Source of the DNA: Bugula neritina
Taxonomy: Eukaryota > Animalia > Bryozoa
Assembly (NCBI GenBank): GCA_964035545.1
Contig: OZ037766.1
Span: 19,332,767-19,396,766 of the forward strand
Length of the DNA stretch: 64,000 nt
Direction of reading: 5' to 3'
Made by a program: the position numbers and the translations under genes
Notes under the pieces: model-generated
Seen by the model: the letters and a program-made list of their open reading frames with translations, nothing else
Told to the model about the DNA's origin: nothing
Database searches by the model: none
Part shown: piece after piece, positions 1-64,000 of the stretch
Numbering within the stretch: the stretch's first letter is position 1
How the letters are laid out: the number at the start of each line of letters is the position of its first letter

Positions 1-1478
1 CTGTGAATAGAAATAACAATTACAAAATCAATGATTTTCACTTTGAATATAAATATGACTAATGATAATTATCAATTTGCTCATCATCTCATTAATATGG
101 GTAGGTAAAAGGAATTATGGAACGTTAGCAATGGCACTGAAAATCTGTTAAAGAATAGCTGAATTTCTATCAATTAATTACATGGCTTAAATTATTTCAT
201 AGTCGCCATAACTTTGCAGTTCCCCGAAAAAAATATGCAGCTAAAATTTAGGTTTTAAGTATATGAAAAAACTGCTAACTTTGCTAAAATTTATGGAAAG
301 ACCATGTGATAACTACTGTCTAATAATTTGTTAGCTTTTCAGGATCATAATATAAATAGGTGTTAACATTTTAAAATCTGGCAATTGATGTTGCTTTGTT
401 AAAAATTGAAGTAATTTTGCAAAAATAATAATCAATTCATTAAAAAGAAGTTACCATAATGAAAAAAAAGAGACTCGTTTTTTATTAGTAGTCTACAACA
501 AAGACTGCGCAACAAAAAAGACCTCAGACTTGATCTCTTTCAGTACGTGGCGTAAAATAAATAAATTGAGTTTATTGGGATAGCTAAAGTAGCTTGACAA
601 ATATTCAAACTTTTCTGTGGGGAGTTGTGCTGTCTGGAGCTAGCAAGAGTATTTTAGCTCATCGGCATTAGCACAGCCTTTGATCTATCAAAATATTATA
701 AATCTTATAAATGTGACAAATATATATTTTTGCAAAGCGCAAGCAGATGAGGGTGTAATTTTTAGGCTATTTAGGCTTGGCAAATCATCAGTGGGCTTAT
801 GATTTAATTGGACCAATTTTTTATTTGGCTTAACTTATTATTTGCATTTGACTCGCTCTGAAAGAGTAATTGTGGAGTAATAAATTATTTTGTATGTTTA
901 GTTTTACTATAAGTTACAAAATATTTGAATTAGTTATTGTTAAAAAAAATTGTGACGTATTATACATACACATACATTTGAACATTGAATTTTAATATTA
1001 CATTATATTGTATACTAGGTAATTAAGTAGCTACGCCTTTGTGAATACTGACCAAACAAAAAATGATCAATAATAGTAATAATATGTAACAAACATTTTG
1101 AACAGTTGAAATGACATTTGATTTGTATGTACATATTCTGAGTTTTTTTAAATGATAAATGAATGGAATGTTGTTTGAGACTATTGGTAAACTTATAGGC
1201 TATATTTGAACTATGGCTTAAATGCTGGTTTTTTTGTTATTTTCACTGTTTAAAAATTTTTTATTGTATTCTTTGTAGCTTAATTCAGTTTAGTTGGTTG
1301 ATGTAAATCAGTAAAGTTAGCTTATTTTATTCCAAAATTGCCAACAAACAAAATAGGCAGTAACCTATGTATGATTGGGTGTCTGTTACTATTCATAACC
1401 TTGATACACGTGTTTTTACAAAACTCTTGAACACTCTATTCATAGTTTTTATCTTTTTAATACTTGTAGGAATACACT

Positions 1479-6434
<4,956 letters not shown>

Positions 6435-7401
6435 ACTTTTCGGAAATTAACTATCCTGTTTCACATAATAATTTTCATCTAGTTAATGCTTCTATATCAT
6501 GCTAGAAAAAATTCATTTTGAGTTGCTTTCTGTATCCAATGAAAGCAAACAGTGTCAGACACTCGTATATTATATTCTAATGTGGCCATAAAATACTGTC
6601 TACCATTATGAACTATTTGAAATATATTGTTTGTATTTATTAGCTGGGGTCTGTAATATGTGATTTTTATAATCTGATACTGTTGTTCAAACACTGCCCC
6701 ACAAACAATAAGCTCTGTTTGTCACTAGAGTTGTGTTAATCCTTTGCATGTAGCTGCATTTGACTTATGCTGTGGCCAGGCTGTCCAAGCTTTGAGATCT
6801 AATTATTTGCTTATCTACCATTTTAAGTAATGCAGCCTCTTTTTTAATCTAAATTCTAGTAAAAGAAAATATTGTTCATAAAACTATTATTTTGTCCAAT
6901 TTAAAAAAAATTGTGGTGGGCTAATTTATGCCATCCCAGCAAAGTATTGATGAATATAAGATTTTATGTTGTCCACCTTTTTTATTCACCAGTTTAGTAA
7001 ATATTTAATCTGTGGCATATGTGTATGATGCACTTGTATTGAACACTCTACATGACTTGCACTGTAAAATCACTACCAGTAAACACAGTTTATATTTCTA
7101 AGCCTCTTTTATATGCAAGAAATTATAGTAGTGTGTGGCAAACGGCCTTGTAGTTACACAACTAGTTTTCTCTGCACAAAAGGTAAAAGCAATGGTACAC
7201 AATATTGTAAGATTTCACATTATCATTCTGCCAATCATGGTGTTCAGAAATCCAAGATGCTAAATGTGCAAAAAGGTAAACTTGCTATAGATGAAACTAA
7301 CTTACTGTAGATGCTTCACAAACAAACTTGAAAAAATTATATTAAATAAACAGAGAACAGCTGGAGTTTGAAGTTTTGTTATGCCCTGCTGCAGTAATTA
7401 A

Positions 7402-7486
7402 AATGTGAAATAACTTTTCTCCCATTTCCAACATTTGCTTACACTCTAAGCAAATGTTGGAAATTGGAGAAAAGTTATTTCACGTT
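7402..7486. repeat. Near-perfect inverted repeat (about 40-bp arms, 5-nt loop)
   Basis: GTGAAATAACTTTTCTCCCATTTCCAACATTTGCTTA-CACTC-TAAGCAAATGTTGGAAATTGGAGAAAAGTTATTTCAC. Confidence 0.85.
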
Positions 7487-8464
7487 CAGCCTTACAGTAT
7501 TAAGGTGTATGTTTGGCCTAGTGTGATAGAACCTTGATATTGAGAGGTTTGCCTACTGTCATTAAATAATAAAATTAGCAATAGGCTGTTCTCCATGTCT
7601 GTTGATAACACAAGTGAATTAAAGTTTAATGGTTCAAAAAAATTAATTGGGAGAAAATTGGTGACATCAAAGAAATTTAATGTATGATCCACTACTAGAC
7701 TTAACCTAAACATTAAATTAATTGGTTTTGTTGTTGCAGCAATAAATAGTGAATTTGTCAATATGGACAGTATATCAAGAAGAAATTTGTTATCATACAT
7801 AATTTGTTTATCTAAAAAATTGTATTGAGTAAAAACATTTCATAAAATGGCTGATTATTATCAGGTAAATTTTATAGGTTCATTTGGAGATTATGTAATT
7901 TCCCCCAACATTTGTAATTATGTTTGCTTATGCAATTCAATAATAATTTGCCAAGCTTTATTTTCAACTTTAATTTACAATAGTGTTAAAAAATTTATTC
8001 AAATTTATAAACATCTACAAATTAAATTGTCTAATAGGCTGCCATTAGGTAAAGGAAAATTTAGATGTTTTGTGCAACTGAAATACAATTATAATGCTAA
8101 TACTAAATATTTGATACTTCTATTGATGGATTGATGGGTTACTGTAATTACATTTCAAATCAATGCAGAAAAATATACACTACATTTTTAAAATGGATGA
8201 CAATTTAAAATAGATTACAGTCTAAAAATAGAATGCATTCCAAAGTTTTGTTGTGATCACCACTTGCAGATAAAACCCCTTGAGTAACACTGATAAAAAA
8301 CATAGAAGATTGCAAATTTGAAATCTAATCAAAAAGAAATATATATACAAAAATTAAAAACAATATTACTAACACAGGTATGTAATAGATTGATGGGGAA
8401 ACAAACATGTGAATTTCAGATCAAATACATAGTAAATCTATCACTGGTGTTAAGCCATTGTGGT

Positions 8465-8954
8465 GGTGTCATTCCAGATAGAAGACCCCCAGTTAGATGA
8501 CCAAATTTCAGTTAGATAACCCCAAGTTAGAAAGCCCCAAATATTGTTATCAAATATATTTGACTACTTCAAACTTTGGAATTGAATCAAGATAATGTAG
8601 AATAGTCTGAAAATTATACTATATCATTTCAAAAAGTTAGGCATCTTATGGATATGGCTTCAGTAAACTGTTAGAGCAATGGCTTAAATTAGTCATATTA
8701 TTTTGCGTATGGCTTCATTTATACACCTATACATGATTTCAGATAGACACCTGTGCACACAGATTCACACGAAACTAAAATAAATGCAACTTAGTATTAA
8801 AATGTCATTAAAGTTTACTTTTTTAGTTTTTAATATTTTGTTAAATAAAGTCGTCTAAATGGAAGTCGTCTAAATGGAAGTCGTCCAATTTGGGTTGTCT
8901 AAGCGGAAAATATTGACAGTGTCTATCTGGGGGTTGTCTATCTGGACTGAAACC
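8465..8954. mobile_element. Non-autonomous TIR element with subterminal repeats
   Basis: Left end GGTGTCATTCCAGATAGAAGACCCCCAGTTAGA versus reverse complement of right end GGTTTCAGTCCAGATAGACAACCCCCAGATAGA; internal 15-bp tandem AAGTCGTCTAAATGG about x3 near 8850-8890. No clean TSD. Confidence 0.6.
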
Positions 8955-9212
8955 ATTGGAATTTGGGCATGTGTGAATAGAAGAGATTTTAGGTGGCTGC
9001 AAGGTCAGTATATGATATTAGTTCGAATGAATGGATTAAATCAATTAAAGAGCAGGTGTAATTTTTTTCTACTAAAGATGCAACTTTGAAGCTGTCTTCT
9101 GCACTCATCCAAATATATTTACCCAAAAATGATTTGGCAAACATCGTTCAACATGAAAAAAAACTGGGAGTTTGAGAAAGGAGAATTGTTGACAATATCT
9201 ATAATTGGACCA

Positions 9213-12200
9213 TTACAACTCATCTTTCATTTGCTTCTCCATACAACCTGCGAGAACACTATTCTCGTTATCTTGACAAATTAACTGAAACAGCTTTTCT
9301 GGGCCATCTTCAACTACAGCCTTATACATGTCGTACTCATCCAGTTCCCCTGCAATTTCTCCGCACATCATAGCTAACCTGCAACACAGAATAAATTTAC
9401 AATATAAGACCTTAATTTACAATATTTGAAATTGATTTAATTCAAACATGCAGCAAAAACCTATGTACAATATCAGGCTTCTTCAAATCACCACATAAGA
9501 CAACTACCACAGTCCACAGTAGTCTTGAACCTGAACTACTTTATATAGAGGCTTTAATTTGTAAACAACAGTTTAACTGCCAATTCAATATTTCAAACCA
9601 ACATTAATTTAATCTACTCTAAAAATAAAAGAGACTTATCTGAAGACTTAGCAATATGACTGATGGTAGACTATCCTCTGCTCTCTGGAAACAAATTTTT
9701 AAATTGCAATAAAATATTTCTTTGAGATGACCATAATCAGATTAACTAACCTAAATTGCTAAGCATGAAACTTCCAAATAACCGAACAACTAAATTACAA
9801 GACACTACTTTTACCGTCTGCATTCAGCTACCACAAAAGTCACTAAGCCACTCTAACTGTGGGTCAAACTTTATGTTGTTCTAATAGAGTATCAGCTGAA
9901 TGAATAACTTTCTGGTTTGAATAGGCAATTGTCATTTAAGCAAATCCAATTAATTTATGTTTTTCTTTTTCCAAAACATTTCTTTTGATTGAATTTTGAA
10001 CTTTTAGCCAGTTGGCTATAAAAATACATTTTTAAACTTAAAATACGAAATATTAAAGGTGGCTTTGCAAAAATAAGCCAATAAAAAATCAATAGGTTGT
10101 ACTCATGTTAAGATTAAACTTCTATTGTTTTTCAGTTTTCAAGAAAATTCCATCCTTATTAAATTTGACAATTTACAATCTATCAAATTGTAAATGATTA
10201 AACATGTTTATTATCATTGTGAACAGCAAAAACTGATAGCTGATAACCAGTTAATCAACTTTGACACTGACAATATAAAGTAATACTGAAATCAACTAAC
10301 CTGTTGGGCCATTTCCCTCCTCCCTGCATCATCCCAGGTTCTTCCTCTGCTTCAGTACCAGGACCAGAAAGTCGGTTGATACCACCCATCTGTTTTAGTC
10401 CATAGCTGAGAATACAAACCAACTCAATTATGTAATCTTTTTAAAGAAGATTAATTTTGATTACCATGTTACATTAGAAGCTAAAATAATTTTATACAAG
10501 TTGCTTTATCAATTTTTTTAATTGGTGTCATTTTATTTAATATATTTGTTATTGGCTACAAATGAATGCAATATCGGGGAAGAAGTATCTTTAAATAAAA
10601 AAAAATCATTTAAAAAATACACTAAACAGAAGTAATGGTAATACTAAAAAGATTGGGTCTATAACTCTTTGTTACACTACCTTAAAATGCAAAAATACAG
10701 CTCTCAACTCATAGTAAATAAAATCTCCCAACAAAAATTAAAGCTATGAAAAACATATTATATGCAATTTGTAAAAAGCATACTTGATAGAATTTCAACT
10801 ATACAACCAATAAACCATACTTTTCAAAGGTCTTCTTGTCACAAATGTTTTCAATCAGCTCAATCACTTCAGACTCGGGTGCCATCTTTTTCTTTTTTCT
10901 GTATTTCTTCTCATGAAATACCGCCATACCAGTTGATATCTGCATGATTATTTTAACTATAACATGTATGTTTTCGTAGCTCTTGATAGAGCATGGTAAC
11001 TATGGTAACATCTTGTAAAGGTCTGCATTTTAATCTATTCTTTTTAACTTTTGTTAAAGAGTTTTCCTTCATAAGTAACAAAGCCAACTAACTAAATTTG
11101 TCAAAATGGCAACAAATACAACACAGTTAGAATCTGTGTACCTGTATGGCATACTAAACCATTATAATAATATAATCACAAAACTGCCTGGATGCACCCT
11201 TGTTTTGAACATTGGCACCTCCTGGATTATGTAATTACAAGGCAGAAAGGCCAGAATAGTGTACAAGATACCGGAGCAATGAGAGGTGATGATTGCTAAA
11301 CCGATCATCTCGGTCAGGTCCAAGTTAGCATTTGCATTGAGGAAAGCAAAGAACAAGACAAGAAGCAACTCTGCTTACAACTTGAATGTGGGAAATCTGT
11401 GAAATGAGGATGGATTACAAGAGTTTCAGAAACAGATGGATAAAGCAATGGACTACAAAGAAAATAAAGATGTGACTTTAGAGAAGAGATGGAACAGGTT
11501 TAGGATATCAGCCCTCAACGCAGCTGACAAAACCTAAATATAGACCAGAAAAAACTTCAAGATCGATTTTAATGAAGATGATGGAAGCTGCATGTGTTGC
11601 TAGACGAATGAAGTAAGTCTGAATAAAAAGCATGGCAGAGGAGAACAAAAAGTAGCACTGTTAGACTAGCACACGCCCAAAGTAAATTGCAGCAGTCTCA
11701 ATGGTGGGAGGAAAGAGCAAAAGGACTTTAACGGGCAGCTGATAAAAACAACATTAAAGCATTTTGCAATAATCTTAGAATGGTGTATTGGCCACAGAAG
11801 GGAGCACCCACCGCCCGATTACTTGATCAAAATAGTGAAACAGTACTAACAGCGAAGGACAACATCAGCATTTTGAGCACCTGCAAATGTACTCAGGGAA
11901 AAAAACTAAGAAGCTTTTAATAGTCTTATAGATATGCCACATAATCTAAGTTTAGATGACGGAAAACTTTGATGAGCTGCTGGATGCTATAGATGCAACC
12001 AAGAAGCATAAGGCTCCTAGAGGGTGTGGCATCTCAGCTGAGGTGTACAAGTCTGGTGGAATTAAGTTTAAAGAAAGACTGCATGATCTGATTGCTTACA
12101 TCTGGAGTAATGAAAAGATGCCACAGAACTGAAAAGATTGGAACACAGTTCCTATTTCCAAGATGGGCAGTAGAAAGGTTGGTGTAAATTATAAAGAAAT

Positions 12201-14043
12201 CTCAATTTTGTTAAAGCTAGGAAAATCGTGGCTCGTATTATCCTCAACAAAATCAATGTAAAGATAACTCCAGGTACACATCCTGAGACACAGTGTGGCC
12301 TCGCAACAGCAGGAGTACTATTGACATGGTGTTTAGCTTGTGCCATATCCAAAATAAATGTGCTGAACAGGACATGGAGCTATATGCTGCATTCATAGAT
12401 TTTACAAAAGCCTTTGATACAGGTCTCTTGAGTGTCCAGAAGAAGTTTGGTTTCACTGAAAAAGTCACCAACCTAATCAAAGCCCTTCATGTACAGATGC
12501 AAGCCGAGGTGGTGTAAGGTAGAGACTAGAGACACATCAAGTGAGTTTGCAGTAACCAGTAGTGTCGAGCATGGATGTGTTCTTGCGCCAACACTGTTTT
12601 CCTTATACCTGACTGCTATGTTAGAAGTTGAATTTAACGATGTGCAAACTAAACATAGGGCAAATCAGACTTGGTCCAGTTCAAGTCCAAAAACTACCAA
12701 AAACTTAGTTAGATGTTTTTGCAGATGACAGTACTTTGGTGGCACATGGCGCTAGCCGCTAAGAGGTACCAAGAGGAAAAAGTTGCAAAAGCGACAGCTC
12801 AGTTCAGCATGACAACATTAGAGACAGAATGCATGTACCAACCAATCAAACTCACCTACCTGAACCTGAAGTTATTATGATAGACCATGAATCTCTTGTA
12901 CTTGCTTCAGACTTTACTTACCAAGGAAGCACTGTTCCTTGCATTGTAAATATAAATAAGGAGATGCAAAACCGACTAGGCAAAGCAAGCGCAGCTTACA
13001 GCAAGCTCCAGCAGAGACTGTGGGACAACAGACACATCTCCATTAGGGTTAAATGTAAAGCCTATAAAGTGGTGGTGCTCTCAAGCATCCTTTATGGAGC
13101 TGAAACATGGACAACATACAGGACACAGGTAAAGAAGTTAAGCACCTCCATAATGAGACAAAAAGCATAATGACTGCTAAGTGGTATGACAAAATAGCAA
13201 ATGATGAATGGAATGGAATGGGGAGCAATCAACTTGAGTTCCTAGCAACTGGTGGCTAAAAACAGAGTAAAGAACTGCAACCAAATCAAAACCTAATCCA
13301 CAAAACAGTCATTGTCACATCAACTGACCAGTGACTGCAAGAGAGACAGCGTATTTGTAACATTATAGAAAATGTAGTCATTCTAAATATTAGACTCAGT
13401 TTTCATTCAAGTACGACTGAACATGTGCGTAATGCTGAATGAATACTAACAGAAACATAACAAACGAATTTCAACAGGTGACAAAGGAACGAACAACGTC
13501 TACACAATAATGAATTAATAAATGTACACCTACTACAGCTACTAGTACTACTAGTACTAGTACTAGCATTATCAATATCAGTATTTTTATAATTATATCA
13601 AGTAAGGTTTTACATTGACCAATCAGAATTTTAGTGATTATGTTTCAAACCTGAAAAGCAATAGCTGTGCACCCATCACATTTAAAGCTGCTAGGTAGTC
13701 TAACAGAGTAGGCTTCTTCGTCACTCAAAGTTGGGGTTGACCATTTCATTACGTTTTCTCTAACCATACCTTCAGGAACTGGGGGAAGATCATGATCATT
13801 ATCAATACCATTTTTCTTATCGTAATTAGTTTCTTCTTCGTCGTCATCATCGTCATCATCATCATCGTGGTGATCGCCATTAGTTTGAGTAAGAGTTTCT
13901 GTAGGAGGGGCGTCCAAAGGTTTCGTTTCATCTAAGTCGGAAACTTTAATTTGTTCGCCATGTTCATTTTGTCCACTGACACCATGAAATCCCACGCCTA
14001 ATACCGTGAGCAAGAAAATTGATGTGATAATTAGTTTCCGCAT
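9213..14043 (-). CDS. MZB1: MZB1/pERp1-like ER-resident saposin-fold (Canopy/DUF3456-type) protein, 4 exons, 260 aa
   Basis: Exons 14043-13651, 10939-10821, 10405-10301, 9378-9213, GT-AG and phase-consistent. Signal peptide; PTLSDEEAYSVRLPSSFKCDGCTAIAFQ (cf. human PQLDDEEMYSAHMPAHLRCDACRAVAYQ); YGLKQMGGINRLSGPG...GGKWPNRL (cf. YGVREVDQVKRLTGPG...GGPWPTRL); six Cys; C-terminal KDEL*. Confidence 0.9.
11180..13347 (+). mobile_element. Degenerate 5'-truncated RTE-clade LINE in MZB1-like intron 1 (antisense to host)
   Basis: Frameshifted APE/RT motifs WMHP..HWHLLDY, AFIDFTKAFDT, GCVLAPTLFSLYL, LYGAETWT; 3' end ...GACTGCAAGAGAGA shared with the copy at 18885-22172. Confidence 0.9.
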
Positions 14044-14159
14044 GTTTGCTTTCTTTTCGTGATGAAATTTTAAGAATCACTTCTCTACCTAGAAGCTTCT
14101 ATACCTGGTTCTACCATTCACTAATATCGTAAGCATGAACTGTCAAGTCAGGTAGCTAC

Positions 14160-14250
14160 TGCTCGTTTTGGTCCAATCAAAAGTAACCACGTTGTATTTA
14201 CCCAATAAAACATATCACGCCGGTTTTTAAAAACCCAATAGAAATCAATA
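14160..14250 (-). promoter_or_regulatory. Putative MZB1-like promoter with clustered CCAAT boxes
   Basis: Three CCAAT words (about 14173, 14202, 14235) roughly 30 bp apart, 130-190 bp upstream of the ATG. The first is followed 9 nt later by CCACG (CCAAT-N9-CCACG, ERSE consensus). Confidence 0.55.
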
Positions 14251-14302
14251 TCAACATTATAAGCAATCCCATGCCAAAAGGAAACAACGTGCTAAGGTTT
14301 TG

Positions 14303-16644
14303 GGTTAGTTCTATATGCAGTATTCTGGCTCGACATCTAGTTTGCTGAATATTTTCTGTTTGGCGCACGTGTTATTGTTGATGTCTGAGATAGTCATTGT
14401 GCACACGTGCGCTCCAACTCAAAGTACATAATATAATACAAAATATTATAATAATATAATGATCAACATAATTATTATGTTCTTTATCCTTAGCTTCCAC
14501 TCACACATTGAATCACACCAACATTTAAAATTTAAGTTCAAGAATTTGTGTAAATATTTATCTACTTTTAGTAGCAAAGTTAAGTTATTGGTAAATCAAA
14601 ACACAGCTGCTGTTAAACTTTATTACTCATAATATTAGTGTACAGCATTAATATTGCTATTAATATATACATTATGAATAGTTTTCAATAATATGTCAAT
14701 ATGTTTTTATTACTAGAGTGCTGCCATTTCCTTTCTTATATTAAAAGTGACCATTTCTGTTTATATTTATTTTTACTGTTATGGCAAGACTTACAATAAA
14801 GTTCTGTCAAATTTAATTACTGTTCTTTCAATCTACTTGGTATTTAAATATATCTCTGAATAAAATTTGTAATTTTATCCTAGTGTTAGCTGCTTGTCTT
14901 TTATGGTACTAAAGTTACAAAATGGTGGATGAGTAGTAGCTTTTATTACAAATAACATAAATGCTGAAAAATATAAAAAATACATCTGCTTATGATAAAA
15001 GTACACTGATAAATTGCATGACTGTGAACGAATAAATATGAGAGAGCTTCTGTTATGTGCAGATCTGTGACTACCTGCTGTACTTTTTCTTCAACACTGT
15101 TATCAATAAGAAGGTAGCCTGCATTGTCCTAAAAATGAATAATCCTAATTATTAAAATATTTATATACATATATATTTAAAATATTTTACTGCGAATAAC
15201 AGGTATGTATAACCATTTAAATTATTTTTAGGAACTTCAATGCATTGAGTCTAGGAGGATATTACTGCTGTGCACTAGTGTATACAAATTTTAGGCAGCC
15301 TCAGTTAAATATTTGCAAGCAGTACTAGGTCTCATAGTGATTTACCTTGCCAACAGGATGTCCAACATGTTCTTGCAAACACAGCATAACAAGCTTGTAC
15401 TGTAATCACTAATTGCCACTGAAGTTGGTCCTGGCCATCACCAACTGATGCCCTTTTTTATCTTTGTAGCAATCATTTTTCGGAACTTTTTAACTTTATA
15501 GCTATTCCCTGTGTTGTAATACAAAATAAAATGTTAGAAATATTAGTCACCAAGGCATCAAGAAAAGCAGCATTAACATGGCGAATATTTGTACTTTAGA
15601 GTATTTAACATCTGTAGAGTAGTGTAAAGTTTTTACAGTTCTATCTAATTTTGAGAGTCTTTTTGGAAATTCTACTATTAGTGCTAAAAACTTTTAAGCA
15701 GTAATTTGTTTGTTCCCAAATATGCAATGTTGTAACTAGTTGAACAGAACAGAAACTATCCTGCTATTTGCCATTATAAAGAACTATGGCGTGCAATGAT
15801 ACTAATTTTCAATAGCTTTCGAGTTTCCATTTTTTTTGGTAACACATTTTTCTTTGCTGACACATAAAATTTGCTGTGCCACCTTTAATAAATGGAATGC
15901 AGTCCAGATAAAACAGCTTCTTCCCTTTCAAGTTAAATGTTTCTATACAAAATCACAGAACATCAAATGCAGTGTAAGGTAAACGGAATAGCAATACTAG
16001 GACCTGTAGTTGAAGAATCGATTAATAAGAAATTATAGCCTCCTTAGCATAAATTTACAATTAAGAAGAATGGGCACAATAAAATTAAAATATAACTGTA
16101 GGCTAATCACTAATCCACAATTGTATACATATTAAATAGATGAGTCATGAGACAGCTTAAAATTGATGTACATATGTATAGTTTACTTTAAATTCAAAAA
16201 TAAATTAGTTTTACATACCACCAGTACCACTACCAATACCAGGTTCACTTCCAATTTGAGTTAGACTTGGAGCAGGTAATCATAATCATAATGATAATCA
16301 TGATCATAATCATAATGGTTGACCTTGAGCTAATAGTAATAGCTGCATGCGCCTAAAATGACCATCAGTGCAACCATACCTGGTTCTACTTTAGATTTTA
16401 AAATTGTCTATTGCTTTAAGAGCATATCCAATTGAGTCATAGCGAGATGTTGTAGAGGTTGTAATGACTTTGTCGTTATGATTATTGGAGTTGGAGAGCA
16501 CTTGTACGCCATGACAGTCAAGGGCGTTAAAATAAGCTGGTGCGTTTTAAATTAAACAGCCAATCAGAGACGCTACCTAATCAACCAATCAAAAAATATC
16601 CAACAACTGAATGCCGAGCCAGATTACTGCATATAGAATTTTCC
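14303..16644 (-). mobile_element. Mutator-like (MULE) TIR element with 9-bp TSD carrying spliced CaRF-like coding remnants
   Basis: TIRs GGTTAGTTCTATATGCAGTATTCTGGCTCG ... CGAGCCAGATTACTGCATATAGAATTTTCC; exact 9-bp TSD AAGGTTTTG at 14294-14302 and 16645-16653; both ends match the MITE at 58495-58936. Confidence 0.85.
15040..15942 (-). pseudogene. Decayed intron-containing CaRF-like / WRKY-GCM1-type zinc-finger gene inside the MULE
   Basis: AG-led segments on the minus strand: from 15942 (LFYLDCIPFIKGGTANFMCQQ), 15508-15346 (KKFRKMIATKIKKG ... YKLVMLCLQEHVGHPVGK|GT, frameshifted) and from 15128 (DNAGYLLIDNSVEEKVQQVV). Motif order resembles CaRF as remembered. Confidence 0.5.
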
Positions 16645-17399
16645 AAGGTTTTGTGACCCAGCTAAAGCATGTCTAATGAAATAATGAGGTTAGTTGAGAC
16701 TTGTTAAAAATTGCTAGGTAACGATTAGGTAAAGTTTTATTTTGAATGTTAATAGTTAAAAGAATCCTAAATTTTTAACTTTTGTAGTTAGCGAAACTTC
16801 TGTTGAAGCGTGTGGCGAAAAATATAGTATGATCATAGCCATAGCCCATACTCATACTGATACTCATAGTCATACCGATACTCATACTGATAGTGATACT
16901 GTCTTAGTCTTGGTAAGCAACTTTAACTTAAACTAGTAGTAGTAACTCTAAGTGTAAGCAAAAAGTCTAATAGAAAAGGAGAATAAAAGTAACGATTTGC
17001 AGTATAGTTTGTTTCATGGTCCGGTTTATCTGAAGTTTTAATTTTGATCTGAATATTTAGTCCTGTAACAGTACTAACTACTAATCTTTAATGATTCTTT
17101 TAATGTGAAAAGTATAATCAGACATGGTTTATTTGGAATTTATTCACTCAGCTTAGAACATCGCTACAAATGATGATTAAGGTAAAAGTTTAATTGATAA
17201 AGAAGTTCTATTTATAAATAAATTTAATGTCACAACTTAGATTCGTAGGCAAAGTATCAAGACTAAGTGTTGCAATAGTTTACTATAACTATAAGTATTG
17301 ACACAAACTTAATGTTTAAGTATTTTAAAGTATTGGTAATAGCATGTGTATAATTTATGTTAAGTATACTTATAGTGATGATATACTTATAGTGATAAG

Positions 17400-17585
17400 G
17401 GAACAGGTTTGGAGATTTTTCCTGAATGCGTCCTTCCATATAGGCTTTGGCCGCCCGACATCTTTTTCCTTTGACTCTCATCTCATGCACTCTTTTGATG
17501 TCATCTTCTTTCTCTTTTCTAAATATATGTCCAAACCACTGCAATCTCCATTTCACCAGGTCTAACACATTCATGACATTCACAA
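17400..17585 (-). mobile_element. 3' fragment of a LINE (RTE-like)
   Basis: ORF track 17263-17583 contains RLQWFGHIFRKE..DIKRV.EMRVKGKR, typical of the LINE ORF2 C-terminus. Confidence 0.65.
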
Positions 17586-18099
17586 TTTAATACTAAAAAT
17601 AGTTTCTAGGATTTTTGTACACCTATGAATTTTTAGAATCAATTCTGATTAAAAAATTGACCTGGTTTTCTTTAAGCCACCACTTTTTTAGTCTGGGTGC
17701 CAACATGCAAAAATGAACGGGTGGAACACATTGATACTAAACTTTTATGCTATATGTCACCGCGAAGCAAACATATTCTACGGATTTCAAATCTTCAAAT
17801 AGCTTTTTTGTATTGGGGGGTTCTCACTTAGAAAGGGTGAATATACAGGGGTTGGCCAATTTTCAAGGGGACTTTATAAAAATTTAAATATGCAATTACT
17901 TGAGTAATTTAAGTTTGACATTCAAAATATTTTCTAGAAATTTTTTGTACTTATGGAACTATCTCTCAAAAAACTGTGACTAAAACTTGATAGGTGGGCG
18001 CGGAGCCAATGGAATAATGTGTTGCTTTTTCGGATGTACCTAATATTCTCTAAGCAGCCACTTTTTGTTGTAGCATCTAGAATAGTAATTTTTTGCATG

Positions 18100-18884
18100 T
18101 AAACACTATAGTGTCCTTATAAAGCCCACAAATATCTAGTTTATTCTGACCAACAAAACTTTTGAAGTTGATCCTACATGCTATTGGTTATGGTCTTGAA
18201 CTGCTTCTGCTTGAGTAGTTCCTTTTTCATAGATTAGTATGTTGTCTGCCACTAAAAATCTTCCATTGAGACCGCTAAGTGCATTTGAGAGCCTTCTCTA
18301 GAACTCCTCAAGACTTGAAGACAATCTAAAAGGCATTCTCAATCACCTATATTTGCCGAACAGCATCCAGAATGTAGACAAGTTGTTAAACTTTTTGCTG
18401 AGTTTTATCTGCAGATGCTGTCCTTTGATCACACAATGAAAATACCCTAGCACCATCTAGCTGACTGAGCACATTGTTCAGTGTAGGCATTGGGAAGTGA
18501 TTTTCTTAGGTCCAAGCGTACTCCCAGTGAGCTATTGGGTTTTCTCACAGCCACATCATTGATTTTTCAAGTTGTTAAATAGTTTACTGGACTGCAACTT
18601 TTGTTTGAGATCAGCCACCATCGAGAGAGGTGTCATTCTATTATGACTTTGTCTTGGAATAACCTTATCATCTAGTTTAATGTGATGCTCCCCAGGCAGA
18701 CATCCGATACATTCGAAAACTTTTGGATAGCTTCCAAGAGTGTCATCTAGGCTAGCATTTCTCATTAAGTTAACCCACTTTTCTTTAATGTTAATCAAAC
18801 TGAGTTGAAGACTAGCATCACTAGATAGAAACCTGTGGTTTTGTGTCTTGTGCACCAGAAAGTACAGTTTTTTTCTAGCTACCT
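18100..18884 (-). mobile_element. Gypsy/Ty3 pol remnant (protease-RT linker and RT), left half
   Basis: YPKVFECIGCLPGEHHIKLDDKVIP..., LRMP and VADNILI (degenerate xADD) on the minus strand; joins in frame to 22173-22335 across the RTE insertion. Confidence 0.8.
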
Positions 18885-21800
18885 TCTGCTGAGAGAAGGA
18901 ACATGATAACGCGAAAGTCAAGTTCACTTAACCATTCCACATGCAGTTTTATTGATTATGACAATGGAAGCAGTATTCGATTCCGGCTCGATTGTTGCCC
19001 GGGTTAATGAGGTTTGAACTGGTCCACTCCCGCTTCGGCAGCCAGTGAAAAGTTAGCTAGGAAGCAATGGGAAAACTTGAAAAGCTCTGAGACTAGCAGA
19101 ATGGAATGTTAGAACATCACTTGACCAGAATAATTTAAAAAGACCTGAGAGGCAACAGCACTTTTTGCAACAAAGCTGAGTCAATAGGATATAGATATTG
19201 GAGCTTTGAGTGGAACTCGAATTGCCCTCAATGATAGCCTTGTTGATAATGGGTACACATTATTTTGGAGTGGAAGAGTTGATGGAGAAAGAAGAGAATC
19301 AGGAGTGGGGTTTGCTATCAGGAATGCAATTATGTCTTATCTAGAACAAGAATCAACAGGAATAAGTGATAGAATTATGAGCATGAGACAACCAATGAAA
19401 AAGAATCATTACGCTACAATAGTGAGTGCTTTCGCTCCAACAATGACAAATCCTGAGGAAAAAAGAGGAGTTCTACAATAAACTTAGAGAAACGGTGAGG
19501 ACTATATTTATCTCAGACAAACAGATTATAGCTGGTGACTTTAATGCAAGAGTAGGGTGTGAAGCTCAAAATTGGCCAGGCATTATTTGTAATCAAGGAA
19601 TTGGAAATTGTAACACAAATGGAAGCTGCTACTGGCATTTTGTTCTGAATACCAGCTTGTTATCACGAACACAGTATTCAAGCACAGGCAGCATCATAAA
19701 GCTACCTGGATGTACCCTCGCTCTAAGCATTGGCACCTCCTGGATTATGTGATTACAACCAAGAAAGACCAGAATGATGTGCTAGATACCAGGGCAAGGA
19801 GAAGTGCGGATAGCTCAACCGACCATGACATGATCGGTTGAGCTATCCGCACTTCTCTGCACTTCTCGCACTTCTAGCATTTGCAATCAGGAAAGCAAAA
19901 GACAAGACAAGTGGCAACTCAGCATGCAAACTGAATGTGTGGAAACTGCACAATGAAGATGTGATACAGGAGTTTCAGGAACAGGTGGATGAAGCAATCA
20001 ACTACAAAGATGATGACGATGTAACCTTGAAAGAGAGATGGAAAAGGTTAAAGATCTCAGCCCTCAACACAGCTGTCGAAGTCCTAGGTAGAGCAGAAAG
20101 AAAACATCAAGATTGGTTTGATGACAACGATTCGAAGATGAATGCATTGCTTAATAAACAAATTAAGACTAAATCAAAAGCACTACAAAAGAGAACAAGA
20201 GGTAGCACTGATAATTTAGCGCAAGCACATAGCCAGTTGCAAAAGTACACTCGAGAAAAAGTTCTCAATGGTGGGAGGAAAATGCAGAATCACTCACACA
20301 GGCAGCTGATAAAAACAATATGAAGGCATCTACAATGGCCTTAGGGAAGTGTATGGTCCACAGAACACGGGACCCGCTAAATTGCTGGCCCAATGTGGTA
20401 AAACGGTACTTACAGCAAGGAATAACACTCTAAAAAGTTATGCCTAACATTTTGACCAGCTGCTAAATGTACCAGGGGAAATGGATCAGGAAGCCCTCAA
20501 TAATCTCATAAATATGCCACCCAATTTAAGTCTAGATCATATGCCAGGTTTTGATGAGCTACTGGATGCTATAGATGCAACCAAGGAGAATAAAGCTCCT
20601 GAACAATGTGGCATTTTAGCTGAAGCGTAGAAGTATGTTAGAATCAGGCTTAAAAAGAGGTTGCTTATATATGGAGTAATGAGAAGATGCCACAAAACTG
20701 GAAAGATGCGAGCATTGTGCCAATTTTTAAAAGGGGTAGTATGAAGGACTGTGAAAATTATAGAGGAATCTCACTTTTGTCTATAGCTGGAATGATTATG
20801 GCCAGTATCATCCTCAACAGAATCAATATAAATATAACTCGAGGAATACTTCCAGAGACACAGTGTGACTTTTGAAACAGCAGGAGCACTATTGAAATGA
20901 TATTTAGCTTGCACCAAATTCAAGAGAAATGTGCTGAACAGGACATGGAGCTGTATGCTGTATTTATAGACTTTACAAAAGCCTTTGATACAGTAACAAA
21001 AAATGGCCTCAGGAGTGTACTGAAGAAGTTTGGCTTAACTGAAAAAGCCACCAACTTGATTAAAGCTTTTCATGCAGGCATGCAAGACAAAGTAGTGAAA
21101 GATAGAGATGCATCAAGTGAGTTTGCAGTAACCATTGGTGTCAACCAGGGGTGTGTTCTTGCGCCCACACTATTTTCATTATACCTGACTGCTATGCTTG
21201 AAGTGGCATTTAAAAATGTAAATTCTGCCAATTAGAATTGCGTAAAAATTGCTGGGGTTCAAGTCTACCCAACTGCCAGAAACAACTAGCCCATTCACCA
21301 CTATGTCAATAAAAAAAACCATCAAATGTGTTTTGCCAGAACAGCTGGGGTTGTGGTCAATCTGCTCTAGGGTATTTTTACAAAAATATATTTTTTAAAT
21401 GCATTTTTTAAGCACTTAATTTCAACATTTTGAAAAATGAACTCATAATTCATAAATTTAAGATGTGAAATAAAATAATGCATGTAATAAAATTTGCACA
21501 GCTATTTTCTAAAAGTATGCATTTTGCATTTGAACTTGCAAAAGTCTATATAAGTTATAATGGCGAGTATTCTAGAATTAGTACAAGGTAGTAAATGTAC
21601 CAAGCTTACATAATCTATTGAGAGACATAATGGCTGTAAAATGGTATGACAAAATTATAAACTTACACTTGAAGTCTATTACTATTACTACTAGTACAAG
21701 ACTACGAGTAAGTATAATGTTAACTATAACATTAACATTGACATAAGTATAACTGTAAATCTAACTTTAATGTTTAGCCTTATACTTGTTAACTAATTTA

Positions 21801-22172
21801 TGGTTATACTTACAGTTATACCATAACTATAGTATTAGTTATAGTTATACTAAGACATGCCAATTTGCCAAGTATGGCTGCCATCCTTATAAAAAAGAAC
21901 CTGATATGGTTAGGCCATGTGCACAGGATAGAAGATAGCCGGCTACCAAGACAATTGCTCTACTCTCAGCTGCAAGACGGCAAAAGAAGTAGAGGGCGAC
22001 CTAGACTCAGACTTAAAGATGTTACTTAAAGGAATAAGAAATAGAGATCAATCAATTTGAGTTCCTGGCAACAGACGGCTGACAACAGAGTTGCATAGAG
22101 AGCTGCAACCAAATTTAAGCCCAATCCATGAAACAGTCATAGTCAAATCAACTAACTGCAAGAAAGAGAGAG
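18885..22172 (+). mobile_element. Near full-length degenerate RTE-clade LINE inserted in the Gypsy pol
   Basis: WNVRT, GYTLFWSG, GDFNARVG (APE endonuclease); WKDASIVPIFK, NYRGISLLS, FIDFTKAFDTV, QGCVLAPTLF (RT); WLGHVHR and RGRP near the 3' end; (AG)n tail; flanked by ACCT/ACCT. Interrupted at about 21220-21580 and 21662-21846. Confidence 0.92.
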
Positions 22173-22335
22173 ACCTCAAGTTTGCACCCTCCTAATGCTG
22201 AAGTGATAAAGCCATCAAAATGCTTTAGCCTTCTCTGGTTGTTGTCAAACTTTGGTTTATCAAGGTCAACAAAATTTTGGTAATTGAGAATATTACAGGA
22301 TCCTCCTGTGTCAATCTGAAACTGTCTTTGTGGCT
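22173..22335 (-). mobile_element. Gypsy aspartic protease remnant, right half
   Basis: FQIDTGGSCNIL...LKHFDG...ALGGCKLEV (DTG protease motif). Confidence 0.75.
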
Positions 22336-25300
22336 GTGGTCTAAAGTGGCACAGGTAATAATAGCACATATATTAATGGCACAAATGGAAAAGTGCGTAA
22401 AAATGGCACACTAGTGCTAAATTTTTCTAAGGCCAAACCTTCGCGTCACCATCCCAAACCTCTAACCCTAAACCTCCAGACCCAAACCCAAACCCCAAAA
22501 TCAAACCTCAAACTCAACAAACCATCAACCTAGTTCCATTAAGCTTGGATAGCTTTTTTCAATATAAGCTGATTCTAGTAAGGCTGGCCTTTGAAGCAGT
22601 ATGAATTTGTTCTCGGTGGCTCCACATCATCAAATCTGCAGTCTTTTATGTCGCTCCGAAGAGCTCCAATTCCAATGGTGATGACTTTTGTTAGTGTTTT
22701 TCATAAGCAAATCCTGATATTCTTTCAATTTTTCTGGTTCTTTCTCTTTCATTCACTAGTTACCAGTGACTGCAATAATAATAAGCATTGTTTCTCCATT
22801 ACCCTTGTCAACTGCAATAATATTGTGATATCTTATAGAGTTACCCCCTCAATACACATTTTCCATAATTATTCATGTTTAAATTGCGATCCTTCGCCCC
22901 CTTAATTTTGTTTCGTTTTTGCTTACTCATTGTAAATTCGTCAGCTAACCGACATTCCGATGTCCAACTCCAACATTCCGAATTTCGGTCAGCCAAAACC
23001 CCGACATTCCGAACTTCGGCTGATTGTCGGTAGATTACATACAAAACCCACAAGTTACTACAATATCAGGTCTCTTAGCTTTGATAACTCTGCAGGTGTT
23101 TATGTTGAAGTTCCATTAAATTCAACTTGGCCATGTTGCATTCACTGCTTTTCCATTCGATGTAACTATTTCCATTAGCCGAATGAAAAAATCCATTCGC
23201 ATAATGCGATAATGGAAACGTAGTGATTGCTGATTCTGCTCAGTGATTGAACCAATTTTAACTCCCCTGAAACCCATGGATTTCACATAACTCCCAGGAA
23301 GTTATCAAAACCACATGGTCATGTTTTTTTCATATTATCCCATTTTATCCTTGCACTAGCTTATTTCATTCATTAAACATATGTATCATAACATAACTCT
23401 ATGTAACATAAATGTATGTAACATAGCTGTGCGCCTCGTGTACTTTCTGGTATTTTATCAACACCTTGTTAGGTTAGTATTTTTGTTGAGCTCTGAAATA
23501 TTGCCTCTCATTACCATTATCATCATCATTATTAATTTTTCTATCATAAACAAGTAGGCTTGCAATATTAGTATTATTATGTAGTATTGTTTGTCCATTA
23601 TAGCTTCACTTTTTGACCTAAATATATTCTTATTGAAATTTAAGCCCAAATCATGTTAATATGTGTGCTATATTTGCTTTACTTTTTAGTATCTTTGACC
23701 TAATTAATTTACTTGACCAACTGATTTGACTTGAGAAATTAATTAGCATATTTTCAGTTTTAAAAATTAAGCAAAGTTACAATTTATGGCAGTCTTAAAT
23801 AAGTTTTAAGTTTCAGTAATGGTTGCAGATCTTGCAGCGTAAAAATAACAAAGAATTTAACTGAACAGAGCCAGTCGGCTGATGAAACCGGTGATTTAGG
23901 TGCGATACCTATTGGAAGTGATGTAAAGCTTCTGGGAAGCCCTTACCGGTTGTAAAATTTTTGATAATCCAATCATAGCATTTTACATATTTTTTTATAT
24001 TATAGCAAGAAGTTAAGATGTAAACACTTATTTTTATAGTTTTTTTGTGTAATTGTTAAGCTCATAAATAATTTGAATGATGCCACTTTCCTCAGGGGAA
24101 AGTAATTATAGCTCCACTGAGCTAATTTATTTGAGGTATAAGTATTTCTAAGTTCCAAGCTCTTTCTCTCACTGATCAACCAAATGATAATTTATAGTAA
24201 AGTTCTACAATGCCATGCTGTTACCCAACTACTTTTTGCATAAAGGAATTCACTTGTGCCAAATGTTGAGGCAGATCTGTTATCCAATTATTTTTGATAA
24301 CTTAATCAGTAGCCAAAAATAGATAGTTTTTTTTGGTATATATTAAAACAGGTGTATGTAGAGTATGAAATATAGTTGATGTAATGAGTGTTGGACAGAT
24401 GCTGTATGGCTTGTGTATCTTATCTCGGTTTATACACCAAATTTCCATTGATTACATTGATTAACAGCTCAAATAACACCACAACTCACACCCAAGACTG
24501 TTTTGATTAGTCAAATGAAAGGGGACAGCCATTTTATTTACTTGAGATGGGGTTCTATTTAAGTGAACCTGCTTTTTGACCTACACAAGTTTTCTTTCCA
24601 TGCTTTGAGTTTTTATTTTTCAACTTAAGGTCTGTAAAAAAGTTCTACTTGTGTGTATAGGCTATGAATTTATGTGAATTATAAAGACACTAAAAACTGT
24701 CTAAATATATGAAAATCAACATTGTGGATGTTAAAGCCAAAAGAGTGGCAGCTTAGAGAATATCATGTAGACATGTACATCTGAATAAGCTATGCATCAT
24801 GCTATAGGCTCCACCTACCTGTCAATTTTTAGTTCAAGTTTTTGTGAGACAAATTTGTATAGGTGTATATTGCAGAACATTTCTAGAACATATTTTTTAA
24901 TATTCAACTTAGATTACTCAAACACTTGTATATTTAAAGTTTCATAATTATCCTTGAAAATTACCAAAACCCTTAAATCCACCTCTCTCTAGCGAGAACC
25001 CCTTAAATACCCAAAAGAGTTACTGGAATATTTGAAAGGTTCGTAATAATGTGCTGCACCTGCCCATTTTTGCATGTCTACTTTTTGCATCTCCACCATG
25101 TAGTTATTTTTGCTCTGTATTGTAACACATTGTATCAGAATGTAAATTGCAACGTTAAGTTTGTTGTGGTAAAGTATTCTTATTAATTGTGATTATAAAA
25201 ATGTACTGGTTCCCAGAAGACCTATATAGGAATTTGCTTTTGTTAATTTAGATGTAGTCCTCTTTTCCAATTGTACCAGTGTTAGATTTGTCAATAAAGC

Positions 25301-26380
25301 TGCTATATTATATGATGTAATTTCTACCATGCTTACTACACTAAAAACTTGTATATTAAAATTCATTTTAGATATAAAACAATGTTTTAATATCAGCAAA
25401 ACTGATGTAATAAATTTTTTGTTTGTCCAAGTCCAATGGTACTGTTTATTCCACACAATCATATTATATTATAAAGATAAGTGCCTGTTTATACTGAGTT
25501 TCAAGTTTGCAAAAATCCATTCTCTATTTGATCTCGTATTCTCACACTGAAATATCAAACTGATAATCTCCCTAGAGTGTCCATAAAAAGCTTTCAGCCA
25601 TAATTGTCTCTCACACTTGCATTCTGCAATAAAATAATATTATCCTTCTATTCTTTGTCTTATGCTGTCAGCTTATACTAATATATGTATTGCCTCACCT
25701 TTTTGTTTAAATGTCATGATTATTATATAATAGTAACAAATATTATAACTTATCATCTTTCCACTATATTGCTTATTCTCACACCCTTATAAACTTTTGT
25801 ATTTTCACTTTGGAAATTGCTTATGCATTAAAGTATACTAAATAAATAAATGATAGTACCTAATGGTAATTTTGAACACATTTGCTTTAATCAAACTGCA
25901 TTGCAATTTGCAGATGGTATATCTTTGAGCCAGCTACTTATTATATTATTATAATTTTTAGGTTTTTATAATACCTGAATATGTCTTCAGGGCCATAAAC
26001 AACTTGAATCAATTACTCTTATAATTCCTTGTATTAGATTTCTAATATAATGTGATAAAGATGTGTGATGAATGTTCAAACAGTCACATTATATTACAAA
26101 TCAGAAAATGCAACTGATTATAGCCAGTTGCAATAAATATACATGGACATGGTTTCTATCAAATATGAATTATTATATAGATATATATCATTATTATAAC
26201 ATTGTATATTATTATCACTATTTTAGTTGTATAAAACCTGCATTCTGTATTACAAAGATTAGTTGCAGGAATCAAGCTTGAGGTAATTTCATGCTCTATA
26301 CCTAGTGTAGCTGATACTAAATAGTCACTAGCTATCTTTCCATGCTGTAAGACTCTAGCTAGTCAGCCATCGAGGCAGCA

Positions 26381-29300
26381 ATGGATGGTTTAACTGAAGT
26401 TACTATCCAGTTAGAGCATGGTGGTCCTTGGGGTTTTCGCTTAAAAGGTGGGGCAGATTATGCATGTCCATTACAAGTGGCTAAGGTAAGTTGCATTTTA
26501 TATTATATTGAAAGGAACGTATGCAAGATAATACTAATAATGGCAGCTCTAGTTTCACTAACTATATGTTAGTTACACAAGTTGAACTTGTGAAATTTTG
26601 TTAAATCTTGTTAGCCATGTAATGTCGAAATACTGTAATGACTATTAGATGGAAGAATACACCCACTTTTCCTAAGGAATTTTATTAGTGGCAGCGCTAT
26701 ATTATGTGACTGTATTTAGACTATCAAAATTCCTGACATAACAAAATATATACTTTTATTTTAAAACCAACTACACCACTACTGATAAGATCTTCAGCTG
26801 TTCCAATTTAGAATGTACTTTAATTAATGCCGTGACAGACACGTTTAGATGGCAGCATTTTAATATTATGAAAGAATGTGTTCATTTTTAAATTACTCAG
26901 CCAATCAGGTGGTAGTGGTGCAAAATGCCATTTTTGCCAAGTCTTTCTTTTACGTCCTTCCCTCACAGGTAACAAACATCTTTCACAAAAATGTGTGCTT
27001 TAAATAGTACTATCTTTTATATTGCAAGTATGTTTCAGTTAAACTGGAGTAACTAGAGATCGCACACAGCTCTTTAAAACAATATATTGCAGTGAAATTG
27101 TGAAACTTTTGGGAAATTATAGTGATGTGTTTTACCTATTTATTGCAGTCAGAAATCTTTTAGAGTAATCACCCTTGCTGAATTGTCTAATTTGTAATTA
27201 ATGAAGAATGATCTAGTTCCAGTTATTCTCATTTAATTATGACAGAAGTATTTTAGTATTCATCATAATGCAATGCATGAGATTCTTTCTCAGCAACTTA
27301 GAAGTTGCATTATTTTAAGTGCTCAGCAGGCATAAAATGTTGGACATCGGTAGTGCTCAGTGATGATTTCTATATTTATAGTAATTTACTTTGTAAAGAA
27401 TAGCAAACTAAGTTAAAACCTATGAGAATTATGGAAAATGTTCTATATTAATTTATGATAGTAGGATGGCAACAGCTGTATAATTCAACTTGATGTTATA
27501 AGCACTGCATTTAAAAATAATAGTTGAAAGGGCTACCTACATTCAACATTATTTGATCAAATAGTAAATGAAATTTAAAGATGATAAAATTGTAAGGTTT
27601 TCCAATTCATACTACTAGACTGTGTATGATCGTCACATAAACAATTTTAAAATTACCATGCTTATCCTATAATACAAGAAATATAAAAACACTCCTGCAA
27701 GTTTATAGTCACCATCCCTGTGAGAAAACCCTGATGGAAGGGGTTTTTGTTAAATTGAGCTAAGGACTTATTCAGATGGGGCACAGGAACAATTATGACT
27801 GAATGCTCTTTCTAACATCACCAATGGCCTTTGTCTGGGTTCGAATCCATGATTTTGTGCTTACTAGACAAACACTCTAACCCCTAGGGCGTAGACCACA
27901 GCTGCTCCCTAAAACATCAGAAATATAGACATTAGTAATTTATCTATGTCAAATTATATAGTAGGCTACTGTTTAGCATTTTGGCTAACTGTTACAGAAA
28001 ACCGTGATTATGGTAACTGTTTCCAGCATACTTTTGCTTGCATATTCTGCATACAAAAAAGTTTTACTCCTGTGTTATATTATGCACTAGAGGCTGCAGC
28101 TAAAGGTTAGAGTTAGACAGATATTGTGATAAAATTATTTTTTTTTGTGCTTTTATTATAAATCATCATAAGGTTGGTTTTGCATCAGTATGGAAAAGTG
28201 ATAATCACTGATCTATATATCTACAATATAATATTTATAGGTTGTCAGTTAGATTGTCTTTCTCTTAAAGGTTAGAGTCAATAGCAAATCTTACTTGGCT
28301 GGTTTAATGGAAGGGGACATCATTAGTAAAGTGAACAATGAAGATGTCAGTTTAACTACAAGTGGATATGTAAATAAAGTAGTATCAGAAGGAGGAGATA
28401 ATATCACTCTTGAAGTCATAAGGTAAGACACACTTGAACGGTGGTTTTCAATTTTAGCATCTTAAAATAATATGATTGGGAATTATACTAACAAATCTCT
28501 GCCGGAATTTGCTTGCATATATGCAAAATAGAACTGTTAGGTTTGGTTAGCTACAGATATATTTACTACTAAAAAACAATAACAATTTGCAGCTGGATGT
28601 AGCAAAATTTCCTTTTCTGATAAATATCGACAATCAAGCAGTGCTCATCCAACAGTCTAATCTGAGAATATTAGCTAACAGAAAGTATATCTGGACATAT
28701 GCTGTAACGTAGAATATTAGGATGCTGGTTTATGTTACCAGGCAGCTGCCAGCAATGTACTATGTAACCATGGGTGTTATACTCTAGAGTCTAGACTCTA
28801 GAGTCTAGGGGGTGCAATGGGAGATTATAGTGAGAACAGGCTGCACAAGGAGTTAGGTTCAACATATCTCTAGTAATAGATAAACAACCTATGCTGATAC
28901 TAATTGGCAGACCCATGGCATTATGGATAGCTATAATAACTAGATTGTAGGTGTGTGTAACTTGTCACAAATCTTCAGTAGATGTTATGTGGTTCAATTG
29001 AGCTTTTACTGAAGTACATCAGTTTTCCTTAGGATAGGATAATGTTCACAAGAATAAAAACCAGATCTGTTTAAAGTTTCTATCCCTGTAAGAACCTCTG
29101 TAATTGCAAAAGTTTTTAAACTGCCTAAGGCTTGGCCTCTCACCATGCTGGCAACATGGGGGGAGACCTTTTCTGTAGCACAAGAGTACTTGCGACTTTT
29201 GATGCCCTTCTTGGTTTAACCATTAGACCAAGCTGACTTCTAGGTCTACTAGATGCATATATCAAAAGAAAAGGCATATCATAATAAATTTACTTTAAAA

Positions 29301-32300
29301 TAAAAATGGGCTGTAATATGTTATAGTTTTACCTGCAATATTTTGCTAATATAAAAAACTAACAATTTAGTAAATACATATTGCTAGTTCTATAAGCAAT
29401 GTTTTTGGATAGAGCTGAAATATGAGACAGTTAAGTAAGCTTAATTTGCATTAATGCATACAAGGCAGTGCAATAGAGCATTTCTAGTTCAAGAGAGTCT
29501 TATAGTCTAGGTTCTCTAGGATAATAGTTATTGAAAACAGTCAATCACTCATCAGCTCTGCCAATACCTTTCAAAGGCTGTCAGGGTCATCTTGAACTTA
29601 ACACTTTTGGGACAGCTTTGCAAATGACACTAGTATTATGTTGACTAAATATGTTAAGTGCACCCAAGGAGAATCTCTAAATGGAATGAAATCAGTACAA
29701 TCGTATCAACATAATACAGAGAAGATGTTCGCTTCTTCATATCGAAGCACTGTGGAATGGAAATGGAATCCTTATAAAAGGCAATTTTGTATTGATCCTG
29801 TTGAGGGCAGTACTAGTTTAACATCTGTACACACTTTGAGGTCAGAGTATTTTCAGTTGTTATAGTGAGCTAAATGTTGTACTCTATGTATGTGTGTTAT
29901 GTTATATAATGTCTTTTAGATTAAAACTTCTAAATTGGTCTTAAATTTTCAATAACCTAAAATTTGCTTCCTTCAAAAATATTGATGAAAGCTAAAAGAA
30001 AGGATGAAAATTGTTAAAGAAAAATTTAGTTTTGTTTCAGCTATAGCTTCCACCTCTCCAAACGCTGTGATCTATGAGCTAAACCAACATCATATGTAAT
30101 GTTTTACTTAAAAACTAGGCGGTGAAGTTGACAAATAATCAGCTGAAATTAAATTAAATTTCTGTTTCAAGTATCTACCGCCAGGAATTAGTATCTGAAA
30201 AAGAAATTATTATACTAGTAGGTTATATACATTATTAGTAGCAGGAAGGTGTTTATTATACTAGTAGGTTATATACATTATTAGTAGCAGGAAGGTGTTT
30301 ATATTATACTAGTAGGTTATATACATTATTAGTAGCAGGAAGGTGTTTATTATAACGGATATATAGTTTTCCATCTTGAATTTGTTGTTGGTTGGTTGTT
30401 TGTTTTCTTGGTGGGATGTCTGAATACTCAACTATTATTTCGACACCACAGGTAGTTTTTCATTATCAAGCCAATTCTTTTCTCCCTCAGTAGTATAAAT
30501 TCCTTTAAAATGCTATGGGATTGTGGTTTTAAATTCAGCCATGTATACAATATATGCCGCAGCTATGCAAGTAAAATTGTGTTGTCCTCAAAGCCTAATT
30601 CAGTATGTTAAGTTTTGTGTCAAACACCTTATGGCAAAGTTTGACATTCTTTTATTAGTGTTCTAGCATTTGTTGTGCCTTTCCTTTGCAAATGGTTGAA
30701 TAAAGTGTGTATGCAATGCATTGCGTTACCAGGTTTAATATTTGGCATTTATATTATATACCTACAATTGGATACATTCTACAAATGTTTCATAGTATTG
30801 GTGGTAATTTTTGAGTTGTTGTCTAAAGATTTAACAAATCTTTCTTATATTAATCTTGTCTATTTGATGATTTTTATGCAAATCCTCCATATTGTCTTGC
30901 ACTTTTACTAAACCTCATATAGTCCAACACTTTGACTATTGCCTATATAATCATGCACTTTGACTATATAAAATTTTAACTATTTCAAACATGTATGCAG
31001 CTTTTCTGGGTATCTACACATATAAAACAAACTAAACCGCTGTAACACTCCTCATTGAGAAGTATTGATCAATTTGATGGTGTAGTAACTAATGATTACG
31101 TGATTATTGTAGCAATATGTGGTATTACAAAATAAAATAAATTTTCCACGTGCTTGGAGGTCTAACTGAGCTATTTAATACCTCAAGTGTTTTTTTACAA
31201 CTTGTCTTCTGCTTGCAGCTTAAAGTCAAAACACACTTGGTGCAAATAACTTAAAAATGTAACTCCAAAAGCTGAGAGAAGTTCCAATGCACTAAGTTTG
31301 AATGACTATAAGGCTGAGATTTTTGCTGTACATTGCAATCAAAGAAATAGCTTAAGGAGATGCACTTTTATATAACAAAACCCTATAAGTACTTGTGCAT
31401 TTTACAGAGTTTTGGTTTATTCAAGTTTCCATTAAAAAATAAAAAAATTGTTTTGCAGAAATGCTCCCTCAGTTGAAGAAGCATACAGAACTCTAGTACA
31501 GAGAAGCAGACAAGGTAATCAAAACCAACAGCAGGACCAAAAGTTGCATCACTCCTCTACCACTTCTACTAATAGATATGAACCTGGTCTATCTCAAACA
31601 CAATTTGTCCTTGGGCATTCACCAAGTCCACGACGATCTTTACGGATTCTCACTAGATCCAATTCTACAGGAAATCTCTTGATACCCCAAAGTAAAGGAG
31701 TTGGGCATCTGAATGCAGTTGTGAGTCCTGAGAGGTAAGACATTGAAGATAGTTGACCAGCTAAAATTATATAAACTGCTTGCTTATAACAATATACATG
31801 TAGTTCTTGGGTAGGTAATTATACTGGTTTTATACTTGATTTTTTTGCTTTGAAAATACATTAAGCAAGTTACAAATCTGTAGAACTGTCGAAGTTGATA
31901 TATCAAAAGACTGTTGAATACTTTCAGGGAAGCCCAATATAAGACATATCAGAGTGAAGTTAAGCCTCAGAAATTACCTCCAGGTAGGCCTGGAACCAAA
32001 GGCCCTATAATAAGGCAGATTCCTGTTGCCACCCACAGAGCCACTTCTCTACCCAGAAACACTCCTGGCACTACTATTACTGAAAGGCTGCCTCCTATTG
32101 TTGGTACAGAAGAACCAAGGCATTCGTTCTTTAAAAAGTGAAGTTCTGCTCATAAATATAATATAATTTAAATATAATCAATTGGATTAATCAGTAGCAA
32201 GGTTCGTAGGACACTACTTTGAGTGGATTTGAACAGGTAGCTGACATATTTCAACTATGAGCCAAAGAGCATTTTAGTGCCAGAAAATATCCTTTTAGAT

Positions 32301-35300
32301 AAGCTTATGTGTAAGGTTCTTTCACTCTACACCTAGAAATGATCTCCAAACTGACCCTGCATTTAGCATCTCAGTAGCACATTGCATGTTTCCAAAAGCA
32401 GGTTAGTTATACAACATTAATTTTCAGCAGACTACCCTAGTTCCATTATTATACTTTTGTCTACAAATAAACAAGGCCTACTTTAAATTATTCATTTCTG
32501 TTGCACAGTGTCTGAATTGTTTTATATGTTGCAATGCTATGTTTTAGAGCTGTTTCAAACAAACCAACTGTTGTACCTATCAAACCATTTCAAATGCCTA
32601 AGCCATACAAAGAGGTTTTGGAGTTTAAAGTACGAAATATGACTGCACCAAACCGGGTTTGGAATGCCAGCAATGAGAATACGAATCACAAGGGTAAGTA
32701 TTTAGTATTTGCTCAACAGCAGCATCTATACTATTTCCACAAGAGATGAACATGAAAGATGTCAGGTATTTAATAATATACTGCGTAAGTTTTAGTTAAG
32801 TAGAAACTTCTAAAGTAGCATATCAGCATTTTTATATAGATTCACCAAAATAATACGTCTATTGTGAAAAATATTTAAATTTTCTAATTGGTACTCTAGT
32901 ATAGCACTGTGTTTTTAACAATGTTATGATGTACATCTGCTTACTAAAATTCAAATTGCATAATGAAATAATTGCTAACTTGAGTTAAATATGACAGTGT
33001 AACAGTTAAATATGTTAGCTCTTTTACTATTTACACTCTATATGCTATATTTTACATAGAGTGATGTGCTCATATAGTATCAATTTATAAATACAGGCAA
33101 CTATGACCCTCAGTTTAATAGAAAGGGTCTTGGGTCAGGTGATAAACATGCTGAAACAGAGCCGGTGAAGTTCTACTGGGAACTGATGGACAATCAGCCA
33201 GAGCACATGCCTGGATATGTTGACCCTCTCATAGTTGATGACACTCAGGGAGATTTTGGTGGCAATCCTATCATTCATCCAGAAAGTAGGCATTTTAAGT
33301 TACTCTATTATAATACATTCTATGTACTTAATATTTTTCTGAATTACCCAAACTTCTGATATCATAAGAGGTTACACATTTTTCTTAAATTATGAGTTTT
33401 ACAAATAAATTGATGGTAAAAAGTGAATACAACGCAGCCATAAACTATAATATTACCTAAACTTATGCCATTTCAAACTAATCTTAAAATGATTGTTTTG
33501 CAAGAAGCGAAATAGAATAGATATTAAATGTGTTTCCAATTTCCATGCAGTTGCTGAAAATCGTAAATTACACCAACTGTTTTCAAATAATAGAAACATT
33601 TTCTTACGTAGAATCCCTGTATTCTGACTCCAACTTCTACACTACAAATGACAACACTTACCCAACAATCCCTGAACAAATGAGACTTTGCCGTATGATC
33701 GCAGGAATTCTGCAGGCTCCTGATGCAATGAGATCTAGAGGAGGAAAAATGTTTCATAGGTGTAAGCAAGGTGCGGAGAATTGGTCTAAAGAAGCAATGG
33801 GAAAGAAGTTTGAACAGCCTTATGATGGCAGTGATGCTGGTGAGTTCGTTGATGAGACAATAGATGTGAGAATAGTTTTGCAGACTGTTGTAAGAGTGTG
33901 TGTGCGTGTGTGTGCGTGTGTGTGCGTGTGTGTGCGTGCGTGCTTATAACTATAATTACAGATCTACTTCATAAACCAATCTTTTTCTGACTTATTACAG
34001 AATTAAAACGAGATTTTGAGTTATAAAATTAAAAAAAAAAGAACATATTATGCAATTGCATAGTGTAATTAATGAAAATCCTATTAAATTTTTTGGTGCA
34101 CATATTGGCACAGGCATTTGTCGGATCGATCTTAAAAAGCAACTGCCATTGTTTGTTATAATCACCAAGTTCAATGAATTAGTTTTATGTGATGGCTATA
34201 TTCAAGTATTATGGTTCCATTTATAGTAGCAGCCGCAGAAAAACTCAAACGCTGAAGAGTGTGCTTTTTATATCCAACTCAGCATTTCACCAAGTGATAC
34301 TAGCTTGTAATGTTATGTTGCAGAGTATTTCTATGATGGAAGGCAGCATTGGCCAAGCACAATGAAGGAAAATCTCACGGCTGATGAACTGGAACGACTT
34401 GAACACAACACCGAGAATCTGTCTAAACATGACCTTCTACCTCCTGTAGTAGCTTTTGATATAAACTCAGCCTTAAAGAATAGCAGAAACCATGGCAAAG
34501 GTGTGGACTTGTACAGGAAAAATGCAGAACGGGCTGAAGAATTCACTATTGACGAGAACAACAGACAAAAACCAACTTATTCTAATAGACTAGATGCGCA
34601 GCTAAACCAACAACTGCAAAACAAGTTTCAGTCTCCATGGACTGCAGCATGGGGAGGAAATTTAGATAAAGCTTTCGCAGTAGAAGATCCTTATGCTGCT
34701 CAGTCTGTGAAAGATGAAGTAGATCTGAGAAAAGATAACAACCCTCATGCTTTAGATTATGACCATCACCAGGCTAGTGTTCTTTATATATAAATTTATC
34801 ATCTATATTATTATTAAACTATTATTTCATGAATACTATTAGTAGCTCCTTTCATTTACACATGCTATATGTCTAGTCAAACCAGCTTATTGGTATATTC
34901 ACATACACTTATATATATAACATATTTTAAATTTCCAATGTTGAAAATAATGTAATATCACTGAGAAACTATATTTTATATTTTTGGTAATATATAACTT
35001 GTTGTTTGAACTATTTACAGTGATACAGAGCTTTTCATTGCAGGCAACTTTTGGGGTAAAGTATAAAGATGTAGCACCTGTTCATGCACCCAGAGGTCCA
35101 AATATTCTAGGGAGGCATTTCAGTCTTTCATCATCTGCTCTTGATAAAGCTGGGAAGCCTGAACCACGTCTTGTTAAAATGATAGCATTGAGACAGCAAG
35201 AAAGACCGACATATGACACTTATACATACAAGTGGTGTGCTCCACCTTATTATGGACAAGGTGGGACAACTGTATATGAAAATGAATAAATCTAAAGCTT

Positions 35301-36266
35301 CATTGCACTTTTGGTGTATAGCTTTTGAATGTAATTAGCAGTTTTACAATGAAATAAAAACAACAATAAAGGTTGGCCAAGACTCATGTAGATTTTATTG
35401 AAAATGGATTCACCAGTGCCAAGAGCTTTACTGCTCTAATAACTTTCTATGAGACCAGCTTTGACAAGTATAGTTTATGTTTTGCTCGTTACATTTACTA
35501 GTTACTATATTTTCATCAACTTACAAGAAAAGGCTTTGCTAAAATATTTAGCTTTCAGTATCATTCTACAAAAATTTCAGAACGTCAATCAGCAACAAAA
35601 AAAAGAAAAAATCTTTTGCTACATCCTTACATTTTTCTTAGTTTTATTAAGTGCAGTTTAGCATAAATCAGTTAAAAAGCTTGTAATTCCAAATATACTA
35701 CTTATGTATTGTATATATGTAGCACATTGAGACAGTGTGTATGTATGTTGCAATTCATATAATAATACTGTGCATTGTTTTAGATTTGATGAGAATCCCT
35801 GCTGATGACTGTCAGTTAAAGTCACAAGAGGGAAAAGTTGGATTCTACAAAGGACCTTTTCAAGCCACCAGATTAACAAACATTGGTGAGATTACATACC
35901 ACCTACATAGTTGTACTTGTGTGAATAAAAATTTAGATACATCTCTTTTGTGATCTAGTCAGCTTTGCAATCATTATAACATCAGTGATGTTGCCTACAG
36001 GTTCCCAGTATAACTCTACACCATCACTAAGAAGGCCAAGAGACTATATAAAGCCAAGGAAGCCCTATAATGCTAACGATAGGCCACTAGCTGAAAGCTA
36101 TGTAGGCCCTCCACCTACACTCAGACGACCTCAAGACTTCTACCATAGTAGCAATCAGCAAAGAAACTCGAACACCGAGCCTCTCAGTGTGAGGACAACT
36201 TTGTGTGCACAGTCAGGCAGCACAACACCGACATGTTTCCTACAGCAGGGGTTGTCTTCCTTTTGA
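26381..36266 (+). CDS. PDZ + calsarcin-motif protein, synaptopodin-2/myozenin-like (Z-disc/actin-associated), about 854 aa
   Basis: Exons 26381-26485, 28271-28422, 29616-29840, 31459-31734, 31928-32137, 32548-32693, 33097-33285, 33612-33839, 34324-34772 (GC donor?), 35044-35260, 35784-35885, 36001-36266; total 2565 nt in frame. PDZ (GGPWGFRLKGG); YPTIPEQMRLCRMIAGIL..SRGGKMF; GKGVDLYRK..ERAEEFTIDE; SPWTAA.G.LDKAF. Some internal boundaries are uncertain. Confidence 0.78.
27716..27908 (-). mobile_element. tRNA-derived SINE (degenerate)
   Basis: Minus strand GGAGCAGCTGTGGTCTA...GGATTCGAACCC (A/B-box-like) followed by TGGTGATGTTAGAAAGAGCATTCAGTCATAA, resembling a conserved SINE core; related fragment near 29140-29225. 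Confidence 0.55.
30207..30354. repeat. 46-bp tandem minisatellite, about 3.2 copies
   Basis: Unit TTATTATACTAGTAGGTTATATACATTATTAGTAGCAGGAAGGTGT; third copy has an extra TA. Confidence 0.92.
33896..33943. repeat. (GT)n/(GTGTGTGC)n microsatellite
   Basis: Directly visible; it explains the VCVRVCAC tail of ORF 33530. Confidence 0.9.
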
Positions 36267-37980
36267 AAATTTAATTTTCCAGCTTCTTTAGGTTTGCTGT
36301 TCAGCCTTTATTTATGCCACAAGCACTAATCTTTTGCGCAAAAATTATATTTGGTGGCTTTTATCAACCATTCAAAGAGTTTTGCCTTTGTCTAATAATT
36401 ATGGTTTGTTTTTACAAGTAAATATTTTCTTACATTTACAAATAGTTCAGCTAATTTATTGCAGCAGAATTTGCTTGCGATGGTAATTTATAGCACTTAT
36501 ACGATGATATATATGGAATAAATATAATTTCCCTGCTTTAGCTTGCCCAGTGATGCATGCATAATAATATATAAATAATTAAAATAGCCATAGTATTAAA
36601 ACTTTACAAAAAGTGCTTGTTTTAAAAACGCAAGGAAATTTTTTATTGTTCAACTATAATGTGCTACATCCGCAATAAAACGTTGATGATTAAACCTTAT
36701 CTATTTAGTTATATATTAATTTAATTTTGCAGAGAGTTTTGGCAACAAGTGACAACAGTCTACAAACTACACAACACAGTACAATGTTGAATTATATAAA
36801 CAAAACAACCATTAAATTTCAGGAAAGCTTACTAACCAATACTTGAATTAAATTATTATATTATTAAAAAAAGATCTGAATTCATCTTATTATTATATGA
36901 AATGCTATTTATAGTAGTCAACTAACTTCTCACACCAAATATAAGTTGGGTTAATTATCAAGCTAAGGTACCATGAAATCATACAATTTGACAATAAATG
37001 TTTATCTAAGGAAACACTTATAATTGCAATGCATGAAAGTATATGAGATTGATCTGTCATTATTTGCTAGGTTTTCTTAACCCATTCAATATATTCCAAT
37101 AAAATATGCAATTATCCTTCAGCCTTCACTTTGCATAAACCTATAATTATTGCAGGTGCCCTGTAGTGCACAACAGCATGTAGTTCTATATGTTCAAAGT
37201 TTTGTTTAGACAAATTTAGAGAAGTTTTTTTTACGATGTTATAGGAAAAAGATTTGTTTCATTATTTACATTATATTGTTTTAAAAATGGTTAGGAGACG
37301 TCAGTTTCTTTTATACTTTTTTAGGTTGATTATATTAATAACATAATAAAACTAGTAACTAGTACTATGATTTACTCTTAAAAAATGTGTAAAAGTTACA
37401 AACTAGTTTATAGCGCTTTAACTCAATGATAGCTTCACATTAATGTTACATACTTGAACAAATTGTCACCTGTTATATACATCATATATATTTATTGTCA
37501 TTTATTTCAACAGGTCAACTACTTTAGTTAAAATCAGCATATTCATTGAGAGAAACTAACACAAGCTGACAGAAGACTTCATATACCTGTCTTTCAAGTG
37601 ACAAATAATTTTAGAATTACTTTAACATAAAATTCAAAGCATTTAAGTTTAAAACATTTAAATAAACATAAGAACTGTATTAAAATGTCCATATATTACC
37701 CAAAAATGAACTAGCCATAGCAAAAATGTTGTCTTTATAAATGAATCACTAAAACTGAATTGAATTTTCACCTTTGAGCAATAACATTATTTCTCTATTA
37801 GTGGTAGGTAATGGTGACTTGTTTACCTACTACAACAAGTGAGATTGCTATTTCAAATTCTTCTCAACTTATCAAGTTTCTACTCAGCCATTTACTCAAA
37901 AGCTCTGATGCATGTATACCTTCACTACAGTCCAATGGAAGTCCGGCTGGTTAATGACAACATCAATAGCTGATAAAAAA

Positions 37981-39547
37981 TCAAACAAGTGATATTAGCC
38001 TAAATCTGTTTTCTTGCTTAAATGGTAACACATGCACAAAAACTCTCTCAATAACTTCTCCATTTTGTACTCCTGAATATATAGGACTGTCTGGATAAGG
38101 GTTTAACTTCTCTTTTGTAATCAGCACTTTACCATCAACCATTGCATTCAAAGTCATGTTTGTCCCAATTTTTACCTGCAAAATCAATTGTATTAGTAAA
38201 AGTCAAAGACACTATTTTGATATATCATATGCAATATTTGCTTTTAATTGGTTTGGACAGTGGTGCTCAACTGCATATGGAGCTTTCAAAACTGTAGGCT
38301 TTCAAAATGTTCTGCAAGATAAACTTGAAATTGAAAATGCATTTATTCACTAATACATAGCCTTCGTAAACTCAATAACCATAAAATTGACTTAATCATG
38401 CACTTAATAACCATAAAGAACCTATAAATGTTGATAATAAAAAAGTATTTCTGTTTCGTCTCTGGAAGACCTATAAGTATTGGATGTAAAAGGTTTAAAC
38501 TATTGTCTAAGTTTGTCTCTATTCAAGCTGAGAATAGCATGTAGATTTTAGCATAATTTCTGAAACACTTTATACTTGTTCAATATTACGGATTGGATTT
38601 CCCTGTGCTTGCCATGAAAAATTAATTCACCTACCAAATGACTGGCAGGTGTAAAGTTCAAGACAGCAGAATAGCTTCAAAGTAATTTTTGCATTTTCAC
38701 TTTAAGGTCTGGTTAGCTATGACTTTGTATTTGAAACTTCAAATTACATTAAAATAAAATTTATAAGTACTGCATTTCATGTGTTCTATCCAAGTTTAGT
38801 TATAAGTGAACTGAATATATCTTATCCCTAGGCATGTTGCATTTGAAAATTACAACAGACCATTTTAGAATATTAGTTAAAATATTAGTAGATGCTTATT
38901 TTAATATGCTTTGGGAGCTGAATTTTATATACTGCTTGAGACAGAACACACGGAATCAATGTTTTTTCATTAATGTTGTAAAATAGAAGGAAAAACCTCT
39001 GCTTTCAAATGAAATATGATTTGTTAGCTATAACAGTATAATAAAAATGAATGTGGCAATGTAAAAGAGTAGCTTAAATACTGGTACCTATCTTATAGGG
39101 GAAAAAGGTAGTAGGACTTTATTGAAAAATGTAAAATAAATTTTTTACAAAAGCAGCTGTCAGAGGTTAACATCATACTCACATTTTGGCCAGGGTAATA
39201 TCTCAGCTGCAGTTGAGTGCAAAGAATAGTTTGTCTTTGAACTTCCTGACCCTCCTCAACCTTTATACCCCTAGGTGTTTTTTTACCTCGTTTTCTATTT
39301 TTCGTTGCACCACCAGCCATCTTGGATGCTGCTCGAGTTTGAAAGGCATCTACAAATATGAAGTGTATAACAAACTTGTTTATCATAGTTTATTTTGATA
39401 GTGATAAATAATATTTGTAGTAGACGTAAAAAGCAAGCATGAATTGCACAAAAATATAAAAGTGATCATACCTAACATTGGCGATAACTCTTGCTTTAAA
39501 AATGGTAGCCCTTTGCTCAGCAAATGTTTGCTTACTTCAAAATTCAT
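37981..39547 (-). CDS. MRPL27: Mitochondrial 39S ribosomal protein L27 (bL27m), 3 coding exons, 145 aa
   Basis: Exons 39547-39472, 39349-39183, 38175-37981. Presequence then RAASKMAGGATKN..RGIKVEEGQEV..TILCTQLQLRYYPGQNVKIGTNMTLNAMVDGKVLITKE...FRLISLV*. An acceptor just upstream of the ATG implies a 5'UTR exon. Confidence 0.93.
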
Positions 39548-39970
39548 TTTTCTACAAATAATAATGCTCAAATAAAATCGAAAGATCACAGGTCAAAAGT
39601 AATGCCCAAAACTATACAAAGCATTAAAACACACACACGCGCACGCACATTAATGAAGAACACAGCTTTCATCAAAACCTCACATTTTTACAAAGGGTGC
39701 TTTAAACTAGTTAGATTGCATAACTTTGCCACTTGTCGAAACTGTAGCATACACTACTGAGATCACTGGCAGCTGTAGTGCCTGGCTAACTACTGTTGCT
39801 ATTTGATTTGGTTTGAATGTGACCAACTATCTAGAAACAAAAATTCCCACAAGTATCTGGTTGACAATTTTAAAACGTCTCAACCACCTGTATGATAATT
39901 TATCAAAATTATTGCCCATTATTATTGTCTTAAACTTACAGTGTTTTCCTTTTATGAGGATACTTGCATA

Positions 39971-40357
39971 GACCCTTTTTAGAGGTCCCTGATATCCCCT
40001 TTACAATTAAGAGTTGTGGCCTCCCAAAGTGAATAGGTTGAACCTTTGTATAAAGAGCGAACTCATTAAAATTTAAAGTTTGGCTGCTACTTAAAATGCT
40101 AATTATGCTATAGAATTGTTCTTTTAGGAGATAGATATTTGGTATAAGCACACATATTAGCAGTTCAAAAAAAATTTTTTAAAATATTTTTCATGGTTAA
40201 TTTTGACAGAAATAAAGTTTAAAGCATTTTTGTGGTTTTGGTTACAAGAACCACAAAAATGAGTTCAAGTCTATTTTGCATCACAAATTTAATTTTGGGA
40301 GACCACAACTCTCAATTGTATGGGGGGGGGGCACATTGGGGACCTTTAAAAAGGGTC
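39971..40357. mobile_element. MITE-like element with about 60-bp imperfect TIRs
   Basis: GACCCTTTTTAGAGGTCCC...TACAATTAAGAGTTGTGGCCTCCCAAA versus TTTGGGGAGACCACAACTCTCAATTGTA...GGGACCTTTAAAAAGGGTC. Confidence 0.65.
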
Positions 40358-40717
40358 CATTAACCTGAGCCATTAAAATAGGCTTCATAACAATTTGCAG
40401 GAGTCTTGCTATTTATTGAAAGCTGGGCAACAGTGCATTTTTCTTTAAGAATAGTGTCATGGCACATAATCTTGCAATAAAAGAAACCAAAATCTAAAAG
40501 GTGTGTAAATTGAAGCCAGAGTCTTCAAGTAACTTTAGAAGTTACTGTTTTAACTAAAAATTATGATTTAAGTTGTTTAACAGAAATATAGGTTGATCAA
40601 TCTGCATTTAGTGATACTGCAATAAATATCCAGCTTAGATTTCTTTAGAAATGCCGAGGATTGAAGTCAGAAATTGTATCAGTATTATAGATCTGATTTA
40701 CGAAAATTTGATCTTAA

Positions 40718-40719
<2 letters not shown>

Positions 40720-40763
<44 letters not shown>
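40720..40763. repeat. (TA)n microsatellite
   Basis: About 22 TA units directly abutting a Penelope-like fragment. Confidence 0.95.
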
Positions 40764-40764
<1 letters not shown>

Positions 40765-41204
40765 CAAACACATCTGGTCCTTAAAAGACAGAGGTCTGGA
40801 TTTCACAATTTCCTGGAAAATTCTTAGAAAAGCTCAGCCATATAATAGCATCACTAAAAGCTGTCAGCTGTGCTTATGGGAAAAATATTTTATTTTGTAC
40901 AAGCCACGGCTGTCTTCTCTTAAAAAGCGCAATAACTTTTTATCTATATGCAGGCATAGCAGCAAATTCCTACTCAAGAATGCTGTGACATAGCTAATTA
41001 CATCCAATGCTATATCTGTGTTATATTCTATTCCTCATGCTTTATTCTGTCCATATATTCAGCTTTACCATATTATATAGTTGAGAGCAATCATAATGAC
41101 AATTTTATCTGACGAGTGCACAATATTTTAGTGCACAAAACCATTAGTAATAAATGTCATTTTATTAATCAAATTTCATTTCATTCCTTTTAATATATAT
41201 ATAT
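40763..41204 (+). mobile_element. Penelope-like element (Neptune-type) 3' fragment: GIY-YIG C-terminus plus pLTR
   Basis: Open frame 40763-40993 SKHIWSLKDRGLDFTISWKILRKAQPYNSITKSCQLCLWEKYFILYKP...LSICRHSSKFLL; bounded by (TA)n on both sides; contains a hammerhead motif. Confidence 0.85.
41095..41161 (+). ncRNA. Minimal type I hammerhead ribozyme relic (G12A)
   Basis: AATGACAATTTTAT-CTGACGA-GTGCAC(AATATTTTA)GTGCAC-AAAAC-CATTA-GTA-ATAAATGTCATT: stem I, core, stem II and GUA site are present; GAAA reads AAAA. Confidence 0.65.
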
Positions 41205-41219
41205 CTTTACAAGCTAGCA

Positions 41220-41900
41220 ATTTAATTATAAATAAGCATACGAGAAATATTGTTGTTTTATTAATTTATTAAGCAAAGTAATTGACTTATATTTCGGGCA
41301 CCACTGTGCCCATCTTCATAGTAACAATGAATGATTGAAATTCAAAAGTTATTACGTTACTTTAAACACTATGCATGACACAAAGAATAGAGAGTGGCAG
41401 TTATTGTAAATTATTGAAACTGAGGGAGATAATCTTGTTTTATATATTACACAAGTCAAAAATTATACTGATTTCTTTGCATAAAAAATAAATTAGAGTT
41501 GACAAAATATAGATATCTGAATATAAAAACAGCATGGATTAGTGAAACGTGTGTGAGAGTTGAGTAGTGTAGAGCTTATTGATATAGTTTTAGTGGTATG
41601 GAGTAATTTTGTTTATTAAGTTGCGGTTTTATTTGTTTAATGTAGAGAGCTTTGGCTACTTTTTGATGGTGGATTCCTTTAAAGTATTAAGGGCTAATAA
41701 ATCTGTTCTACTCCAGCACTTAAGACCCAAGAACTAAACTATATTCAAAATGTTTTTGAGCATAAAAATGGCTATCTTAAATATGTAATAGAGAAAACTA
41801 TTAACAACATTAGTGATGGACTACTCAGTTAAAAAACAACAGAAAACACATTTTACTTCAACTGCCTTATAAAGGAGTAGACTATTACGTATACTCAAAC
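41220..41900 (-). mobile_element. Second Penelope-like fragment (Poseidon/Penelope-type) with an inverted piece
   Basis: Minus strand KVAKALYIKQIKPQLNKQNYSIPL (GIY-YIG end) and hammerhead-like TGAAGATGGGCAC..GTGCCCGAAA (about 41283-41325); plus strand ELNYIQNVFEHKNGY...LQLPYKG (RT thumb) at about 41725-41880. Confidence 0.65.
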
Positions 41901-42434
41901 TAGTACAGAAATATCTTTTGAAACTTATAATAATAAAAAAAAATTATTCTAATCAGGACTAATCTAATAACGTGCTGTTACTATAGATCCAAGGCCTGAG
42001 CACTAAATTTATACCAAACAAATAAGCAACATACTATGCTAAATCAAAGCTAAAGTTCCAGACTGAAACACCATTTATCACTGGGATTATCACCCTTAAG
42101 CTAAATTTAGAAACCATAGAGTGCCAACAAAACATAGGTAAAAAAACCAAGGAGATTTTTCTTTATCACAAGCTTTTACTGACAAATGCCCTTCACCAAG
42201 TAAAAATATGTGATATTCGAAAATGTGCGATATCTACAAAACAACACTAAATAAGGCCATAATTTATTTTGTCCCCCAAAAGACAGTTCAGGTCAATAAT
42301 AGGGATCAACGGCCTTGGTTAAACAAACGTATTAAAAATATGGGAGACAAAAATACTATGCAAAGGAAATATGGGCAAACTAGAGATGTATACTATCTGA
42401 ACAACTATAAGCAGCACTACTAGAATAAGAATTT

Positions 42435-43010
42435 TTTAAGACTTGCAAGGTATGGGATTCCTGACCCACTTTAGGTGAACAATGAACCACAATTTATGTC
42501 ACCCAAGTTTGTCCGGTTTAGCAATGAATGAGGTTTTAAGCAGACAACCTCATTTTCTGAACATCAGCAGTCTAATGGCAAGGCGGAAGAAGCAGACTTA
42601 AGATCACCAAAAGGCTGAAGAGAGCAGACCCCTATTTGGCTTTGCTAGAGTACTGAAATACCTGACTGCAGGGATGACCTTCTCACAAGCCCAGAAAATG
42701 TTTGGAAATTCCATAAGGTCTATTCTTCCCACAAGAGACATGCCAGAGAACACTGGCCTACAGCAAAAGGCTAGCAAGAGAAAGGTCACATAAAACAGCT
42801 AATGATATGATTAAGTTGGCTAGAGGCTTGCCGGTACCTCTGAGAGATTATATGTCAGAAAGAAGAGTGGTGGAACAGCTGTCTAACTGATCACACTTTG
42901 TCTCAAACAAAAATACAAGCATGGCTTTTTGGTAAAACAGAGCAGAGCTGCACCTTCTAAGTGAAGTGGAAGCTAGTCAGCCATTGGCTAGAATCGCAAG
43001 ATCAACAGAC
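42435..43010 (+). mobile_element. Gypsy integrase (rve) remnant
   Basis: Degenerate ARYGIPD, N.PQF, GFKQTTS and QSNGKAE motifs. Confidence 0.65.
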
Positions 43011-43019
43011 ACCAATAAC

Positions 43020-44520
43020 CCAGTATCCAGTCATTCTCATTGAATTCCAGTCTAAATGGATCAAAAAGCTGGACCTGATCAAATAAGAAAATGTGAGATG
43101 TTTGTGGGTTTCGATATGGTAGCCAGATGTCTAACATACATATTCCAGGCATCTATCAACTCAGGTATACTACCATTACAATGGAGAGCTATTAGCGTTA
43201 CACTGATTCACACAAAAAAGTGCAAAAGAAGAACCATCAAATTACTGACCAACACCGCTGACAAGCATACCATGCAAAGTGCTTGAACATATTATACTAC
43301 ACTAGCTCAATGAAACACTGGAGAATGTGCTGTATAACCAGCAACACGTGCACAGAAAAGGCCTCGGATGTGAAACCCAATTATGCGCTACATACCATGA
43401 CTGCAGAAATTGGCTCAACAGTGCAAGGTGTTGTTTTGAACTTTCAGAAGGCATTCGACAAAGTGCTTCATAATCCACTTATGCAAAAGATTCGGTGTAT
43501 TGACCGCATAAACACACTGTGAATTAGATTCATAGTTTTAATGCCCGAAAAGTCAGAGGGTTGCAGTGCGAGGGAAGCTATCATCAGATTTGGTAGCTAC
43601 CTCAGGGATGCCCCAAGGCTCAGTGCTGGGGCCCACATTGTTTCTCATGTACATAAATGAATGCCAGAAGCTGTAACATGTGGTGTTAGTCTGTATGGTA
43701 ATGACACCCTACTTTACTCAGAGGTGAGCAACGGCGAAGATAGCTGCCGCTTTCAGGAAAATATTGATGCATTGTATGATTGGTCTACAAAGTGGAAAAT
43801 ACCATCCAACGCTGATAAGTGTGTAGCTATTACATTTAGCAAAGGGCCATCTGCAAACCCAAGGTACTCCCTCGGAAACACTCCTTTTGAATTTATTGAG
43901 CAGATCACATACCTCAGTATAGAAATGAGATAAGACTTGAAGTTTGAGAAACAACTAACATCTAAAATTGAGAGCACATCTAAAATTCTTGGCTGTATAA
44001 AATACACTTTGCATGAAGCGACCGGGAGAGGCAAGTTGCTTGCGTATATTAGCCTCTGCTGACCAATCCTTGAACACGGTAATACCCTTTGGGACCCAAC
44101 TGAGATTTACATTCGTGATGCTATTGAGCATGTAAAATCTCAAGCAGTTTGATTTATCAAAAACATCAAGGGGAAGCATGGAGTAACTGAAGGTCAAACG
44201 CAACTAGAGCTCAAATCACCAAAAGAAAGACGAAAATCACACAGGCTGTCATTACTGATGAAAATACTCTCAATTGAAACCAAGTACCAGACCCTTGCCT
44301 CAGCATATGATGAGCTGGTTAACAGTAAAAGCCAGACAACTATGATCACACGAGCTGCAAACAGAGAAACACCAACCTGAATATATGCATTGAGCCAGAC
44401 ATACTACAGCAGCTTCCTTCCAAACAGCGTGAGGAACCCTAGGCTGGGGTCAAATAACACTAAGCAACAAGTGGCTGTCGCTGCTACACGAATAAACACT
44501 GACCAATGAGGCACTCCCTG
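43020..44520 (+). mobile_element. Degenerate CR1-like LINE (copy 1); upstream piece at about 42170-42430
   Basis: [33 protein letters not shown] (decayed YADD); 3' region similar to copy 2. Confidence 0.85.
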
Positions 44521-44524
44521 TTTG

Positions 44525-46287
44525 CACTGCAAGGCTGGCAAACTCACATCTAAGCAGCGTAAAACCTACAACAACTACAAACACACTGGCAACCCCTTTT
44601 ATCTATCTAAATATAAGCTGGAAAGAAGATACACTAAGAATGAAGTAAGGAAAATGAAGAAAGATTTTCTTGTAAACCGAATCTGTGGGCCTCTTGCTAG
44701 AGGTAATTCTAAACCCTTTTTCAAGCACCTGAAAAAATCAATAACCAAATTCCCCCTCTCATTAGTCTTACAAACAACCAAAACAAACGTACTGAGGACC
44801 CCAAAGAATGCGCTGAGCTTCGCAACAACTTCTTCCAAGAACAATATTACAAGGGCCATCAGATAAGTAACACCCGGCCACGTAATAGTACCGGGGAAGA
44901 TATTGAAATATCTGATGATGGGATTGCAAAGCTGATAACAAATCTAAAAAACGGGAAATCGGCTAGTCCCGATGGAATCAGAAAATCTGATTTTTTGATA
45001 AACCTACCAAACACTGCTACCTGTCTTGGCCATATATCCCGTGACTCCCTTGCACACGGACGCCTGCCCAACCAATGAAAACAGCAAATGTAACACACAT
45101 TTACAAAGGAGGAGATGGGTCTTGTGCTAATAACTACAGACCCATTTCCCTCACCTCAATCCCGTGTAAGTTAATGGAGCACATAGTACTTCACTACCTA
45201 AACAAAAAACTTGACAGTATCTTACACAACCGTCAACATGGCTTTAGGAAGGGCATGTCATGTAAAATTCAACTCTGCGCTACGTACTATTACCTTGCAA
45301 AGACTATGGAATCTCGCAATACCACTCACGCACTGATATTACATTCTAAAAAGGCATTCGATAAAGTACAGCACGCCCTATTGCTGGAGAAGCTAAGACA
45401 GATCCCTAATCTCAATCCTACTATAACAAACTGGATAGAAGATTTTCTGACAGATCGCTGCCAACGAGTTGTGATAAAAGGCGAATATTCAAGTATGGTT
45501 TCGGTTACATCTGGTGTCCCCCAGGGCTCGGTCCTGGGACCGACTCTTTTCCTCCTGTATATAAATGACTTGCCCTCTGCTGTCTCTTGCAAGGTCAGCC
45601 TCTACGCTGATGACACGCTATTGTATCAAGAGGTAAATACTGAACCTGATTTCCAGAGATTTCAGAGTAACATAGATGCCGTAAGAGATTGGAGAATGCC
45701 TTTCGATACTTCTAAATGTTCTGCCATAAGCTTTGGGCCAAATAAACAACACCAGTCAAACTATACACTCGGGACCCAGCCACTAAAAGTGTAGCAGAAA
45801 GATTAGAAAGGATATAAAACAAAGCTGTAAGATACATAAGTGAACTGAAGGGTTGTGAAAGTGTCACTGATGCCAGAAACCAGCTTGGGTTGAAAACGTT
45901 AGCCAGTCGTCGAAGGGATCACCGAGCGGGACTGCTTGTCAGAATCCTCGGGGATGAGGAACACCACAGCGCACTCTTGAACAGTTACGATGAAATTATG
46001 AAAAGCAGATCAAAGACCACTATGTACACTCGTGCTGCCAGCCGTGGACAACTGAATTCAATATATGCTTCATCAAGCGTTTTCCGAGACAGTTTCCTTC
46101 CCAGGACAATACGCGATATGCGTCTATTACAAAATGAAACTGATGACTAATGTCAAACAGCATTACGCTGCAACTACAGACCATAGATTCTGCAACACCA
46201 TTTTTATTTAGCACACCTGAGGCGCTCCGCTCGTGCTTCTAGCAATCTCGAGCATGCAAAGGATACAGAGGTAATACAGAGGTAATA
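44525..46287 (+). mobile_element. Degenerate CR1-like LINE (copy 2)
   Basis: ORF 45075-45794 [45 protein letters not shown]; SFLPRTIRD C-terminus; short tandem tail ATACAGAGGTA x2. Confidence 0.92.
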
Positions 46288-46355
46288 ATTCATCGCATGA
46301 AAATGTCTAAATAAACAATATATTGTTTATTTAGACATTTTCAAGCGATGAATTA
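46286..46355. repeat. 70-bp spacer-less palindrome (35-bp arms, 1 mismatch)
   Basis: TAATTCATCGCATGAAAATGTCTAAATAAACAATA|TATTGTTTATTTAGACATTTTCAAGCGATGAATTA. Confidence 0.92.
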
Positions 46356-46429
46356 GAATATTAATTTGAAATATTTATAATACTAATATTGAATATGGAT
46401 ATTAAATATTAATATGATTGTCATTATGT

Positions 46430-47160
46430 AAATGAGTATTACTATTACTATTATTAATAGTAATACCGATACAGTATTACTAATAGTATTAGTATTATTA
46501 CTATTAGTATTACTACAGTACTGAGTATGGGTACTAGTACTACTACTAGGTACTACTACTAGTATACTACTACTAGTAGGCCTAGTAGTAGCAGTAGTAC
46601 TTTTATCAGTAGTACAGTAGTAAAAGTACTAATACTTATAGTCATATTGTTTACATAAATTAAAATTATCATTAATAAATATTAATATTTATTTATTATT
46701 AATCTATTACTATTAGGATTAGTATTACTATTCTATTAGTATTACTATTAACTATGAGATTGAGTACCAGTATGAGTATGTCACTTACTCTTACTGACTT
46801 ACTCTTACAGTTAGTCAGTAAGTTAGTGTTACTCTTAGTCTTAATATTACTATTAGTATTTACTATTAGTATAACTATAAGTATAAGTATAACTTATAAC
46901 TTATAAGTATGCGAGTATGACTATGAGTATGAGTATTACTATCAGATTTACTTTTACTTTTAGTATAACTATAGTATAAGTATAAGTATAACTATAAGTT
47001 TAAGTATTATACTTATAGTTATAGTTTAAGTTATAGTATTACTATTAGTATTACTATTACTATTAGTATTAGATTTAGTATTAGTAGTACTAGTAGTAGT
47101 AGGCTATTGCCAAACCAATAACTATAAGTGTCCTATACTTATAGTTATAGTATTATTATT
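46430..47160. repeat. Period-3/6 low-complexity mosaic (ACT/AGT/ATT/AAT/ATA words), left of the putative promoter
   Basis: For example ACTATTACTATTATTAATAGTAAT and AGTATAACTATAAGTATAAGTATAAC. Confidence 0.85.
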
Positions 47161-47164
47161 CATT

Positions 47165-47500
47165 AATTAGAAGATACTTTGGATGGCGAAACTGAACAAC
47201 TTGCTAAAAGTAGATGTTGAACTCATTCAGATAGATATTCGTATTCATATTGGATTTGGTTTAGATGAGATGACTTATTTTTCTTTCGCGTATTTGAAAT
47301 TGTCATAACGTCTACCAAAACTTCGATCTTATCGTGATAACACTGGGTGGGACAAGTCGCCGTTGACAAAATAAGCGTAAGCCGTATCGCCAAGTAGTAG
47401 ATAGTTGGTAGTCTTGTTATTGTAAATCGTAATTACGTGTAAGTTAAAGCTGTAACATAAAAATTACAATAATATATACTTATAGTAACGTCTTTTCAGT
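47165..47500. promoter_or_regulatory. Putative bidirectional promoter and 5'UTR exons for MRPL27 and TMF1
   Basis: The only CpG-enriched non-TE segment between two divergent genes whose first coding exons are both preceded by splice acceptors; strong plus-strand donor GTAAGT at 47439. The minus-strand donor was not pinned down. Confidence 0.5.
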
Positions 47501-47574
47501 TTCTATGTAGCTTACAAGATGAAAGTAAAAATGGAAAAAAAACTTGAAGTTAAATCAAATAAAATTCAAAATAA

Positions 47575-48680
47575 TTTACATATAGTTATACTTATAGTTA
47601 TAGTTATACTTACTACTACTACTAGTAGTACTACTACTACTAGTACTAGTAGTAGTTATACTTATACTTATAGTTATACTGATAACATTAACTGATTAAG
47701 TGATTAACTTATACTCAAGTTATATTCAAGTTAATGATAAATTATTAATCTGGTCACAGTATTACTATTATTATTAATAAATATAATAATCATAAAGATG
47801 TTGGTAATATCTCATGATAATAGTTAATACTAATAGTAATACTAATACAGTATTACTAATAGTAATAGTAATAGTCATCATTTGAAGTTGATGATCTTCA
47901 CTTGGACTTTTACAGTTTTAATGTCACTCACACTGTCATAGTGATAGTGATACTGATAGTGATAGTCATACTCATAGTCATATCATGATGATAATGATAA
48001 TAATAATAATGGTAATACTAATAGTAATAGTTATAGATTTAGAATATAGAATATCAATATGGATATGAATAATAAATCATGATAAGGATAACAATGATAA
48101 TATTAATGCAATTAGTAGTCATTGATTATCATTATGTTTATCCTAATGCTAATGATTGTTATATATTATTTAATATATTTATACCTGTAATATTGATTAT
48201 TATATTTATGATCATGACTAAATCTACTTTGAATTCAAATTGAATTCCTCTATCACAATGTAGCAGAACACCAAATTTAACATTGTCATAATTGTAATAA
48301 TTTAAATTTCTATGGCAATACTATTATTTATAGTAATACTCACACGTATAATAATACTGTAGCTGTTATACACCTAGTGCTACTACTACTATTACTACTA
48401 CTGCTGCTGTTGCTGCTGCTACTGTAGCAGTAGTAGTGGTAGTAGTAGTAGTAGTGGTAGTACTACTACTACTATAGTATCTAAATGTAAAGCTACTAGT
48501 AGTACTACTGCCATAATTACTATTAGTATTGTTAATAGGCCTACCACTAATAGTACCGTACTACGACTATTAGTATCATGCCTACTGTTGGTATTACTAT
48601 TAATTCAAGTATAGTAGCTACCACTACTACTATATCTACTAGTACTACTGCTACTACTACTTCTAAAAATGCTGTAGTAA
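47575..48680. repeat. Period-3/6 low-complexity mosaic, right of the putative promoter
   Basis: Mixtures of (TAC)n, (TAG)n, (GAT)n, TTATAG and GTGATA. Confidence 0.85.
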
Positions 48681-50323
48681 AAATAATTTGTAACCCTAAT
48701 TTCAAGGGCTTAATTTAGTTTTAATTAAAATTTTAATTTCAGCAATTTGATCTTTAATATAATTATTGAACTCAATGTAAGTGTTATTCATATAATTAAC
48801 TATGCATTATTGCTGGAAAATCTTATTCTTTACACAGCCTCATTATGGCTTTTGTTTATTCTGTTGTTGTGACTTGCTAGTTGCAACATATTTTATGACA
48901 TTAAGCTTGCATTTAGTAGCTGTGATACAATTAAAAATAGCATATGAAATTCTCTGCTCTTAAAAAAGTTACCAAAACATCAAATTTGTACTTCGAAACA
49001 TTTTCCAGGCAAAAATTCAAAACAGCTCTTGGTAAAATTAATGACCATTTATGATTAATGGTTGAAAATGACCGAACTAGCCAAAGACTAGGTTGATGCA
49101 GGGAGTGTAGCTTTAGATTGACAGTTTTGATATTTTGTGACTTTATATTATTAGAAATCTTCATAGGCAATGATATACGCATCAGAAAATTTAGTTCTAT
49201 TTTATAAGAACCCAAAGATATGGTGAATATTTAGATGATACCCTTTTGGGTGGTGGGATGTTATAGTTCATAGAATATATTTTTGCATTTCACAAAGCAT
49301 TTTGGTGGTTAAAAATTTATGGCAGACCTCAGACTTTCTTGTGGTGTAAAGAAGTACCGAATGAAAAATAAACTCATGGCCTTGTTTGAAAGAGTTATCT
49401 TTTTATCTTGATGAGCCGAAAAACCTACCTCATATGGATTTCATGAACTATCTTAGTCTAGAGAATCATTCTTATCCCCACTTGCACATGCTTATCTCTA
49501 TTAAATCTTAAAACAATAAAGAAAGTTGGAAAAGTATTTTTTGTGTTGTAGATCAGAAGAAATTGTCATGCTTAGGTAGGGTCTATGTCCAACAAGCAGC
49601 CCATGTAATAGACTCAACTCCTATTTTTCAACTTTGGTCTTCTAAGAAGTTTGTATTGTTCAATGTTCTTCACATTTTATCATGGCTTTATAATAGATTA
49701 TGTAGGTATAATACATTTGAAGATGTTGCAACTAAAGACACAATTTAGTGAAAATTGTGCAATGAGTGTTAGTATTATTTCAATAGTACTATAGTTGAGA
49801 AAAAAATTTCAATTTTTTGGCAGACACAAGGCCATTTTTAATTGAATCTTTAGCTATGGAGCTACTGTTATGTAAAATACTGTGTTTAATCAAGCCACTG
49901 TTAGAGTTACAGTAGAATAGCTCAATTGTGTGGTGAATTCTACAGGTATGCAGACCCTATATGCCTTTCATTTAAAAACTGCTACTACTCTTACTAGTAG
50001 TTGGTTATTTTTCACATTCTAAACATCTAAACTATAAATATCAAAGCTTGACAGAGGGGTTTGCATTCATTACATCTTTTAATAAAAAACTTATGATTTT
50101 TCACTGAACCTATGGGACAATGTGCGATTGTATTATTATCTAATATGTTTAGCATTGTATTATAATACCATACTATCTTTTAACCAATAACTATATTTTA
50201 TTTAGATGCCAAGTTGAAAATAAACTTGTATTATATTTGCATGATAATATGGCATATTTTCAAAAGTTTAAAATTATTTGTAGTATTCTTTGTTTAATGT
50301 AGGTACTCATAAAAAAATGAAAA

Positions 50324-53300
50324 ATGAGTTGGTGGGATGCTAAACAGATCACATCTTTAGCTTCAAATGCTTTCAAAAATGCCCAGAAAAGAATAGATAA
50401 AGTATTAGATATTCCAACAGAAGATGAGCCTGAGAAATCTTGTGCATCAGGTAAGTGCTAGTGGAATGTTGTTGTAGCTGTGGAGGAAGCAGCCATTTAC
50501 CATTTACTTTTATACAAAGTGGTAAGATGACTCCGAATGAGCACATTAAGTAGAGTTGCAGGTAGCTATTTTGAAATTCAGAAAGCAGTTTGACTGGCCA
50601 CCAACTAAGAAATAAAAAAACTATGAATGCAACCAATAATGAAATATTATTATTCTATAATTGCCTGCTTAACAACTTTAAGAGTTCAGTGTTATTCTAT
50701 GCATAACATTAGTCTGTTGCTATGGCAATTCTTTTTAGTAACATAATATAAAGGTTTATATCTCTTATGCATAAACCATAATTGTTGATGGCTTCAAGAT
50801 GCAAATAGAAATGCTGTGTTACATTTAGATGCATTTTCTGGTGAAAATGATGTAGGTCCCCAATCCAGCTGGTCTGCCTGGAGCACCCCTTCATCTTTCC
50901 TCTCTTCTCCCTCCAAGTCTACAGCAGTAACCTCTGAGGGATTTAGTCCAACTTTCCGTAAAGACTGTAAGTGGTTCTAGCTTTACATTAATCATCAACT
51001 ACTTGTAACAGGTGATGAGCAACTGCATGGAGTTGTAGTGTTAATGTGTGAATGTGAATTGAGTTGTTAGATCTGCAACATTAAAATAAAGATTTTTTGG
51101 TGTGAAAGTCCAAGACATTGCCAGTGGTATTGTAACTGCGAAAAACAAATATACATATTAAAAACCCAATGATAACAAAGCTGTATACAATATAAAATAA
51201 AATAATATTTTGAATGATTTGGCCTAGCACACAATTATACATATTATATAGCAGCATGAAAAGTTTAATATTGTGATAATAATCTGGATAATGGCTGGTT
51301 TATACCAGAAATTAAAAGTTAAAAAATGTGACATTGCTAGATTGATAAATTTTCATTATTTCAATTTTTTAAAGTAAAATAAAAGATTGAATTTCATTAG
51401 ACTGAAGTGTACTGCTTTATTGAATAAAGTAATAAACAAGCACATACTATCTCAGTTAGTCATCCATATTTTGTTGTACAACTACTGCTAATCTAGATAT
51501 TGAGTAAAATTGTAATGCTAATCAAAAGCTCGAAAGCAATACACCATTTATAATATTATAAGATTTATGCTTATTGAAACCATAATATTTCGCTGAATAT
51601 ATGTAATATAGGTTTTTTTAAACATGTTGATTGCAACTGTAATATTTTATTACAGTTGCAATCTCAATAACTTGCATTTCTGAAATTATATGTAATCAAA
51701 TCTCGCAGTAAACAAAATTAATACTAATTATCAATTAACTCATAGCATGCTAATTATCTCAAAAAATATTCATTGTATAAATTACTGCTGTTTCATTTTT
51801 AAAAAGTCAGTTGTAAACGTTATTTACTAGAAGAAATGATACAAATTTCTTGTAAGCCTGTGGTTTTGAGCTGGCATGCTTTTTGTACAGTTTATATATT
51901 TTTATAGCTACAGTAGCCACCACAAGTTCTCTCTCACAATCCCCTAATCCCAAAAGTGAACAGTCTTCCCCAAGACAGCACAAACATGTGGAAGAATCTC
52001 CAACGCCCAAAAAGTATGGCAAATTATTATTGTTCTAAGCAACATATTTATATACATGTATTTATAAAAACCAATTATGTTGTAGGCAATGCCATATTGC
52101 TTAACAAATGCATACAAATGTAGTCATAACAACTTTTAGATGTCTTCTCATTTTATTGGAGAAAATATAGTTTTAAATTTTTTATGATAGCGAAAAATTG
52201 GTAGCTGAAGTAAATACTTTAAGGTAAAGGAAACTAGTTCAGGTTCAAAACTCAGTAACATTGTATAATGTGATGTATAAATAGTATACTATGTCTTTAT
52301 ACCTTACTCTTTATTCTTATTGAGAGATTGTCTTCTTTTTATATCAGTAGAATGCTTGAGAATCATTCAATCTACTTCGTATAAATTCAAGTATCGGCTA
52401 TTGAATAAGGGGACCAAGTAGTCATTTTAAAACATTTATTTGAAATAGATGTAAATTTGTTCCTCAAGTAGCCAGGGTGATAAGGCTGAAAACAGCATTG
52501 TTTTTTTGTGAACAAGAGACAAGATCAAGAACATCAAATTAAAACCAGTAGCAGATACTTATTATGAATTTATTTCTCTCTACAGTAAATGTGGAAATAT
52601 AATATTAAGTCCAAGAGTTAAAACTCTGTCAGTGAACCAGTTGAGCAACACTTATACTGAGTTATACGTATAGGAAATGCAAAAAAAGAGTACGATTTAC
52701 TTTTTGCCTTAGATTACCATGTTGATATTATAAGTAGATCTGGAATGATTACTGTTAAGTGAATCAATTTGACACTAGTACTTCTTCAAGAAAAGCTAAG
52801 TTTCATATTAAAAATAATAAGCATACAATTGAGTAAAAGCTACAATGTTAAGTATGAGAGCAAAATACCCTTTCATCTTCCTGGTCTAGACTGTGAAAAA
52901 TTGTGTGGTTTTGCTAGCTCTTTTCTTTGATTTCATTGTTTGTATTTAGCGATTTTACCTATATTGCTAATGTTTACTTGCAATACTTGTATGAAATTAT
53001 ATCCATGACAACTTAGAGAGTGTAGTAGCAATGTGATACTTCTACTATGAAATTACAAACACTGGTAGAAATAAATTAGCACACATGTTGGTTTTTCAAG
53101 TTTTTGACTTATATACTAATGAAGTTGTTGAAATTGATAAATGCAGAAGTTTCATACATAACTATAAATTACTACTTCATTGTAGTATGTTGCAAGTTTT
53201 CACGGCAAAGGGTACTTTTTTTTTAAATATTATGTATGTGGTTATTCATGTCTTTTTGAATTAGAAATGTAGAATATTTTGAGATTCAAAGTATAATATT

Positions 53301-56300
53301 TTATAGATGATTTAATTTGATCAATAATAAGAGTATTTGTACATTTTCACATAAACCTACGATTTGCACTGAAACTAAACTAAAAATGCTTGTTCTCAAC
53401 AAGATCAGTGTCTGAGAAAGCTGATGAAATCTGATACAATTTGATATTGCACAACATTAATAAAAGACTTTCTGATTTCCTAACTTCAGGAAAACAATGC
53501 TCCACTTTCAAGTTGACATCGCAAGAAGGATCCTTATAAGCTTTGAGTTTTGCAGAAAGGAAACATAGATATTTGTTTTATGAATGTGATGTTGAACTGA
53601 GTAGATTAGTTGCAAGAATCTGGCTTGTACTGTAATTTCATGCTGTCAAATCAAAATAGTTTCAGACAATTGTTCATTGCCTTTTTAAAAGATATCTTGT
53701 AAACTAAAATATAAATAGTCGAAAAAAACACTCAACGCAATTAGACAGACATACATGGCGTTAGAGATTCCGAGGTCTTCTATGTAGCAATGATTTTGAC
53801 GTAGATAATTTGTGCTTACTATTTTGAAATCACTCGGTACACCTTCAAATGTGGCAAATATAACTGTTTTTACAGCTCTTGTGCTAAAACTATACTACTC
53901 ATAGGATTTAAGCATGTGTCTGATATATGCCTAATCAGTGTATTCTTCACACAAGCTCGCACACGCACACACGCACAGTTTTACATGTTTTGTCCAAAAA
54001 ATTCTGTTCCTATACCAAATACAACAAATACATTCGTGCATGCCCGACTGGGATGCGGTGCCTAATCACAGTGAGATAAGCTAGCGCTCATTTTTACTCT
54101 TGATAATATTTAGCCTAGGGCCACAATGTGCGTATTTTCGCATGCGAAAATTGAAACCACAAGTAGCAAAGGTGTCCACTGTACGCGTTGAGAAAACATT
54201 CGCACTTGTCGCTCAGCATTCCCAACACAAGTGCGAATCGTTTTTGTCGTTGTCACCTAATTGGCTGGTAATTATTCAGCGAGCCCAATTTCTTTATTTT
54301 AGTGCTACATTCCAGTAAATTGCGTTTTATTGAAAGCGAGTGCGATTTAAAAATGAAAGCTTTATTTATCCCGCATCACTGACGCTACAGTGGACACCTT
54401 TGCTACTCGTGATTTCAATTTTCGCATGCGAAAATACGAACCGTGTGGCCCTAGGCTTAGTGTTTCATGTCTTGACAATGCACTCTGAGTAAGTGTAAGG
54501 TGACTGCAGCATATTAGGCTTGTATTATAATGCTACATCACAACAGTTTTCCACCAAAATTGTGGTTAATTTGAAATTTAATTAATAAGTAAAATATTGA
54601 GAGATATGTTTTATAGATATAAGCGATTCCACAGAATATACAAAAGTTTGCTGAAACATTTATTCTTATCTTAGTCACATATTTAGCAAAGACTTCCAAA
54701 AATCAAATTTTTGGTCTACTTGCTGATTGCATGACCACAGAGTTTAAAATTAAAATCTATCGTAAGGCAATGAGTTATACTTTAAGCCAACAGGCAACCC
54801 CTTGAATGATATGTAATATTATAATATGATATTAAAATATTACGTTATGAGATAGTTGGACCTTTATTTAAGATAATGTGTTGAGTGTTGGTGGTGGCAG
54901 GTTGATGCCAACAGTGTGCCTAATACTCCAAACTGTGTATAGATTTGTGTGTACAATAGTTAAATACTGTATATACTGTATATATGCTATCTCTTGCAAA
55001 TATTTACAATGATGAACTTAGTCTACTTACACCCTTCATATATGTATTCATACATGCAGTTAAGCAGCCAAAACAAATAATGTTCTGCATTTGTAATTTT
55101 ATGGCATAAAGGTATTATTTTTGACACACTTCTTACAGGTGCGGCACTGTAAAGCTGGGGGCTGTTAGATTGAAGAAAATGAATGTTTGTGAACCTATCG
55201 TAACCGAGAAAGTTGCTGCCATGGGAACTAAAGACAACGTAGAGGATGCTGCCTTTTCTGTACCAGAAGTTCCAGGTGTTACAGAGTTTCATCGTGAAGA
55301 AGGCAAAACATTTACCACAGATACTCAACATTCTGAAGATCTCCAAAGTGCATCTAAGTCGCATGTTGGAAGTCCTTGCCATTCTGATATGCCTGTGGCT
55401 GATTGTAGTAGTCTGGAGCACATGCAGTCAAGTGATCAACTGCTTACTGAAGTGTTGCAACCTGCTGCAGAAGCAGGTAGTGGTTCTTCAAACACTGATC
55501 TTGCTACAGAATGTAAAGCTAATGTAGACTCAACTAGCAATGCAAATGCTACCTCATTTCCTCCATCAGATGTGCCCTCAGCTGCTGCAACCCCATCCTC
55601 TCTAGCATCTGCTGCTGATTTAAATGATGGTTTTGAACCGAATTCTTCATTACCTCCAGCAGACTTGTGTTTAAATCTTGCATCTCAAGAATCAGATCAA
55701 GCACCCGGCAATTACTCGCACCAAGATGACGCTGAACCATTAATAGAATCGTTTGTTGAAAATGTCGATTCTGATTTTTCAATAAAGGAAAACTTAGAAG
55801 AAGCATGTATGGAAATGGGCTTATCAAGTGAAAATGCGGCTTATGATGAGTTAGTAGAAGAGTCTGGGCAAAATGATACAGTTTCAGAGGAAACAGTTTT
55901 TATGGTTGCTGCCACCTGTGTTACACCAGGAGACACTATCATTAGAAGTAGCTCTTCAGACAACACTGTAACTGATCAGGTAAGTTCTTCATACTTTGTG
56001 TTGCAAATCGGTTTACTAATAATATAAATAATTAAGCAATGAAACATGTAAATTGTTCTTAAAATATTTATTAGTTTGAATTGTGGTCAAAAGTTTTTAG
56101 CAATTAGCTAGAATAATTTTTATGTTTGAACCTCAATTTACCTCACACATTCCGCTGATATGCATTATATTTTATTGTAGTTGTTCTGCTCAACATTATT
56201 ATAGTTTGTCGTTGTAACATGTCTCTAAGTAGGAATATGATGAGCTATTTCTGTTCTCTGCAGGGCACTGATGACCAGGTAACAGGTAAAAGTAAAGGAT

Positions 56301-59300
56301 TTGACACAGAGCAGGATGGTGCTGACCAACAGGGTTTAGAGCAGGATGGTGCTAACCAATGTGGTTTAGAGCAGGACAGCACTGAACAGAGTCTGCTATC
56401 CTCCACATTAGAGCAAAGTTCATACAGCGACCAATCTTATGTTAAATGTGAGCTCCCTTCTGCTCTTGATGACTTGGAATCTGGTCACGGGACATTTAAA
56501 AGGGCACCCAGTGAATACAGGTAGGGGCATTTGTACTTCACTAAGCTTATCATATACCATGCAAGGGAGCGTATATACTACGTATATAGTTTAGTAATTT
56601 GTTTGTAATTACATGTTAGTTATTTATAGGTGTGACAATATTTATACGGGTATTAGTGGCAATATTATCAAGAAGTTTGCTTTTGTTATACAACATTGAG
56701 CTAGATAATTGTGTTTCTAGTTTTTTTAATTTAGTTTGGAATGTGACTGGTTGCATTACTTTGAATGGTGATGTTGCTAAAGCGAAAAGAAAGATGTTTT
56801 CTTGTCTCGATAATTTTTAATATCTGATATTGAATTATTGAACAGATGCTAAAAACTAAACTAACCACTTAAAAATGTTCCATGCCCGAATTTGAAGTAT
56901 TTGCAAGGAGTCAATTGAAACATATCAAAATAAAGTTAATCAATTAGCATCGCATTTATTTTAGTCATTTTCAAGTCTTTACTTCATCCATTACTTATTC
57001 CAAAATTTAATTTGAATTTTTTGAAAATCATTTAAATGGTATTCATTAGAAATATTTTTTTCTTTATAATTTTGGAATTTTTACATGTTGCTTGTGGTTT
57101 TGCTATTGAATACTGTTAGCGCCGGAAGCCCTCAATAAATCATATGGTATGAATATTTTAGTGACTTTGAAACGGCCACTTCATCAGATATTGAGATTAT
57201 ATCAATGGCATCATTTGGTGAGGGGAATGGTGAGGCTCGAATTATGGATTTTGTACCTTTGAGTCGTAGTGTCTTCAAGACTAAAATTCATGGTGTACCA
57301 CAAGGAGAGAAGCTTTCTCTCTCTTCTCAAGTAAGTCCTGCGGGAAGTGAAGATGCTGGATCCATACCAGATCACCCAAACCACCAAGTGATGGAAAATC
57401 CTCTAGACAGCCAGGTTCTTATGAAGGTAATGAAAATTTCCTGTGCGAAATGTTAAGTTTCTGTTTAAATAAACTGTTGCATCTTCTATCAAGCGCATAT
57501 TTTAAAGGTAGTAAATTATGATCCTTGCTAATATCTGCATTCTTTTGCAAAAGAGCATTAATTTTTTGGGTAGTTTTTTGGTCATGCCTAACCTGGAATT
57601 ATATAATAATTAAGCTACTTGTATGAGAAAAGTAACATGTCACCAGCTGAATGTAAATTCCTACAGTTATAGTTCACTTAGCAGTGTAGAGTCACCCCCT
57701 GTTTACTACACTAACTACAGCAACCCTCAAGAAAAGCTCATAGGTCTAAGAGGGTCTTAACCTGTGTGGTGCCAATTTCCCTTTTTGGGATGGCGTGGTG
57801 GTATAGTGCATTGAGTCCCATTCCGCACAGTTAGGCAACTTTGTGCTCTAAGAGTGCAAAACTGGTTAGTTGCATGTTTTATATTAACATGTGATATTTG
57901 GGAGATATTTATAACAGAGATGGTAGTTTTTATTGTCTAGCATATATAATTATTGAAAAAATATGTTGGTCACTGTTGATGTTAAAACCACGAAGAGTAT
58001 TTCTCAACTGGACTTCAAAATGTGTTTCATAACCTTTGCATAGTTTCATCAGCTTGACTCTACCACTGATACCAAATTTCAAGTGTGCCCATAAATTAAC
58101 ATTATACTTTGGAGTTACAATTCTTCTCAAGCAGAAGTTTAGGAACTCTTGAATGTAATGATTTTTCTAAATAATTTTTTTAATAATTAATATCAACAAT
58201 AATATTATGAGTTATGAAAATGTTTTATGAAGAAATTATTGTAACACCTATGCATTCAGGTTTTGCCATCAGTCAGTATGAAAACTAAGGCTTGTAAATT
58301 GCGACAACATTTGCACTTGCATTTTGGTAATAGTCTACCATCACCAATTCTGTTCGTACGCTAACAAACATGGCTGCTGCTCACAAATGCATCTAAAGAC
58401 TGAAATTTTCAGCTTTTGTGTGTTTAATGCAAACAATTTGGGTCACATAGTAACTGGATGCTAATCTTTCTAAAGTCTAACCTCACTCCACCACGGAAGT
58501 TTCTATATGCAGTAATCTGGCTAGACATTCAGTTGCTGAATATTTTCTGATTGGCTGATTAGGTAGCGTCTCTGACTGGCTTACTAATTAAAAACGCACG
58601 AAATTATTTTAATGCTCTTGACTGTCATGGCGTACACGTGCTCTCAAAATCAATCATCATAATGATAAAGTCATTAAAACCTCTACAACATCTTGCTATA
58701 ACTCAATTGATGATGCTCTTAAAGTAATAAACAACTTTGAAATCTGAAATAGAACTAAGTATGGTTGCAATGATGGCCACTTTAGGCGTATGCAGCGATA
58801 TGTTATATTGTGTACTTCAAGTTGGAGCGCACAGTGACTATCTCAGACATCAACAATAACACGTGCGTCAAACAGCCAATCAGACAATATCCGTCAAACT
58901 AAATGTCGAGCCAGATTACTGCATATAGAACTAACCCCTCTCCACTACAGTGATGTGTCACATCGGATTAGCACAGTGAACTTAGTCAATTGTATGGAGT
59001 ATAGTGTGTATGTATGAAGTATAGTATGTATATATGAAATACAACCATTGTTTAATGTTTATTGTAGAAGTTGTCTCATTTAGCGGAAGTTTTAGAGGTA
59101 CGAGAGACAAAGTTAGTGGCTCTGAGCACTGAACATGGCGAGTTGTTAGAAGTCAATGCTCATCTGAAGAGGTGATGATAATTTTAGTAACTAAAACAAC
59201 AAGCTCTAGCTTAAACTTAGCATTAGTTTAACGCCTTTCAGTTTCTAATTTGCATCTTGCAAAGGTGTTCTGGAACCTAGAACTCTTAGTGAATTGCTAA

Positions 59301-62300
59301 AACCATGATATTTTTTTATTTTAACTAACATGTGACCTGTGCATTTAGATAGCACCCTAGCCTTTACATGGGATAAAGTTTCCTTTTTTGATGCATGTAT
59401 ATTTTAAAAAGAATCCTTAAATCTCAAGCTTTTTAATAATATTTAAAAATAGAAAACCTAAAGGCAAACGATGTGTAAGATAGGTGAGCATATTTCTTAC
59501 AAGTTTCTAATTTTGATAGATCTAGAGAGCTTGTCATGTGAGAGTAGCTGGAGACAGAAAGAAATTATGTTTTAATGAGTTTCATATGAGCATAAACTTT
59601 AACTAGCTCCAATAAATTCAGAACTCAACACTTGTATATAATGAATATTTTTCCCTTATGATTACAAACTCTTTTTGATTATAGCACTGATAATTTTCAG
59701 AGATGATTGGTGATTTAAGTTGTATGAATTGATTGGGTTTTTGTCAGACGGATAGAGCAGATGGAGGAGAAGAATGGTGCTTTAGATTTAGTCAAAAATG
59801 AGTTTGGGCAAAGGTTGCATGAGCTGGAGCGAAAGTTGCAGAATGCTTTACGGGAAAAGGAGTCCGTAAAGAAGCAGTTGATGACCACACAAGAAGAGCT
59901 TCATAGCAGGTCCTTAATTGATTACATCTCTGCCGTTGTTGTTTCTAGATTATGTGAGTGAGAGTGCTTGTTGAGTATATCAGTGTTTTAGAAACTATGT
60001 TTGGAGTAGATTCTACAGTGAGTTTTGTGTTTATAATGATTGAGTTGTTTTAAAATACTTGCAGACTAAAAATTCTTTATTTAAGACAGCTCTGGCCAAT
60101 GGTTACAAAGTTGCATTTTGACAGTTGGTGAGATTCCATTAAGAGGATGTTTTGGCATCTCTTACTAGATTTTCATTTTATGTTTTGATCTGAAAAGGCA
60201 AGGTTTTTGCTGTATTATTTGACTGTCAGTTTCATTTTTTGGTTCCAATAGACTTGGTTTAAAAATAATATATCTATAGGGCCGGGGTATCTGGAAAGAT
60301 GCAAAGAATAGTTGAAGAAAAAGATGAGCAGATTAGCTCTTTAATGGCAGAGGGAGAAAAATTGGCCAAACAACAACTGCAAAGCAATAATCTTATCAAG
60401 AAGTTAAGAAAAAAAGAAAAGGAGCAAGAGGAATATTCCAGAACTCTGAGGTTAGATTTAATTGTTATGACTCCTTTTAAAACATTTAATCTAAATAGGT
60501 CTTTGTGTTGCTGAGTTAATTATTCTTTTTATTAATATATTATAGAGAGAAAATTTCATCCCAATTGAGTGAGTTAGAGAGACTGAAGGCAGTGCTAGAC
60601 TCGAAGATAGAAAATGAGAATAAGCACAGTGAGTTGATAAAGCAGCTCAACAGTGCTGTATCCACATACCAGGCTGACAATCAGAAGCTTAAGGCTGACT
60701 GTGAGGATGCTTTGGAGAAACAGCAAAGAGCTGAGTCTGCGGTAGACAACTCCTATAAGTAAGTTTTCTCTTTCTCATCTAAATGCAAGTTTCACTGCTT
60801 TACTCGGTGGCTTAATATTTTAGTATAAATAAATGAACAAAACATCTCATGCAGCTCTTCTATTTTCCCAGAACACACGCCCACACATTTTAGCATACAG
60901 AAATAGTTTTACATAAAATAAAGCTGCATCGTGTTTTATATAGATGATTAATGTCTCACCAAATTGTAAACAACAAAACAAACCAGATATGCGTTTTCTA
61001 AAAAATAAGTTTTGATGATATCTAAAAATTGCTACTGGTAGCACATTTCAGGTTTAAAAATTGTTTATATGATAGCACCTGGTGACTGCAGTGACTGCAT
61101 TACTTTTTAAAATGGCTCAATGAAAATTGCATGGTACGCCAGAAGAAGGTCCTGGAACATCTAATAACTACATTCATGAAAACAGAATTTTAAATGCCTT
61201 TTAACACTGACTTACAGATATATACAGAAAAATTAATATAATGTAGAGTTCAGATTAGCCATTTATTTATCTATGCCTGTTTCAAATTGTAAAATGTTAT
61301 TTATAATTATAGAAAAGTAATATGTTTTGTGCTAAATTACAATATTACAGAGAAATAGCTGAATTGCACAAAGCAATAGCTGCTAAAGATACTCTAATAA
61401 AAGAGTTAAAACTGGGAAATGAAACACAGCACAAAGAAGAACTACAGCTAGCCTTAGAAAAAAAGCATAAAGAAGCTCTAAGAGATACTGACCACTTGAC
61501 TTGTCAGGTTAGATCAATTATTCAATCAAATGAGGTGTTTATTTCTGTCAAACAGGGAAACATATAATATTGATTATTTTAAAAAATTTTAAGTCAACAA
61601 TGACCTAATCTTTTTAAAATTTTGACTTTTCCGCAACTTTAATTTGGTGAATTTTCAAGTTGAGAATTGAGTATTATGAATGATATCTAAATTTACGCAA
61701 TTTTAGGATTTTATATTCAAGTTAATTATTTTACTAGTCACTTTAGACTATTAATTTATATGTCACCTGCTAGTAGTTCACATAATTAATTTTGATTATA
61801 AAATATTGCAAATTCAGCCAAGCCAGATTCTCCTATCTCATTTTGACTCTAAACTGTATGTTGCGTGGGCCACCTACTTGAAGCATGTTAGATGCCTTTG
61901 TTGGATGCCAGACTATACGTGCAGCAGAAACCTTTAGTAGTAGCCTATATAACTAAATGGCTGTATTGTAATTGGTGTTGAAATTATATTTGACATAAAC
62001 AGTCTTTATTTTTCAATCTCTTCAGACTATCTAGCTGTAATATGGATTTACAATTTAAATAGTCATTTTCATCTATTAGGCAAATTTTTTGTACGACAAG
62101 TGAATATAAATGTATCATTAATAATTCCCTTCTGTAATTGATTTATAGAGTCAGCTATTTTGACATCATGCACAGTATTTATATAGAATAATGTCATACT
62201 ATTCCTATTCGATTTTTTATTGGGTTTTGGTAAAAGGTAAAGAATGCAACTTACATTTACAAATGAATATATATACAAACTGTGTAGATTGTGCTTCAAG

Positions 62301-64000
62301 CCATATATTAAAGAAGTTTTCAAGATAAACTCTTATTTCATAATCCATAAATTCAAACTTTTAAATATTAAATTTTTATTTTTGTTTTTACAGTCGCTGA
62401 GATTTTGCTACACGTAGTTAAATGGCAGAAATATTTTGTTTCCTTACCTGTACCTCTAAAATCGAATACAAACTTCAAACTTGTGTATACAACACAGTTA
62501 TTGAAGACAAGAAAACTCAAACTATTTTGTAATGTCAATTATATTACAAAAGCATAGCCTCAGTTCTAACTGTTTGATTAAGCGAGTGTTTTGGCGAGAT
62601 ATGATTAGTCTTAGCACACACATACCGTTATCACACTCGTGAAATTTTAGTTTTATGGAAACAGTTTCTATATAGCAAACTATTAATGCTAATGCCATGT
62701 GTGTTACATTAACAGATTGAAGATATGAATTTAACCATTACTCGCATGGAGAAAGAACAAAATAGAAGAGAAGCGTGTCTACTGCAAGAAAACCAGGACT
62801 TGATGGAGAAATTAGCGAATGCTGACAAACGAAATGATGATCTAACTCAAAGCTTGACAGTAGCAACCAAGCCTTTGCTCAGGCAGATAGAAAATCTTCA
62901 ATCTTCATACAGTGTGCAGTCTTCTAGTTGGGAGAAGTTAGAGAAGTCATTAATGGATAGACTAGGTATGAACATGGTTATAGAAAGCATTGGCAGACAA
63001 ATTGCAGCATCAAGTATCAGTAAATTGAGCAGGCAGGCGATAAAGAATGCAATGTTTCTGTAAAAGTATATGAGATCCATGAATATTTATAGATCAACTT
63101 TCATAATAAATTTATGTTCAAATTAGTTTATTCTATTCTATTAATGCTATCAATGTTATCATTCAAAACTATCTTCATCTTTTCTGCTTTTGTAGTGCCA
63201 CATCTGTTTTGAGCTATTTTTGTTTGCAAATTTTTATGCTCATTTCACATTGCTGATATTTCCTCAACCACCTGTCAAGCACCTGCCAACCACCTAGTCA
63301 GATGATTAGTTTTACAGCTTCATTGTTTTTCTCTCATTCAGTCTTTTGCCTTCTCTACCATTGTTCCTTATTTTATATTATTCAAGGAGTTGTCTTCTCA
63401 TGTTCAGATTTCTTCTGTTGTACATAGTAAATATAGTGAGTGCCACTGCAGTTTATGGGGTATATAGCACGACTCTTAGATTAGATGGCAACTGTTGGTG
63501 CTTCCCATTAGTGCTCAAACCCTTGGATATTTTCAGCTCCACTGTTATGCTTATTCATACATTCTTTAATAATGTGCAGTTTCAATGTTCAATATTCAGG
63601 TTAATATTTTATATTTTAATCTTTGGAACTTTGTAGCTGTACATTCAGCAAAATAATCTATTTGGTGATCATTTGTGTATTCATTCATCCCAGTCTTGCC
63701 CTTGAGGTTTGCTTGCAGAAGGTGTTCATATATATGTGTGTGTGTGCGATCGCATGGGTGCGGGCGTGCGAATTTATCTTGGTCTATCTATCTCTCTATC
63801 TTCTCTATCTTACCATGTTCTCAGATCTCTTTAGTGGTGACATCTGGTGTTGGTATAAAGGCTAGATGCAAAGTTTGGGTTAATCCCATATCAATGTTTA
63901 TCTGTAGCTGATGCACAAAGCCAGCTAGTTGCAGCTAATGAGAAGGAGAGAGTGTCAAGTGAGAACTATGTTGAAATTTCCTCTCGTGTTGGAGTGTTGG
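50324..64000 (+). CDS. TMF1: TATA element modulatory factor (TMF1/ARA160 golgin), 5' part, truncated by the window end
   Basis: Exons 50324-50450, 50856-50966, 51908-52013, 55139-55979, 56264-56520, 57162-57426, 59068-59171, 59748-59909, 60280-60450, 60546-60758, 61351-61507, 62716-62965, 63908->64000; phase-consistent. N-terminus MSWWDAKQITSLASNAFKNAQKRIDKVLDI; ETATSSDIEIIS; EKDEQISSLMAEGEKLAKQQLQSNNLIKKLR; ATKPLLRQIENLQ. Confidence 0.93.
54113..54456. mobile_element. PIF/Harbinger (Tourist-like) MITE in a TMF1 intron
   Basis: About 70-bp TIRs GCCTAGGGCCACA...TTTTCGCATGCGAAAATTGAAA.CAC.AGTAGCAAAGGTGTCCACTGTA and its reverse complement; TTA on both flanks. Confidence 0.85.
56309..56398 (+). 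repeat. 30-nt coding tandem repeat (about x3) in TMF1
   Basis: EQDGADQQGL / EQDGANQCGL / EQDSTEQSLL. Confidence 0.75.
58495..58936. mobile_element. 442-bp MITE, internal-deletion derivative of the 14303-16644 Mutator-like element (opposite orientation)
   Basis: TIRs GGAAGTTTCTATATGCAGTAATCTGGCT ... AGCCAGATTACTGCATATAGAACTAACC. About 58495-58797 matches the reverse complement of about 16342-16644, and about 58800-58936 matches the reverse complement of about 14303-14436. Flank duplication is imperfect. Confidence 0.88.

Follow-up and report, generated by a model that had tools for sequence, protein, structure and literature searches.

Does a mobile element in the genome of Bugula neritina carry a spliced gene of the CaRF (calcium-responsive transcription factor) type, and does it link that family to Mutator-like (MULE) transposases? 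The question was raised by a preliminary description of a single locus, in which a Mutator-like transposon with an internal, intron-containing CaRF-like gene had been proposed. The locus lies in a window of 64,000 nucleotides (G000:C2:19332767-19396766), the whole stretch of DNA analysed and the source of all positions given below without a contig name. The genome comprises 216 Mb at ~32% GC. A reassigned genetic code (TAA/TAG=Glu) was rejected for this chromosome-scale contig, and all frames were read with the standard one. The element was judged, at a probability of about 0.78, to be an old, decayed and ordinary non-autonomous cut-and-paste DNA transposon, most likely Mutator (MULE), with an interior that holds no recognisable protein and no CaRF/ALS2CR8 domain.

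Boundaries were read from the sequence and place the element at 14303-16644 (2342 bp). Its parts are the following.

14294-14302, no strand: left copy of the target-site duplication (TSD), AAGGTTTTG, read from the sequence and identical to 16645-16653
14303-14342, plus strand: left terminal inverted repeat (TIR), starting GGTTAG, 33/40 against the reverse complement of the right end
14303-14438, plus strand: left arm common to the ~440-bp MITEs, 78-82% identical to about 10 MITE copies
14439-15045, no strand: AT-rich interior backbone, ~26% GC, common to all long copies and to a diverged relative on C3
15046-16134, no strand: central module of 1.09 kb with all three claimed exons
16339-16644, plus strand: right arm common to the MITEs, 78-86% identity, including two CCAAT motifs and the right TIR
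16605-16644, plus strand: right TIR, ending TTTTCC, part of the right arm
16645-16653, no strand: right copy of the TSD, AAGGTTTTG, an exact 9/9 match to the left copy

The left end starts GGTTAGTTCTATATGCAG and the right end, reverse-complemented, starts GGAAAATTCTATATGCAG. The TIRs are 40 nt long and GG-terminated, with 33/40 positions matching between the ends, and arms of 34 nt (14309-14342 and 16605-16638, 88% identity) were returned by the inverted-repeat tool. The coordinates, the GG-terminated TIRs and the exact 9-bp TSD of the preliminary description were all borne out by this reading. The copy is also dead, as had been stated: it is non-autonomous, and neither a DDE domain nor a long ORF was found in the element (Pfam and reading-frame inspection). 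The backbone (14439-15045) is 86-87% identical to the copies on C6 and C4 and ~70% identical to the relative at C3:11990415.., and gave no Pfam match. Imperfect ATCATA/ACTCATA-type microsatellite-like runs occur at 16276-16317, in the right part of the element, and at 16829-16898, in the host flank.

A genome-wide search for the TIR had been proposed as a check and was run. The 24-nt TIR core gave 29 matches and an 18-nt terminal TIR pattern gave 36, against 0 for the reversed control of either; the family is real, and 9-bp TSDs recur in other copies. By whole-genome DNA search and TIR patterns it is a small family: about ten MITEs of ~440 bp, three further long members, whole or fragmentary, and a single diverged relative. 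The TIRs are conserved in ~15 copies, and the window copy is the most complete of the long ones. The members outside the main element that are referred to below are listed here.

C6:13921857..: long copy, from the whole-genome DNA search
C4, 10445399 and 10472251: long copy as a TIR pair, ends 26.9 kb apart
C8: fragment of the long form
C3, 11990415..: diverged relative, ~70% identity
58495-58936 of the window, minus strand: second family member in the window, a 442-bp MITE with both TIRs intact, orientation opposite to the main element

TSDs of other copies are exact over 9 bp in two cases (L011 and L013) and match at 8/9 in two more (L014 and L015), always in a 9-bp register. The flanks of the MITE in the window, CTCCACCAC and CCTCTCCAC, no longer form a clean 9-bp duplication. 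The ~440-bp MITEs consist of the first ~135 bp and the last ~300 bp of the element. The ancestral state of the left arm survives in the long copies and in the ~70% C3 relative; the MITEs have in common a derived deletion of 8 bp that neither of these has, and are therefore deletion derivatives of the long form. A sister MITE subfamily (~280-400 bp) has termini GGGTTG and GGAATT, a TIR variant ..GCAGTCGGCTGGCTCG and many solo ends; its sites include C1:28644091, C2:31142995, C3:21403090-21403482, C9:744813 and C7:9532886-9533164.

Two long copies are larger than the window copy. The extra 1957 bp of the C6 copy was considered as missing coding sequence and rejected, being a clean, later and independent nested insertion. 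The 26.9-kb TIR pair on C4 was considered as an autonomous element and rejected, its interior being nested LTR, non-LTR and pogo-like insertions. These later insertions split the C4 copy by ~24.5 kb (C4:10446130-10470973; L043, L046, L047 and L042). Among them are two gag-pol-like frames of 635 and 362 codons, a fragment of a reverse transcriptase and a frame of 505 codons which, from its first residues, we take to be putatively pogo/Tigger-like.

TSDs of Mutator elements typically have 9 bp. MULE TSDs measure 8-11 bp and MULE TIRs 14-500 bp (PMC6446971), and the 9-bp TSD of the element falls within the former range. MULE transposase genes of several families are present in the genome (11 PF10551 matches), and a whole-genome scan for the Merlin/IS1595 transposase (PF12762) gave no candidate. 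The element was called Mutator because its TSD has 9 bp and the genome holds MULE transposases but no Merlin ones. None of the 36 TIR matches is close to any of the 11 PF10551 matches. The copies encode no transposase, and the genome yielded no autonomous partner. A TIR-like 12-mer beside the MULE gene at C2:20.36 Mb was rejected as chance after sequence reading. For want of an autonomous element with these TIRs, the superfamily call rests on TSD length and on exclusion of alternatives, and Mutator-like is the best and most likely inference rather than a demonstrated assignment. Of the earlier claim of a dead, Mutator-like copy, the TIRs, the family-wide 9-bp TSDs and the non-autonomous state therefore stand, whereas no MULE transposase is tied to these TIRs.

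It is unlikely that the element belongs outside Mutator, for example to Merlin or to some undescribed group whose TSDs have 9 bp. Merlin elements also make 8-9-bp TSDs, and such membership would agree with the lack of a transposase linked to these TIRs. Against it stand the IS1595/Merlin-type domain, undetectable in a genome that holds several MULE transposase families, and a TSD register that is consistently 9 bp.

The family resembles non-autonomous MULEs and their MITE derivatives in its TIRs, its 9-bp TSD and its insertion near the 5' end of a gene, as well as in the occurrence of longer non-coding elements beside short deletion derivatives, all without a transposase of their own. It differs in that no MULE transposase is tied to the TIRs, so that membership is one we infer, and in TIRs (~40-64 nt) that lie at the short end for MULEs.

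The reading frame beside the insertion is as follows.

13645-14043, minus strand: host ORF of 132 codons, its ATG ~260 bp from the element, which sits upstream

This ORF, probably a host gene's first exon, opens with a signal-peptide-like stretch; an Asp/Glu run and a C..C motif come next. It gave no Pfam match. Non-LTR retrotransposon reverse transcriptase fragments flank the region at 12250-13170 and 19200-21240, with similar peptide stretches in both. Nesting within a related element was considered because of a 15-nt match that links the left flank (14101-14114) to the interior (16376-16389), and was rejected, as the alignment does not extend.

For a non-autonomous element of this kind, a transposase supplied in trans would have recognised the inverted ends. 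A 9-bp staggered cut would have been made at AAGGTTTTG, ~260 bp upstream of the host-gene start codon, and the element would then have been inserted. The 2.3-kb form would be the ancestral-type long form of the family, and the ~440-bp MITEs its internal-deletion derivatives. The three 'exons' would be short open stretches with splice-like signals, present by chance in AT-rich DNA or as relics of some gene.

The central module (15046-16134) is shared by the window, C6, C4 and C8 copies. Its only other occurrence is in a metagenome contig, and it is missing from the diverged C3 relative and from all MITEs. The C3 relative shares the backbones on either side of the module (14303-15045 and 16135-16253). 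The segments claimed as exons, and the site of a length difference within one of them, are as follows.

15840-15942, minus strand: exon-like segment 1, earlier given as LFYLDCIPFIKGGTANFMCQQ, preceded by AG and with no convincing donor
15346-15508, minus strand: exon-like segment 2, acceptor acacag|G and donor AAG|gtaaat
15075-15128, minus strand: exon-like segment 3, 54 nt, acceptor tttttag|G and donor CAG|gtagtc
15454-15459, minus strand: A run with a window-specific 1-bp insertion, 6 A here and 5 in C6 and C4 (alignment)

The splice-like signals lie at 15509/15508 (acacag|G), 15346/15345 (AAG|gtaaat), 15129/15128 (tttttag|G) and 15075/15074 (CAG|gtagtc). Acceptors and donors are strong and are conserved in the other copies. 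Segment 2 measures 163 nt in the window and 162 nt in C6 and C4. The frameshift that had been thought to kill the gene is the extra A of the window copy; without it, reading continues in a frame other than the one proposed earlier for the latter half of exon 2. The majority sequence leaves segment 2 a single open frame, running KKFRKMIAEKIK into RASVGDGQ...CWTSCWQ, and this frame does not carry the H..H motif. In the frame that reads Y.V.L.....H..H, the majority sequence has two closing stops, 20 codons short of the donor, and stops interrupt that frame in 3/3 copies with segment 2. Phase 0 is the sole open phase of segment 3 and does not fit the single open frame of segment 2. Because the open frames of segments 2 and 3 are out of phase and the H..H frame is stopped, no intact spliced frame can be rebuilt from the sequences of these copies. 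The minus-strand peptides and AG/GT signals that had been reported are thus present and do not form a gene. A consensus of long copies, also proposed earlier as a check, did not give an intact spliced ORF, and the majority sequence contradicts the earlier frame model.

Conservation and frame length were no better marks of coding. Identity between copies was 0.90-0.93 for exon 2 and 0.88-0.96 for intron 1, and the exon-like segments in general are no better conserved than the spacers. The shuffled interior had a median longest open frame of 71 codons, and open frames of 66-71 codons are what chance would give at this composition; given this median, a 66-codon frame carries no weight, and the open frame of that length in the C6 copy was rejected as coding evidence. 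The GC content of the exon-like segments (33-39% against 26-30%) shows a modest rise.

It is improbable that the module is a gene relic of some kind, now neutral, either a host fragment taken up in the manner of a Pack-MULE or leftover 5' exons of a lost gene of the family. MULEs and other TIR elements take up gene fragments, also in animals (PMC6446971 and PMC8277862). Such an origin would suit a module that occurs in a single sub-lineage of the long copies and is missing from a C3 relative sharing both flanking backbones. Given the higher GC within the module and the conserved GT-AG-like signals, it retains a small probability. On the other side, no parental gene or paralogue of the module was found in the assembly, either by DNA search with the whole element or by protein searches with the three exon-like frames; the majority sequence has no consistent spliced frame, and ORF lengths are as chance predicts.

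Segment 2 is also without a homologue among 1.84 billion proteins. When its 66-aa frame from the C6 copy was searched with phmmer against that number of representative proteins, one 47-aa fragment of an element copy and one false match were returned; the latter, P0002 (E 9e-6), was rejected as a low-complexity repeat protein. A word-index protein search with the 66-aa frame gave no candidate. The source of the 47-aa fragment is an environmental contig of 932 bp from a JGI metagenome (L060, 3300003318), 91% identical to 15326-15776. The 47-aa 'protein' was annotated there by a prokaryotic gene caller. Since the contig carries a copy of the central module at 91% identity, DNA of the same animal or a close relative was in the sample. 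The element resembles Pack-MULE and Pack-TIR elements, TIR transposons with captured pieces of host genes (PMC8277862), in being TIR-bounded and non-autonomous, with exon-like pieces, intron-like spacers and a sub-lineage-specific module. It lacks the feature that defines them: no parental host gene was found in the assembly, and the exon-like pieces match no protein.

The proposed gene model was searched for CaRF domains exon by exon rather than as a joined peptide. The Pfam set included the PF15299 (ALS2CR8), WRKY, FAR1, GCM and FLYWCH models, at a threshold of E<=10. None of these five matched when 10 peptide pieces of the element, taken from the window, C6 and C4 copies, were run through hmmscan, and the sole match among those pieces was to an unrelated model, PF23792, below threshold (E 0.013; 16 bits, where the cutoff is 27). 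No Pfam match came from four pieces of the C3 relative. Segment 1 gave nothing from Pfam or the ESM Atlas, nothing usable came from the ESM Atlas on two pieces, and Rfam had no match in the element. All 19 exon matches of a genome-wide PF15299 scan (E<=10) fell in genuine CaRF-like genes, and 0/19 in any copy of the element.

Genuine multi-exon ALS2CR8/CaRF-like genes are located at C6:5.39-6.27 Mb, C7:4.58-4.59 Mb and C3:21.379 Mb (loci L031-L040). They are locally amplified, with at least 5 near-identical copies over ~0.9 Mb of C6 and two in tandem on C7. These genes on C3, C6 and C7 are unrelated to the element.

Direct comparison with these genes returned scores at the level of chance. The best tblastx score of the element against them was 24.9 bits, on-motif in segment 1, where ..LFYLDCIPF....G.....CQ aligned with the first ALS2CR8 exon of the gene at C3:21.379 Mb; the median best score of 27 control segments of the same window was ~26.7 bits. 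Alignment of segment 1 to ALS2CR8 first exons with hhalign gave a probability of 1.3%. Local HMMs, thin at 3-4 sequences and without coverage of the H..H motif, were built from the ALS2CR8 exons of the genome, and 4173 six-frame pieces were searched with them, filters switched off. Segment 1 ranked first of the 4173 against the local first-exon profile, at E=2.5 and as a segment pre-chosen for such resemblance. Against the corresponding thin profiles, piece 2a ranked 62 (E 31), and piece 2b and segment 3 fell outside the first 400, the H..H motif lying beyond what the profiles cover. The resemblance to CaRF/ALS2CR8 (PF15299) is thus confined to chance-level motif similarity in one 20-residue stretch (D.IPF......CQ); the element differs in having no profile match, no profile support for the other motifs and reading frames that are inconsistent across copies.

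That the interior is a decayed, spliced DNA-binding gene of the CaRF/ALS2CR8 type, belonging to the transposon and linking CaRF to MULE transposases, is very improbable and already close to refuted: canonical and conserved splice-like signals, the top rank and on-motif alignment of segment 1 and the presence of multi-exon ALS2CR8 genes in the genome speak for it, but scores at chance, the failure of PF15299 and related zinc-finger models to match any piece of any copy, segments 2 and 3 that do not rank against their (thin) exon profiles, an H..H frame stopped in all three copies with exon 2 and a window frameshift that, once undone, leads into another frame all speak against it. The intron-containing CaRF-like gene of the preliminary description thus had no significant profile match, an outcome which that description had itself named as refuting, and the locus lends no support to a link between CaRF and MULE transposases. 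It is just as far-fetched to see in the central module the last remains of a lineage-specific transposon gene with introns and a very remote ALS2CR8/CaRF-like first exon; if that were so, the link of CaRF to MULE-type elements would be real but eroded past statistical detection in these copies.

The ends of the element, which on the preferred reading belong to a non-autonomous and probably Mutator-type transposon, carry one further feature. CCAAT motifs were read at 16560-16564 and 16585-16589, and had been described as boxes at the end upstream of the internal gene. The motifs are present, but they are not end-specific: MITE copies have a CAGCCAATCAGA-type subterminal motif at either end, ~50 nt from the terminus, the two being inverted with respect to each other. 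The CAGCCAATCAGA motif is part of an extended inverted repeat that reaches ~64 nt in the family. Relative to most copies, 8 bp that include the left-end CCAAT motif are missing from the window and C4 copies; the left end of the window copy therefore lacks the motif through an 8-bp deletion, and the motif is not special to an 'upstream' end. It may be a transposase-binding site or a promoter element of the TIR.

For annotation of this genome, the stretch is best masked as a non-autonomous, probably Mutator-type family (2.3-kb long form and ~440-bp MITEs, with 9-bp TSDs) and not annotated as a gene. The inverted ends of the family carry an NF-Y-type CCAAT motif, and the present copy lies ~260 bp upstream of a host start codon. 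Elements of this family could in principle deliver promoter motifs to host genes, which we offer as a candidate idea.
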